Origin: a virus
Taxonomy: Duplodnaviria > Caudoviricetes
Direction: 5' to 3' (one strand)
Virus record (IMG/VR): IMGVR_UViG_2974767555_000001
Location: 11,688-75,687 of that record
Length of the DNA stretch: 64,000 bases
Under the pieces are notes generated by a model, which was not told the DNA's origin, searched no databases, and saw only the letters and a list, made by a program, of their open reading frames with translations. Of this stretch, positions 1 to 64,000 are shown in pieces. Both the position numbers and the translations under genes were made by a program. Within the stretch, counting starts at the first letter, position 1; each line of letters opens with the position of its first letter.

Positions 1-2
1 CG

Positions 3-62
3 CCGTGGCCCAACGTGACCAAGGCATTCGGCGGTCAGGTACTGATCAGGAGGGTCGGCTGA
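3..62 (+). CDS. 3' end of a head-tail connector gene (partial)
   Basis: Open frame PWPNVTKAFGGQVLIRRVG* ends in TGA 60-62, overlapping the next ATG (TGATG). Position upstream of the neck and terminator genes. Confidence 0.45.
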   Translation, partial: PWPNVTKAFGGQVLIRRVG

Positions 63-310
63 TGGCTGTCCGTATCAAGTGGAACCGCAGGGGGTTCCGG
101 CAGGTGCGTCATGCGTTCGGTGGGTATGTCCAGCAGCGCGCGGAGTCGGCGCTGTCGGGCCTGCCCGAGGGGTACAAGGTGGTCACCCAGCGTGACCCCT
201 CGACCCAGCGCCCGCGCGCGTACCTGGTGGCCGACAGCTACGAGGCGCGCAAGGACGAGGCCGAGAACAGCACGCTGTTGAAGAAGATCAGCAGTATGCG
301 GGGCACGTGA
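62..310 (+). CDS. Neck / tail completion protein
   Basis: MAVRIKWNRRGFRQVR... ~82 aa, coupled start, syntenic just before the tail terminator. Confidence 0.6.
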   Translation: MAVRIKWNRRGFRQVRHAFGGYVQQRAESALSGLPEGYKVVTQRDPSTQRPRAYLVADSYEARKDEAENSTLLKKISSMRGT

Positions 311-747
311 TGGTTGACGTTGCTGGCGAGTCGATTTACCCCCCGATCCTTCCTCCCGACCTGGAGGAGCTGTCGGTCAATTACCTGATGCTCAAGATGG
401 CGGTGGCGATGGGTACCCGGCTGCCGAAAACCCCGGCAGGGCAGTCGCTGCCCGATCCGTTCGTCCGGGTCCAGTTCGGTGGTGGTGTGCAGGTCAACCC
501 CATCGAGTTCGACATCGACACGATCATCCACAGCTATCACGCCGATGAGACGTTGGCATCGCTGAACTGCCGCACTGCCTTTGCTCACATGGTCGCGGCC
601 CGGGGGCTGACCGTCGATGGCTGGTTCATCAGCGGCACCCGCGGAACGTCGCTGCCGCACCGCATGTCGGACCCCCAGGTCCCACTTCCCCGGTACCGGG
701 CGATGGTCTGCTGGCGCGTTCAGGGCCAGCTGATCACCCCCCAGTAG
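307..747 (+). CDS. Tail terminator protein
   Basis: 146 aa with PDPFVRVQFGGG and LPRYRAMV motifs; immediately upstream of the major tail gene. Confidence 0.7.
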   Translation: MMVDVAGESIYPPILPPDLEELSVNYLMLKMAVAMGTRLPKTPAGQSLPDPFVRVQFGGGVQVNPIEFDIDTIIHSYHADETLASLNCRTAFAHMVAARGLTVDGWFISGTRGTSLPHRMSDPQVPLPRYRAMVCWRVQGQLITPQ

Positions 748-859
748 ACCTCACGCCCCCCGTGGGGCAGATGAGAACCACAGCCACACCAATCCCGGTG
801 TGGCTGTTCGCGTTTCACGCCCTACCTGGGTGTGGATCACCACCAGAAAGGACAGCCCA

Positions 860-1441
860 ATGGCTGAAAACAACGTCCTGGAGCTGGCGGCCCCGTCCCC
901 ACGGGTGACCGGTGGCGTCCTGCGTGCCCCCATCGGCAGCGAGCTGCCGACCAGCGCGGTCGGTGCCCCCGACTCCGCGTTCGTCAACCTGGGCCACGTC
1001 TCCGACGACGGCCTGGAGCGCACCGAGAACCGCAACAACACCGACACCTTCAACTGGGGTGGCGACCTGGTTGCGGTGCTGCAGCAGGAGTTCGGCCTGG
1101 AGCTGAAGTTCAAGCTGCTCCAGACCATGAACGCCGACGTGCAGAAGGCCGTTCACGGTGACAGCAACGTGACCGTCACCCCGGGCGACGCGACCCACGG
1201 CGCGCAGATCACCGCCAAGCTGAACGCCAAGCTGCTCGACACGGGCTGCTGGGTGTTCGACGGGTTCTACAACCTGATCTCGATGCGACTGGTCATCCCC
1301 ATCGGTCGTATCACCCAGGTCGGCCCGGTCAAGTGGGTGCACAAGGAACTGGCCGCGTACGAGTGCACGCTCAAGCCGTTCCCCGACGACGAGGGCAACC
1401 ACGGTTACCAGTATTACGACGACGGCATCGTGGTCCTGTAA
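860..1441 (+). CDS. Major tail (tube) protein
   Basis: RBS GAAAGGA then ATG 860; 193 aa with LGHVSDDGLER and FNWGGDLV motifs typical of actinophage tail tube proteins. Confidence 0.9.
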   Translation: MAENNVLELAAPSPRVTGGVLRAPIGSELPTSAVGAPDSAFVNLGHVSDDGLERTENRNNTDTFNWGGDLVAVLQQEFGLELKFKLLQTMNADVQKAVHGDSNVTVTPGDATHGAQITAKLNAKLLDTGCWVFDGFYNLISMRLVIPIGRITQVGPVKWVHKELAAYECTLKPFPDDEGNHGYQYYDDGIVVL

Positions 1442-1457
1442 GGGGAGTGACTGACCA

Positions 1458-1910
1458 ATGACCACACCGGCCAAGAAGACGACGGCGCGAAAGGCCGCGC
1501 CGCGCAAGCAGTCACCGAAGAAGAAGGCCGCTTCCACCAACCCCGAGGTGGAGGCCGATCAGACCGAGGCCGCAGCGGTTGACACCTCCAAGGACGCCGA
1601 GACCAAGGCGCACCTGGAGGTGCTCAACGCGCTGAAGAAGCTGTACCCCAAGGGAACCGAGTTCTTCGTGTTCACCGCCGAGGACGGCACGATGATCCCG
1701 CTCCCACGGTTCACGCAGGTGCCGCAACCGGATCGGGCGTTCTTCTGGCGTATCTACCAGATGGACGCCATGTTCCAGGGGTTTGAGTGGATGCGGCACG
1801 CCAAGGTGCCGACCGAAATTCAGGCCATCATCGTGGAGCTGGGGGCCAAGGACTATGACCAGATGTTCGATGACTGGTTCGCCGACGCCCAACTGACAGC
1901 GGGGGAATAG
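1458..1910 (+). CDS. Tail assembly chaperone (short form)
   Basis: Between major tail and tape measure genes; ends ...ACA GCG GGG GAA TAG. Confidence 0.85.
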   Translation: MTTPAKKTTARKAAPRKQSPKKKAASTNPEVEADQTEAAAVDTSKDAETKAHLEVLNALKKLYPKGTEFFVFTAEDGTMIPLPRFTQVPQPDRAFFWRIYQMDAMFQGFEWMRHAKVPTEIQAIIVELGAKDYDQMFDDWFADAQLTAGE

Positions 1911-2338
1911 GAGCGCTCACCCGTGCCATCGGCGCACATTGGCACGCGGTAGAGCGCGATCTGATCGCGCTGGGCAAGGACGAGGAATTCGACAACGGCA
2001 CACTGGGTTTGGCCAAGTTGGGTTCCATCGTCCTTGCCGCGCAACCCGGTACAGCCGTACATCACGCCGTCAACGAGGGGTGGACCCCGGAGGCCCACCT
2101 GTTGGCAAATCAGTTGGAGCAGCGCGCCGGTCTGCTCAACATGGCGCGCCGTATGCCCCGCGCGGGTGTACCGGAGGAGACGCCGACACCGCCCCAGCCG
2201 GTCAACGACAAGCGCGTTGATAGCTGGGATTCCTTGCCGCTCGACCAATTCGAGCGGCTTCGTGCTGAGAACTACGCCAAGGGCAAGGCCAAGGGGCGCA
2301 AGCCCAAGGGTCGTGTGTCCCGAGTAAAGAGGAGGTGA
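1458..2338 (+). CDS. Tail assembly chaperone, -1 frameshifted long form
   Basis: The -1 frame is open from GGGGGAA (1901-1907) to TGA 2338: ...IGALTRAIGAHWHAVERDLIALG... Confidence 0.85.
1901..1907 (+). other. Programmed -1 frameshift slippery site GGGGGAA
   Basis: Canonical mycobacteriophage slippery heptamer directly before the short-form stop. Confidence 0.85.
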
Positions 2339-2342
2339 GCCT

Positions 2343-5300
2343 GTGACCACACCCGGTGGCGGCATCGAGTTGGCCCAGATTTGGGTCCCGCTGATGCCTG
2401 AAGCGTCGAAACTCGCTGCGGGCGTCGAGAAGATCGGGCGTGATGCCGAACGCCGGTTTGGTCAGGCCACCAAGACGATGGGCGCGTCGATGGCGCGCAA
2501 CGTCGAGACCAACGCCGGTCGGCTGCGGTCGGTGCTCGCTGACGTAGAGAAGCGCACCCAGGCCGTCGAGAGGGCCAAGCGGAAGGAAGCCGACGCCCAG
2601 GGGCGGGTCAACGTCGCCGAGCAGCGCTACCACGAGCTGCGGAATAGCAGCAAGGCCAAGGAATCCCAGCGGGTCCAAGCGTATGAGCGGATGACTGCCG
2701 CCCAGCGCGCGCATGAGGCGTCCACCAAGGCGCTGACCCGCGAGACCCGGATGTTGGAGGAAGCACAGCGCCGCCAGCAGGCCGTGCAGAACGGCAACGC
2801 CACCCGGATGCCGCTGGGCGCGAACATGCTCAACCAGGGCGAGAACGCGGGACAGTCTTGGACGCAAGGGTTTGGCCGCGCGCTGCGTACCGGTGCCGCG
2901 CTGGCCGGGTTCGGCGGGTTCGCCATGACCTTGAAGAAGGTTGTGACCGCTGGCGTCGAGATGGAGTCCAACCTCAACCGGTTGCAGGGCGTGACCAGTG
3001 CCAGCGCTGACGAGATGGCAAGGGCGAGCAAGCTGGCCCAGCAACTGGGCGCGGACACCTCGATTGTCGGTGCTACGTCAGCGTCTGCCGCTGCGGGCAT
3101 GTTGGAACTGGCCAAGGGTGGTCTGACGCTGGAGCAGTCGATGGCTGCCGCGCGTGGCACCTTGGAACTGGCCGCTGCCGCCGACATCGACGCCGCGAAA
3201 GCTGCCGAGTCGCAGGCCGCGATCCTCAACTCCTTCCAGTTGATGCCCGAGCAGGCCGGTCACGTCGCTGACGTGCTGGCCAACGTCGCCAACGCTGCCG
3301 CTGGTGAGGTCCCCGACTTCATGTCGGCGCTCCAGCAGGCCGCGACGGTGGCCCACGGGTTCGGGATCAGCATGGAAGACACCGTGGCCGTGATGGGCCT
3401 GTTCGCCAAGGCGGGCATTCTGGGGTCTGACGCCGGTACGTCGCTCAAGACGATGCTGACCCACCTGGCCAATCCGAGCAACGCTGCCGCGCAAGCGATG
3501 GAGCGCCTGGGGGTCGTCTCTCACGACGTGGTGACCGGTGAGTTCGTCGGTGTCCACGAGCTGTTCCGGCAGATCGGTGAGGCCGGAAAGTCGATGCGGC
3601 CTGACGACTTCCAGCGTGACGTGGCCAAGTTGTTTGGCACCGACGCGATTCGCGGCGCGATGATCGCCGGGAACCAGGGTGTCGAGACGCTGAACCAGAT
3701 GTCGGAGGCCGTCACCGAGGTCGGTGGTGCCTCCAAGATGGCATCGGCCAACATGCAAGGCGTCCCAGGCGCTTTGGAGTCGGTCAGCAACGCGGCAGCC
3801 GGTGTCAGCGGGTCGCTGTACGACATGATGAAGCCCCTGCTGATCAGCGGTGCCGAGAGTGCCCTGGGTCTGTTGGAACGCGCGCAGGAGAGCCTGGACA
3901 AGCTCAAGTCCGGTGGTGGTGGCCCTGGTCTGCAGATGATCGCCGATGGCTGGAAGAACATCATGGGCGCGGTCAAGGACATCGGGCCTGAGCTGGTCGA
4001 GGCGGTCGGGTCCCTGCTCAAGGGCGCGGCGGGCACGGTTGTAGCCGGTTGGAGCGCACTGGGATTGGCGTTCAAGGTGATCGAGCCGCCAGCCAAGGCT
4101 CTGCTGTCGGTGCTCAACGCGATCCCGGGCGGGCTGACCACTGCCGCCGCGATCATGACTGCGCTGTACGCCAAGTCCAAGCTGACCGGCCCGGTGATGT
4201 CGCTGGCTGCCAAGGCAACGGGCCAGTGGGCCAAGGCCTTCAGCGGGTGGACGATGGAAGCCGACGCCGCCGACCGGACCATGACCCGGATCGTCAACAG
4301 CCAGGGCGAGACCGTGCTGATGCAGCGCGGCTACATGACCCAGGTCAGGGACGCCTACCGGACGGGTGCCGAAGGCGCGTCCCGGTTTAGCCGATCTGTC
4401 GGCGTCGCAAAGGGTGCCATGGCCGGTCTGAAGATCGCCGGTGGCGGGGTCATGTCGATGCTGGGTGGCCCGTGGGGGATTGCCGCGCTGGGCCTGACCG
4501 GGGCAATGGCACTGATCACCAGCGCCCACCAGAAGGCTGCCGAAGCTGCCGAGAAGCAGCGCCGCGAGGAGGAAGCGCTACAGAACACCCTGGACAAGAG
4601 CACGGGCGCGATCACCGAGGAGACCCGGGAGGAGATCGCGCGCCGGTTCACCGACGAGGGAACCTCCGACCGCGCGGTCAGCTACGGGATCGACCCGAAC
4701 AAGCTGGTGCAAGCGGCGACTGGTGACGGTCAGGCCTACGCCGACATCATGAATCAGGCCATCGAGCGCGGTATCCAGCCCGGTCTGGAGCAGATCAACT
4801 ACGTGGGCGCTGGTGGGGTGCAGGTCAATTGGGATGTCATCAAGAAGCAGATCGGCGACGCCGGGGTCACGACCGACGAGCTGACCGCCGCGCTGCTGCG
4901 TCAGGGTGACGCCTGGGATCAGGTGCAGCAAAAGCTCAACGACGCTGCCGGTGACCCGTCCCAAGCGCTGAGCCTGCAAAAGCTGATCGACCAGATGCCC
5001 GACGCGAATGAGTCGATCATCACGATGGCCCAGAACCTGAACGAGGTACAGGACCAGCTGGGTACGACCAGCGAGAAGCAGCGGCTGTTCAACGAAACCC
5101 TCAACGGCTCTTGGGAAGTCACCCAGCGCGGCATCGAGGCGTTCGGGGCGATGGGCGCGGCGGTCAAGGCGGTCCCGTCTGACAAGCAGGTCGTGGTCGA
5201 GGTACCGGAGGACAAGCGCGTCGAGTTCCTCAACAAGATGCAGGAGTTCGGCAACACGGTCGAGCAGCTGCCTGACGGAACCATCGTGGTGACGGCCAAT

Positions 5301-6926
5301 ACCGCTGAGGCAGAACGTCGATTCCAGGACTACACACGCCAGATCGAGCGCACCAAGGTGGACGTGCACCTCAACCCCGTGTGGGGTGACCTGGGGTCGG
5401 GCCACGCCGCGGCTGCCGCGCGTCAGCGCCTGGGCGAGGTCGTCGGCCACGGTGGTCGCGCCAGCGGCGGCATGGTTGACAGCAACGGGATGATCAGCGG
5501 CCCGGGTAGCGGCACCAGCGATTCGATCCTGGCCCAGGTGCTCGGTGGCCGGGGCGGGTTCGTGCGGGTGTCGAACCGGGAGTCGATCAACACCGAGCGA
5601 TCCACGCGGGCCAACTGGCCGGTCATCGACGCGATGAACAAGGGCGCGAACCTGACCCAGTGGTTCCGTCAGCTCCCCGCGTTCGCGGGTGGCGGTGCGT
5701 TCGACCTCGAGGACGCCGTGTCGGAAATGTCTGGGGCACCGTACGTGCGGGGTGGGGCCGGTCCCAGCGGGGCTGACTGCTCCGGTGCGATGAGCTACCT
5801 GGTCAACCGTGCTCTGGGTCTGCCGACCGATTCCCGCATGGCCACCGGCAACGCTGGGGAGTGGTTGGCCGAGCGTGGGTTTGTCGAGGGTAGCGGCGGG
5901 CCTGGCACGTTCCGCATCGGTTGGTACAACGGGGGTCCCGGTGGTGGCCACATGGCCGGGACGCTGCCCGATGGGACCAACGTGGAGTCGGGCGGGTCGG
6001 TCGGCAACTTCACCGCTGGCGGGTCGGTCGGTGCCGATGATCCCAAGTTCACCAACCAGATGTACCTGCCGGTCGATGCGCTGTACCCGGACGGGGACCC
6101 GTATGGATCAGGTGGGGGCTACGGGGGTTCGTTCGGCAGCGGGGGCGGCAGCGGTGGTGCCGGGGGTTCTGGTCCCACGGGTGCTGAGCGGCGCGCGCTG
6201 CGGAACGCGGCCCAGAAGATCGAGGACACCGCCAAGTCGGTCGAGTCGGCCCAGAAAGCGTTGGAGGAGCTGTCGCCCAACGCCAAGGAATCGACCCGGA
6301 TGAACGCACAGAAGCGGCTGGACAAGGCGATTCGTGAACACGAGGACGCCATCAACGACGAGGCCGAGCTACGCGAGGAGACGGCCCAGAAGGTCCGTGA
6401 CCGGGCCAGCAAGGGCGGCAAGGGGTCCGGTGGTTCGGGCAACTTTGGTCAGGACCTGTTTAACGGGATGTTGGAGGCCATCGGTCTGGACGGGTCGGTG
6501 TTCGGCAACCCGTTTGAGTGGGGTATCTGGAAGCTGTTCACGGGTGGTGCCAACTGGCTTGGCGGCATCCTCCAAAAGAACGACTTCTCCAAGCCGCGAC
6601 TGAACCCGTACGCGGGTGACCCTGCCAGTAGCGAGCACGGGCGCGGGTTCGGGTCACCTGGCCCGGGTAACGCTGGCGACGGCGGCATGGGTCAGTTCCA
6701 GCTTGGCGACGGCGGCGGTATGTCGAGTTTGGGCGACACCCTGCTGGGTGCGATCCCGGGGGTGGGTGACTTCCTCCCAAGTCCCGCAACGCAAGCCGCG
6801 CCAATTGACGCCTCGATCAACATTCACGGCAACGTTGACCGAGGCACGTTCAACGACATGAAGTCGGCCAACCTCAGCCGGGTGCGTTCTGCCGGTTCAG
6901 GTTTGAAGGGAATGGGCGGGTTCTGA
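2343..6926 (+). CDS. Tape measure protein with C-terminal NlpC/P60-like segment
   Basis: 1527 aa, Ala-rich helical TP901-type core; follows the frameshifted chaperone; YVRGG...DCSG...GHMA motif near the C-terminus. Confidence 0.97.
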   Translation: MTTPGGGIELAQIWVPLMPEASKLAAGVEKIGRDAERRFGQATKTMGASMARNVETNAGRLRSVLADVEKRTQAVERAKRKEADAQGRVNVAEQRYHELRNSSKAKESQRVQAYERMTAAQRAHEASTKALTRETRMLEEAQRRQQAVQNGNATRMPLGANMLNQGENAGQSWTQGFGRALRTGAALAGFGGFAMTLKKVVTAGVEMESNLNRLQGVTSASADEMARASKLAQQLGADTSIVGATSASAAAGMLELAKGGLTLEQSMAAARGTLELAAAADIDAAKAAESQAAILNSFQLMPEQAGHVADVLANVANAAAGEVPDFMSALQQAATVAHGFGISMEDTVAVMGLFAKAGILGSDAGTSLKTMLTHLANPSNAAAQAMERLGVVSHDVVTGEFVGVHELFRQIGEAGKSMRPDDFQRDVAKLFGTDAIRGAMIAGNQGVETLNQMSEAVTEVGGASKMASANMQGVPGALESVSNAAAGVSGSLYDMMKPLLISGAESALGLLERAQESLDKLKSGGGGPGLQMIADGWKNIMGAVKDIGPELVEAVGSLLKGAAGTVVAGWSALGLAFKVIEPPAKALLSVLNAIPGGLTTAAAIMTALYAKSKLTGPVMSLAAKATGQWAKAFSGWTMEADAADRTMTRIVNSQGETVLMQRGYMTQVRDAYRTGAEGASRFSRSVGVAKGAMAGLKIAGGGVMSMLGGPWGIAALGLTGAMALITSAHQKAAEAAEKQRREEEALQNTLDKSTGAITEETREEIARRFTDEGTSDRAVSYGIDPNKLVQAATGDGQAYADIMNQAIERGIQPGLEQINYVGAGGVQVNWDVIKKQIGDAGVTTDELTAALLRQGDAWDQVQQKLNDAAGDPSQALSLQKLIDQMPDANESIITMAQNLNEVQDQLGTTSEKQRLFNETLNGSWEVTQRGIEAFGAMGAAVKAVPSDKQVVVEVPEDKRVEFLNKMQEFGNTVEQLPDGTIVVTANTAEAERRFQDYTRQIERTKVDVHLNPVWGDLGSGHAAAAARQRLGEVVGHGGRASGGMVDSNGMISGPGSGTSDSILAQVLGGRGGFVRVSNRESINTERSTRANWPVIDAMNKGANLTQWFRQLPAFAGGGAFDLEDAVSEMSGAPYVRGGAGPSGADCSGAMSYLVNRALGLPTDSRMATGNAGEWLAERGFVEGSGGPGTFRIGWYNGGPGGGHMAGTLPDGTNVESGGSVGNFTAGGSVGADDPKFTNQMYLPVDALYPDGDPYGSGGGYGGSFGSGGGSGGAGGSGPTGAERRALRNAAQKIEDTAKSVESAQKALEELSPNAKESTRMNAQKRLDKAIREHEDAINDEAELREETAQKVRDRASKGGKGSGGSGNFGQDLFNGMLEAIGLDGSVFGNPFEWGIWKLFTGGANWLGGILQKNDFSKPRLNPYAGDPASSEHGRGFGSPGPGNAGDGGMGQFQLGDGGGMSSLGDTLLGAIPGVGDFLPSPATQAAPIDASINIHGNVDRGTFNDMKSANLSRVRSAGSGLKGMGGF

Positions 6927-7924
6927 TGTCGAGGTTTATCCGTGAGGCCGAGCTTGCCGCCTACGACGACTGGGACAAGCTGCCGAATTCGTTGCAGGGC
7001 CTGGACACTCGGGTCATCTACATCAGCCCCGATGGGGACCGGTGGGACCTGATCGGCGGGCCGCTGGCCGGCATCCAGGGCGTGTGGTTGGCCGAGGAGT
7101 TTGCGGGCGAGCACCATTGGCCGTTTGAGCTGCTGTTGACCGAGGGCGCATATGAACTCGGCGCGACCATCGAACGGGTCAACGTGCTCAAGCGCGAGAT
7201 CGACCTGGGTGTGCTGATCGGTGGGCACAAGCGCGGGGTGATGACCAACTACCAGTACCGGATGGCTGAGTCCCGTTGGTGGGCCGGTCAGGACGAGAAC
7301 CGGGACGGGTGGTTGGGCATCTATACCCGGTACTCCGGGTGGCGCTGGCTGCGGGTCCGACCGATGCAGACGGTGGAGGGGTCACTGAAGCGTGACCCGG
7401 TGTACGCCGGGAACAACACGGCGACGTACAGCCTGAAGTGGATCGCCCAAAAGCCGTACTACTCCAAGCCGTCCGTGTGGGGCACCTACCAGACCACGGT
7501 GTCGAACAAGGAGGGGGTCATCACCCTGGCCAACCGGGGTGACCTGGAGGCCCATCCCCAGTTCCTGGTCCCACCGGGTAAGGCGTGGGTGGAGGACGGG
7601 ATCAGTGGCCGCATGGTGGAGCTGCCGCTGACCACCCAGAACGACGGCTACGTGCTGGTCGATACCGACCCGACGCAGCGCACCCTGACGGCATCGGGCG
7701 ACCCGGTGGACAACGTGTTCTACAAGATCGCACGGCAGTCAAGGATTCTCGACTTCTTGTTGGGCGAGCTGGATGAGACCGGCGAGCCGGTCTGGAAGCG
7801 GTTCGACAAGACGTTCACCCAGTCGGTTCCGGCAAAGACAGTGGCGCAGTTGCGTATTCGGCATGAGACGCCCGGTGCGACGGTCACCGCGATCATGCCC
7901 CAACGGTTTAAGAGGAGCCGATGA
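6926..7924 (+). CDS. Minor tail protein (distal tail-like)
   Basis: First gene after the tape measure; 332 aa; coupled start; PDGDRWDL and LANRGDLEAHP motifs. Confidence 0.85.
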   Translation: MSRFIREAELAAYDDWDKLPNSLQGLDTRVIYISPDGDRWDLIGGPLAGIQGVWLAEEFAGEHHWPFELLLTEGAYELGATIERVNVLKREIDLGVLIGGHKRGVMTNYQYRMAESRWWAGQDENRDGWLGIYTRYSGWRWLRVRPMQTVEGSLKRDPVYAGNNTATYSLKWIAQKPYYSKPSVWGTYQTTVSNKEGVITLANRGDLEAHPQFLVPPGKAWVEDGISGRMVELPLTTQNDGYVLVDTDPTQRTLTASGDPVDNVFYKIARQSRILDFLLGELDETGEPVWKRFDKTFTQSVPAKTVAQLRIRHETPGATVTAIMPQRFKRSR

Positions 7925-9756
7925 GCCTGCTTCAGAGCGCGATTGCCGACGACGGCCAGACGATCACTGTGCCGTCGTTGCACTTCACCAAGTGGCTGGA
8001 TGAGACGCGCAGCAAGGTGATTGGGGCCAACGGTGCCCCTGACCCGGTGACCGACCCGATGTCGGCCTACCGGTACCTGAAGGGTCGCCGGTCGGTGATC
8101 GAGGGCGCGGCCCGTCAGCGCCCGATGCTGCGGTTGTTTGACAAGAACATGGACCCCATCGCCCAGATCGCCGGGGAACGGCTGGCGTCGGTCGAGGAAA
8201 TGATGAGCGACAGCGGGCAGGCCAATGTCGTTCTGCGGTACGACAACTGGCTGACCGACTGGATTCTGCACCAGACGAAGATCCACGAAGACCTGCACCT
8301 GGTGGTCGATCCGAACCCGACGCAACGGACTTGGCGTACCCGGTGGGGCGGCAAGATCACCGGTATCAACGCCAAGCGTGACGCCAGTGGCATCCACACG
8401 CTGGAGCTGGAGGCAATCAGCAACCGGCAGCACGCCAAGCACATGCTGTTCGCCAGTAACCCGATCTTCCCGCCAGAGATTCAGCTCCCCAAAATGTGGG
8501 TGCTGCCAGGCAATACGCGGACCATCCTGTCCATCTCCATGTTCATCAACCTTGCGCGGCGGTTCTTTCCGGCGCTGTCGATCCCGACCAACGTGTTCAA
8601 CCCGTTCGCGTGGGTCAACAACGGGTTCGCTGGGCTGGACCCGCTGTCGTGGCCGCTGCAGGTGGCGTTCGTCAACGCGCTGCTGGACCAGTCGCGCACC
8701 TCGGTGCTGGGGTCGTCGTGGACCGACTGGCACACGGCGATGGGCGACATGCTCAAGGACGCCGGGTGCATCTTCCGGGCCTACACCTACCTGACCGAGG
8801 ACGAGGAGACCCCGCACACCGAGCTGGTGGACGCTGTGCGCGGTCTGGGTCAACTGCCCGACACGGTGGACAAACTGTCACGCCCGCACCGCAATTGCGT
8901 GGTGTTCGCCATCGAGGACAAGTCGGGTGTCGAGGGTCCCACGGGTACCGCTGCTGACGGCGTGGTCAACCTGATCGGGGCCACGTTGGACGACATGATC
9001 ACCGAAACACTGTTCAACCTCGACCGCGACGGTGACGGGGAGACCGATCCGATCTTCCGCAAATTGCTTGGCGTCGCACCGCAAAAGCCCAAGACGATCT
9101 GGTACGACGGCCAGTACAGCGGGATCATCGAATCCGAAATCCGAAGGCACAAGGGGCCTGTCAAGAAGGTGATGACCGGTGGTCGGTCGCCGACCATTGT
9201 GAACCAGGCCCAGACATTCGCTATCCGCTATGCGCTCTCCCAGCTGGCCCAGACGATTGCCCTGTACGGGCAAATCGAAGGGACTGAGGGCCTTGACAAT
9301 CTGTACCAGGGTCAGCTCGACAACACGCTGTTCGCCTGGCAGGGATTTGACGATCCGATCCGTGCGCTCCAGACAGGCGACATGGCGTGGCAGGAACACT
9401 TTGAGCGCGGCAGCGGCACCGCCTACACCCTGTCGGGGATCGTCACGCTGCGGATCGGCCACTACAAAACCCGTGCCTGGCAAGGCTTTACGGTCAAGGT
9501 AGTCAACGGGCGACCCCACGCCATCGACATCGACGTCACCCTTGGCGACCGGGCGGGATTCGAGCAGGGCGGGATCATCTTCGTTGATCAGATCAGCGCC
9601 ATTCGGCGTAGCTGGTCGCGGGAGCAGCCCGTCACGGTGGAGCTGTCCATCGGTGATGACCAAGACAAGGAAGACCCAGCAGCGCGCGGACTGCGTGCGC
9701 TGCAAGCGGTTTGGACAACGCTGGGGATGTTGTTGGGTGAAGGGACGATCTTCTGA
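7921..9756 (+). CDS. Minor tail protein (baseplate hub-like, L5 gp28-type)
   Basis: 611 aa, LRLFDKNM and WRTRWGGKIT motifs, ATGA overlap. Confidence 0.85.
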   Translation: MSLLQSAIADDGQTITVPSLHFTKWLDETRSKVIGANGAPDPVTDPMSAYRYLKGRRSVIEGAARQRPMLRLFDKNMDPIAQIAGERLASVEEMMSDSGQANVVLRYDNWLTDWILHQTKIHEDLHLVVDPNPTQRTWRTRWGGKITGINAKRDASGIHTLELEAISNRQHAKHMLFASNPIFPPEIQLPKMWVLPGNTRTILSISMFINLARRFFPALSIPTNVFNPFAWVNNGFAGLDPLSWPLQVAFVNALLDQSRTSVLGSSWTDWHTAMGDMLKDAGCIFRAYTYLTEDEETPHTELVDAVRGLGQLPDTVDKLSRPHRNCVVFAIEDKSGVEGPTGTAADGVVNLIGATLDDMITETLFNLDRDGDGETDPIFRKLLGVAPQKPKTIWYDGQYSGIIESEIRRHKGPVKKVMTGGRSPTIVNQAQTFAIRYALSQLAQTIALYGQIEGTEGLDNLYQGQLDNTLFAWQGFDDPIRALQTGDMAWQEHFERGSGTAYTLSGIVTLRIGHYKTRAWQGFTVKVVNGRPHAIDIDVTLGDRAGFEQGGIIFVDQISAIRRSWSREQPVTVELSIGDDQDKEDPAARGLRALQAVWTTLGMLLGEGTIF

Positions 9757-10298
9757 TGGCAGCCACGGAGATGACCGAGCGGGACCGTGCGGTCTGTGAC
9801 GAAGCCGAGGAGTGCGACGACTGGGACGACCCGGAGTTGGCGGTCGGTCTCAACGCTGGGCTTGATCGTGAGAAGGCACGCAAAGTCGCTGACATGCGCG
9901 ACATTCAGCGTGCGTACATGGAGCTGATGGAGGTGATGGAGTTCCCCGTCGATCAGCGCGGGGTGCCCCATGACCTGACGGCGATGTCGGCGTCCGCGCT
10001 GGCCATCGCTTGGACCGCAGTGCTTTACGGGTTCCGGCGTACCGGTCCCGCATTGATCAAGAAGCGCAAGATGTTCGGCCCGGGTATCTATGAGAACGCC
10101 TGCACCTGGGTCGATGTCAACGCGCCCGACGACGCCGAGCGCGATCTGCAACCCGGCGACTTTTCCGATGACCGGCTACGCCCGCCTGATGTGCGCGGGC
10201 TGGCTGCCCGCCGCGATGGCGAAGGGCCGCAAGTGATCGCCGAATGGCACACCAAGGCCGAAGTCCGCTACACCGACGAACCACGACCGAAGGGCTGA
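9756..10298 (+). CDS. Minor tail protein (DUF2744-like)
   Basis: 180 aa, conserved position after the hub gene; GFRRTGPALIKKR motif. Confidence 0.65.
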   Translation: MAATEMTERDRAVCDEAEECDDWDDPELAVGLNAGLDREKARKVADMRDIQRAYMELMEVMEFPVDQRGVPHDLTAMSASALAIAWTAVLYGFRRTGPALIKKRKMFGPGIYENACTWVDVNAPDDAERDLQPGDFSDDRLRPPDVRGLAARRDGEGPQVIAEWHTKAEVRYTDEPRPKG

Positions 10299-10302
10299 CC
10301 CG

Positions 10303-11742
10303 ATGACCGCACCCGTTTCCAACGTGCCAGGTACAGGCGAGATGGTGTACCTGAAGTCGGTGCTGACCAACGTCCACATCTTCGGGTGTGTGTCGGATGG
10401 TGAGACGCCCGACCAGTTCTGCGCGACCTTGGAGATCGCCGGGGACAACGCCAGCATGAGCTTGGCCGCGCTGGTCGGCCCCAAGGGACCCCCGGGGCAG
10501 AACGCCTTTGCGCTGCGGCTCCAGCGGTCGATCATTGACGACCCGGAGGACCTGCCCCAGAACCTGACCGATGACGAGGAGGACATCGGCAAGTATTGGG
10601 TGCTCAACCATTACGACACCCAGGACGAGCAGCACCAGGTCACCATCACCGGCAGCCCCGACGACGGTGTGTGGACCTACGGGTGGCAGGGCGAGAGCGA
10701 GGTGACCGAGGGGCTGGCCCCCGACGCCACTGCCGCTGATGTCCAGTCGGCTATCGAGGCGCTGTCGTACGTCGGGGCGGGAAACGTGACGGTGGAAGGC
10801 GTTGCGGGCGGTCCCTACCTGATCACCTATGCCGGCGCGCTGGGGTCCCAGGACATCCCCCACGGCATCGCTGACGGCACCGCGCTGGAGGGCGGCACAG
10901 CCCCTGCCGCCACCTGCACCGTGACGGTGGAGGGCGGGTCGGTGCTGACCGGCAGCCGCGCGTACATCTGGTTCGGCGACCACTACAAGGTGCTGATGAT
11001 GGGCAGTCAGGGGCCGGTCGGCCCGGTCCCCGCGATCACCTGGAGGGTGGAGCTGCTGGACCCCGATGGTTCGGTCGATAGCTACATGCAGCAGACCGGC
11101 ACCATGCTGGCCCCCACGGTCACGGCCTACCTGAAGGTGCCGCGCGGCCCCCAAGGCCCCGCAACCAATCTGGGTAACGCCCCCGACGTGGACCTGAGCA
11201 CCCCGCCGAGCATCGGCCAGGTGCTGGGGTTCGCCGGTAACTACACCGGCAGCGGTGATCCGATCTTTGAGCCGATCAGTGTGGGTGCCATCGTGCCGCG
11301 CCCGTACATCGTGCCGGAGGCGGCGTTCAACAACTTCGAGGGTCTGTCCACCCGGGCACCCATCGGGTCGTTTGCTGTACCGGCGCAAGACTTTCCGTGG
11401 AAGCCGGTCGTGTTCGGCAAGATCAGGGCAACCGGTCTGGAGCTGGACTCCGACCCGCTGATCATCGGATGTGAAGTGCGGCTAGGCCACCCGACCACGG
11501 GTCAGCTGGTCGCGCGCGGGTTCGGCAACGTCAGCTCCTGGACCATCCTGACCCCGCACACCTCCACCCCGTCGTCGCCGTCCGACGCGATGACCCCGGA
11601 CAACGACACGGGTTTGGTGCCTGCCAACCACACTGGCAACGACGGCACCCTGTACATCAACCTGTACAACGATGGCCTGACTGGCGTGTATCTGTTCAAC
11701 AAGCAGAACGCACAGCTGTTCGTCCAGGTGACGCCGGTCTAA
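10303..11742 (+). CDS. Minor tail protein with short collagen-like segments
   Basis: GPKGPPGQ, GSQGPVGP and RGPQGPA triplets; 479 aa. Confidence 0.8.
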   Translation: MTAPVSNVPGTGEMVYLKSVLTNVHIFGCVSDGETPDQFCATLEIAGDNASMSLAALVGPKGPPGQNAFALRLQRSIIDDPEDLPQNLTDDEEDIGKYWVLNHYDTQDEQHQVTITGSPDDGVWTYGWQGESEVTEGLAPDATAADVQSAIEALSYVGAGNVTVEGVAGGPYLITYAGALGSQDIPHGIADGTALEGGTAPAATCTVTVEGGSVLTGSRAYIWFGDHYKVLMMGSQGPVGPVPAITWRVELLDPDGSVDSYMQQTGTMLAPTVTAYLKVPRGPQGPATNLGNAPDVDLSTPPSIGQVLGFAGNYTGSGDPIFEPISVGAIVPRPYIVPEAAFNNFEGLSTRAPIGSFAVPAQDFPWKPVVFGKIRATGLELDSDPLIIGCEVRLGHPTTGQLVARGFGNVSSWTILTPHTSTPSSPSDAMTPDNDTGLVPANHTGNDGTLYINLYNDGLTGVYLFNKQNAQLFVQVTPV

Positions 11743-14336
11743 TGCCACGCGCTGTTGATCTGCGACCGCAGAACTTTCGTTTGAGCCATGACCCGACCCA
11801 TCAGCTGACCCCGGATGCTGGGCTGGGCAAGGAGTTCGGAAGCGCTATCGACCTGTTGGGCAAGCTGATCGGCCAGTTCCCCAACCTGATCAGGGAATCA
11901 GCGGAGCGGATCGTTGAGACCCTGATCGGCATTGCGACCAACCCGATCCCGGAGCTGGTGGAGTGGGTGCAGACCATCCCCGGGTGGGAGGCCATCGTCA
12001 CGGCGCTGACCGGCATTCCTGGTGGGGTCGAGCAGCTGACCCAGATGTTCACCAACCTGCGGTCGTTCCTGACCATCGACATCAACGCCGAGGACTTCGA
12101 CCCCCAGCAGGCCGCACAGCAATTCGTGACCACGGTGATCCAGCCGTTCATCAAGACGATTGCCCAGATTCGTGCTGCGTTGTTGGGGCCGTTGCCGATT
12201 GGCATGTTGACCGATGAGCGTATCACCCTGTTGCTGGAGGGTGGGTTCGATGATGCGGTGACCATCGTGGAGGGGTCGGGGTACGTCCACGATCCCGACG
12301 ACGGGGCCACCACCCCGCTGGGCTGCGCGGTGGTCGAGTGCGACGGTCAGTGGCACCTGCTGTCAACGGAACCGGTCAGGGTCGCCCCCGGTTGGGTGCT
12401 CAAGGCGGGCGCGAAGGTCAAGTACGAAAACGTGGTGGCCGCAGCGGAATCGAACGCCATCAGGATCGAGCTGACCCCGTACAACGAAACCGAGCAGGGC
12501 GAGCTGGTGTGGATGGCCAGCGATGAGTCGCCGACCGGTACCGAGGACTGGGGTGACCTGAACGCCTGGGGCGAGTACACCGTGCCCGCAACGGGTGTCA
12601 CCCACGTCGGGCTGACGCTGGTCACCGCCGAGGAGGCCACCGGGGGTCGGGTCAAGTGGGACAACGTGTACCTGCAGGCCACCCAGAAGATCCCCCAGTT
12701 CTTCACCCAAGACCTACCCGAGGACCTGCTGTCGCTGTGGAATGGGTTGGGCAGCCTGATCGACCAGATGCTGACCCGGCTGGGGATCACCCCGGCAGGT
12801 GACCTGCTGGACCGCATCTTTGACCTGAGCGACGAGCTGGAGTGGATTCAGCAAAAAGCCCAGGAGGGTGCCCAGGACGCAGCCGAGGCGCTGGGTGACA
12901 TCGCCAACCTGGCCGGTCAGCTGCTGACCAATCCCGGTGCGGTGCTGGGGACCATCGGTCAGGACCTGGTGGAGCACCTGGAGGACGACCTGGCCGACGC
13001 CGGGGATGCCATCGCTGATGTGTTCGACGACATCCGTGAGACGTGGCGAAACTTCTTCAATGCGTTGACCGGTCGGACTGAGGACACCACGACACTGGAC
13101 GAAGCCGCGGCTCAAATGGCTGAGTTGGCGGCGACGACAGCGGCCAACGCCGCGCTACTGGCTCAGCTCCAGGCCATCGCTGACGGTGACGGCAACGGCG
13201 GCGTGTCGGGTGACGATGACTTCGAGCGGGTCAACACCGACGACATCGGCCCCGGTTGGGACGAAACGTACTCCAACAACACGGCAACCAACGGCAAGTA
13301 CACCATCGCCGATGGGCACCAGGCCGTGATGGTGCCGGTCGGTAGCGGTACCCAGAGTGGCAAGTTCCTGCGGTCACTCGATCAACCAGATGCCGAGACA
13401 GAGACCGACTTTCAAAAGGTCAGCCTGGTCTATGGCACTCAGGTGGCGGGGATCAACGCCGTTGACCGGATCTATGGTCGGGTCAGCGACGACGGGACGC
13501 AGTACGTGTTCGCCGAGATCGGAAGCGGCAACTCCTTCCCGATCCGGCTTCGATTGGGCTACAACGTCGGCGCGGGGGAGGTCATCACCTACAGCGGGGA
13601 ACTGAACGTCCAGCGGTCGCCCGGGCAGATTTGGGCGCTGTTGTGCGGCACGGGTGCCAACGCGCGGGTGTTCGGGTTGTCGTTGGGCGGGTCGGTCATC
13701 GCCGGGTGGACCGATGCCAGCAACGTCACTGGCATGGGGTCCGGGTTCCGTCGATGGGGCTGGGGTGGCGCGTCGGGGTCGTTCTTCGGGTCGCTTCGGC
13801 TCCCGTCTGCGATCACCCGTGTCACTGTCGCCGACAACACCCCGGTTCCGGTGTTGGGCACGACATTCCGCGCCTACCGTGCTTCCACCAGTGCAATCAC
13901 GTTCTCGCTCGACAACGCATCGGGTCGGCTCGAGAACGTGTTCGACACCCTGGAGTACGTCTCCACCGACCTGGTGTGGAATCCCGCGACGGGCACGCTG
14001 ACGGTGACCAAGACAGGCACATATCTGGTGTCGGGACGCCTTGCGGCCAACGCCGATGTCAGCCAGAGCGCCAGCATCATGGCGTTGGACGTGTTCGTCA
14101 ACGGCTCCCGCAAGATCAGGACGGGCGACAAGCTGGTTGCCTCAGCGGGTATCGGTGCCGGGTCCAACTACGACCGCGAGGTCGCTGGCTCGGTGCAGGT
14201 CTATCTACAGGCTGGCGACGAGGTTGGGATGTGGCTGTTCCTGAACAACCGGTCTTCTGGGGTCTCGGTCAACTTCCCGGTCGCCGGGGATGCTGGCGGG
14301 GTCAACACCTGGTTCTCTGTGACCAAGGTGGCCTGA
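11742..14336 (+). CDS. Minor tail protein (large, probable fibre/receptor-binding)
   Basis: 864 aa: helical N-terminus, beta-rich galactose-binding-like middle, C1q-like C-terminus. Confidence 0.8.
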   Translation: MPRAVDLRPQNFRLSHDPTHQLTPDAGLGKEFGSAIDLLGKLIGQFPNLIRESAERIVETLIGIATNPIPELVEWVQTIPGWEAIVTALTGIPGGVEQLTQMFTNLRSFLTIDINAEDFDPQQAAQQFVTTVIQPFIKTIAQIRAALLGPLPIGMLTDERITLLLEGGFDDAVTIVEGSGYVHDPDDGATTPLGCAVVECDGQWHLLSTEPVRVAPGWVLKAGAKVKYENVVAAAESNAIRIELTPYNETEQGELVWMASDESPTGTEDWGDLNAWGEYTVPATGVTHVGLTLVTAEEATGGRVKWDNVYLQATQKIPQFFTQDLPEDLLSLWNGLGSLIDQMLTRLGITPAGDLLDRIFDLSDELEWIQQKAQEGAQDAAEALGDIANLAGQLLTNPGAVLGTIGQDLVEHLEDDLADAGDAIADVFDDIRETWRNFFNALTGRTEDTTTLDEAAAQMAELAATTAANAALLAQLQAIADGDGNGGVSGDDDFERVNTDDIGPGWDETYSNNTATNGKYTIADGHQAVMVPVGSGTQSGKFLRSLDQPDAETETDFQKVSLVYGTQVAGINAVDRIYGRVSDDGTQYVFAEIGSGNSFPIRLRLGYNVGAGEVITYSGELNVQRSPGQIWALLCGTGANARVFGLSLGGSVIAGWTDASNVTGMGSGFRRWGWGGASGSFFGSLRLPSAITRVTVADNTPVPVLGTTFRAYRASTSAITFSLDNASGRLENVFDTLEYVSTDLVWNPATGTLTVTKTGTYLVSGRLAANADVSQSASIMALDVFVNGSRKIRTGDKLVASAGIGAGSNYDREVAGSVQVYLQAGDEVGMWLFLNNRSSGVSVNFPVAGDAGGVNTWFSVTKVA

Positions 14337-14337
14337 C

Positions 14338-15375
14338 GTGCCGTGGTCATACCCTCCGGTCATCCCGGAGCTGACCCACGAACCGGCCTGGTTCCCGGAC
14401 AAGCCGGAACCAGAGCCGCCGCAACATGAACCGGCGTGGTTCCCGCGCTACCGGTTCACGGTGACCGATCAGGGCGTCGGTACCGATCTGGCGCTGCTGG
14501 TACCGGACATCCTGGTGACCGACCGGGGTATCGGCGGCGACAGCGCGCTGATGGGGCTGCCCCCGCTGGACCTGGGGGACCAGGGTGTCGGTGCCGACCT
14601 GGCCATCGCGGGTGTGCTCGGAGCCGATCAGGGTGTCGGTGCCGACCTGGCCGGTCTGGGTGTGTACGGGTGGGATCAGGCCGCTGGGTCAGACAGCGGC
14701 CTGGTCGTCCCCAAGGTGGTGACCGGCGACCAGGCGTGTGGGGCCGACCTTGCCGCGCTCCTGGTCCCGCAGTCAGGCCGCGATCAGGGTGTCGGCTCGG
14801 ACTCAGGGACAGCGGGATTCGCCCCCCACGCCGCGCTGGCGGCGACGTACACCACGGTCGGGGCATACACCTTCACCATCCCGGTCTGGTGCCGCTACAT
14901 CGACGTGATCCTGCTGGGCGGTGGTGGCGGCGGCAAAGGCATGGCCACAGCTGGCTTCTGGGGTCAGGGCGGTCGTGCCGGTGTGTGGACCAGCGTCACC
15001 TTGGAACGGGGGGTTCACATTCCATGGACGGCCATCCAGATCACAGGGACCGTGGGGGCTGGCGGTACCCCGGGCCAGGGTTCGTTCCTCAGCGCTGGCA
15101 ACGGTGGCCCAGGTGGTGCCACAACAGCATCGGCAGCTGGGTGGGCAGGAGCTAGCGCAGCGGGTGGTGCTGGTGGTACGGCACAGAACTTCACCGACAA
15201 CTCCGGTCTGTCGCCAGGTAACCGTACCCACAACGGTGTCACGTACACCGGAGGCAGCCTGGCGCTCATCGGCAACGGAAACGCCCCCGGTGGTGGTGGT
15301 GCCGGTGCACAGGTATCAACCGGTAACGGTGGTGCCGGTGCGCGTGGGCAGGCATGGTTCTACTGCTACCAGTGA
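14338..15375 (+). CDS. Minor tail protein with DQGVG repeats and glycine-rich C-terminal domain
   Basis: Repeated (T/G)DQG(V/I)GADLA units, then DVILLGGGGGG ... GGGGAG. Confidence 0.8.
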   Translation: MPWSYPPVIPELTHEPAWFPDKPEPEPPQHEPAWFPRYRFTVTDQGVGTDLALLVPDILVTDRGIGGDSALMGLPPLDLGDQGVGADLAIAGVLGADQGVGADLAGLGVYGWDQAAGSDSGLVVPKVVTGDQACGADLAALLVPQSGRDQGVGSDSGTAGFAPHAALAATYTTVGAYTFTIPVWCRYIDVILLGGGGGGKGMATAGFWGQGGRAGVWTSVTLERGVHIPWTAIQITGTVGAGGTPGQGSFLSAGNGGPGGATTASAAGWAGASAAGGAGGTAQNFTDNSGLSPGNRTHNGVTYTGGSLALIGNGNAPGGGGAGAQVSTGNGGAGARGQAWFYCYQ

Positions 15376-15424
15376 TCGAAACCTACTAGCACACAACATA
15401 TCCCGATTTTGGAGGGGAACTGTC

Positions 15425-15823
15425 ATGGCCGAATATCAAGCCGCGCATCGACGCGCGTGTGCTGAGGCGATCACCGCGCTGGGCAACACCATTGGCCTGT
15501 ACGCCGGTTCGACCCGTGTCGGTACCGTGTCGGCCAACACCACGTGGGGATCGGCCACCGACCTGACCGAAGCAGTGGACCCGTCGCAGCCGGTCGATAC
15601 CGACAACCCGTCGGTGGACAAGGCCCTGGTCACCGGCTCCCAGGTCACGCTGACCATCCCGGCAGGCACGGTGTCGAACGGCACCACCATCGACCGGTAC
15701 GGAATCCTCAACGGCACAACGCTATTGAGGACCGAAGCGCTGCCGGTGTCACTGGTCATCAACGACGGCAGTCAGGAGGCGCAGGTCCAGGTCACCCCTC
15801 GGTTCAAGTACCGGGGGGAGTGA
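15425..15823 (+). CDS. Putative minor tail protein
   Basis: RBS GGAGGGG; MAEYQAAHRRAC... 132 aa, beta-rich, at the end of the tail module. Confidence 0.65.
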   Translation: MAEYQAAHRRACAEAITALGNTIGLYAGSTRVGTVSANTTWGSATDLTEAVDPSQPVDTDNPSVDKALVTGSQVTLTIPAGTVSNGTTIDRYGILNGTTLLRTEALPVSLVINDGSQEAQVQVTPRFKYRGE

Positions 15824-16095
15824 TGGCGCGGATGCGGCCAGCTGACTGCATGTGGGTCGGTCTGGCTGCATACGTGGTGGGCTGCAATGTCTGTGCCTGC
15901 GCGCGGGGGACCGAGATGTTGTCGGAGGCTGCCGACCGGTACCTGGCCGGGAACCGCTGGGTCACGGAGCTGGTGATGCTGTCGGTGTACGCGCACGTCA
16001 GCAACCGGGTCCCCGACCGGTACGACCCCATCCACTGGGGCTTTTTGGGCGTCAAACGCCTTGTCACGCACGTCAAGCCGAGGAGCACGCGATGA
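15823..16095 (+). CDS. Small membrane-associated hypothetical protein
   Basis: TGATG overlap; hydrophobic WVGLAAYVVG and EMLSEAADRY motif; sits just before lysin A. Confidence 0.65.
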   Translation: MARMRPADCMWVGLAAYVVGCNVCACARGTEMLSEAADRYLAGNRWVTELVMLSVYAHVSNRVPDRYDPIHWGFLGVKRLVTHVKPRSTR

Positions 16096-17402
16096 CTCGA
16101 TTCCTGCCGCTGAAAGAGGGGACCTTCCGCTGGGGGTCGCCGTTCGGGTGGCGACCAGGCGGGGACCACTACGGGCAGGATTTCGAGGCCGCTGACGGCA
16201 CCCCGATCTATGCCGCCCAGGCCGGGACCGTGGCATACATCGGTGCCGCAAGCGGATTCGGTCAGTGGATCGTGATCGACCACCCCGCTGCCGATGGGGC
16301 TGGGACGACCGTCTACGGCCACATGTGGGACGCATTCGCCACCGGTCTGCGGCAGGGCGATTGGGTCGGTGCCGGTCAGCTGATCGGCTACGTCGGTAGC
16401 AACGGCCAATCGACCGGGCCGCACCTGCATTTCGAGGTCCACCCCACCGTGTGGCGGGCCGGTTCCCAGATCGACCCGCGCCCCTGGCTTTCCGGGGCGC
16501 TCAATCCTGGTGGGGCACTGACCCCGCCGCCGAGTACAGGAGGTGGCAACTTGTGGACTGGTGACCCAGTGTGGTTGGAAGAGGTGCTGGGTGCGGAGCT
16601 GGGCGACCGGCTGCGTACCCTGCCCGGGTGGAAGAACCGTGGCCACGGCGACTTCAAGGACATCCGGGGTGTTATGTGGCACCACACCGGCAACGGTCGT
16701 GCCAGCGCTGAGAGCATCCGCGACGGGCGACCCGACCTGGCCGGCCCGCTGGCCAATCTCCATATCGCCCAGAACGGCATCGTGACCATCGTCGCGGTCG
16801 GGGTGTGCTGGCACGCAGGTTCGGGGTCGTACCCGTGGCTGCCGACCAACATGGGCAACTGGCACATGATCGGGGTCGAGTGTGCCTGGCCGATGGACAC
16901 TTCCGGTCGTATCAACGCCAGCTACCAGGCCGAGCGCTGGCCTGATGAGCAGATCATCTCCATGCGCGACGTGGCTGCCGCGCTGTCGCTGAAGCTCAAC
17001 GTCGGTGCCGACCACAACATCGGTCACAAGGACTATGCCGGTGCGACACAGGGGAAGTGGGACCCCGGATACCTGGACATGCGGTGGTTCCAGGGCGAGG
17101 TGGCCAAGGACATGCAGGGCATGTTCGGTGGTCCCGTCCCGCCCCCGCCGCCGCCCCCGGTGGTGGACCCACCGGTCAGCAACGGGTACGCCCACATCCT
17201 GATCTATCGCGGGATGACCGGCCCCGCAGTGCGTGCGCTGCAGACCCGGCTCAAGCGGGCCTACTCCAAGCTGGTGGTGGACGGGGACTTCGGCCCCCAC
17301 ACGGAGGCGTGCGTGCGCGACTACCAGAAGCTGCACCCGCCGCTGGCCGCTGACGGAATCGTCGGCCCCGCAACAGCGGCCATGCTGGAGCTGGTGATCT
17401 GA
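16092..17402 (+). CDS. lysA: Lysin A (M23 peptidase + amidase-2 + peptidoglycan-binding domain)
   Basis: HYGQDF and PHLHFEV (M23); VMWHHT, WHAG, IGVE, IGHK (amidase); C-terminal VDGDFGPHT...DGIVGPAT. Confidence 0.95.
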   Translation: MTRFLPLKEGTFRWGSPFGWRPGGDHYGQDFEAADGTPIYAAQAGTVAYIGAASGFGQWIVIDHPAADGAGTTVYGHMWDAFATGLRQGDWVGAGQLIGYVGSNGQSTGPHLHFEVHPTVWRAGSQIDPRPWLSGALNPGGALTPPPSTGGGNLWTGDPVWLEEVLGAELGDRLRTLPGWKNRGHGDFKDIRGVMWHHTGNGRASAESIRDGRPDLAGPLANLHIAQNGIVTIVAVGVCWHAGSGSYPWLPTNMGNWHMIGVECAWPMDTSGRINASYQAERWPDEQIISMRDVAAALSLKLNVGADHNIGHKDYAGATQGKWDPGYLDMRWFQGEVAKDMQGMFGGPVPPPPPPPVVDPPVSNGYAHILIYRGMTGPAVRALQTRLKRAYSKLVVDGDFGPHTEACVRDYQKLHPPLAADGIVGPATAAMLELVI

Positions 17403-18625
17403 TGGCGTGGTCACCACCGTCCAAGGTCGGGGACATCGCCCCGGTCGTCGCGGCGGCCAAGCAGAAGATCCAGAAGTTCCAGTACGGGCGCGACAACGTG
17501 CCGAGCACCGACACCAGTGAGGTGTACACCGAGGGTCTGCTGACCGCGATGCTGGAGTTCCAGCGGCGCGTACACAACGAGGTGCTGGCCGGTCAGCGCG
17601 AAACCCCGGACGTGCCAACCGATGGGACCATCGACTGGGCCACCCAGGTACAGCTGGGGATCATCGAGCGCCAAAAGCCCACCATCCCAACGGTCGGGCC
17701 GCGCCACCCGGCGATCGTGTTCCGGGGTACCGGGGGCATCATCGGTCAGGACCTGGTGTCGCTGGTGTGTCAGCACTGTGCCGACCTGGTGGAGGAGATC
17801 AACCCCGACTGGCCTGCCACGATGGGCGGCATTCCCGTTGGCACCGCTGGGAACATCAGCGACCCGTCGATGTGGCGCGGGGTGCAGATCGCGGTCGCCG
17901 ACGCACAGCGCCGGTTCCTCGACATCCTGGCCAAGCGACCCGCCGTCAAGATCGTGATTGGCGGGTACAGCGCGGGAGCGGTCGCCGCGGCGATCTTCAA
18001 GCAGTGGATCATGGACAACTTCCCTGATCACTACCTGTGCAGCTTCAGCTTCGGCGACCCGACCCGCCCGGTCGGCGGGGCCTTCTTTGCGGCACCAGTG
18101 ATCCCGTGGGGTCGGGGTGTCGCGTCGGTCCACTACGGCGACCCCAAGGACTGGCGTCACTGCTGGCTGACCGCCGAGGGCGACATGTACGGCCAGGTGC
18201 CGCAAGGCGTTACGGGCGACATCATGGACGATGCGTTCGACATGGTGACCAGGGTGGAGCTGTCGAACATCCTGGAGACTGCCCAGGCGATCATCCCCCG
18301 CATCCCCGAGGTCGCCGAGAAGGCGGGCATCGGGCTGCCCAGCGTGCTGGGCGCGCTGGCTGGCGGTATCCCCGGTCTGCTGGGGCTGGGGCTGCCGTGG
18401 GCGCTGGGGGCGATCAGTGGGCTGGTCGGTACCGGCAACCCTGACCTGTTGACCGGATCGGCAGCAGCGGCCAAGGCAGCGCAGATCGCGCTGACCTTTG
18501 CCGCCCAAGGGACCGCGCCACACATCGAGTACCACATGCGCGAGGTGTGGCCGGGTCAGACCTACCTGGGTCTGGCTATCCAGCACGTTCGGGACTACGC
18601 ATCGGCCACGCCGGCCACTGCGTGA
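17402..18625 (+). CDS. lysB: Lysin B (cutinase-like mycolylarabinogalactan esterase)
   Basis: GYSAG nucleophile elbow, FGDP, C-terminal His (PHIEY), N-terminal PG-binding-like region; follows lysA. Confidence 0.9.
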   Translation: MAWSPPSKVGDIAPVVAAAKQKIQKFQYGRDNVPSTDTSEVYTEGLLTAMLEFQRRVHNEVLAGQRETPDVPTDGTIDWATQVQLGIIERQKPTIPTVGPRHPAIVFRGTGGIIGQDLVSLVCQHCADLVEEINPDWPATMGGIPVGTAGNISDPSMWRGVQIAVADAQRRFLDILAKRPAVKIVIGGYSAGAVAAAIFKQWIMDNFPDHYLCSFSFGDPTRPVGGAFFAAPVIPWGRGVASVHYGDPKDWRHCWLTAEGDMYGQVPQGVTGDIMDDAFDMVTRVELSNILETAQAIIPRIPEVAEKAGIGLPSVLGALAGGIPGLLGLGLPWALGAISGLVGTGNPDLLTGSAAAAKAAQIALTFAAQGTAPHIEYHMREVWPGQTYLGLAIQHVRDYASATPATA

Positions 18626-18647
18626 AACACGACGAAAGGGCAAGTGC

Positions 18648-19004
18648 GTGAACATCCTTGATTTACGGTCGGGGGACGACGTGCGTCGTTTCCTCCACGT
18701 CGCACTACCGGGTATCGCTGCGCTGCTGGTGACAGTCAGCGTGCTGACCACGGAGCTGGCACCGTTGGTCGTCTCCACGGTGCTGACCATCGCCGACTCC
18801 GTGCTGTCACGGGTCAACACGACCGACAAGGTGCGGAAGTGGTTCTATCCGTTGATGGGTGCCGCAGCGCTGGGGCTGCTGGCGCTGGGTCACTACCTGA
18901 ACACGGAGACGGCCCAGTGGTTGGCCATCGTGCCGATCCTGTTGGGCGGCGGTGTAGGTGCGGCCAACACCAACTCGTCCGCTGACCCCACCACGGCAGG
19001 ATGA
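18648..19004 (+). CDS. Holin
   Basis: 118 aa, about four hydrophobic segments with internal duplication (RRFLH.../RKWFY...); follows lysB. Confidence 0.75.
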   Translation: MNILDLRSGDDVRRFLHVALPGIAALLVTVSVLTTELAPLVVSTVLTIADSVLSRVNTTDKVRKWFYPLMGAAALGLLALGHYLNTETAQWLAIVPILLGGGVGAANTNSSADPTTAG

Positions 19005-19567
19005 CTGTCGCGCACGGCTTCCCACGTCGTCGGAGCCTGCGGTATGTGATCCGGGGGTTCCTCGACGTGGTGGACGAGGAGTCAGTGGGCCTGGTCCAGG
19101 CGGTGTTTTACGGGATCGGGTTCGTCATGTTCGGGGTGTACGCGCTGGTCTTCGCCGACAAGCCAGCGGCGGTGCGCGACACCATGTTCAGTCAGACATA
19201 CACGCTGTGGGTGTGGATGTGTCTGATCGGGCCGCTGACGGTCCTGCTGGGGTACTACCTCGACAAGGTGAAGCTGGCGTTACCCGGGGCGATCCTCCGG
19301 TTGGTCGGCGACATCGGTACGTGGCTGATCTTGGGCGCGTACTGGCTGTCCCTGGTCAGTGACATTGCGTTGGTGCGACGGGGCACCTTGGCGGCGTTCA
19401 TCTTTGCCGCGCTGTTGGTGGTCATCAGCCTGTTCATCCTCCGTGACGTTCGACGTATGTTGCAGATTGAGCGCGGCGCGGCAGTCATTTCGGCGATACG
19501 TACGTTGACCGAAGGACTGCCCGCTGGAGAGAGTGAGCAGGGACGAGACACTGATGGTCGGAAGTGA
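19001..19567 (+). CDS. Multi-pass membrane protein (lysis cassette)
   Basis: Four hydrophobic segments; ATGA overlap with the holin. Confidence 0.7.
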   Translation: MTVAHGFPRRRSLRYVIRGFLDVVDEESVGLVQAVFYGIGFVMFGVYALVFADKPAAVRDTMFSQTYTLWVWMCLIGPLTVLLGYYLDKVKLALPGAILRLVGDIGTWLILGAYWLSLVSDIALVRRGTLAAFIFAALLVVISLFILRDVRRMLQIERGAAVISAIRTLTEGLPAGESEQGRDTDGRK

Positions 19568-19880
19568 TGTTGTCGCAACGATGGTGGCCCTAGCTACTGG
19601 GATACTGGGCGGTGGTGCGGGCGCTGCGTTCTGGGCAGGGTTCTTCAAAAGGAACACCGACCGGGCCGACGCTGCGAACGCCATTTCCCAAGGGGCCGTT
19701 GGCCTTCTGACCCGAGCCGACAAGGAGATCGCCAAGTTGGAGAAGAGCAACGGGGAGCTGAAGGCCGTGGCCGGCCCCCTGCTCGACGCTGCCGAGCAGA
19801 TGCTGCCCCTGCTGCCGACCGGTGACCCGCGCGCTGCCGCGTGGGCCAAGGCGATACACGATGCCCGGTTGGTTCTGTAG
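19554..19880 (+). CDS. Single-TM coiled-coil membrane protein (lysis accessory)
   Basis: N-terminal TM (VATMVALATGILGGG), then a helical domain. Confidence 0.65.
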   Translation: MVGSDVVATMVALATGILGGGAGAAFWAGFFKRNTDRADAANAISQGAVGLLTRADKEIAKLEKSNGELKAVAGPLLDAAEQMLPLLPTGDPRAAAWAKAIHDARLVL

Positions 19881-19891
19881 TAGCCGAACGC

Positions 19892-19927
19892 AAAGCGCCC
19901 CCTGGCCTTCGGGCCGGGGGGCGCTTT
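19892..19927. terminator. Bidirectional intrinsic terminator
   Basis: AAAGCGCCCCCTGGCC-TTCG-GGCCGGGGGGCGCTTT between converging genes. Confidence 0.9.
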
Positions 19928-19937
19928 CGTCGTTTGG

Positions 19938-20129
19938 TCAGTCGTCGTGGAGTAGATGGTCGGCCCGTTCCAGTTCCTGGAGCTGGTAGTCCACTTCGTC
20001 GCGGCGGCGGGTGGCTTCGGTGATGGTGTGGGTCAGCTCCGACCGTTCGGCGATCAGCGCGCGCCGCTGGAGTCTGATCATGGTCTCCAGCTGTCCCCGG
20101 GGGTAGCCCCCTATTGTGCGACTTGCCAT
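19938..20129 (-). CDS. Small coiled-coil hypothetical protein
   Basis: RBS GAGAGG upstream of ATG 20129 (MASRTIGG...); converges on the terminator. Confidence 0.55.
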   Translation of the reverse strand: MASRTIGGYPRGQLETMIRLQRRALIAERSELTHTITEATRRRDEVDYQLQELERADHLLHDD

Positions 20130-20234
20130 TCCAGTAAACCCTCTCAGCAAATATTCCAGCCTTTGGCCTGGTCAACGTACACTTCTAGCGTAGTCAACTA
20201 GTCAACGGTTGGTAAGCGAGCTAGACTTCCGCGC

Positions 20235-20468
20235 ATGACAACGACGCCCCAACCACTAACCAGCGAGCAGCGAGACAAGCCGACACCCCAGGTGCGGAAG
20301 CGCCATCTGAAGGCCTTGGCGAAAGCGCGAGCAAACCAGATCAAGGCCCAGGACGAGGTGCGGCAGTTGATCATCGACGGGTTCGCGCTGGGGATCAGCG
20401 GTCAGGACCTGGCTGATGCCGCAGGCGTTTCCAAGCCCCGGGTGTACCAGATCAGGGATGGGCGATGA
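20235..20468 (+). CDS. Helix-turn-helix DNA-binding protein
   Basis: GISGQDLADAAGVSKPRVYQI HTH; -10-like TAGACT at 20222-20227, 7 nt before ATG (leaderless). Confidence 0.8.
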   Translation: MTTTPQPLTSEQRDKPTPQVRKRHLKALAKARANQIKAQDEVRQLIIDGFALGISGQDLADAAGVSKPRVYQIRDGR

Positions 20469-27733: not shown

Positions 27734-29113
27734 TCATGTCTGGTACCTGCCTTCGCTGCTGCCGCTGGGGCACATGGTTTCCGAGATTGTCCCCCAGTAC
27801 CTGCTGGGTCGGAGCAGGCGCGGGTTGCCAACCAGGTAGGCCAGCGCGGCCTCGTCACCCTCGGTCTGGTCGATCTGGCACGCATGGCGCGCGTAGTAGA
27901 TCAGCTCCCGAGGCGTCCGGTCGCGGTACTCGAACTCAGGGTCGGCCTCCAACACGGCCAACACCAGCTGCTCATCAGGTGTGAACCAGTCGGTGATGGC
28001 ACGGGCGACCGGGGGACTGAATCCGGTCAGGGCCAACACGATGGCCATAGCGGCCCCCATCATCCCCAACCGGCTTATACCCTCGTCAGTCTTAGCGGCT
28101 TGCATCGCGGCCCGTACCTCGCTGTCATCGACGGCGGTATAGCGCTCGGTCACGGCGACGTTGGCGTGCCCCAGTAGGGTCTGCACGGCGCGCAGGTTCC
28201 TCGTGCCGCGATAGGCCCGGGTCGCGAACCGGTGACGGAGGGTGTGCATCGTGTACCCGGCAGGCATTGCGGCAGCGACCAGCTTGCCCACCCAGCGGGG
28301 GGAGAGGTGACCGTCCTCGTCACCAGGGAACAGCCACCCCTCGACGCCGTAGGCGGCCATCTCTGGGGTGTGGCCCGGGGCACCAAGGGCGATAAGGTCG
28401 GCCAGGTCGTCAGTGATGGGGATGACCCGCTCCCGGTTTCCCTTCCCGTGTACCAGCAGCTGCGGGCCGTCAAACCCCTCGCGTAGGTCACGGGTGTGGA
28501 CCTGGGCGACCTCGGCCCGACGTAGGCCCGCCTCTGCCGCTAGACGCATCATCAGCGCCACCCGGGGGCCAGCGGCCTGGAGGGCCTGACGCCACACCCG
28601 ATCTGGGGCCGGTCGGGGGACTGGCCGGTCGGGCTTGACCGGGGGCAGGTCGGTGGCCGGGTTGGTCGTTAGGTGACCTGCCTTGTGTGCCCAACCGAAG
28701 AAACTTACCGCGCTGTTGCGGTATCCACGGCGCGTCTCGATGCGCCACTGGGTCTGCCCAGCAAACCACCGTCGGAGCTTTTCGGCAGTCAAATGGTTGG
28801 GGTCGGAGCAAATCGACCGGGCCATTCGGCAGACATGTGACAGGCGTGTAGCTACGGTGCTTTCCGGGCGACCGGCTGCGCGCAATTCCAATGTGTAGCC
28901 GTCAATTAACGGCTGCCAGTGGGGCGGTACTGGTGACGGAGATGGGCCGCTTTTTTGACCCGAGCGGGTTGACACCTCAGCAAGATTAGGCACCACCGTA
29001 AGTACGGTTTTGGGTGAGCCGTGATCGTTATGTGATCGTGACCTGCCTATGCGTTTCGTTGGGCCGCAACTGGGTACGGCCATGCCTTCCGGAAGGGGTT
29101 GGGCGGCAGTCAC
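27734..29113 (-). CDS. int: Tyrosine integrase, in frame with a 119-aa signal-peptide/DUF732-like C-terminal extension
   Basis: Catalytic GLRRAE, HGKG, HTLRH, LGH and TERY; GTG start overlaps the repressor stop (GTGA); true start could be downstream. Confidence 0.92.
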   Translation of the reverse strand: MTAAQPLPEGMAVPSCGPTKRIGRSRSHNDHGSPKTVLTVVPNLAEVSTRSGQKSGPSPSPVPPHWQPLIDGYTLELRAAGRPESTVATRLSHVCRMARSICSDPNHLTAEKLRRWFAGQTQWRIETRRGYRNSAVSFFGWAHKAGHLTTNPATDLPPVKPDRPVPRPAPDRVWRQALQAAGPRVALMMRLAAEAGLRRAEVAQVHTRDLREGFDGPQLLVHGKGNRERVIPITDDLADLIALGAPGHTPEMAAYGVEGWLFPGDEDGHLSPRWVGKLVAAAMPAGYTMHTLRHRFATRAYRGTRNLRAVQTLLGHANVAVTERYTAVDDSEVRAAMQAAKTDEGISRLGMMGAAMAIVLALTGFSPPVARAITDWFTPDEQLVLAVLEADPEFEYRDRTPRELIYYARHACQIDQTEGDEAALAYLVGNPRLLRPSRYWGTISETMCPSGSSEGRYQT

Positions 29114-29490
29114 GCAACCGCTCCTCGTGTTTGCTGGTTGTCACCATCAACCAAGCGCAAGTGGTGTTGAGTCCCAAACCAGAAGGTTGGGGGTTCGAAT
29201 CCCTCCGGGCGCACTTTATTTGCCGTGTCGTCGTCGGGTGATGGTGGAACGAACTCCCCGATACCGGATTCCAGCCAGCTGACTGGCACCCCACACGCCA
29301 ACGCCCAGGCGTTCAGTACGACCTTGCGTGGCCGTGTCACGCCCCGTTCAGCATTCGAGATGACGTGACGGGTAACACCCATCGCGTCGGCCAGCTCCTG
29401 CTGACTTAGACCCGCCTCCTCGCGGGCGATCCACAAGCGGTACTTCAGTCGGTTTGGGGGGATGAACCCCTTTTCGTATGCACTAGTCAT
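29110..29490 (-). CDS. Immunity repressor (XRE HTH) containing attP
   Basis: LWIAREEAGLSQQELADAMGVTRHVISNAERG HTH; tRNA-derived VRPEGFEPPTF segment; ends ...RGAVA. Confidence 0.9.
   Translation of the reverse strand: MTSAYEKGFIPPNRLKYRLWIAREEAGLSQQELADAMGVTRHVISNAERGVTRPRKVVLNAWALACGVPVSWLESGIGEFVPPSPDDDTANKVRPEGFEPPTFWFGTQHHLRLVDGDNQQTRGAVA
29180..29214 (+). other. attP common core (3' half of a tRNA, probably tRNA-Arg(ACG))
   Basis: CAGAAGGTTGGGGGTTCGAATCCCTCCGGGCGCAC: T arm plus 3' acceptor strand, with no 5' half nearby; adjacent to int. Confidence 0.85.
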
Positions 29491-29497
29491 GTCGCGG

Positions 29498-29527
29498 ATC
29501 GTAACGCGCATGCGCCGCGCTTAGCAA
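29498..29527 (-). promoter_or_regulatory. Putative leaderless repressor promoter
   Basis: Minus strand: TTGCTA-N18-TACGAT, 7 nt before ATG 29490; palindrome GCGCATGCGC in the spacer. Confidence 0.6.
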
Positions 29528-29676
29528 TTGGCGGCTCAAAACAATTAAGTGCCGACAGCGGCACGCTCAGCAAACACGCGCAAAATCAACACCAAACGTA
29601 AAAAGGGCCATGGGTTACAAACCCACGGCCCTTTACTTTGTCCACATCAGCCGCCAAAAGCACTGGAATGTCACAC

Positions 29677-29706
29677 TTGCGGGCCTATGCGAATATGCGT
29701 AATACT
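29677..29706 (+). promoter_or_regulatory. Putative rightward early promoter
   Basis: TTGCGG-N17-TAATAC(T) just upstream of ATG 29715; lacks the cassette palindrome. Confidence 0.5.
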
Positions 29707-29714
29707 GCTGCGGT

Positions 29715-30152
29715 ATGACCCGCACCACAGCAAAGGACCGACCAGTGATCAGGCCCCCGTACGAGCACCAGGGATGGCGTAACCCGTTGACGCCCCGGGC
29801 CAAGGACCGTCTGGCCGTCGTCTTGCTCCTGACCACCTGCCTGTTCCTGGGCGCGGTCTGGCACCTAGCGGGTCACGCCCACGCAGCACCCGCTGCCGTG
29901 GTCACCGTCGAGATGTCGTGGACGGGGTGCGCTGACCTGACGGCACCCGACGCCCACGACCGCACGCAGGTCACCAGCGCGGTGATCTGTGAACCCCCTG
30001 CCGCAACCACGTACCCGGTCGCCAACGGCGAGATGTACGGCGCGGCCCTGTTCTCACCCGGCGAGCTTGTCGTCTGCCGGGTGTCGGTCGGTGGCCAAGA
30101 GGTCGCCTTCCAGGCCGCGCTTGGCGCGGTCAATTGCCTGGCCCGCATGTAG
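29715..30152 (+). CDS. Secreted/membrane hypothetical protein
   Basis: Hydrophobic segment ending AHA-AP (signal peptidase site); four Cys in the beta-rich mature part. Confidence 0.7.
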   Translation: MTRTTAKDRPVIRPPYEHQGWRNPLTPRAKDRLAVVLLLTTCLFLGAVWHLAGHAHAAPAAVVTVEMSWTGCADLTAPDAHDRTQVTSAVICEPPAATTYPVANGEMYGAALFSPGELVVCRVSVGGQEVAFQAALGAVNCLARM

Positions 30153-30194
30153 CGGCCAGGTCTCACCTCACCCCAACACCAAGGAGTTCATTCC

Positions 30195-30587
30195 ATGAAC
30201 AAGAAGGCCGTTGCTGCCGTCGTCGCCGTCCCGACCACGTTGGTCCTGATCGCCGGGACCGGCCTGGCCATCAGCGCCACCCGGGGACCGCAGCACAGCG
30301 ATGCCGACAAGGCGTTCCTGTCGCTGCTCAATCACGAGGGCATCGACGTCAGCAGCGAGGACCGCGCCGACCAGATGATCGACAAGGGGCACAGCGTGTG
30401 CCAGTCGCTCGACAACGGGGCCACCCTGCTGCAGCTGGGTATGGGCGCGATCGCCGACCCGTCACTGACGATGGAGCAGCACGGGACCGTGATCATCGCG
30501 GGGGTGTCATCGTACTGCCCCGAGCATCTGGAATCCATTGCCGCACAGGCCAAGCAGCTGTCCTCACTGGGCGGGACCAACGCCTGA
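30195..30587 (+). CDS. DUF732-like secreted protein
   Basis: RBS AAGGAG; N-terminal TM; DKAFLSLL...GHSVC...YCPEH. Confidence 0.8.
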   Translation: MNKKAVAAVVAVPTTLVLIAGTGLAISATRGPQHSDADKAFLSLLNHEGIDVSSEDRADQMIDKGHSVCQSLDNGATLLQLGMGAIADPSLTMEQHGTVIIAGVSSYCPEHLESIAAQAKQLSSLGGTNA

Positions 30588-31183
30588 TGGCCCGTCAGCT
30601 GGTCGTGGTGGACGTGGAATCGACGGGTCTGATCCCGGGGTTCCACGTACCCCTGGAGGTCGCCGCCGTCAACCTGGACACGGGGGAGGAGCTGTCGTTC
30701 GTCCCCTGGGTCCACCCCAGCCACATGGCCAAGGCCGATCCTGTTGCGCTGCAAATCAACCGGTACTACGAGCGCGGGGTGTTCAAGGACCGGTTGACCC
30801 TACAGCAGACGTTCGACCGGTACCGCCAGTTGTTCGACATGTTGGAGGGCAACACATTCGGCGGGGCCAACCCACGGTTTGACGCCGAGATGGTGCGGGT
30901 CGGCTACTCGATCTCCGTCAGCGTGACGCCGAAACCCTACGACCGACTGTCGCTACCGGACGAGACGTGGCAACACCGCCTGCAGGACGTGCAGGCGTAC
31001 GCGGCAGGGGTGCTGGGGTTCGACCCCGCTGACCCCCCGTCGCTGGTCGATCTGCTGGAAGCGCTGGGGATCGACAACCGGGAACCGCACAGTGCGCTGT
31101 GGGACGCCCGCGCCACAGCAGAAGCATTCAAGCGCTTAAAAGCTAAGCGGGACAACATGTATGAGAAGGACGTGCCGTACTGA
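30587..31183 (+). CDS. DnaQ-like (DEDDh) 3'-5' exonuclease
   Basis: VVDVESTGL, NPRFDAEM, HSALWDA. Confidence 0.9.
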   Translation: MARQLVVVDVESTGLIPGFHVPLEVAAVNLDTGEELSFVPWVHPSHMAKADPVALQINRYYERGVFKDRLTLQQTFDRYRQLFDMLEGNTFGGANPRFDAEMVRVGYSISVSVTPKPYDRLSLPDETWQHRLQDVQAYAAGVLGFDPADPPSLVDLLEALGIDNREPHSALWDARATAEAFKRLKAKRDNMYEKDVPY

Positions 31184-31545
31184 TGACCACCGTCAAGCCC
31201 AACATCCGCAAGATGATCGACGCCGCTGTGGCCAAGGCCCAGGGGGAAACGCCAGCGCCCGACGAGGACCGGCCCGCGCGGGAACCCGCCACCCTGGCGG
31301 CGCTGACCCTGTTCTCGCTCCAGACCCAGAGCCACGTGTACGCCGGGACCGTACCCCCGGAGGTCGTGGCCAAGCGGCGCGCGCGGAACCGCAACGCCCG
31401 CCGTGCCCGTCGTGGCAACACCGCCGCGATCCGGCATCAGGCCCGGTCCAACCGGGTCGCCAACCGTCGCCCCCGGTTCGGGTACAGCCACAACCACGAC
31501 CCGCTGGGCACCAAGGTCGTTGACGCCGAGGTGGTCGAGGACTGA
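31183..31545 (+). CDS. Arg-rich hypothetical protein
   Basis: Coupled overlaps; HVYAGTVPPEVVAKRRARNR. Confidence 0.7.
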   Translation: MTTVKPNIRKMIDAAVAKAQGETPAPDEDRPAREPATLAALTLFSLQTQSHVYAGTVPPEVVAKRRARNRNARRARRGNTAAIRHQARSNRVANRRPRFGYSHNHDPLGTKVVDAEVVED

Positions 31546-31838
31546 TGAATCGACCGCTCAAGTCACCGGTGCTGACAGCGCTGCTGCTGGGTGTGACGTT
31601 CCTGGTCCTGGGTGGTCGGTTTGGAGAGGAGGGGTGCATCGCCGCTGGTGTGGCGGCGGTGTTCCTCGCCATCTTCTGGGCCGTACGTGAGGACCTGGAA
31701 AACCAACGGGCCGAACGTATCTCGGCGCGCGACATCGACGCCGCCGAGATGTGGGGCGCGTGCGGGAACAAGGGGTGCGTGACCTGCCGCCCTTGGTTCG
31801 ACGCCGACAACAACGTCATCCCGGGGTCGGAGCTATGA
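31545..31838 (+). CDS. Two-TM membrane protein
   Basis: Two hydrophobic helices, then a CGNKGCVTC tail. Confidence 0.65.
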   Translation: MNRPLKSPVLTALLLGVTFLVLGGRFGEEGCIAAGVAAVFLAIFWAVREDLENQRAERISARDIDAAEMWGACGNKGCVTCRPWFDADNNVIPGSEL

Positions 31839-32656
31839 CCGCCACGTGCCGTACCGAGAACTGCGACAACCCCCACGACGGGGGGCGCGGACTGTGCAAG
31901 AAGTGTTGGGCCGCACACAAGCGCAGGATGGTGGCCTACGGTCGCTGGGACCCCAACACCGTGGACCCGACCGCCGCGCTGCAGCATGTGGCACAGCTCC
32001 AGCAATGGGGTCTGGGATTCCGTCAGTTGGTCAAGCTGACCGGGTTGGGCCGCAGTACGTTCCAGCACCTGGACGAGGCCGAGTTCATCTTCCGCAGTAC
32101 GGAGGCCGCGATCCTGGCGGTGCCGGTCCCGACATCGGTGTTCGACCCGATGCTGGCCGATGGCACCCAGATCAGCAGCTTGGGGTCACGCCGTCGTCTG
32201 CGCGCACTGGCCGCAATCGGGTGGGACGGGGAACGGGTGGCCGAAATGCTTGGGTGCCACCGTCACCAGATTCAGTCACTGACCAGTGGTCGTCAGCCCA
32301 AGGTCACTGTGGCCCGGGCGCGCAAGATCGCTGAGCTGTTCGCGCGTCTGGAGATGACCCCCGGCCCGAGCGGGAAGTCGCGGAACATCGCCCAACAGAA
32401 AGGCTGGCCAAAGCCTTTGCAATGGGACGAGGACGAGATTGACAACCCCGACGCTGTGGCCGTTGCAACCAAGGACAAGTTCGTCAAGGCCAGTGATCGG
32501 ATCGCCGAGCTGTTCGAGCTGGGGGTGACCGACCCCAACCAGGTGGCCGAACGCCTTGGGATCAAGCCCGATTCGGTCAAGCGGGCCATCCAGCGCGCGG
32601 CTGAGGCCGACGCGGACGACGACGAGTCGGAGCGAGAGCTGGAGGTGGCGTCGTGA
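31835..32656 (+). CDS. Helix-turn-helix DNA-binding protein
   Basis: N-terminal C-x4-C...CKKC; several HTH-like segments (RLRALAAIGW; QVAERLGIKPDSVKR). Confidence 0.75.
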   Translation: MTATCRTENCDNPHDGGRGLCKKCWAAHKRRMVAYGRWDPNTVDPTAALQHVAQLQQWGLGFRQLVKLTGLGRSTFQHLDEAEFIFRSTEAAILAVPVPTSVFDPMLADGTQISSLGSRRRLRALAAIGWDGERVAEMLGCHRHQIQSLTSGRQPKVTVARARKIAELFARLEMTPGPSGKSRNIAQQKGWPKPLQWDEDEIDNPDAVAVATKDKFVKASDRIAELFELGVTDPNQVAERLGIKPDSVKRAIQRAAEADADDDESERELEVAS

Positions 32657-32985
32657 AATTCCATGTGGGCCAACAGTTGATCCTTCACAACCGCCGTGGG
32701 ACCGAGGACGTGACGGTCTCGCGGGTGGGCCGCAAGTACGTGTACATCACGCAGTATGGGCGGGAGTGCAAGTTCCACGGCGACACCGGCCAAGAGGTGT
32801 CGGAGTACGGGTCACCCGGTGTGCTGTACACCCCGGAGGAGTGGGCCAAAAGGGAGCGCCGCCTCACGCTTTTCAAGTCGCTCGACAAGCTGGGCATCGA
32901 GGTCAAGTACAGCCATCGCAGCCTGATGGGAACCGATGTGCTGGAACAGATTCTGGCCGCTGTGGTCCACGGGGGCCGGTCATGA
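32653..32985 (+). CDS. Hypothetical protein (SH3-like beta barrel)
   Basis: Coupled start; VTVSRVGRKYVYI. Confidence 0.65.
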   Translation: MKFHVGQQLILHNRRGTEDVTVSRVGRKYVYITQYGRECKFHGDTGQEVSEYGSPGVLYTPEEWAKRERRLTLFKSLDKLGIEVKYSHRSLMGTDVLEQILAAVVHGGRS

Positions 32986-33116
32986 GGCCCCTGTTCTGGT
33001 TTGTGTGCATCAACTGTGACGAGTTGTTCACCCACACCCACATCACGACCGTGTGCGGTCGGTGTGCCCGCAATCAGGGGACCCCTGAGTACGTCGGAAC
33101 TGGAGGTGGAGAGTGA
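32982..33116 (+). CDS. Small Cys-rich peptide
   Basis: CINC...CGRC; ATGA/GTGA overlaps on both sides. Confidence 0.5.
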   Translation: MRPLFWFVCINCDELFTHTHITTVCGRCARNQGTPEYVGTGGGE

Positions 33117-33310
33117 GCAAGCCGAAACCCGTGCCAGGCAAGGTGATCGCCCGTAAGACCCGGGATGGTCAGTGGTCGTGGAAGTGGACCACCCCCACCG
33201 GTACCCCGCACCTGGGGGTGGAGCGGTTTGACACCGAGGCCAAGGCGATGACGGCAGGTCGCCGGTTCGCGCGTAAGAACTGGGCCGGCCCCAGCGGGGC
33301 CGACCAGTGA
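33113..33310 (+). CDS. Hypothetical protein
   Basis: RBS GGAGG; coupled overlaps. Confidence 0.6.
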   Translation: MSKPKPVPGKVIARKTRDGQWSWKWTTPTGTPHLGVERFDTEAKAMTAGRRFARKNWAGPSGADQ

Positions 33311-33477
33311 ACCCGCGTCGGTGCCCGGTGTGCTGGCAGGCGGTGCTGCCCACGGCTGTTGCCCACCTGGTCCACATCCATCCCGACAAGGCTGACAACC
33401 GGTGCCCGATGTCGGGCAAGAGCTTCTGGTTGTGCTACCCCATCGCCAACGATCCGAAGCTGCGGGGTGCGGCATGA
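33307..33477 (+). CDS. Small Zn-binding peptide (56 aa; not in the ORF track)
   Basis: MNPRRCPVCWQ...HIHPDK...CPMSG; fills the gap with 4-nt overlaps at both ends. Confidence 0.55.
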   Translation: MNPRRCPVCWQAVLPTAVAHLVHIHPDKADNRCPMSGKSFWLCYPIANDPKLRGAA

Positions 33478-33824
33478 CCGATGCACCAATGTCTGCCGAT
33501 GGGTACGTGTGGGACGAGAAGCTGACCCGCCAGGCCATCAAGCAGGGCCGGTCAATGGGGTTGTGTGAGTACCACGGGGATCACCCGGGTACCGATATGC
33601 ACCACCGCCGCAACGCATCCCAGGGCGGGAAGTGGCACCCGGCCAACATCATTTACATCTGCCGGGAGCTACATCACGAGGTGACCGTGAACCCGGAGTG
33701 GGCACATTCGGTCGGCTTGACGCTGTGGACGGGGGAGGACCCCGCCGATGTGCCGGTTCAGCTGGGCAGCCTTCACCTGTGGCTGACCGACCAGCTGATC
33801 GCCAAGGCTGGCGTAAACGCCTAG
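33474..33824 (+). CDS. HNH endonuclease-like protein
   Basis: CEYH...DMHHRRNASQGG...NIIYICRELH. Confidence 0.75.
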   Translation: MTDAPMSADGYVWDEKLTRQAIKQGRSMGLCEYHGDHPGTDMHHRRNASQGGKWHPANIIYICRELHHEVTVNPEWAHSVGLTLWTGEDPADVPVQLGSLHLWLTDQLIAKAGVNA

Positions 33825-33859
33825 CCAGCAACACCTTTCACCCAACACGAGGAGTATCT

Positions 33860-34774
33860 ATGACAGTCAAGATTGCCCCGGGTAGCGACGAGTGGCACAA
33901 GCTGATCACCCCGTCCAAGGTCGCTGCGATCCTGGGGGTCAGCCGGTGGGAGTCGCCGTACCGGTTGTGGCACCGCATGAAAGGCCTGGTGGAGCCGGAA
34001 CCGGAGAAGGACATCTTCACGGTCGGCCACGCTTTCGAGCCAGCGCTGGCCTACCTGTGGAAGGAGGACAACCCGGGGTGGCAGCTGTCGCCCGGGGAGG
34101 TCCAGATCACCGGGGACGCAGACCAGTTCGGGTTCCCGTTCGCGGTCACCCTGGACCGGCGTGCTCGCCGGGGCCGGTCGCGGCGGGTCGTGGAGTTCAA
34201 GACGGCCCGGTCACTGGAGGAATGGGGCGACGAGTTCACCGACGAGGCCCCAGCGGATTACGTGGCCCAGGTCAGCGCCCAGATGCTGATGACCGGCTAC
34301 ACACAGCATCCGGCACACCTGGTGGTGCTGGGTCCCTGGCTCAAGCACCACACGTACCAGATCGAGTACACCCCAGCGGTGGCCGATCTGATCGTCGGTC
34401 GGTGCCGCGACTTCTATCAGTCGCTGGCCGGTGACACCCCGCCGCCGCTGGACGACACGGTGGCCACCTACGAGTGCGTGCGCGAGCTGCACCCCGACAT
34501 CGACGGCAGCACGGCGCTGATCCCCGCCGACCTGGCCATCGAATACCTTGCGGCCTCCCGTGGTCGCAAGGACGCCGACCGGCGCGAGCGGTCGGCCAAG
34601 ACTCAGGTCCTCGACCTGATGGGCAACGCCCAGTACGGGGAGGTGAAGGTCGGCGATGACACCACGGTCAGGGTCGCCCGTCGCCAACCCTCCAGGCAGT
34701 CGGTAGCGCTGTACGCCGTCGAGCCGAAAACACCTATCGCAGAACTCATTACAACCGAAGGGAATGTTGCATGA
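33860..34774 (+). CDS. YqaJ/RecE-like exonuclease
   Basis: RBS GAGGAG; ITPSKVAAILGVSRW, TLDRR...VEFKT, YVAQVSAQM. Confidence 0.9.
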   Translation: MTVKIAPGSDEWHKLITPSKVAAILGVSRWESPYRLWHRMKGLVEPEPEKDIFTVGHAFEPALAYLWKEDNPGWQLSPGEVQITGDADQFGFPFAVTLDRRARRGRSRRVVEFKTARSLEEWGDEFTDEAPADYVAQVSAQMLMTGYTQHPAHLVVLGPWLKHHTYQIEYTPAVADLIVGRCRDFYQSLAGDTPPPLDDTVATYECVRELHPDIDGSTALIPADLAIEYLAASRGRKDADRRERSAKTQVLDLMGNAQYGEVKVGDDTTVRVARRQPSRQSVALYAVEPKTPIAELITTEGNVA

Positions 34775-35898
34775 CCGAGCAGATGACGGACATTGAGGTG
34801 GTCGATCCGACCAGCCAGGAGGTGGCCCAGAACACCGAGGTGTACACGGCCCCGACAACCCCTGCGCTGCAGCGGATGGCCGCAGAAGCGCAGGCGCTGG
34901 ACACGGCGTTCAAGATGGCCCAGTCGCTGTCGAAGACCAACGCGGTGCCCCAGCGGTACCAGCAGAGCTTTGTGCCCAGCGGTCAGCGGGAGCCGCAAGG
35001 TATCACTGCCGCATACGATCTGGCCGCTGCGATCTTGTACGGCGCGGAGCTGGGCATGTCGGCGCTCCAGTCGGCACAGAACGTGTTCAGCGTCCACGGT
35101 CAGCCCGCCGTGTACAGCAAGACGATGGTGGCCCAGGTGTTGCGGCACATCGACACCCAGGGGACCGGTGGTCCCAACGGTGACGGTGTGTGGGAGGTCA
35201 GCGCCACCAAGGACAAGGTGGTGTGGGCCGGTCGTCGTGACGGCAAGACCGCCGCCGCCGAGTGGACCATCGCCCGCGCGGAGTCGGCGGGGTTCACCCG
35301 TAACCCGATGTACGCCAAGATGCCGGTCGAGATGCTGCGCGCCAAGGCCCAGGCTGAGGTGTGCCGGATCCTTTGGCCCGACGTGCTGTTGGGTATGTCC
35401 AACAGTGTCGAGGAGCTGCAGCTCGCTGACGGCACCGTGGTGCAGCGGGTCACGTCGCAGCGTCCGACCAAGGCCAAGGGTGTCGCGGGTCTGCTGGCCA
35501 ACGTGGCACCCGCTATCGAGCAGCACCCCGCCGAGCCTGGCCCTGCCGATCAGTCGGTCACCCAGGCCCCCATCCCGGAACAGGCCCCGATTCCCAACGG
35601 CGACAACGCCGTTGTGGTCGAGGACCCCGCGCCCGCCGCTGGTGAGGAAGCCCCAGCGGCGGGTGCGGAACCAGAGAAGCCCGCGCTGGTCAGCAAGCGG
35701 CAGCTGACCGAGGTAAAGCGCGCGTTGGCCAAGGAGTCTTACACCGACCCCAAGTCGGAGGAGACGTTGACCTACGTCAACCAGCTGGTCGGAGTCGAGA
35801 TCACCGACCTTGCCGACCTGACGGAATCCAAAGCGGCTGAGCTGCTTTCGATCCTGTCGGAACCCATCAACACCGATGACAAGGAGAACAGCAAGTGA
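34771..35898 (+). CDS. RecT-like single-strand annealing protein
   Basis: Follows the exonuclease; YGAELGMSALQS...HGQP and PVEMLRAKA...WPDVLLG motifs. Confidence 0.75.
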   Translation: MTEQMTDIEVVDPTSQEVAQNTEVYTAPTTPALQRMAAEAQALDTAFKMAQSLSKTNAVPQRYQQSFVPSGQREPQGITAAYDLAAAILYGAELGMSALQSAQNVFSVHGQPAVYSKTMVAQVLRHIDTQGTGGPNGDGVWEVSATKDKVVWAGRRDGKTAAAEWTIARAESAGFTRNPMYAKMPVEMLRAKAQAEVCRILWPDVLLGMSNSVEELQLADGTVVQRVTSQRPTKAKGVAGLLANVAPAIEQHPAEPGPADQSVTQAPIPEQAPIPNGDNAVVVEDPAPAAGEEAPAAGAEPEKPALVSKRQLTEVKRALAKESYTDPKSEETLTYVNQLVGVEITDLADLTESKAAELLSILSEPINTDDKENSK

Positions 35899-36638
35899 GC
35901 GAGACCAACACCACCACGACCACCGATCCCGATTACCACGATGAGGCCATCATCGCCTTCCAGGGTCGGTCGGGATCGTTGGCCAACCCGCCGCAGTTGG
36001 GTGACTCTCGCCGGTACGTGATCGCGGGCAACTGCGTCAAGGTGTCGGAGGAGCTGCAGGACAACGGCGACATCAAGCAGGTCTGCACCATCAAGGCCCG
36101 CAACGTGTATGAGATCGGGGTCCGTAACCCCGACGACGGTGCCGGGTTGTTCCGGGAACCGTGCCCCCACTGCGGTCACGCGGAGACCCCGGGTGATGTG
36201 GTCGATGGGTTCGTAGACGACGAGGACGGCAGCGACGAGCCTGCCGCGATTGCAGAAGCCCAGCTCGCCATTGCCGCAGCGCCCGACGACATCGTGGACG
36301 CCGAGGTGATCGAGGACGACGAGACCCCCGACGACGGCGATGACCCGACCGCTGGGGACGTGGAAGTCGTTGACGAGAACGAGGACTGGGAGGTCACCGA
36401 CGTGCCCGAGACCGGGGACGACGACGACCCCGAACCCGACGAGGTGGCCCAGGACTACGAGCCAAGCGGCATGGACGAATTCGTCGCCCAGGCCGACGCG
36501 GAGACCGTGGAGGAACCCGCCGACCCGGAACCGGAGGAGACGCCGCAGCAGCGCCGTAACCGGCTCGCACGGGAACGCCGCGCCGCCAAGAAGGCCCAAC
36601 AGGAGCAGGCCGACGACGAGAGCGGCGACGACGAGTGA
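35895..36638 (+). CDS. Very acidic hypothetical protein
   Basis: D/E-rich C-terminal half; CPHC; RRNRLARERRAAKK. Confidence 0.75.
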   Translation: MSETNTTTTTDPDYHDEAIIAFQGRSGSLANPPQLGDSRRYVIAGNCVKVSEELQDNGDIKQVCTIKARNVYEIGVRNPDDGAGLFREPCPHCGHAETPGDVVDGFVDDEDGSDEPAAIAEAQLAIAAAPDDIVDAEVIEDDETPDDGDDPTAGDVEVVDENEDWEVTDVPETGDDDDPEPDEVAQDYEPSGMDEFVAQADAETVEEPADPEPEETPQQRRNRLARERRAAKKAQQEQADDESGDDE

Positions 36639-36994
36639 CGAGCAGTCGCAAGGAGTTCCCGATGGCCACCGTCCTGACGGTGGTCACCGGGACCTTCCTG
36701 GTACCCCTCCAGCAAGTCCAGGACCTGGTGCAGCACATGACCGGTGGACCGGTCCCACCCCACCTGATCAGGCAGGCATCGCGGGCGTGCCGCGACTACC
36801 TACGCGAGCAGTACGGGTGGATGGCCGGGGTGTCACTGAACCCCGACGAGGAGGACAGCGCAAAGTGGTTGGCCTACTGGGAGAAAGAGCGCGGGGCCAC
36901 GATGGGTGTCCCGGTCATGCCCCAGGGTCGGTTTGTCATCGCCGACCCCATCGCCGAGTTCGCCAAGGCTGGCGGGTTCGGGGGTGACCAGTGA
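36635..36994 (+). CDS. Hypothetical protein
   Basis: Coupled overlaps; VLTVVTGTFL...HMTGGPV. Confidence 0.7.
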   Translation: MTSSRKEFPMATVLTVVTGTFLVPLQQVQDLVQHMTGGPVPPHLIRQASRACRDYLREQYGWMAGVSLNPDEEDSAKWLAYWEKERGATMGVPVMPQGRFVIADPIAEFAKAGGFGGDQ

Positions 36995-37290
36995 CCTCGT
37001 TTAGCGATCTGTTCCCGCAGGCCAGCGGCAACAAGCTGCACTTCCGGGGTGATGTCGTCGCCGAGGTGATGGCCCGCCCCAGCTACGGCCCCGATCTGCA
37101 CGGGGCGCGGTATGCCCCAGTGTCGGCCACCCACGACGAGGTGACCGACACAACCACGGCCATCTTCCGGCCAATCCCACGCCCACAGAAGGAATCGCAT
37201 GTACATGGAACTGCTCAAACCCATTCTGGCCCAAGCCGTTCACAGCGGCGTGCGGCTGCTCGCCGAGCACGCCACAAACGCCGTCGATGA
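36991..37290 (+). CDS. Hypothetical protein
   Basis: GTGA-coupled start; overlaps the next ORF by 92 nt. Confidence 0.6.
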   Translation: MTSFSDLFPQASGNKLHFRGDVVAEVMARPSYGPDLHGARYAPVSATHDEVTDTTTAIFRPIPRPQKESHVHGTAQTHSGPSRSQRRAAARRARHKRRR

Positions 37291-37633
37291 GGTGTTGCGG
37301 GTCGGCCAGTCGTGGGGTGATCGCATCAGCGACACCCTCGACGGTCGCCCCCTGGTAGACCGGCCCGTCGCCGACCCGGTGGAGATGACTGCCGAGGTGG
37401 TGATGGCCACCTACCGCAACGGGAACGGCAATCGCTGGACCGACGAGCTGGACTGGTTGTGGCGCATCGACCGCGAACAGATGCTGTCACTGCTGGATGA
37501 CGTGATGGACAACGGGATTCGCAACCCCATCGTCGCCGGGAGTGACGGTCGCCTGTGGGATGGCCACCGCCGTGTGGCCGTCGCTGCCGCCCTTCAGATT
37601 CCGCTGATGGTCCAAGTGATCAAGGGGGACTGA
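37199..37633 (+). CDS. ParB/Srx-like domain protein
   Basis: GIRNPIVAGSDGRLWDGHRRVAVA; RBS AAGGA. Confidence 0.75.
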   Translation: MYMELLKPILAQAVHSGVRLLAEHATNAVDEVLRVGQSWGDRISDTLDGRPLVDRPVADPVEMTAEVVMATYRNGNGNRWTDELDWLWRIDREQMLSLLDDVMDNGIRNPIVAGSDGRLWDGHRRVAVAAALQIPLMVQVIKGD

Positions 37634-38019
37634 TGAGCACCGACATCAGCGGCACGTTCGACTTCGGTGGTCGCCCGTATCACCTGCTGGGGTACACCGA
37701 CCCCGAGGGTGTCCAGCGGGCGGTGGTGACCGATGGCGACGAGATGTGGTCGCCGGTCGCCAGCGACGGGGGTCAGTGGGTGGCCATCTGTGATGGCTGC
37801 CCCACCACCTGGAACGCCGACTACGGCTACCACAAGAAGCTGGAGTGGGCGTTCCCGGGTACCGAGGAGGGTCGCCAGATGGCCGAGGATTTCGCGGTGC
37901 GGCACCACGGTTTACAGGGCCACAAGGTCAACGTGGTGACCCGCACGGAGTTCACGTTCAAGCTGTACGGCGACGACAACCCGGCGCTGTCGTACCTGCT
38001 GCCGGATGGTGATCAGTGA
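37633..38019 (+). CDS. Hypothetical protein
   Basis: Coupled overlaps; CDGC...HH. Confidence 0.7.
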   Translation: MSTDISGTFDFGGRPYHLLGYTDPEGVQRAVVTDGDEMWSPVASDGGQWVAICDGCPTTWNADYGYHKKLEWAFPGTEEGRQMAEDFAVRHHGLQGHKVNVVTRTEFTFKLYGDDNPALSYLLPDGDQ

Positions 38020-38219
38020 CGGGTGACCAGATCGTGGACGCGCTGGCCCAGGCCCGGGTGGAGCGGGGTTGGTCGCAGAGTCGGATGGCCAAGCAGCTGC
38101 ACGTTTGGCAGTCGGGCCTTTCGATGATCGAGACCGGTCAGCGCCGCCCCACCCTGGACACGGTGGTCAGCTACGCCGACGCCCTGGGTTACGACCTGGT
38201 GTTGGTGCCACGCCGATGA
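38016..38219 (+). CDS. XRE helix-turn-helix protein
   Basis: ARVERGWSQSRMAKQLHVWQSGLSMIETGQRRPTLDT. Confidence 0.85.
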   Translation: MTGDQIVDALAQARVERGWSQSRMAKQLHVWQSGLSMIETGQRRPTLDTVVSYADALGYDLVLVPRR

Positions 38220-38368
38220 CCGACACCTGGAACGAGGAGTGGCGCAGCGCGGTTCGCGCCATGACCGAGGTGGAGCGTGAGGTTGCCGCCGACAGTCACC
38301 GCGCCGCCGTGGGTTTGGCCGGCGACCGTAGCGATGCCTACGACAACATGCCCCGGGGGCGTCGGTGA
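38216..38368 (+). CDS. Small hypothetical protein
   Basis: ATGA/GTGA coupling on both sides. Confidence 0.5.
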   Translation: MTDTWNEEWRSAVRAMTEVEREVAADSHRAAVGLAGDRSDAYDNMPRGRR

Positions 38369-38505
38369 CACCGAAAGAGCTGCGGCATGAGCGCTATCTG
38401 GCCAACCCGCGCCGCTGTGTCGATTGCGGGAGCGACCCATCAGCCGGTCGCCCCCGCTGCGACGACTGCCACAAGGACTACATGAAACGAGGAGCCACAC
38501 AATGA
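38365..38505 (+). CDS. Small Zn-finger peptide (46 aa; not in the ORF track)
   Basis: CVDCG...PRCDDCH; coupled both sides. Confidence 0.55.
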   Translation: MTPKELRHERYLANPRRCVDCGSDPSAGRPRCDDCHKDYMKRGATQ

Positions 38506-38852
38506 CCATGCTCGATGACCTGACCGCCGTCCTGGACCGCCAAGATGTCAGGGCTGCAACGGAATTCGCTGACAAGCACTTGGTGGACGGCAAGCTGCTG
38601 GTCACCCCGCGCCAGCTTGCGGAAATCAAGCGGATCGCGGGGGCGACCGATGATCGACTGCACAACTGGTGGGAGCCGAACCTGACCAGCCGGTCGTCCC
38701 TGGCCAACATCCCGGTGGTGGTGGTCAAGGACGACGGTCAGGCCCACCCCATCGGCAACGGTCGGTGGGCCGTCGTGACCCACGACGGGATCTACGTGTT
38801 CACCCCACCGGCCAATCCCTTTGGGGAGCAAGGAGGCAACGATGCCCAGTGA
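38502..38852 (+). CDS. Hypothetical protein
   Basis: RBS GAGGAG; MTMLDDLTAV... Confidence 0.65.
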   Translation: MTMLDDLTAVLDRQDVRAATEFADKHLVDGKLLVTPRQLAEIKRIAGATDDRLHNWWEPNLTSRSSLANIPVVVVKDDGQAHPIGNGRWAVVTHDGIYVFTPPANPFGEQGGNDAQ

Positions 38853-39297
38853 CTGCGTGAAACCCGAAGAGCACTATCGCCGGGTCCGGGCGTTGATCGC
38901 GGCGGTGACGGAAACCGTACGCCAGCACCAGGTCCGGTACCTGAAGGACGGGATGACGGTCTACCTGGCCGTCGAGGACGCCCGCCTGTTGGACGAGGAT
39001 TTCAACACCAGCGGCGGGTTCTTCCCCATCAGCCAGATCCAGCACGGTGATACGGGGTCGGTGATGGGGGTGCCGTTCATCGCTGACGAGAGCGTGAAAC
39101 CCGGTCGGGTGCTGGTCGGCTATGTCGTTGACGCCAAACCGAAACCGCCGACGCTGGGTGAGGACCAGGAGGTCACGGTGATCGACGCCCGCAGCAGGGC
39201 GTGGCGCGGGCAGGTGTCCGCTGTCAGCGACCCCGACGACCAGGGGCGGTACAGCGCGACGGTGTATTTCAACCACGGACCGATGAACGATGAGTGA
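38842..39297 (+). CDS. Hypothetical protein
   Basis: RBS AAGGAGG; MPSDCVKPEEH... Confidence 0.65.
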   Translation: MPSDCVKPEEHYRRVRALIAAVTETVRQHQVRYLKDGMTVYLAVEDARLLDEDFNTSGGFFPISQIQHGDTGSVMGVPFIADESVKPGRVLVGYVVDAKPKPPTLGEDQEVTVIDARSRAWRGQVSAVSDPDDQGRYSATVYFNHGPMNDE

Positions 39298-40201
39298 CCG
39301 GTCAGCCATCGAATGGACCGACGCCAGTTGGAACCCCGTCACCGGGTGTACCGAGGTGTCGCCGGGGTGCGATCACTGCTACGCCAAGGTGTTTGCCGAG
39401 CGGTGGCGCGGTACGCCGGATCACTACTACACCAACGGGTTCGACGTGATGCTGCGACCCGACAAGCTGGACCAGCCGGTCAGGTGGGCCAAGCCGCGGC
39501 GGGTGTTCGTCAACAGCATGGCCGATCTGTTCCACGCCGAGGTGCCCGACGACTACATCGCCCAGGTGTTCGGGGTGATGGCCAAGACGCCACAGCACAC
39601 GTTCCAGGTGCTGACCAAGCGCCACGCGCGGATGCGGCACCTGTTGGCCAGCATCGAGTTCCAGGCCCTGGTGTACAAGCACAGCGGGTCGATGACCTGG
39701 CCGCTGCCCAACGTGTGGGTGGGGGTCAGCGCCGAGGACCAGCAGTGGGCCGACATCCGTGTCCCAGCGTTGTTCGACACCCCCGCCGCCGTCAGGTGGG
39801 TCAGCGTCGAGCCGATGCTGGGACAGATCAAGCTGCCGTTCTGCAAGATCGACCCCAAGACGTACGCCGTCACCGGCCTGGACTGGGTGGTGGCGGGTGG
39901 CGAATCCGGTAGGGGCGCAAGGCCGATGCACCCCGTGTGGGTCCAGTCGCTGCGTGACCAGTGCGACCAGATGAATGTCCCGTTCCTGTTCAAGCAGTGG
40001 GGAGCGTGGGCACCAGCGCGCGGGGCGGGTCAGCCGACCGACCGGCTGGTGTTCCAGGACGGTCGGTCAATCCGGTTGGGGCACGCTAACCGCCGCACGT
40101 TGCAGCGCTGGGACTTCGTGGTCATGCGCGCCGGTACCAAGGGGGGCAACGGGCGGGTCCTCGACGGTCAGGTGCACGACGGCTACCCGGGGGTGGCGTG
40201 A
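39290..40201 (+). CDS. Gp37/Gp68-family (DUF5131) radical-SAM-like protein
   Basis: IEWTDASWNPVTGCTEVSPGCDHCYA (CxxxxxxCxxC), FVNSMADLFH, DWVVAGGESG, PFLFKQWG. Confidence 0.9.
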   Translation: MSDRSAIEWTDASWNPVTGCTEVSPGCDHCYAKVFAERWRGTPDHYYTNGFDVMLRPDKLDQPVRWAKPRRVFVNSMADLFHAEVPDDYIAQVFGVMAKTPQHTFQVLTKRHARMRHLLASIEFQALVYKHSGSMTWPLPNVWVGVSAEDQQWADIRVPALFDTPAAVRWVSVEPMLGQIKLPFCKIDPKTYAVTGLDWVVAGGESGRGARPMHPVWVQSLRDQCDQMNVPFLFKQWGAWAPARGAGQPTDRLVFQDGRSIRLGHANRRTLQRWDFVVMRAGTKGGNGRVLDGQVHDGYPGVA

Positions 40202-40665
40202 TGGGTGCGACCGACCCCTACGGGCTGGACCCGGGTTGTCCCATCATCCCGTGGGTCCACACCCCGAAGGTGTGCAACCGCTGTGGTGTCGCGCTGACGG
40301 GTCGGCGAACCCAGTGGTGCAGCAAGCAGTGCGAGCTGGTGTTCCGCGAGAACCACGATTGGAACCTGGCGCGGCGCGCGGCGCGTCGGCGCGACGGCCA
40401 GCGGTGTGTGCGGTGCGGAAGCGACGGCATCCCACGGGTGTTCGTCGCGGGCCAGCAGGTGGAGGTGCGGTTCGACACCAGCGCGTGGAGCCGACACCAC
40501 CCGCTGCTGGAGGTCAACCACAAGACGCCGCGCGAGGGTCGCGGCTACGCGTGGGGGTGCCACCACCACCTGGAGGGACTGGAGACGCTGTGCCGCCCCC
40601 ATCACCAGGTGGAGACCAGGAAGCAAGCGGCCCAACGCCGAGCGCGACAGGCGGTGTCGGCGTGA
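40198..40665 (+). CDS. HNH endonuclease-like protein
   Basis: RRRDGQRCVRCG...LEVNHKTP...LETLCRPHH. Confidence 0.75.
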   Translation: MMGATDPYGLDPGCPIIPWVHTPKVCNRCGVALTGRRTQWCSKQCELVFRENHDWNLARRAARRRDGQRCVRCGSDGIPRVFVAGQQVEVRFDTSAWSRHHPLLEVNHKTPREGRGYAWGCHHHLEGLETLCRPHHQVETRKQAAQRRARQAVSA

Positions 40666-41024
40666 GTGATACCGACCTGTGCCAGTGCGGTCACGTCAAG
40701 CGCGCTGACCGTGACGGGATGCGGGGTCAGGGCCATTACGAGGGGCGTGGTCGGTGCCTGGCGTGCCTGTTGTGCGAGCAGGGTGCCGAATCGCATGTGC
40801 CGCAGCGCTGCGGGTGTCGGGTGTTTGAACCCGCGGAGCGCGTGACGGTCGAGCAGGCGATGACTGAGGGGGGTGTGCCGTGCATCTGCGGTGACCACTA
40901 CCTCAGCGGTCACGACCGACTCGAGGACGGGGGACGGTGCCGGGTTCGTCACCACGACGGCAGCCGCTGTGACTGCCCCGGGTACGAACCCGACCCTCGC
41001 TACATCAAGGAGGACAACGAGTAA
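40662..41024 (+). CDS. Cys/His-rich protein with two CxCG(H/D) modules
   Basis: CQCGH...C..C...CGC and CICGDH...C...CDC. Confidence 0.65.
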   Translation: MSDTDLCQCGHVKRADRDGMRGQGHYEGRGRCLACLLCEQGAESHVPQRCGCRVFEPAERVTVEQAMTEGGVPCICGDHYLSGHDRLEDGGRCRVRHHDGSRCDCPGYEPDPRYIKEDNE

Positions 41025-41959
41025 TGGCCGGGGCGAAAGACACACGGCTGTACGGAAAGTTCACGCTCGACTTTCCGCGCCACCCCAAGATCGCCATCCT
41101 GTCCGACGCTGCGTTTCGGTGTCTGGTCGAGGCGACGTTGTACTCGCGCGATCAACTGACTGACGGGTTGCTAGCACGTCGCTACGCGGTTGCTACGTGG
41201 GGGCTAGAAGTTCTCAACGAACTGTGCAACAACGACGACGAGAACCCGTCGCTGATCGAGGTCGAAAAGGGTTGGTTGATCCACGATTACGCCGAACACC
41301 AGGACACGAAAGCTGATGTTGAGGCACGTCGGGAACGCAACAAAGCTGCTGGTCAGAAGGGTGGTTTAGCGAAAGCTAAGCGCGCTGCTAAGCGACCCGC
41401 TAAGCGACCCGCTAGCAAGACGCTTAGCGAAAACGTAGCAGAGACAGAGACAGAGACAGAGACACATAAAGAACCCGCTAGCGCGGGTTCTACGCGCGCA
41501 CGCACACGTCGCCCGTCGATGTCGATCACGGAGCTGGCGACGGGTCGCCCGGAGACGCCCCCGCCCCCGGCACCGGCTGAGATTCAGCGCGGCGTACCGG
41601 CCACCAATGCGGCCCAACTGGTCGGGGAGGTACTGCCCAAGGGCCGGTATCAGCCCGCCACGCTGACCGAGGTTCGACTGCGGGTCGGTGAGCTATTGGC
41701 CGAGGGGAACGACGAGGCGGTCATCCGAAAAGCCGTCGAGCTGTGGGACGCCCGCGACAGCGGCGGTCCCGGCCTGATCCGGTCGCTGATGGCTGAAGCG
41801 GCCAAGCGGCTCAACCCCAACACCCACAACGTCGCCGCGCCGACCAAGCGCAACCGATACGACGAGAAGACCGCTGCCCACGCGGAGCTGTTCACCAAGT
41901 TGATGGCCGAAGCGGAGGGGCCGCAACCCAACACCCAACACCAGGAGCTGACCCAGTGA
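41024..41959 (+). CDS. Replication initiator-like protein
   Basis: DFPRHPKIAILSDAAFR...WLIHDY N-terminal winged-helix pattern; central repeat-rich linker. Confidence 0.7.
   Translation: MAGAKDTRLYGKFTLDFPRHPKIAILSDAAFRCLVEATLYSRDQLTDGLLARRYAVATWGLEVLNELCNNDDENPSLIEVEKGWLIHDYAEHQDTKADVEARRERNKAAGQKGGLAKAKRAAKRPAKRPASKTLSENVAETETETETHKEPASAGSTRARTRRPSMSITELATGRPETPPPPAPAEIQRGVPATNAAQLVGEVLPKGRYQPATLTEVRLRVGELLAEGNDEAVIRKAVELWDARDSGGPGLIRSLMAEAAKRLNPNTHNVAAPTKRNRYDEKTAAHAELFTKLMAEAEGPQPNTQHQELTQ
41366..41491 (+). repeat. Iteron-like repeats inside the initiator gene (candidate origin)
   Basis: GCTAAGCG x3 (two as GCTAAGCGACCC), GCTTAGCG, (GAGACA)x4, palindrome AGAACCCGC-TAGC-GCGGGTTCT. Confidence 0.55.
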
Positions 41960-42552
41960 CCGAAGACGATCCCAAGAAACCCACGATCCCCGAAAACCAG
42001 TACCCGCCAATCGCTATGGCCGTCTACCAGGCCTGCTTGAACTACGACCCGTACCTGCCGGAATCGCGGGAGGCGATGGTTCGCGCCTGGGCCAAGGTGT
42101 TCTTCAGGTTCCAGCTGACACTCAATGACCTGACCGCCGCCGTGGACAAGCTGTACGCCGAACGGGAGTCGGGGTTCAAGCCCCTGCCCGCCGACATCGC
42201 CAACGCGGCCCGCGCGCTGCGGCATGACCGGCGACAGCGCGAGGAGGCGACCGCAGCGTCCCGACCCGCGCTGACCGACGAGGAGGCCGAGCGCGCCGCA
42301 CGTGCCCGTATCGAGGCGATCAAGGCCCTAGCTGCCGAGAAGAAACTGGAGCTGGAGGAGAAACCCGCTCAGATCGGTTCTGCCGGGTCAGCGACCCATC
42401 TCGGGGGTAACCCCCTGGCGATCGCGTGCTCGTGGTGCAGGGCGTCGGCAGGGTCCCCGTGCGTGTCACCTGCAACTGGTCTCCGACTGACCCAGACCCC
42501 GTACCACCCCGCGCGGGTGGAAGCGGCCAAGAAGCTGGTGGGTGCCGAGTGA
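41956..42552 (+). CDS. Initiator-associated protein with C-terminal Zn finger
   Basis: Helicase-loader position; FKPLPADI; CSWC...PC...H. Confidence 0.6.
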   Translation: MTEDDPKKPTIPENQYPPIAMAVYQACLNYDPYLPESREAMVRAWAKVFFRFQLTLNDLTAAVDKLYAERESGFKPLPADIANAARALRHDRRQREEATAASRPALTDEEAERAARARIEAIKALAAEKKLELEEKPAQIGSAGSATHLGGNPLAIACSWCRASAGSPCVSPATGLRLTQTPYHPARVEAAKKLVGAE

Positions 42553-42938
42553 TGGCCGATGACCTGACCGACCAGCAGATCGCCGACGCCATCGCCGCGA
42601 TGGACGACCGATGGCACGGCGAGCCGGTCAGGTGCCAGTGTCCCGGGAAAGGCCACGGCGGCAGGGGATGCCAGGAGCCGGCCACCGTGGTGGTCGAACG
42701 TCACCTGGTGCATCAGTGCAAGAGCGACGAAGCCAACCAGTGCGGCAACCGGGTCGAGGTCCTGTGTCTGGGGTGTGCCCAGGACCTGTGGCTGGCGGCT
42801 CACTCAGCCCTCGCGGTGATGCACCGCGCTGCGGCCCGTACTGGTGCACCACCGATCTGCACGTCGTGTCATGAGCTGATCGTTCGGCCGTCCGACATCG
42901 TGCGGTCGGTCAAGCGCAACGACGAGGGGGTGCGGTGA
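42552..42938 (+). CDS. Cys-rich hypothetical protein
   Basis: CQC...C...HQC...CLGC...CTSC; TGATG coupling. Confidence 0.65.
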   Translation: MADDLTDQQIADAIAAMDDRWHGEPVRCQCPGKGHGGRGCQEPATVVVERHLVHQCKSDEANQCGNRVEVLCLGCAQDLWLAAHSALAVMHRAAARTGAPPICTSCHELIVRPSDIVRSVKRNDEGVR

Positions 42939-43213
42939 TGTGGAGGCGGGATCAGTTGCACAAGTACAGGATTCGCAAGGCTGACCCTGACGAGCAGCCA
43001 CCGTGGGTCAAGCAGCGGTTCGACCGTGACGCAAGCCGGTTCCACGGCGCGGCGGTTCACCCGCTGCCCCCCGCTGACCGGTGGTGGGTGTACGAACCGG
43101 GCAGCGTCGAGGTGTCGGCGTGCTGGCCGACCCACGCTGCCGCAGTGGAACACGTCAGGGGTCTGATCTGCCACCGGGTGGTCGGCGCGCACATGCGGAG
43201 GGTCGAGCAGTGA
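42935..43213 (+). CDS. Hypothetical protein
   Basis: Coupled overlaps. Confidence 0.55.
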   Translation: MMWRRDQLHKYRIRKADPDEQPPWVKQRFDRDASRFHGAAVHPLPPADRWWVYEPGSVEVSACWPTHAAAVEHVRGLICHRVVGAHMRRVEQ

Positions 43214-43779
43214 TCATCGCGGGGATCGACCCATCGCTGACGAGCGCCGGTATCGCGGCGTTCCGTGACGGTCGGGTGGCCAAGCTGACATCTGTTGGCC
43301 GCACAGGAAGCAGCAGCGAGGACTACGACGACCGGTCAGACCGCATCGACTACCAGTCGCAGCTGGTGGTGTCGAGTCTGCCGCGCGGGGTCGAGCTGGT
43401 GATGATCGAGGGGCCAGCGTATGACGCCAACTACGGCAGCCAGTTCGACCGGGCTGGGTTGTGGCACTTCATCTATCGCCGGTTGAAGATCGCCCGCGTG
43501 CCGACCGTGGTGGTGCCCCCGACGGTGGCCAAGAAGTTCGCCACCGACAACGGCAACGCCAGCAAGAAGCTGATGACCGCCGCCGCCCGGGAGGTGTGGC
43601 ACGACCTGCGTATCCGCAACGGCGATGAGGCCGACGCGCTGTGGATCGGCGCGTACGGGGTGGCCGAGGTCGGTGACTGGTTGCCGTTCGACCTGACAGA
43701 CAGCCAGAAGCTGGTGCTGAAAAAGAACAAGCTGGTGCCAAACAAGTTGGCCCACAACAAGAAACAAGGAGTCAAGTAA
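43210..43779 (+). CDS. RuvC-like Holliday junction resolvase
   Basis: IAGIDPSLTSAG, VMIEGPA, KKFATDNGNASK, DEADAL. Confidence 0.9.
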   Translation: MIIAGIDPSLTSAGIAAFRDGRVAKLTSVGRTGSSSEDYDDRSDRIDYQSQLVVSSLPRGVELVMIEGPAYDANYGSQFDRAGLWHFIYRRLKIARVPTVVVPPTVAKKFATDNGNASKKLMTAAAREVWHDLRIRNGDEADALWIGAYGVAEVGDWLPFDLTDSQKLVLKKNKLVPNKLAHNKKQGVK

Positions 43780-44147
43780 TGGAAGAGATCGGAGAGATCA
43801 ACCCGAAAGCAAGGGCCGTTGTCGAGCAGCTGGTCCAGTCGTTCTCGCCTGCGGCCACCGCGATGATGACCGAGGCCGCTGTCGCCCGGGTCCGGTACCC
43901 GGCGTTCAACAGCGCTCACGAGGGGTGGGCCGTGTTGTACGAGGAGGTGGACGAGATGTGGGACGAGGTGCGGGCCGACAACCTGGAGCGCGCTATCGCC
44001 GAGGCAATCCAGGTCGGCGCGATGGCGATTCGGTTTGTCACCGAGATGCGGCAACGGCTCCATGGGGAGCGCACGGTGACCAACCCGTTCACCGGGGTCA
44101 CTGACACGTACTACCGAACCGACCAGGCCGCAACGGAGGCCGAGTGA
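43779..44147 (+). CDS. MazG-like all-alpha NTP pyrophosphatase-family protein
   Basis: HEGWAVLYEEVDEMWDEV...EAIQVGAMAIRF. Confidence 0.6.
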   Translation: MEEIGEINPKARAVVEQLVQSFSPAATAMMTEAAVARVRYPAFNSAHEGWAVLYEEVDEMWDEVRADNLERAIAEAIQVGAMAIRFVTEMRQRLHGERTVTNPFTGVTDTYYRTDQAATEAE

Positions 44148-44180
44148 TGTCCAACGTGTCGCGCCAGTTCCACGTGGGGG

Positions 44181-44945
44181 GTGGACGCCTGGAACCTGGC
44201 CCCGGTGCCCAGCGACAGGCTGGCCAAGCTGATGCGGGAGGTGACCGCGTTGAACGGGCGTCATCATCGGCCTGACAACGGCGAGCAGCGATTCGGCGTC
44301 GTGACGATGCCCGAGGGCACCGTGTTCTGGAACCGCAGCCGGTGGTGGCGCACCAGCGAGAACGGGCTGCACCAGTTGATCGTGCCGCTGTGGCACGACG
44401 ACATTTGGCACGCCCACTACAACACCAGGGAGGACCGGGTGGCGGCGGCGGCCAAGTGCCAGTGCTACATCTGCCGTGCCCTGCTCGCTGACCCCGAATG
44501 GGTGGGGCTGTGGTCGCCCGACACACCCGAGTGGGACGGCTACTGCTGCGGGGGTGGGGCCAATCCTGGTCGCCACGAGTGGAACTGCCGCGTGCTCCGA
44601 CAGTGGCAGAACACCCGCGCCGCCCGACCGGCGATGTATCACTGTGAAGGCCCGTGCGGCAAGGCGTTCCCGTGGTTCGACCTGACGACGGTCAGCCAGT
44701 CACACACCACCAACGGGACCGTGTGGTTCGACACCGTGGGGTTGTGCCGGGAATGCTTCTGGCAGCGACGGATGCACGACAACGAGTCACTGCTGAAGGT
44801 GTTCGTGGCCGACCTGGGCGTGAACATCGAGACGCTGCTGTGGGTGCCGGTCGATGACCTGCCGGTCACCCCGCTGGGTGTGCTCGACCCGTCGTGGCAG
44901 GAGCTGGGGTTCATCGACCGCACCGGGGACCGCGATGGGGAATAA
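44181..44945 (+). CDS. Hypothetical Cys/Trp-rich protein (start uncertain; G6 tract)
   Basis: 254-aa ORF; the coupled ATG at 44147 is out of frame by one G. Confidence 0.6.
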   Translation: MDAWNLAPVPSDRLAKLMREVTALNGRHHRPDNGEQRFGVVTMPEGTVFWNRSRWWRTSENGLHQLIVPLWHDDIWHAHYNTREDRVAAAAKCQCYICRALLADPEWVGLWSPDTPEWDGYCCGGGANPGRHEWNCRVLRQWQNTRAARPAMYHCEGPCGKAFPWFDLTTVSQSHTTNGTVWFDTVGLCRECFWQRRMHDNESLLKVFVADLGVNIETLLWVPVDDLPVTPLGVLDPSWQELGFIDRTGDRDGE

Positions 44946-45687
44946 GCCGGTCGTGGCGCGCCCGCTGACGCCGCGCGAGCAGTGGCAGCGTGACCGTGAC
45001 CGGTACCTGGCGCGCAAGGCCCGCAACGAGTTCCTGTTGCTGCCCGGGTCGGCCCTGGTGATCGACACCCCACCCGTGGCCGTGTTGACCGACGGGGTGG
45101 TGGACAAGCCGCTTCAGACCCTCGACACCCGGCTGACCAGTCGCGGTGAGGCCGTGTTGAACAGCCTGCTGCTGTCGTGGGCCGACAGCTCGAACCGGCC
45201 CGTGGTCGAGCACTGGATGGCCCTGCAGCTACGGGGGATGGTCGCCGCGCCGGATGATCTGCCGCACAACCTGCGACCCGACGAGGGTGGGGCCTATTGG
45301 TTGTGCGGCAACGAGGTCTACCTGTGGACCGGGGGCCGGTACGCCATCGTGACCCTGCCCCCACCCGAACCGCAGCACGTGATCACCACCGACCGACCGC
45401 TGACCGGCGACCAGGTGGAGCAGGTACGGGACGCCTGGAACGGCACCCAACTTCAGACCTGGGGCGGGGAACTGGTTGCGGCACCACAACGGCCAGCACC
45501 GCCACCGGCACCGGTACGCCACGCCCGCTACTACCAGCAGCAGGACCTGACGGCAATCGGTCCCTGCCCCCGCTGTGGGGCCATCGACGTGCACTGGCTG
45601 CGACCACCTGAGCTGCCGCACCCGGAGCCGGAACCAGAAGTGATCAGGACGTGCCGCGACTGCGGCCAGGAATGGGGCGAGAAGTGA
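44935..45687 (+). CDS. Hypothetical protein with C-terminal zinc ribbon
   Basis: CPRCG...HW...RTCRDCGQEW. Confidence 0.7.
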   Translation: MGNKPVVARPLTPREQWQRDRDRYLARKARNEFLLLPGSALVIDTPPVAVLTDGVVDKPLQTLDTRLTSRGEAVLNSLLLSWADSSNRPVVEHWMALQLRGMVAAPDDLPHNLRPDEGGAYWLCGNEVYLWTGGRYAIVTLPPPEPQHVITTDRPLTGDQVEQVRDAWNGTQLQTWGGELVAAPQRPAPPPAPVRHARYYQQQDLTAIGPCPRCGAIDVHWLRPPELPHPEPEPEVIRTCRDCGQEWGEK

Positions 45688-46166
45688 CGACGACATTGAT
45701 CAACGGACGCAAGGTGATTCAGATTAGGGCCGGTGACAGTCTGGTGTACCTCCAGCGGGAGGGTCAGGACCGCAAGCGGCCCATGCTTTTTGACCTGGAG
45801 TACACCCACAAGGAGTGGATGAGGCTGGTCAACGGCACCGACCCGCTGTCGCCGGGGGACCAACTGTTCTTCCCCCACGACTTCGGCCAGGCGTGGGTCA
45901 GTGTCGAGCTGAAGACAGAGAAGCTGTGGGACTACTGGGCACAAACCGTATCCCGCCATTTTCCGGCCTACCCGATGACCTGCCCCGCGCTGACGGCCAC
46001 GTTCGCGGCGCGTGACACCTGCCTTTGTTGCGACACAAACGATCTGCACCACGTCGAGATGCCTGACCTGACACCGGATCCCGGTTGGGCGGTCATCTCT
46101 CGTCGCTATGTCCTGCGACAGTGCATTACGTGCGACAACCATTGGGAACAGGAGTGTCAGTGGTGA
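45684..46166 (+). CDS. Hypothetical protein with C-terminal zinc ribbon
   Basis: CLCC...H...RQCITCDNHW; coupled start. Confidence 0.7.
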   Translation: MTTTLINGRKVIQIRAGDSLVYLQREGQDRKRPMLFDLEYTHKEWMRLVNGTDPLSPGDQLFFPHDFGQAWVSVELKTEKLWDYWAQTVSRHFPAYPMTCPALTATFAARDTCLCCDTNDLHHVEMPDLTPDPGWAVISRRYVLRQCITCDNHWEQECQW

Positions 46167-47188
46167 CCGAGGACCACCACCGGTGCCGGTCGGCCGGCAA
46201 CTGCGTCAACGCCGACACCAAGGGCACCGACGAAGAGGGACGGACGATTCGGCGCGGCGCGCTGGTCGTGGACGGGCTGCTGTGCGACGGGTGCCTGCTG
46301 CGGGTCCAGCGGTCGGTGCGCTACATGGCCAAGGACTGGCTGCGTCTGCGTAACCACCTGGGCCACCGGGCAACCAGCGACACCGACAAGGTGGGTGGGA
46401 CACGCACGCCGGGGATTCCGCTAAACACGCAGGTCGAGGCACTGATGTCGCGGATGGTCGAGCTGGCCGAGCACGCCTGCGCGATGGTCGGCAAACCCGT
46501 TGGTGCATCACGTGGCCGCAGCGAGCAGCGCGACGCCCAGGTGATCAACCATGCCGCCCAGTACCTGACGCCCCGGGTCGGGCGACTGCTGGAGGTGCCG
46601 CCGACCGAGCTGCTGGTGTGGGCACCGATCCCTGACGGCGACAGCGGGTGGGATGACAAGGGGGGCCAGCCCCGCGAACGGGTCGAGATGTCGGGCCTAG
46701 ACATCGCCGCCCAGATCGTCCGTGCAAACCGGCGCGTCGGCCAGCTTCTGGGCAAAGACCGGCTTCGACATCACTACGCACTTCCGTGCCCCGCGATGGA
46801 CGCGCGTGGCCGGTACTGCGGGGCAATGACAGTGGGCCGCGACGACGGTGAGGCCCGGGTCAACTGCACCACGTGCGGCGCGTCATGGACTGACGCCGAG
46901 TACGAGTTTCTGTCCGGTCTGGTGTTGGACGAAATCAAGTTACGGGAGGAAAACGACATGCTGCGATACCTACTGGCAGAGGCGTATTGGCGTCTCGACA
47001 CCTTGCAGCTCCGCGCTGATGCGCTGGCTGAGCAGTGGGAGGCACTGGTCGCACTGCTGGAGGCAGACCCCACCAAAGCGGTCGAGGTCGCCGGTCTGAT
47101 CCGCGAACAGTTGACCGAGGTGCTGACCCTCGGCGACCAGCCGCACCCGGCCCCGGCTGACCGGGTGCCAGCAACGAGGTCAGCATGA
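46163..47188 (+). CDS. Zn-binding protein, possible late transcriptional regulator
   Basis: LCDGC...PGIPLN...PCP...CG...VNCTTCG pattern; position near the end of the replication module. Confidence 0.65.
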   Translation: MTEDHHRCRSAGNCVNADTKGTDEEGRTIRRGALVVDGLLCDGCLLRVQRSVRYMAKDWLRLRNHLGHRATSDTDKVGGTRTPGIPLNTQVEALMSRMVELAEHACAMVGKPVGASRGRSEQRDAQVINHAAQYLTPRVGRLLEVPPTELLVWAPIPDGDSGWDDKGGQPRERVEMSGLDIAAQIVRANRRVGQLLGKDRLRHHYALPCPAMDARGRYCGAMTVGRDDGEARVNCTTCGASWTDAEYEFLSGLVLDEIKLREENDMLRYLLAEAYWRLDTLQLRADALAEQWEALVALLEADPTKAVEVAGLIREQLTEVLTLGDQPHPAPADRVPATRSA

Positions 47189-47406
47189 GTGACAACGCAT
47201 TCGACGCCCGGTACTCCGGGGTGTGCGGGGCGTGTGGCGAGCGCTACCGGTTGGGCACCCTGATCCGGTACACCGAGGACGACGGATACATCCATGCCCC
47301 AACGTGTCCCGAACCGGAGACCGAAGACGAACCCGACCTGTCGTGTGAGGGCCACGGTCACCTGTGCCCCTACTGCCAGACCTATCACCGAGGGGAGTGC
47401 TGGTGA
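47185..47406 (+). CDS. Small Cys-rich protein
   Basis: ARYSGVCGACG...H..C; CPYCQTYHRGEC. Confidence 0.7.
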   Translation: MSDNAFDARYSGVCGACGERYRLGTLIRYTEDDGYIHAPTCPEPETEDEPDLSCEGHGHLCPYCQTYHRGECW

Positions 47407-47651
47407 TGGACGTTTACGTGGTGCTCTACCTGGGGCCGCTGACACCTCACGTGGTGGGGGTAAGCGCCAAACTTCAAGGGGCCGAACTGATCCGCGCTAA
47501 CGTGGCAACCAAGCGGGCCGACGATGACTACCTGTGGCACCAACACGGTCGCAGTGACGTGGTGGACCGCGACACCGCGCTGTGGCGCAACTGCTACCGC
47601 GCCGCCTACGACCACATGACGGTCAGCAACCACGACCTGAAGGACGACTGA
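47406..47651 (+). CDS. Hypothetical protein
   Basis: TGATG coupling. Confidence 0.55.
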   Translation: MDVYVVLYLGPLTPHVVGVSAKLQGAELIRANVATKRADDDYLWHQHGRSDVVDRDTALWRNCYRAAYDHMTVSNHDLKDD

Positions 47652-47914
47652 TGCGGCCAAACAGGATTCACTACGTGCGTGACGGTCAGGTGACCCCGGT
47701 TGAGCTGACCCCGATGACCGACCCGCCTGACGACGGCCTCGAGCATTGGGTGTCGAGCACCGACCTGCTCAAGGGCGACCAGTTACGCATCGAGCAACTG
47801 ACCAAGGACACGGCGATCCACTTCCAGGGGTGCATCATCGTGTACGCCAACGGTGCCGTGTTCATGACCGGCCAGAAGGGCAGCATCGACATCATCGGCG
47901 GGAGCGACCAGTGA
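47651..47914 (+). CDS. Hypothetical protein
   Basis: Coupled overlaps. Confidence 0.55.
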   Translation: MRPNRIHYVRDGQVTPVELTPMTDPPDDGLEHWVSSTDLLKGDQLRIEQLTKDTAIHFQGCIIVYANGAVFMTGQKGSIDIIGGSDQ

Positions 47915-48198
47915 CCGCCAAGGGGCAGCACCGGTCACGCAGGCGCGGGTGGCGGTACCGGGGGGTCCACCACACCAGGCGCGGCGCGCTGACCGTCGCC
48001 GACATCAAGAACTCGTTGCGGCCCAACGACGGCCAGATGATCCACCTGGGGTCGGTCATCAAGAACGTGACGTTCTTTGGTCTGCCACCCGACGCCGACC
48101 CGAGCATGGTCGAGGCGACTCTGACCCTGGTGGGTGACGAGCCGACGCTGACCATCGCCGCGCTGACGGGACCGCCCGGGCCGGGGGCGGGGTCGTGA
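47911..48198 (+). CDS. Hypothetical protein
   Basis: GTGA coupling on both sides. Confidence 0.55.
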   Translation: MTAKGQHRSRRRGWRYRGVHHTRRGALTVADIKNSLRPNDGQMIHLGSVIKNVTFFGLPPDADPSMVEATLTLVGDEPTLTIAALTGPPGPGAGS

Positions 48199-48617
48199 TC
48201 CGCGTGCTGGTGATCGCTGCTGCCGCAATGCTGGCCGCCACCCCGACCGCGCACGCCAGCCCCGTCAGGCCCGACACTGCCCGGGTGGAGCGCTACGTGC
48301 GCGCCCACTACCCGGAGGTCGGGACCATCGGCACCGTTCGCTCCGACCGGCTGCCCGACCACCCGTCAGGACGTGCCTGTGACCTGATGGTGCCCGGGTG
48401 GGACACCCCGGAGGGCAAGGCGCTGGGTGACCGTATGGCTGATGACCTGCTGGCCAACGCTGGCCCGCTGGGGATCAAGTACGTGATCTGGAGGCAGGAG
48501 TACCGGACCCCTGGTGGTGTGCGTCGGCGAATGGCCAACCGGGGCAACGCCACCCAGAACCATTACAACCACGTCCACGTCACCACCTGGGGCGACCAGG
48601 GAACGGAGGCGCTGTGA
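48195..48617 (+). CDS. Secreted putative Zn-peptidase (LAS/M15-like peptidoglycan hydrolase fold)
   Basis: Signal peptide ending AHA; DHPSGRACD and NHYNHVH metal-ligand motifs; YVIWRQ. Confidence 0.7.
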   Translation: MIRVLVIAAAAMLAATPTAHASPVRPDTARVERYVRAHYPEVGTIGTVRSDRLPDHPSGRACDLMVPGWDTPEGKALGDRMADDLLANAGPLGIKYVIWRQEYRTPGGVRRRMANRGNATQNHYNHVHVTTWGDQGTEAL

Positions 48618-49135
48618 TGCCGGTTATCCCGCCGCTGTGCCTGCCGCGCCCAACCAAGCGGCCCCGCGATGACGGCGCGTGGCGCATCGGGGAACCGTGG
48701 GACCCGTTCGCTTGGGTGCCTGACAACTTCCGTTGGTGGCGTAAGCATCTGGCCGACTCCGACCGGGTGGTGTACCAGCTGACCGACGACAACCAGGCCG
48801 TACACCTGTGGGTGGAGCTGGGCGACGGGCGTAGGGTGCCAATCCCTTCCACGCTGCACGCCCGCGCCCGGGTGATCACCACCCACCTGACACCCACGTG
48901 GGAGTACGCCGACCGGATGATCGGCAGCGCGCGCCTGGCCGTCGATCTGCTGACCAACTACCCGCCGCACCAACTGATCCCGTGGCGACCGCTGACCGAC
49001 CCGGGTGACCACAACCCGCCACCCGACGAGCGCGAGCAGAGCCACCGCTACGGGCCAACGTTCAACAGACACCAGGAGTCCACGTGGTTGCCGCCCAACC
49101 GACAGGACCTGGACCGCATCAGGTTCGGCCGCTGA
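48614..49135 (+). CDS. Hypothetical protein
   Basis: RBS GGAGG; 173 aa. Confidence 0.6.
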   Translation: MMPVIPPLCLPRPTKRPRDDGAWRIGEPWDPFAWVPDNFRWWRKHLADSDRVVYQLTDDNQAVHLWVELGDGRRVPIPSTLHARARVITTHLTPTWEYADRMIGSARLAVDLLTNYPPHQLIPWRPLTDPGDHNPPPDEREQSHRYGPTFNRHQESTWLPPNRQDLDRIRFGR

Positions 49136-49341
49136 TGGGGTGGTGGATCATCGGAGCGAAACACCTACTGCCGCAACAGGAAACGAGGAGCAATGACACT
49201 GTGGAATCGCCGTCGCTGGCGTCGCATCAGGGGGCCGAAGATCAGTCTCTGGGACGCCGACACGAACAGGGTCGCCGTGATGCATGACCCGTGGGTGGAG
49301 TCGTGGCCGTCGTGGGTCAAGCGGATGATTCGGAGGCTTTT

Positions 49342-49680
49342 GTGAGCACACTGGTCTACACCAGCGAGCGCCGCGAGCCGAAACCACGGCCCCGCAACGC
49401 ACGTGAAGCGATGAACCGTATCGCCGAGACCAAGGGGTGGGAGGTCACCCTGGGGATCAAGGAGTGCGGCCACCACTGGTCGATCTACCGCCGCGAGGAG
49501 TGGTCGATCAGGGTGGACTGGACGTTTGGCCAGCACGTCCGTTATGCGACACTGCGTTCCACGACCGACCGCCGCAAGGACCAGGAGTGCCCCACCCTGG
49601 CCGACAGGCAGCGCAGCCACAACGCCCGGTTCGCGTGGGTGGCCGACCTGCTGTACCGGCTGGGGGTGAGCAATGACTGA
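49342..49680 (+). CDS. Hypothetical protein
   Basis: RBS GGAGG before GTG 49342. Confidence 0.5.
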   Translation: MSTLVYTSERREPKPRPRNAREAMNRIAETKGWEVTLGIKECGHHWSIYRREEWSIRVDWTFGQHVRYATLRSTTDRRKDQECPTLADRQRSHNARFAWVADLLYRLGVSND

Positions 49681-50131
49681 GCCGCACGACCCGCTGTGGA
49701 ACGCAATGACTGCCGCTGACGGCGAGCCGGTCGAGCAGCCCAAGGTGTGGCGGTACCCGGGTGACACCGCCGAGGACAAGGCCAAACGTGTTGCGCTGTC
49801 GTACCGGCGACTGGCCGAGGCGCTCGACCCGGGCGCTGTCGCCCAGCTGGACCGCCAGTGGCAGGACCAGGGGGTGTACTGGACGGTGCCCTCCGATGAC
49901 CCCATCGACACCGACGCCTGGCTGACCGCTGGTGAGATGGTCACCCACCTCAAGCATCTGGTCGCGCTGAACGAACAGCAGATCAGGCAGATGGCCTACC
50001 GGAAACGCAAGGGCGGGGACGGAATCGTGGAGGACAAGGGGGCTGACGGTCGTCCCCGGTACAACGTCGGCGACCTGCTGGCCTACATGATGCGACAGCG
50101 GAATCGTCGGAGCGGCAGGGAATCAGCATGA
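49673..50131 (+). CDS. Hypothetical protein with C-terminal MerR-like HTH
   Basis: WLTAGEM...IRQMAYRK...GRPRYNVGDLL. Confidence 0.65.
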   Translation: MTEPHDPLWNAMTAADGEPVEQPKVWRYPGDTAEDKAKRVALSYRRLAEALDPGAVAQLDRQWQDQGVYWTVPSDDPIDTDAWLTAGEMVTHLKHLVALNEQQIRQMAYRKRKGGDGIVEDKGADGRPRYNVGDLLAYMMRQRNRRSGRESA

Positions 50132-51042
50132 CCGACGAGCAATGGGTACCAGACGAGGCGTGGCGGCGCACGTGGCAGACGGCAGCTCTGGCCGACCTGG
50201 ACCGCGAGGAACGAGCGATGGAGGAGATTCGCCAACGGGCCGGATCAACGGCCCCGCAGCGCAACCCGGAGCAGTCGGTCATCGACGCCATCGACGCGCT
50301 GGTGAACGAGTCGCTGGAGGCCGGTCCCCGCGACGATTACAACAAGCCGTACGCCGAGCGGTGCCCGCAGTGCGACGGTCCGTGGCACGGTCTGAAGCGC
50401 GGTGACTGCCCCGGGGCGACCGGTATCGAGGGACGCCCTGACGAGGACGCCAAGCGCGAGGGCGACGTGTTCGCGCCCGATTACGACAGCGGGTCGAACC
50501 CGTTGGCCAGCTACGCCGACCACATGGAGCGCTATGGGCGCGCGATGGGTTGGTTGACCAGCCCCCACCACGTGCCGCCCGACCAGCGTCCACCCCACGG
50601 GCCTGACCAGTACCCGTACCGGCAGCGGTTCGCCGTCCACGGTGACCGTGTGATCCACGTCGATTCCTTGCCCGGTCTGTCGCGCGAAGTGCAGGCCGCG
50701 CAATGGGATCGGGACGACATGACGATGCACGTGGTCACCCTCGACGTGGTGGAGATCAAGTGTCGGGTCACCCCCTGCCTGGAGTACCCGATCAGGAGCT
50801 ACGCCTGGACGTTTGAGGTGTACAGCAACTGCCGCGGCGAGACCCATCGGACAGCGCTGACCATGACCCGGGAGTTCCTTGTCTCCGTACCGGCGCGGAC
50901 ACCGGTCACGCGGGTTCCGTTGGTGCACCTGGGTGTAGACGGAGAGCTGCGCGTGATGGAAGGTGGAACGGTCGTGCTGGTTGTGCCGATGGGGGAGGTC
51001 CCGGACGTGGTGCTGGGGTTCCTCGGTCAGGCGGGGCGATGA
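50128..51042 (+). CDS. Hypothetical protein
   Basis: IDAIDALVNESL...CPQCDGPWHGL..GDCPG motif; coupled overlaps. Confidence 0.65.
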   Translation: MTDEQWVPDEAWRRTWQTAALADLDREERAMEEIRQRAGSTAPQRNPEQSVIDAIDALVNESLEAGPRDDYNKPYAERCPQCDGPWHGLKRGDCPGATGIEGRPDEDAKREGDVFAPDYDSGSNPLASYADHMERYGRAMGWLTSPHHVPPDQRPPHGPDQYPYRQRFAVHGDRVIHVDSLPGLSREVQAAQWDRDDMTMHVVTLDVVEIKCRVTPCLEYPIRSYAWTFEVYSNCRGETHRTALTMTREFLVSVPARTPVTRVPLVHLGVDGELRVMEGGTVVLVVPMGEVPDVVLGFLGQAGR

Positions 51043-51305
51043 AGCTGTCACGTCGGGAGCGTGAGGTGTTGCGCGCGCTGGCCAAGCAGACGACCTGGCC
51101 GGCCCGCACCACCACGGGGTGGATCGGCGCTGCGGCGCAACAGGATTGGGTACCGGACACGCGGAAGGTGTTGGCACGCCTAGCGGGCCTGGGGTTGGTC
51201 GAGGACCAGTCGGCGCGACACATCGCCCAGGTGGGGGGCCGGGTCACGATGGCCACCGGGTCCCGGTTCCAGATCACCGACCGGGGGCGCGAGGTGGTCG
51301 CATGA
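51039..51305 (+). CDS. Winged-helix hypothetical protein
   Basis: LSRREREVLRAL...LARLAGLGLVE...FQITDRGR. Confidence 0.65.
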   Translation: MKLSRREREVLRALAKQTTWPARTTTGWIGAAAQQDWVPDTRKVLARLAGLGLVEDQSARHIAQVGGRVTMATGSRFQITDRGREVVA

Positions 51306-51460
51306 GGTGCCCGTTCTGCGGTCAGTTCTCGCTGACGTTCGACTTGCTGCGACTCCAGTACACGTGCCATGTGTACGGGTCGGTGATCAACGTTGAGGTC
51401 ATGCCGGTCGGCGACCGGTCGTGCGACCCGGGTCGCCATCCATGCACGCTGGGCGTTTAG
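51302..51460 (+). CDS. Small hypothetical peptide
   Basis: MRCPFCG...; ATGA overlap. Confidence 0.4.
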   Translation: MRCPFCGQFSLTFDLLRLQYTCHVYGSVINVEVMPVGDRSCDPGRHPCTLGV

Positions 51461-51468
51461 GCAGTTCG

Positions 51469-51532
51469 TTGCGGGTGGGCCGTCTAGTGAGCTATAAAAG
51501 TGTCATCAGCGGGGCCGGTACCGACCAGCCCC
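51469..51532 (+). promoter_or_regulatory. Cassette promoter/operator/hairpin
   Basis: TTGCGG-N18-TATAAA; GTCTAG-TGAG-CTATAA at 51482-51497; hairpin at 51511-51532. Confidence 0.85.
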
Positions 51533-51552
51533 CAGGACCCCCGGAGGGAACG

Positions 51553-52287
51553 ATGACCACCATGACCGCCGCCACCACCAACGTCAAGTACCGTGGCCGC
51601 ACCTACCAGGTGACCAGCTACGTGGACCCCCACCCGGGTCGCAAGACGACCGACCGCGTGGACGACGGCCCGTGTGGGAAGTGCGGGGGGTCGGGTGTCT
51701 ACACGGGCCGGTCGGGTCTGAAGTGGGGCATCATGACCGGTCGCAAGGTCACCGTGAACACCTGGTGCTTTGAGTGCGACGGATCGGGCCGGTCGATCAC
51801 CACCGTCGCCCGCGCACGCCGCGCCGCCAAGATCGAAGCCGTGTGGCGCGAGTACGGCGAGCAGATCACCGCCGAGGAGGACGCAGCGCGCGAAATCGCA
51901 TACGCCGCCGACCGTTTGCGCCAGCAGATGGAAGCGTGGGACGAGGCCCACGCTGAGAACGAGCGCCGCGCCGGTCTGAACAACACCCTGATGGGCCAAC
52001 CCGGTGACAAGCTCAAGGACATCGAGGTGACCGTCGAGGTCGCCAAGACCGTCGAGGTGCCCGGGTTCCGCTACGGTACCGACCTGAAGAAGTTCGTGGT
52101 GTTGAAGACCGCAGATGGCCAGGTGGCCAAGGTGTTTGGTACCAGCGCCAGCCTGTGGAGCTTGGAGCGCGGTGACCGCGCGATCATCAAGAGCGCCACC
52201 GTCAAGGGTGAGGACGAGTGGAACGGTCAGGTCCAGACCACCCTGACCCGGGTCAAGGTCGAGCGCATCGACACCGACGAGGAGTGA
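51553..52287 (+). CDS. Protein with DnaJ-type Zn motifs and C-terminal OB-fold
   Basis: CGKCGGSG...CFECDGSG; C-terminal GDRAIIKSATVKG...QTTLTRVK. Confidence 0.8.
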   Translation: MTTMTAATTNVKYRGRTYQVTSYVDPHPGRKTTDRVDDGPCGKCGGSGVYTGRSGLKWGIMTGRKVTVNTWCFECDGSGRSITTVARARRAAKIEAVWREYGEQITAEEDAAREIAYAADRLRQQMEAWDEAHAENERRAGLNNTLMGQPGDKLKDIEVTVEVAKTVEVPGFRYGTDLKKFVVLKTADGQVAKVFGTSASLWSLERGDRAIIKSATVKGEDEWNGQVQTTLTRVKVERIDTDEE

Positions 52288-52298
52288 TCGCCAGCCAG

Positions 52299-52323
52299 CA
52301 ACCCCCGCCCAGCGCGGGGGTTG
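52299..52323 (+). terminator. Intrinsic terminator
   Basis: CAACCCCCGC-CCAGC-GCGGGGGTTG followed by TCT. Confidence 0.65.
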
Positions 52324-52461
52324 TCTGCTGTCTAGGGTCGGTCACCGTTGCACCGTGTGTGCCGCGCGCTGCACGCGCTGCTGCCGGGTCGGCGTCACCA
52401 GGTGGGGACCCCAGTGACCACTAACCGGCACAAGTCACGGCAGACGGCTTTGGCCTGGGTA

Positions 52462-52522
52462 TTGCGGCAGTCAGGTCTAGAGAGCTATAAACGACCCACC
52501 GGGGCAGGTGATCGACCAGCCC
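52462..52522 (+). promoter_or_regulatory. Cassette promoter/operator/hairpin
   Basis: TTGCGG-N18-TATAAA; GTCTAG-AGAG-CTATAA at 52475-52490; hairpin at 52501-52522. Confidence 0.85.
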
Positions 52523-52546
52523 ACGACCTGGAGGGGACCGCGCGCG

Positions 52547-52915
52547 ATGGACAAGCTGTCGATGAAGAAGGACGAGCTGAGCAACGCCTACTGGCACCAG
52601 GGCGAGCTGTACGCCTTCCGCGCTCGTCGGGTCGCACCGGCCAAGGTCAAGCGCAACGGGTGGGAGCTGGTGATCAAGCACGTGACCGTCACCGCTGGTG
52701 TACGGCACACCATCGGCCAGCCCGACATCGCCACCGTGTACGTGGACACCCTGACCGACGCCAAAATGATTGCGGCCCAGTTCCTCAAGATGGTGCCCGC
52801 CGACGAGGTGATCAGCACGTACCGCACCCAGGATGTCCTGGTCAGCGCCGAGGGGCAGGTGTACGACCAGATCAGCGCCGCCAACCTGGCCGAGATGGAA
52901 GCGAGGACCGCCTGA
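52547..52915 (+). CDS. Hypothetical protein
   Basis: Follows the cassette SD GGAGGGG. Confidence 0.75.
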   Translation: MDKLSMKKDELSNAYWHQGELYAFRARRVAPAKVKRNGWELVIKHVTVTAGVRHTIGQPDIATVYVDTLTDAKMIAAQFLKMVPADEVISTYRTQDVLVSAEGQVYDQISAANLAEMEARTA

Positions 52916-53023
52916 TGGCCGCCAACGCTTACCGCCGTCAGCGCCGACCGATCACGGACCTGCACGTGGTGACGGAGGTGGTCACCACCTGATATACCAA
53001 CGCACGCAACCGAACCAAATGAC

Positions 53024-53046
53024 GGGGCAGGCAACCGGCCAGCCCC
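53024..53046 (+). repeat. Cassette hairpin (compensatory GGC/GCC variant)
   Basis: GGGGC-A-GGC-AACCG-GCC-A-GCCCC upstream of the SD for 53071. Confidence 0.8.
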
Positions 53047-53070
53047 GAAACCTGATGAGAGGTAACGAGA

Positions 53071-53409
53071 GTGAAGCGCAAGATGATCACAGCGGCCCTG
53101 ATTGCGGCAGCGGCGATCCCGTTGGTGCCAGCCCCGACAGCATCGGCTGACCCGGGGTGCCGCACCGACCTGTGGGGGTTCCTGGCCAGCCAGCGCCGCC
53201 TGATCTGTGACGGCCCAATCCAACCCGATGGGTCATGGAAGCGGGTCCGTGTCATCTACACCCCGGCCCACCGTGTCCCCGTGTCGTGTGGCCGGTACAG
53301 CTGCTGGGGTGGGTACTGGGTCGATCAGTCGATCTGGTCGCAGGAGTCCTACCCGGTACGGCCCGAGACGGTTCTGCCCGACGAGCCGCCACACATCGAC
53401 GGGATCTGA
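53071..53409 (+). CDS. Secreted CDGP-domain protein
   Basis: Signal peptide ending ASA-DP; LICDGPIQPDGSWKR motif. Confidence 0.8.
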   Translation: MKRKMITAALIAAAAIPLVPAPTASADPGCRTDLWGFLASQRRLICDGPIQPDGSWKRVRVIYTPAHRVPVSCGRYSCWGGYWVDQSIWSQESYPVRPETVLPDEPPHIDGI

Positions 53410-53603
53410 TGATGGACATGGGAACTCGCGTAGCGGTCCACCCCGACACGGCAGCGGTCAAGGCCGGGTTGGGACCAACGGGAACCGTTGTCGCCGTGAG
53501 CCATCGGCTGGGCCGGGTAGCGGTACGCATGGACGGCAGCGACAGGGTGTTCCTGTACACCAGGTCCCTGGTCGTGCCGCTGGGTGTGGACGGTGCCGCA
53601 TGA
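53409..53603 (+). CDS. Small SH3-like hypothetical protein
   Basis: GTRVAV...GTVVAV...VAVRMD; coupled. Confidence 0.55.
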   Translation: MMDMGTRVAVHPDTAAVKAGLGPTGTVVAVSHRLGRVAVRMDGSDRVFLYTRSLVVPLGVDGAA

Positions 53604-53938
53604 TCACCGTAGAACCGGGCCGCGCAAAGGATCCGGCCCACGTCAAGAGCATCTGGATTCACCGACCCGACCACCTGCCCCAACTGGTCGGCGTGCTGGT
53701 CAAGAGGGTGGGCACGGGCGATGAGCGCACGGGGTGGACCATCGAGCTGACCCCGCAGCTCCAGGACCGGCTGACCGACCAGCAAAAGCTGCACCTCAAA
53801 CACGTCACGGGCCGATTCCCCAACCGAACAGAGGGGGAGCACGGGGCCGCTGTGGTGGTCGGGATGTTGCTGTCGTGGTGGATGGCCAACCAGCTGCCCC
53901 GCAACACATTCGACGACCTAGAAACGGCGGTGCGCTGA
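53600..53938 (+). CDS. Hypothetical protein
   Basis: ATGA/TGATG coupling. Confidence 0.6.
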   Translation: MITVEPGRAKDPAHVKSIWIHRPDHLPQLVGVLVKRVGTGDERTGWTIELTPQLQDRLTDQQKLHLKHVTGRFPNRTEGEHGAAVVVGMLLSWWMANQLPRNTFDDLETAVR

Positions 53939-54399
53939 TGACACTCGTAATCGAGATCGCCGCAACGGAAAAGCCGACCGTCAAGAAGGCCCAGGTGTTC
54001 CACCCCAGCTTCGGGGCCCACCGGGTGGCCAACGTGGTCCGCGACGACCAGGGGGTGTGGCAGTACCAGCCCCTGCCCCCGTGGCGCGACCAGCTCCACG
54101 ACTACCAGCGGGTGGCCATCGGCCACGTGATCCTGGGTGGCTGGGTCGCCCTGGAGGCGATGCGATCCGGCGCGGCAGCCGCGACGGGAATGGTTGTGGG
54201 GTGGTGGCTGTCGGGTCTGTTGCCGCGTGACGCCCTGGGCCACACCCGGTCGTACCTGATCGGGGGCCTGATCCCGAAATCGTTGGCCTGTACACACGGC
54301 CAGCACCAGGTGTGGTGCGACCAGTGCCACCCACCATTCGACATCAACGACGTAGAAGAAGAGGAGACGGACGCATGGCTGCACGACGACAGGGTGTGA
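53938..54399 (+). CDS. Hypothetical protein
   Basis: Coupled start; hydrophobic central segment. Confidence 0.55.
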   Translation: MTLVIEIAATEKPTVKKAQVFHPSFGAHRVANVVRDDQGVWQYQPLPPWRDQLHDYQRVAIGHVILGGWVALEAMRSGAAAATGMVVGWWLSGLLPRDALGHTRSYLIGGLIPKSLACTHGQHQVWCDQCHPPFDINDVEEEETDAWLHDDRV

Positions 54400-54773
54400 C
54401 CTGGGGGATCACGGTGGCCGCGCTGGTCACCGCGCTGGTGGGGTGCTCGGCCGCCGGCCAAACGCCCCAGGCCGCAACGACGGCCACCACCACGGTGACC
54501 ACCACGATGGCACGCGGGGCCATCAGCGATCAGGACCGGGTGTTTCTCAGCCAGCTACAGAGCGACCAGGAGGTGTGGGAGCGTGAGTTCAGCTTTGTGC
54601 CAAGGGATGTGCTGATCCAAGCGGGGGAGCGGACCTGCACCGCGATGAAGAGGAGCAAGACCGGCGCGCTACAGGAGGGCCTTGACGTGGGACTACACGT
54701 CGAAGCGGTAGCAGCGCTGATGCACGCCGCTGCCACAGCGTACTGCCCCGACCAGTTGACCGGGGTCCAGTAA
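54375..54773 (+). CDS. DUF732-like lipoprotein
   Basis: Lipobox LVGC, Thr-rich linker, DRVFLSQL...GERTC...YCPDQ. Confidence 0.75.
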   Translation: MAARRQGVTWGITVAALVTALVGCSAAGQTPQAATTATTTVTTTMARGAISDQDRVFLSQLQSDQEVWEREFSFVPRDVLIQAGERTCTAMKRSKTGALQEGLDVGLHVEAVAALMHAAATAYCPDQLTGVQ

Positions 54774-54786
54774 CCCACCCAGACCC

Positions 54787-54807
54787 GGGCAGGCATCAGG
54801 CCAGCCC
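54787..54807 (+). repeat. Cassette hairpin (GGC/GCC variant)
   Basis: GGGC-A-GGC-ATCAG-GCC-A-GCCC after the stop at 54773. Confidence 0.75.
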
Positions 54808-54830
54808 CCAATCCCGAAGGGGTAGAACCA

Positions 54831-55061
54831 ATGTCGATGATCACCATGACCATCTCCCGAAAGGTCGCCGCCACCATGACCCTGGATCAGAAGATCGCCC
54901 GGGTTCTGGGCGCTGGGGGGACGACCACCGTTGTCGATGGGGTGCCGCGCTGCACGTGTGGCTGGCGGGGACGGAAACGCAAGCAGGCGCTGGCCATTGC
55001 CGACGCGCTGACTCACGCCCAGATGGCGCGCTGCGCCCCTGCCACCCCGATGGTCCGATGA
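54831..55061 (+). CDS. Small CxCGW Zn-binding protein
   Basis: PRCTCGWRG...ALTHA; follows a cassette hairpin and SD. Confidence 0.7.
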   Translation: MSMITMTISRKVAATMTLDQKIARVLGAGGTTTVVDGVPRCTCGWRGRKRKQALAIADALTHAQMARCAPATPMVR

Positions 55062-55486
55062 CCGCGCGCCTGGGCCAGCACCAGCGCGCCCTGCTCCACG
55101 ACATGCGCCTGTACCGGGGCAACTACTGGGAGAGGCCCCGAACGGTAGGCAGCGCAAGGCGATTCACGCGCGACGACTGGCTTCTGATGCGCGGCCTGCA
55201 CATTCGCGGTCTGACCACCAGCACGTACCGGTACGCCATGCTGACCGACGAGGGTCGGCGGGTGGCCGACCAGATCATCGCCGAGGTGTGGGGCCGGGAC
55301 CCCATCGTGGTCGGGGACACCATCGTCCTGGTGATCCCTGACGGGCCACACCACTACCGGGTGCGCTGTGGCCAGCACGGGGTGGTCACCCGGGGGTTGA
55401 CCGAGGGGGCAGCGATCCTGGCGTCAGGTGGTCACGTCGCCGACCACCGCAGCGGGTTCGCCACCCCGCCTGCACTGGACATTTAA
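55058..55486 (+). CDS. Winged-helix hypothetical protein
   Basis: RGLHIRGLT...MLTDEGRR; ATGA overlap. Confidence 0.6.
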   Translation: MTARLGQHQRALLHDMRLYRGNYWERPRTVGSARRFTRDDWLLMRGLHIRGLTTSTYRYAMLTDEGRRVADQIIAEVWGRDPIVVGDTIVLVIPDGPHHYRVRCGQHGVVTRGLTEGAAILASGGHVADHRSGFATPPALDI

Positions 55487-55494
55487 ACTGCGTC

Positions 55495-55558
55495 TTGCGG
55501 CCATCGTGTCTAGTGGACTAGACCTTTAGTCAGAGCGGGGCAGGTACCAGACCAGCCC
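55495..55558 (+). promoter_or_regulatory. Cassette promoter/operator/hairpin
   Basis: TTGCGG-N18-TAGACC; perfect palindrome GTCTAG-TGGA-CTAGAC at 55508-55523; hairpin at 55537-55558. Confidence 0.85.
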
Positions 55559-55579
55559 ACCGACCCGAAGGGGACCACC

Positions 55580-55816
55580 ATGAGCGCCACCGTCTACCAC
55601 GTCTGCAAGAGCTGCGCGACGGCCATCATCAACGACGACTACAGCGCGTTCGAGGATCACCAGGACCCCGACACCGACTACGCCCGCGTGACCGCCTTTG
55701 TCGCGAGCGCCGGAATGCTGACCGACGCCGGTCAGGCCCCCAAGGGTGGGTACTGGGACTGCGAGTCCTGCGGTCAGGTCGAGATCGGCAGCGCCCACTG
55801 CCTGGAGACCGTCTGA
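55580..55816 (+). CDS. Small Zn-binding protein
   Basis: VCKSC...DCESCG. Confidence 0.75.
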   Translation: MSATVYHVCKSCATAIINDDYSAFEDHQDPDTDYARVTAFVASAGMLTDAGQAPKGGYWDCESCGQVEIGSAHCLETV

Positions 55817-55822
55817 TCAACC

Positions 55823-55847
55823 GGGGGGCCGGGATCACCGGCCCCCC
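55823..55847 (+). repeat. Cassette-family hairpin (perfect-stem variant)
   Basis: GGGGGGCCGG-GATCA-CCGGCCCCCC. Confidence 0.65.
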
Positions 55848-55894
55848 ACCACAACCCGCCACCAGCCACACCAACCACCAAGGAGCGCAACGAC

Positions 55895-56206
55895 ATGACC
55901 ACCACCACCGCCACGTACGAGCAGAAGAAACTGGCCAGCGCGCTGGCCCACGCTGTCGCCGACTGGGACGAGCAGACCACCCCCAAGGCCACCCAGATCG
56001 CCAAGGCCAAGGCTGACGGTATCGCCATCGGTGCCCACGCGATGGGGTACGGGATGACCCCCAACGCCGTGTTCCTCGACGTGATGGATTGGGTGCGCGC
56101 CAACCCCCGCCCCGCTGCCGGTGGCGCATACCCCGCCGAGCGGAAAGCGTGGCAGGCCAAGGTCGATGCCGAGGTCGCCGACATCATCGCCAAGCTGCAC
56201 TACTGA
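55895..56206 (+). CDS. Hypothetical protein
   Basis: RBS AAGGAG. Confidence 0.75.
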   Translation: MTTTTATYEQKKLASALAHAVADWDEQTTPKATQIAKAKADGIAIGAHAMGYGMTPNAVFLDVMDWVRANPRPAAGGAYPAERKAWQAKVDAEVADIIAKLHY

Positions 56207-56211
56207 CCGCT

Positions 56212-56231
56212 GGGGCCGGATCACCGGCCCC
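56212..56231 (+). repeat. Cassette-family hairpin (perfect-stem variant)
   Basis: GGGGCCGG-ATCA-CCGGCCCC. Confidence 0.6.
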
Positions 56232-56271
56232 CCAACACATTCCCACCACCACCACCCAGGAGACCATCACC

Positions 56272-56499
56272 ATGCACGCCGACGAACTGTTGTCAGACCC
56301 CGCCGCCCCCGCTGTTGACGCCACCGGCACGGTCTGGGTGTACCGGCCCGCCATCGACGGGTGGAAGTACATCACCGACGAGGGCCTGTCGTACGACTGG
56401 TTCAAACTCCCACCTGACCACTACGGCCCGTTCACCCCGCTTGACGAGGGAGCGGCCCGCATGATCACCCGCGCGGTCGCCGCGCTGGCCACCACCTGA
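56272..56499 (+). CDS. Hypothetical protein (YGPFT motif)
   Basis: RBS AGGAG; VDATGTVWVY...GW...HYGPFT. Confidence 0.7.
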   Translation: MHADELLSDPAAPAVDATGTVWVYRPAIDGWKYITDEGLSYDWFKLPPDHYGPFTPLDEGAARMITRAVAALATT

Positions 56500-56534
56500 C
56501 AACCCAACTACAGACCGACCTGGAGGAGGAACCG

Positions 56535-56711
56535 ATGACCGACACCCCGATCACCCGCGTGCTTGACGCTGAGCCGGTCGTGGACACGTGCGACGTGTGC
56601 CACCAGCGCGCCGACACGTACACCGTGACCCGGCCCAGCGACGGCAAGAAGTCGCGCCGCTGCCATACCCACACGGGCGACCAGTTCGACCGCGCTGCCG
56701 TATGGCGGTAG
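56535..56711 (+). CDS. Small Zn-binding peptide (58 aa; not in the ORF track)
   Basis: RBS GGAGGAGG; CDVC...CHTH. Confidence 0.6.
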   Translation: MTDTPITRVLDAEPVVDTCDVCHQRADTYTVTRPSDGKKSRRCHTHTGDQFDRAAVWR

Positions 56712-56764
56712 CGCGCAACACAATTCACCACACCCAACACCAAATCGACTGAAGGACAACGACA

Positions 56765-57271
56765 ATGACCACTGACAACGAGATCAAGGGCACGTTCGAC
56801 GCCCCGGGCACCACCATCTGGGCCACCATCCGGGCCGACCAGCTGGTCCCCGGCGACAACATGGCGTTGATCACCGAGTGGGGCCGCATGGTGGTCGAAG
56901 AGGCCTACCTGGTGACCCGCCGCAACCGGGTCCTGGTCATCGGGGAGCTGACCGACCATCACGCAGCAGGCCAGCGCGACTACGTGAGCGTGAAAGCTGA
57001 TGACCAGGTGGGGATCTTCTACACCATCACCGAGGGCAACGGGTGGAGTCGAGAAGCACCGGGGGAGTGGACCTACAGCGACGCATGGGGGGTGCTGGCC
57101 CTGGTCACCGGGGGCACCACCGGGACCAGTTGGGAGTACCGGGTGGTCGACCCCGACCACCCGGGCGGCAACCCCCTGGCGACCGGTCTGCACGCGCGCC
57201 TGCCGGAAGCGCAGCGCGCGGTGATGTCAGCGCTGGAGCAGCTGAAGGCGAACCGGCAGGACCGTTCCTGA
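56765..57271 (+). CDS. Hypothetical protein
   Basis: RBS AAGGA; IRADQLVPGD (Hint/SH3-like start). Confidence 0.7.
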   Translation: MTTDNEIKGTFDAPGTTIWATIRADQLVPGDNMALITEWGRMVVEEAYLVTRRNRVLVIGELTDHHAAGQRDYVSVKADDQVGIFYTITEGNGWSREAPGEWTYSDAWGVLALVTGGTTGTSWEYRVVDPDHPGGNPLATGLHARLPEAQRAVMSALEQLKANRQDRS

Positions 57272-57336
57272 CCGTTGACCGGCCCGACACCCCCGACCCA
57301 GTTTGGGCCGGGGGGTAAACCGGTTTGGGCAGGTGG

Positions 57337-57401
57337 TTGCGGGTTGTCGGTATAGTGCCCTATACTCGAACTATCACCGGGGCAGGTACAAGACCAGCCC
57401 C
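57337..57401 (+). promoter_or_regulatory. Cassette promoter/operator/hairpin
   Basis: TTGCGG-N18-TATACT; perfect palindrome GTATAG-TGCC-CTATAC at 57350-57365; hairpin at 57379-57401. Confidence 0.85.
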
Positions 57402-57421
57402 ACAACCCGAGAGGGGTCAGC

Positions 57422-57640
57422 ATGACCAGCATCTTCACCGTCACCGTTGTCGGCGCGACCAAGGAGGCCACCTACACCTCCGTGTTCCCGTCCGAGCCCG
57501 CTGCCGTGGGCTACCTGCGCGACATGTTTGGGGAGGAGGTGGACCTGGCCGATGCGGAGACCACCGAGGAGGTGGTGGCCGCCATCAGCGCCACCGAGGA
57601 GGTGGAGTACGTGATGGTGGACGAGCACGACCTGCCGTAA
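57422..57640 (+). CDS. Small acidic protein
   Basis: 72 aa, many E/D residues; follows the cassette SD. Confidence 0.75.
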   Translation: MTSIFTVTVVGATKEATYTSVFPSEPAAVGYLRDMFGEEVDLADAETTEEVVAAISATEEVEYVMVDEHDLP

Positions 57641-57717
57641 CCGGCACGGGGGGTGGCCACCCCACCCCCCACCACCACCCCAACCCCCACCCGATCACCA
57701 GCCAGAGGACAAGCCAG

Positions 57718-57894
57718 ATGACCGCCACGTGTGACTGCCTGACCCAGTACGACGCCACCCTGCCGCACGCTGGGGAAATCTGCCCCCTGGCCGATCCCGA
57801 CACCAAGCTGGACACCCTGCGCGAGCTGGCCGAGCTTGCCGCGTACAAGGACATCGGTGCCGCGCTGATCGCCTACCGGCAGCTGACCCGCTGA
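57718..57894 (+). CDS. Small hypothetical protein
   Basis: RBS GAGGA; MTATCDC...H...CP. Confidence 0.6.
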   Translation: MTATCDCLTQYDATLPHAGEICPLADPDTKLDTLRELAELAAYKDIGAALIAYRQLTR

Positions 57895-57935
57895 CCCACC
57901 ACCCACCCATCACCACCACGGAAGGACCTACCGAC

Positions 57936-58271
57936 ATGACTACCGCCACCATCGACATCGCCACCCCCACCCAGGAGCTGGAGTGGGAAGCGGTCGGCCA
58001 GACCGGGTTACGCGCCGCCGACCCCAACGGGAACGGGACCTGGCGAATCTGGATGGGCACCGTCAGCAACTACCAGCTGGTGTTCATCGACAACGACGGG
58101 ACCGAAACCAAGTACGGCCCCCGTCGTTGGGGTGGTCGCCAGGTGGGTCGGGACGCCGAGGGTAACCGCATCATGGAGTACGGCTGGTTCACGCTGTCGC
58201 ACGGGTGTTTTCGCGAGGGTCTGATCGCCGCGCGGGAGTACGCCGCCAAGCTGGTCGCCAGCACCCGCTGA
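57936..58271 (+). CDS. Hypothetical protein
   Basis: RBS GAAGGA. Confidence 0.7.
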   Translation: MTTATIDIATPTQELEWEAVGQTGLRAADPNGNGTWRIWMGTVSNYQLVFIDNDGTETKYGPRRWGGRQVGRDAEGNRIMEYGWFTLSHGCFREGLIAAREYAAKLVASTR

Positions 58272-58368
58272 TCGAACGTGAACGGGGGTCGGGCCTCCCC
58301 TCTCTGACCCGACCCCCAGCGACATCACTACCTCACCCAACACCACCACCGAAGGAGAACACCCAAAC

Positions 58369-58725
58369 ATGACCACTGCCACCACATCTGCCTGGATCGC
58401 CAGCGTGCCCGCCATCGTGGTCGCCGCCGCCGAGGAATCGGGGTGGACCCTGATCGGAGACGAGACCAGCGACACCCGTTCGCTGGTGCTGGGCAAGGAC
58501 CGCCACGAGCTGCTGGTGCGGTTCCGACCCAACGGCGCGATCCACTACGCGGCACACAACGTGTACAGCGCCAAGGGGGTGCCCGACAGCGTGCCCGAGG
58601 TCTACGCGCGCGGTCAGCTACCGGACGAGGACGCACCTGTCAGCGGTGAGGCGACCGACGCCCGGTACACCCCTGCCGCGCTGCTGGCACACGTCCTGGG
58701 TCAGATTGGCGGGTACCGGTTGTGA
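58369..58725 (+). CDS. Hypothetical protein
   Basis: RBS AAGGAG. Confidence 0.7.
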   Translation: MTTATTSAWIASVPAIVVAAAEESGWTLIGDETSDTRSLVLGKDRHELLVRFRPNGAIHYAAHNVYSAKGVPDSVPEVYARGQLPDEDAPVSGEATDARYTPAALLAHVLGQIGGYRL

Positions 58726-58792
58726 CCACCCGCTGACCCACCCCCCGACCACCCCCAACCCGCGCCGGTCGGGGGTGCGTTATGGCTGGTAG

Positions 58793-58822
58793 TTGCGGCA
58801 CTCCGGTCTAGTGAGCTATACA
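58793..58822 (+). promoter_or_regulatory. Cassette promoter/operator, leaderless copy (no hairpin)
   Basis: TTGCGG-N18-TATACA; GTCTAG-TGAG-CTATAC at 58806-58821; ATG 6 nt after the -10. Confidence 0.8.
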
Positions 58823-58828
58823 AGAGAC

Positions 58829-59014
58829 ATGACGAACACCATCGCCACCCAGGACCTGACCCCCGGCACCCGCGTGCGACTGATCGGCTCGCCCGCTGTC
58901 ACCGGCACCCTGGTCGGGTACTTCAAGCCCCTCCACGGTCGTCGCCGGGTCAACGTCAAGTGGGACCGCGAGCTGGTCGCCAACTACTTCGACACCCAGG
59001 TCGAAGCCATCTGA
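58829..59014 (+). CDS. Small SH3-like protein (leaderless)
   Basis: LTPGTRVRLIG...GTLVG...VNVKWD. Confidence 0.7.
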   Translation: MTNTIATQDLTPGTRVRLIGSPAVTGTLVGYFKPLHGRRRVNVKWDRELVANYFDTQVEAI

Positions 59015-59031
59015 CCCCCCCCACCCACCAC

Positions 59032-59059
59032 GACCCCCGACCCACACGGGTCGGGGGTC
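59032..59059 (+). terminator. Intrinsic terminator closing accessory block B
   Basis: GACCCCCGACCC-ACAC-GGGTCGGGGGTC then ACTTCTT. Confidence 0.75.
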
Positions 59060-59247
59060 ACTTCTTGCACCAGGTGGGCCGGAGCGCTGCACGCGCGCCT
59101 GCCTGACGTTCACCGGGTCCCGGGTGGGGTTGGACCGGGGCGCTGGTTTGCCACCGGCACGACACGCTGCAGCGATTCTGCCCCAGGTCGCCGAGCATCA
59201 CCTGTTATACCCTTGTTGCTGGCACCGCTGTGCCCAAATGTCCATCG

Positions 59248-59274
59248 ACGGCCCCCGATCACCGGGGGCCGTTT
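59248..59274 (+). terminator. Terminator/attenuator-like hairpin
   Basis: ACGGCCCCCG-ATCAC-CGGGGGCCGT followed by TTCGCGTTGT. Confidence 0.65.
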
Positions 59275-59288
59275 CGCGTTGTCAGGCC

Positions 59289-59455
59289 CTCTCCGTCGTC
59301 GGTCGCGTCAATCTCGTGAGGTGAGCTGCCGGGGCAAGCCCGCGCGCGGTAGGGGGCCAGTTCCCTTGCTGCGCCACCAGTTCGCGCGTCGGACCGTCAC
59401 CCAGGACCCCAACTCCTTGTGGGCGAGGGCGGGCTGCGTGACCGGCGACGGGGAG
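59289..59455 (+). ncRNA. Candidate structured RNA / late leader
   Basis: 20-bp closing stem with G-U pairs (59289-59308/59436-59455), 7-bp stem (59337-59343/59429-59435), 12-bp hairpin (59344-59374); found by eye. Confidence 0.4.
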
Positions 59456-59488
59456 CTAAAGCCACACTGCCGCAAGGAGATTCGAGCG

Positions 59489-59851
59489 ATGAGCACTGAC
59501 ACCACCGAATACCACCGGGTCATCCCGCTAGCGCCAGGACACGATGCTGACCTGCTGCGCTGGCTGACCCGGGAGTCGTTCGAGAACCTGGCCCGCAACG
59601 ACGGTCTGGTCATCACCGAGTACGCCGAGGAGCAGGTGACGCCCAGCCACGTGCCGATGTCGGTGGCCCGTGACCTGGAGCTGCCGGTCGATCAGTACGA
59701 CTGGTGGCTGTTCACCGCGACGGTCACCCGACCGGAGCGCGAGGAGCTGCCCGACCACTGCGGGTACTGCGCGCCACACCCGTCGCACCGAACCAAGTGC
59801 GGCATCGACACCGACGCCGGCCCGTGTGGCTGCCCGGGGTGGCCGCTGTGA
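59489..59851 (+). CDS. Hypothetical protein
   Basis: RBS AAGGAG; LLRWLTRESFE; C-terminal CGYC..H...C. Confidence 0.7.
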   Translation: MSTDTTEYHRVIPLAPGHDADLLRWLTRESFENLARNDGLVITEYAEEQVTPSHVPMSVARDLELPVDQYDWWLFTATVTRPEREELPDHCGYCAPHPSHRTKCGIDTDAGPCGCPGWPL

Positions 59852-60033
59852 CCGGCACCGACGATGCCGCAGTGCGTTCGGTCATCACCGCGATCAACAA
59901 CCCGGTGCCGCAACTCCTGCCGACCGTGCCCCAGTTCCCTCGACCAGTCCCAGCCATCGTGGACCCGCCCATCGTCGCGGTGATGCGCGCCCTGCTGGTC
60001 CGCGAGTTCGCGCGACGCTGGGGGGCCATCTGA
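59848..60033 (+). CDS. Small hypothetical protein
   Basis: Coupled both sides. Confidence 0.45.
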   Translation: MTGTDDAAVRSVITAINNPVPQLLPTVPQFPRPVPAIVDPPIVAVMRALLVREFARRWGAI

Positions 60034-60224
60034 TGGCCGCTGTTGTGCCCCTTGTACTCAACGTCGCTGCCCACACCGAGGTGGTCAACGGCGAGGTCGT
60101 CGTCGCCCTGGTGGTGGACGGCAAGGTCATCGAGCGCAAACCGTTGCGCGACTACATGTGCTGCCCGACCTGCGGCACCAACCGAAGCAGCCACACCACC
60201 ACTACCAACTTGGAAAGGGCCTGA
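60033..60224 (+). CDS. Small hypothetical protein
   Basis: TGATG coupling; CPTCG. Confidence 0.5.
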   Translation: MAAVVPLVLNVAAHTEVVNGEVVVALVVDGKVIERKPLRDYMCCPTCGTNRSSHTTTTNLERA

Positions 60225-60226
60225 CA

Positions 60227-61090
60227 ATGGCTGACTTCACCGTGACCGGAGACTGGACCTCGATTCTGCCGGGGGCGACCCTGGCCGCTGACCTGCGCTT
60301 CCAGCAGATGGGCAACAGCGCGGACGTTCCCGGCGACGTACACGCCTCGATCATCGACGGCGTGCTTTGCGACGCAACGGGGGCCGAGGACGTGGCCCTG
60401 ACGGCACCTGGTGCCGGGGCGACCCTGTTCTACTGGGTGTCGATCAACAACCTGACCGTCAACGGCAACGCTGTGACCCCGCGCCGGTTCCTAATCCAGG
60501 CAGCGTCGGCCAACGGGGAGGTCAGCCTGTCGGCGCTGGCTCCCCGGTTGTTCTCGATGGTGGAGGGCAGCACCGAGAGCGGTGACTACGCCACGACCGA
60601 CTACGTGGACACCGCCATCGCGAACAGTGGCCACGCAACGACTGCCGACATCGCCGCCGCCGTGGCCAACCTGGTGTCGGACACCGACCTGACGGCAGCC
60701 ATCGCCAACTTCGTCACCACCAGCGCGATGACCACGGCCATCGGCAACGCTGTGGCCGACCTGGTGTCGAGCACCGAGCTGGCGACGGCGCTGGGCGACT
60801 ACGTGACCGCCGACGACCTGACCAGCGCGCTGTCGAACCGGCCCACCACGTCGGCCATGAACACGGCAATCAGCAACGCCACCAGCGGTCTTGCCACCAC
60901 CAGCGACGTGTCGAACGCCGTGGCAGGCCTCGCATCTGAGACGTATGTGGACAACGCCGTCCTGGTCCCCATCGTGACCGGCGAGCCGACCGACGCAGCC
61001 CCCGACGGGTCGATGGCCATCGACAGCACCGGCCCGACCCTGTACATGAGGGTCGAGGGTGCCTGGGTCGCCGTCACCACAGCCGCCTGA
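60227..61090 (+). CDS. Putative virion fibre-like structural protein
   Basis: RBS GAAAGG; repeated AT..YVD.AIA/DLVS..L..A units; C-terminal PDGSMAID...LYMRVEGAWVAV cap. Confidence 0.65.
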   Translation: MADFTVTGDWTSILPGATLAADLRFQQMGNSADVPGDVHASIIDGVLCDATGAEDVALTAPGAGATLFYWVSINNLTVNGNAVTPRRFLIQAASANGEVSLSALAPRLFSMVEGSTESGDYATTDYVDTAIANSGHATTADIAAAVANLVSDTDLTAAIANFVTTSAMTTAIGNAVADLVSSTELATALGDYVTADDLTSALSNRPTTSAMNTAISNATSGLATTSDVSNAVAGLASETYVDNAVLVPIVTGEPTDAAPDGSMAIDSTGPTLYMRVEGAWVAVTTAA

Positions 61091-61119
61091 TCTGACAACC
61101 TGACTGGAAGGAAACCCCA

Positions 61120-61461
61120 ATGGCCGCAACACGTTTGGTGCCCATCAAGCGAATCCCCACTGGCGCACTGCCTCCCGCCCAGGAGACGATGATCGACACC
61201 GAGGAGGGGACGGTGGTCGCCAACAGTCCCTCGCTGTCGGTCACGCTCCAGAACCCGGACGACGAGAACGCCGCGACGGTCACCGTGGTGACACCCGGCA
61301 CCGTCAACGGTCTGGCCATCGAGGACCTGGAGATCACCCTGGCCCCGTTTGGCCAGGAGGGCGCATCCAGGATCGTCGGCAACCTACCGGTGGCCACGTT
61401 CGGCAGTGACGTGCTGTTCCAGACCGACGCCGACGTGTACATCGTCGCCTACACCAGCTGA
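61120..61461 (+). CDS. Putative virion/decoration protein (beta-rich)
   Basis: RBS GGAAGGA; all-beta character. Confidence 0.55.
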   Translation: MAATRLVPIKRIPTGALPPAQETMIDTEEGTVVANSPSLSVTLQNPDDENAATVTVVTPGTVNGLAIEDLEITLAPFGQEGASRIVGNLPVATFGSDVLFQTDADVYIVAYTS

Positions 61462-61521
61462 CATATCTGCCGCTTATCGGCACATCCCCCCACCTGCCCC
61501 ACCCGACACAAGGAGAAACCG

Positions 61522-61902
61522 ATGGGCGTTGTGACACTGACCGGCGACCGACAGGCCGGCAAAACCCATGCCGCCCTTGCGGTGCTGGCCCTCGACGCGA
61601 TGACCGGCCACAAGTGCGTCTACCAGGGATGGGACCTGACGGTCGCCACCGACGTGTACCGCAGTGTGGAGCGACTGATCCCGCGCGACATGGTGGCCAA
61701 GTCATACCGTGCCCGGGGCGAGCAGCGCATCGAACTGTTCAACGGCGGGTCGGTGTGGTTCCGCTCCCACCGTCAATCGCCGATCACTGCCGGGGTCCAC
61801 ACGTACGTGGTGGATGACTGGCTGTCGGGGTGGCTACCAGCGGAGGTCCTGGACCTGCCGCACGTGTACGTGGTGGAGTCGAGCGCCGAGGTGGACCAGT
61901 GA
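61522..61902 (+). CDS. Short P-loop protein resembling the terminase large-subunit N-terminal ATPase
   Basis: GDRQAGKT Walker A, RIELFNGGSVWF, YVVDD Walker B; only 126 aa. Confidence 0.65.
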   Translation: MGVVTLTGDRQAGKTHAALAVLALDAMTGHKCVYQGWDLTVATDVYRSVERLIPRDMVAKSYRARGEQRIELFNGGSVWFRSHRQSPITAGVHTYVVDDWLSGWLPAEVLDLPHVYVVESSAEVDQ

Positions 61903-62081
61903 TCCCGTACCTGACGCTGCGTGACCGTCTGGCCATGCTGCGTGATGACTTGCGGCACCCGCTGACTGCCATCTCCCGGGTGGTCACCATGCGGTACTGC
62001 GCTCGTTATGGGCTGATGCTGGTCCCGGGTCTGCGTCACTGGTACTCCCACGACGAGCTGGCAGCGCGGCGGCAGCGGTGA
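61899..62081 (+). CDS. Small hypothetical protein
   Basis: GTGA coupling on both sides. Confidence 0.45.
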   Translation: MIPYLTLRDRLAMLRDDLRHPLTAISRVVTMRYCARYGLMLVPGLRHWYSHDELAARRQR

Positions 62082-62776
62082 CCGACCCAACACCCCACGG
62101 ATCGGCTGCCGACCCGGCAGCGCGCGCTGCAGCGGTCATGCGCACCATGGCCGACAAGATGACCGAGCTGGGTGTGTGTGTCGGCACCCCGTTCCCGCTC
62201 GACGGTGTGGCCACCATCTATGGCCCGTTCCCGGCACCCAACCGCTGGGTGTACACCAGCCCCAACGGTGACCAGTGCCTGGTGCGCTGGGCGGGTCACT
62301 GGGAGTCCGCGGCGCTCGATGACCTGACGGCCCGCTGGGTCCGCGACGACCAGATCGCCCAGTGGCCCGGACAGTTCCGGTCCATCCCGGTCAACCTCAC
62401 CCATCACGACGCCCCAGCACCGTCTGGGGGGAAGGAGGCACACCCCGTGCCCAGCAACAAGACACAGCGTGTGGACGTGCGCATCAACGGTCGGATCGTC
62501 TACAGCCAGGACGTGACCGAGTACAGCCTGACCAACGACGCCACCAACGGGTTGACGCTGACCGCTGCCCCCGTCGAGCTGACCAAGGTCGATACCGTCC
62601 CCAACCCGCTGCTGGCCCCTACGGGCACACCGATTCCCGAGGGGTTCCAGACCCTGGAGGAAGCGGTCGCACCCGACGCCGACCTGACCGAGAAGGAACC
62701 TGCCGTGCCCGTGATCGAAGCGGTGCACGACGGTCGCCGGGACCGCAAGGCCCGCAAGGACGGCGGGGACGACTGA
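62078..62776 (+). CDS. Hypothetical protein
   Basis: Coupled start; 232 aa. Confidence 0.6.
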   Translation: MTDPTPHGSAADPAARAAAVMRTMADKMTELGVCVGTPFPLDGVATIYGPFPAPNRWVYTSPNGDQCLVRWAGHWESAALDDLTARWVRDDQIAQWPGQFRSIPVNLTHHDAPAPSGGKEAHPVPSNKTQRVDVRINGRIVYSQDVTEYSLTNDATNGLTLTAAPVELTKVDTVPNPLLAPTGTPIPEGFQTLEEAVAPDADLTEKEPAVPVIEAVHDGRRDRKARKDGGDD

Positions 62777-62779
62777 CAC

Positions 62780-63298
62780 ATGGCTGTCATCGAGTCGGTC
62801 ACGGTGGTCTACAAGGCCATCGCCGCTGTCGCCGACCGGTCATCGGACGCCGACGATGAACCCGACATCCGACCCGTCACGGCCAACGTTGACCTGACCT
62901 ACCGGGTGCCCCCTGGCTGGTCGTTCAAAGCGACTGACTACGAACCCAACCCGGACGGTGCCCCTGGTGTCACCGAACCCACCGACATCGGGATCGAGAG
63001 CTTTGAGGCCCGCCTTGACGAGGGACAGCTGCTGACCCTCGGCGGTCGGTCGGTCCTCATCGTCGCCAACACCCCGCTGCTGGAGTGGCCCTACGGGGAC
63101 CTGTTCGTGGACGTGCGATTCCGCAACGTGGTCTACAACCGCAAGACCCAACGCTGGGCGTCGTTCGCGTTCATCGTCCCCACCACCGGGGGCACCACGG
63201 TCAACCTCACCACGGTGGAACGCCACCCGTACGTTGACCCCACACGGTATGCCGACTGGTTCAGTCGTCAGACGCCGGTCATGCCCGAAGACCAGTGA
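62780..63298 (+). CDS. Putative virion structural protein (minor-tail N-terminal-like)
   Basis: AAVADRSSDADDEPD...ARLDEG.L...YNVRF pattern seen at the N-termini of actinobacterial phage tail proteins. Confidence 0.55.
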   Translation: MAVIESVTVVYKAIAAVADRSSDADDEPDIRPVTANVDLTYRVPPGWSFKATDYEPNPDGAPGVTEPTDIGIESFEARLDEGQLLTLGGRSVLIVANTPLLEWPYGDLFVDVRFRNVVYNRKTQRWASFAFIVPTTGGTTVNLTTVERHPYVDPTRYADWFSRQTPVMPEDQ

Positions 63299-63618
63299 CT
63301 GAACCCAAGCACTACCCAACGACCACCACACCAGAGTTTGACCGGCACAGCGGTCTCCACAAGCGTCTGAAGGCCGACTACCGCAAGGACTGCCGCGACC
63401 GTCAGGAACGCTGCTGGCTGTGCCTCCAACCCATCGACTATGAGTTGGCCTACCCGCATCCCGAGTCGTTCTCACTCGACCATGCGCTCCCCGTCTCAAC
63501 CCATCCGGAGCTGGGCAACGACCCGATGAACTTCCGTCCCGCTCACCTTGTGTGTAACCAGATGCGCGGTGACGAGGAACCCCACATCGACCTGGGCACA
63601 CCGTCCGAATCCTGGTGA
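63295..63618 (+). CDS. HNH endonuclease (packaging-associated, HK97 gp74-like)
   Basis: CWLC...SLDH..P...N...AHLVCN; position at the end of the right arm. Confidence 0.85.
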   Translation: MTEPKHYPTTTTPEFDRHSGLHKRLKADYRKDCRDRQERCWLCLQPIDYELAYPHPESFSLDHALPVSTHPELGNDPMNFRPAHLVCNQMRGDEEPHIDLGTPSESW

Positions 63619-63888
63619 TGCCGACCGTTGGCCGCGCGCGAACGCCGCGTGCGACCGTGCCGCATCCCCTGCGCGGCCAGCGATTCCGCACCCGAATCGC
63701 GTCAACGAACCCACAGCCACCTGGGTAAACGGGGATGCACCAAAGGTCCCGAGCGCGTGCGACCAGCGGAAACGCTGATGCCCCACCACATCCCACGACC
63801 CCCTGACCTGGGGATATGGGAGTTAGCTGGAGCGCCCAAAGGGACTGCGGCCTGGACCTTTCCGACGCCAACCCGCCTCCCTCCACCG

Positions 63889-63950
63889 CGCTGACCTGGA
63901 CAAACGACCGTCAGCTACCGACCGTCACGACCCGCTGACCTGGACAAACG
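63889..63950 (+). repeat. 18-bp direct repeat CGCTGACCTGGACAAACG x2 near the putative packaging site
   Basis: Copies at 63889-63906 and 63933-63950; further TGACCTGG-like motifs nearby. Confidence 0.7.
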
Positions 63951-64000
63951 GGGGGTGGGTCGAAACCATAAGTCCAGGTCACGGCCACTGCCGCCCGGTA

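Follow-up and report, generated by a model that had tools for sequence, protein, structure and literature searches.

A BPs-type phage integrase carries a conserved in-frame tail with a signal-peptide-like segment and a distantly DUF732-like domain

The integrase gene analysed here lies in a stretch of 64,000 nucleotides (hereafter the window) from a 75,687-bp virus genome in IMG/VR. It reads in frame past the point at which most related integrases stop and adds a tail with a signal-peptide-like segment and a small two-Cys domain. Our comparisons indicate that this fusion is real, conserved and evolved, and is neither a sequencing error nor a frameshift site. As the best explanation we consider it probable that the tail is a selected part of an integration-dependent-immunity int gene, that it originated by fusion with a DUF732 gene, and that it is inserted through Sec and alters the availability of Int.

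The whole fused int ORF occupies 27734..29113 on the minus strand, with 459 codons plus a stop (27736-27734), counted from a GTG that overlaps the repressor stop. Its tyrosine-integrase core, residues 66-340 (28094..28918, minus strand), ends in VRAAMQAA. The Pfam family Phage_integrase (PF00589) matched residues 182-331 (E=1e-19, 71.4 bits against a cut-off of 27.1), PHROG integrase profiles matched residues 84-342 (phrog_1, E=3e-38; phrog_216, E=1e-34), and R198/R199, K224, H290, R293, H316 and Y325 were invariant in a 16-sequence alignment (A2). The dN/dS of the core was 0.07 against Mycobacterium phage Nadezda, the nearest deposited relative (96% nucleotide identity over the int region). 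Just as an earlier sequence-only reading had described, the frame then runs on as ...VRAAMQAA-KTDEGISRLG-MMGAAMAIVLALTGFSPPVARA-ITDW... for 119 residues beyond residue 340, and comprises three parts, all on the minus strand. The first is the polar/basic linker KTDEGISRLG (28064..28093), delimited from the sequence and the Nadezda comparison. The second is the signal-peptide-like segment (27998..28063), recognised from its 19-residue Kyte-Doolittle average (KD19) and from homologous tails, in which the hydrophobic stretch is followed by a Pro/Ser c-region and an A-R-A end. The third is a helical domain of ~87 residues, distantly DUF732-like (27737..27997), supported by the tail alignment A3, AF2, hhalign, ESM and dN/dS. 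The two Cys codons of the tail lie at 27880-27878 and 27772-27770 (residues 412 and 448), and the C-terminus, ...SSEGRYQT, has no Ala-rich tag. A GC-rich hairpin at 27620..27648 (minus strand), 3' of the fused ORF and between convergent genes, is the sole terminator-like site; it is likely the terminator of the rep-int transcript, and no such site was found between the Int core and the tail.

The N-terminal end of the ORF is less certain. Residues 1-65 (28919-29113, minus strand) are poorly conserved, with a dN/dS of ~1.1 against Nadezda (2 synonymous and 6 non-synonymous changes). Because the homologues mostly begin just ahead of an (S/T)GPxPxPxP motif, the GTG at 28975-28973 may be the real int start. 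The public gene call, P0001 (363 aa, from Met97), shares the stop of the fused ORF and drops conserved residues. The annotation thus calls one ORF correctly, leaves the extra domain unremarked and has probably placed the start wrongly.

For the continuous frame, the sequence-only reading had offered three explanations, namely a 1-nt deletion or assembly error, a programmed shift, and an evolved fusion, of which only the evolved fusion fits the comparative data. Nadezda, an isolate from Russia whose genome was determined independently, shows the uninterrupted frame as well (462 codons); in its annotation, too, the 'integrase' runs to the stop of the window ORF. In the linker the two phages differ by one 3-nt and one 6-nt indel (+3 and +6 in Nadezda), both frame-preserving. 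The TAA noted earlier at 28094-28092, one base out of frame after QAA (GCC GCT AAG), is indeed present in the window, whereas Nadezda has GCG GCC AAG in place of GCT AAG and no out-of-frame TAA, so that this stop is a local accident. Beyond Nadezda, metagenomic relatives whose cores are 50-57% identical and whose tails are 33-37% identical to those of the window carry the same layout in frame with Int. The full layout of basic residues, hydrophobic stretch, A-x-A and two-Cys domain is present at loci L002/L003, L004, L005 and L006; L008 has the hydrophobic stretch, the A-x-A and the first Cys and then diverges, and L007 ends at the contig end. Alignment with homologous integrases therefore places the same in-frame fusion in Nadezda and in five diverged relatives. 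In L008 (3871-4293), the tail of P0010 tracks its relatives through DYLGDGTGIGA and then departs from P0124 (L007), a sign that one of these metagenomic contigs may contain a frameshift or an assembly error.

The tail also behaves as a coding sequence. Read in the Int frame, its 357 nt have a GC3 of 0.84, the two remaining sense frames are interrupted by 4 and 5 stops, and its hydrophobic 19-mer is rare (equalled by only 0.5% of the 19-mers in likely genes of the window), so the open frame is not a product of chance. Against Nadezda, dN/dS was 0.33 for the whole tail and 0.41 for the two-Cys domain. When the tail was searched by tblastn against 50,697 phage records, Nadezda was the sole match, and an exhaustive phmmer search of 1.8 billion representatives gave two real matches, P0121 and P0124, both integrase C-termini; two further phmmer matches were spurious, being repetitive proteins. 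The tail had no match among the PHROGs, and a word-indexed search with the tail alone returned no protein besides the window's own. We discarded an antisense ORF at 27695..28177 (plus strand) as a mirror-frame artefact, since stops interrupt its frame in L005 and L006.

The genetic context of int is that of a known immunity system. A 133-aa HTH repressor gene (rep; 29110..29511, minus strand; HTH_3, E=1e-12; phrog_2328, E=1.5e-34) is adjacent to int and co-oriented with it, its stop overlapping the first possible int start (GTGA); locus L002 also shows this rep-int overlap. The attP common core, the 3' end of a tRNA, lies inside the repressor ORF at 29172..29216 (plus strand) as a 44-45-nt match (95.6%) to the core in gene 33 of BPs, Halo and dozens of Cluster G phages, and Rep ends ...TRGAVA, 3' of this core, which would fit such a system by sequence. 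With rep next to int and the attP core inside rep, this is a BPs-type integration-dependent immunity cassette; operon layout, attP position and attP core are all shared with BPs. Besides Nadezda, the nucleotide similarity extended to Bipper and Cracklewink in the flank alone. Between rep and the first rightward gene we observed a perfect inverted repeat with a 15-bp stem and a 3-nt loop (29602-29634), a possible operator or bidirectional terminator; a palindrome at the corresponding place has been reported for Weirdo19 (PMC7194413). The first rightward gene past rep (29715-30152, plus strand) encodes 145 aa without a Pfam match, annotated 'membrane protein' in Nadezda, and is no obvious Cro-like HTH protein, unlike its counterpart in BPs.

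To place the tail within the integrase family, we assembled a set of 160 loci with related integrases, taken from genomes in IMG/VR and GTDB, and cut the proteins at the end of the core profile. Among 140 distinct integrases, 94 had fewer than 10 residues past the AAMxAA motif, mostly ending -A, -AA, -VA or -SA, and 24 had 10-35 extra residues; a tail with a hydrophobic 19-mer and without the two-Cys domain was found in 15, and the full tail in 7. On a FastTree of the cores, every long tail belonged to a single clade (38 rows, support 89), which includes the BPs-like (L032, L034), Weirdo19 (L050) and Bipper (L010) integrases, with the two-Cys form scattered over several of its branches. The phylogeny indicates that the tail layout is derived from integrases ending at AAMxAA(A), and the fusion event is old. 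The earlier suggestion that Int ended at the AA motif thus holds for the wider family, most members of which stop 1-4 residues past it, and fails for the BPs clade. There the protein continues past the motif, so QAA is not the degron of this clade, and any tag would be expected to sit at the new end of the protein.

The integrases of integration-dependent immunity described for Clusters G, N, P and I are of the BPs gp32 type (Broussard et al. 2013, via PMC3694055, PMC4557955, PMC9262239). The window protein belongs to the same integrase family, with 49-57% identity to the Int proteins of Peeb, Paito and Weirdo19. BPs-like Int has 64 aa past AAMxAA, and this extension aligns with the first part of the long tails through a homologous Arg-rich linker, hydrophobic stretch and GI(S/T)D motif; the BPs-like tails look like truncated versions, or a remnant, of the long-tail module. 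In contrast, the window tail goes on past A-x-A into the ~87-aa two-Cys domain. The core closest to that of the window is that of Bipper (74%). The Bipper tail of 74 aa combines a hydrophobic stretch with an EQ..VLA.L helix and a Cys segment at the C-terminus, and resembles an internally deleted version of the window tail. A canonical C-terminal tag is not universal in these proteins, since BPs and several Mab prophage integrases lack one (PMC8092301). In the literature searched, the scope of which did not take in the 2013 Mol Cell paper, there was no mention of a hydrophobic stretch or an extra domain of these integrases.

The two-Cys domain is weakly DUF732-like, on sequence evidence that is weak but consistent. 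The 'DUF732-like' label proposed earlier stands on synteny and weak profile signals, while the window tail itself has no match to Pfam DUF732 (PF05305, gathering score 22.4 bits). One of six homologous tails matched this family at E=0.031. We then aligned A3 by hhalign with 34 DUF732 sequences, drawn from three Mycobacterium genomes plus int-adjacent copies; this gave P=0.0012 with a probability of only 19% over 74 columns, in which the early helix and the two Cys lined up; among 200 controls with shuffled columns, one scored as high. An ESM language-model search of the tail placed DUF732 clusters on top (score 0.84, 175 shared features). Twelve columns of A3 are invariant, both Cys among them. 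Prediction by AF2 on the six-sequence tail alignment was mediocre (pLDDT 63 overall; 65-82 for the greater part of the domain, residues 31-90) and gave four helices after A-x-A, the count expected for DUF732. With this model, a Foldseek search of the PDB returned nothing with E below 2 and a shape search of the ESM Atlas returned TM values of 0.45 or less, no fold match, while a sequence search found no solved DUF732 structure. DUF732 secreted proteins and lipoproteins of mycobacteria and their phages consist of a signal peptide and then a four-helix domain of ~70-90 aa, an arrangement that the tail appears to share. The early helix with D/E-x-x-(F/L)-(L/V), the Cys that closes helix 2 and the Cys near the C-terminus align in register between the two; the tail differs in being fused in frame to a cytoplasmic enzyme, whereas DUF732 stands alone.

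The strongest support for the DUF732 link came from synteny. A bona fide DUF732 gene lies 3' of int on the same strand at 21 loci of about eight lineages, with gaps ranging from adjacent to ~1 kb. At L022, L023, L026-L031 and L045, a DUF732 lipoprotein gene begins with an ATG placed 8 nt from the int stop codon, counted from that codon's first base. The DUF732 gene is directly adjacent to the second integrase of L014 and about 120 nt 3' of int in L098; in L104 its frame opens about 100 nt past the int stop, and in L057/L125, L066, L058/L109 and L115 it lies 260-1000 nt 3' of int. Since Mycobacterium genomes hold only 9-27 DUF732 matches each, this arrangement is not due to chance. The tail probably arose by fusion of int to the DUF732 gene, for a secreted protein or lipoprotein, found 3' of it in many related prophages, a fusion with a downstream neighbour being the simplest history. 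In the L022 group (IMG/VR prophage-like contigs), the lipoprotein has a lipobox (LAGC/LAAC) and its reading frame contains no stop as far upstream as the end of the Int core, so that one frameshift would fuse both genes. The window has in addition a signal-peptide-bearing DUF732 protein of its own (30195-30587, plus strand; PF05305, 56.6 bits) in the rightward operon opposite rep, and the phage therefore has one standalone and one fused DUF732-like copy flanking its immunity region. A word search with the standalone protein found no homologue, only itself. Some phage DUF732 copies are toxic when overexpressed (PMC13732428, PMC7474061).

With regard to the signal-peptide-like segment, the hydrophobic 19-mer of the window reached a Kyte-Doolittle value of 1.66, the only such peak in the protein (the Int core maximum is 0.85). 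The value barely exceeds the usual cut-off of 1.6; the homologous tails gave 1.77-2.37. Upstream Arg/Lys, a hydrophobic stretch of 15-19 aa, a polar c-region and an A-x-A followed by V or I were found in 7 of 7 tails that include the segment. A Tat signal was considered and rejected, as the twin arginines seen in a few tails (L004, Bipper, Weirdo19) are missing from that of the window.

In the explanation that we favour, the fused chain would be made as one protein from the repressor promoter, and its internal signal sequence would insert through Sec, so that Int would stay in the cytoplasm and the two-Cys domain would reach the outside, where a disulfide could form. Signal peptidase would probably cleave after A-x-A and release the domain; the conserved A-x-A suggests cleavage rather than a permanent anchor. 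Int would be left membrane-bound and without a C-terminal Ala-Ala tag, and the resulting change in its stability or availability would change the frequency of lysogeny. Because Int abundance sets lysogeny frequency in systems of this type (PMC3694055, PMC9262239), the tail should tune the lysis-lysogeny switch. One arrangement speaks against a captured signal peptide: in prophages of the L022/L023 type, Int itself ends in a hydrophobic tail and the DUF732 gene 3' of it separately encodes a signal peptide, so the hydrophobic stretch need not have been captured from the DUF732 partner.

The chief rival reading, which we judge rather unlikely, is that the tail is a cytosolic regulatory extension whose hydrophobic helix packs on Int or on a neighbouring protomer, or serves host proteases as a degron or aggregation signal, the two-Cys domain staying inside. 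BPs-type integrases with the homologous hydrophobic stretch are under proteolytic control through the C-terminus (PMC3694055, PMC4557955). A single C-terminal substitution stabilises Int in BPs (PMC3694055), which would most simply mean that a cytoplasmic protease sees the C-terminus, an ill fit with a stably exported tail. Many extended tails also still end -AA, -VA or -PA, as expected of a cytoplasmic tag, and the hydrophobicity of the window segment is borderline. However, the basic n-region, the hydrophobic stretch and the A-x-A c-region have been kept together in seven tails that are no more than 33-37% identical, and the two invariant Cys, together with the resemblance and synteny to secreted DUF732 proteins, point to export.

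It is also conceivable, and in our view quite improbable, that the one frame yields two products, the fused Int and a secreted DUF732-like protein started at ATG 28063 or TTG 28069. The sequence-only reading had raised a start of this kind, and the ATG at 28063 (ATG ATG) and the -10-like TATAAG at 28079-28074 are both in the window. In both the window and Nadezda the hydrophobic stretch begins precisely at the ATG ATG, and standalone DUF732 genes follow int in relatives. Neither element proved to be conserved, however. The TATAAG position reads GTGTCAG... in Nadezda, a consensus scan found no promoter-like site, and in none of the five distant homologues does an ATG, GTG or TTG lie between AAMxAA and the hydrophobic stretch. 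A signal peptide started here would have no charged n-region, and no Shine-Dalgarno sequence lies at the proper spacing. Given the missing start codons in the homologues, the lack of a promoter-like site and a terminator-like hairpin only past the fused stop, separate translation of the tail is possible in this phage and is not a conserved feature of the family.

The programmed shift takes the form of a -1 slip at GCC GCT AAG that would give a short Int with an ssrA-like -QAA end beside the long form. This is highly improbable, as CAA GCC GCT AAG contains no X XXY YYZ slippery site or heptamer, no conserved downstream structure was seen, and the stop is absent from Nadezda and from all other relatives compared (L002, L004, L005, L006 and L008). 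That the frame results from faulty sequencing or assembly, or from a 1-nt deletion of recent date, with a real Int ending ...QAA* and a separate downstream gene, is scarcely credible: the TAA right after QAA would suit it, as would the fact that most of the distant family members end at the AA motif, but the Nadezda frame stays intact across its two indels and the tails of the five diverged relatives are fused likewise.

Regulators such as ToxR/CadC or anti-sigma factors are bitopic, with a cytoplasmic domain, one membrane helix and a small outside domain. The predicted topology of the exported form of the fused integrase would resemble that of these regulators, with a DNA-acting domain inside, one hydrophobic segment and a small Cys-bearing domain outside; this is an analogy of design only, and no sequence relationship links the tail to ToxR/CadC or the anti-sigma factors. 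We know of no recombinase of such a bitopic design.

Taken together, we describe what appears to be a BPs-type integrase that absorbed an exported DUF732-like module, a variant of a known system. How often lysogeny follows infection in integration-dependent immunity depends on how much stable integrase is present, and a conserved hydrophobic, export-like tail would bring the enzyme under an additional level of control or to a different place in the cell; the literature searched describes neither. BPs-like phages, engineered lytic derivatives of which are in therapeutic use, carry a truncated form of the tail. A broader idea, which we regard as doubtful, is that a clade of mycobacteriophage integrases, to which the BPs-like ones belong, consists of membrane-inserted recombinases, in which the outside DUF732-like domain or a leftover anchor links Int stability to the state of the envelope (redox, signal peptidase, or a membrane or tail-specific protease), with the DUF732 genes next to int belonging to the same circuit. 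If this were true, the integration-dependent lysis-lysogeny switch would gain an envelope input. The uncharacterised DUF732 family is in any case tied to int genes, repeatedly as the gene lying 3' of them and in this phage through a fusion, which gives it a testable setting.
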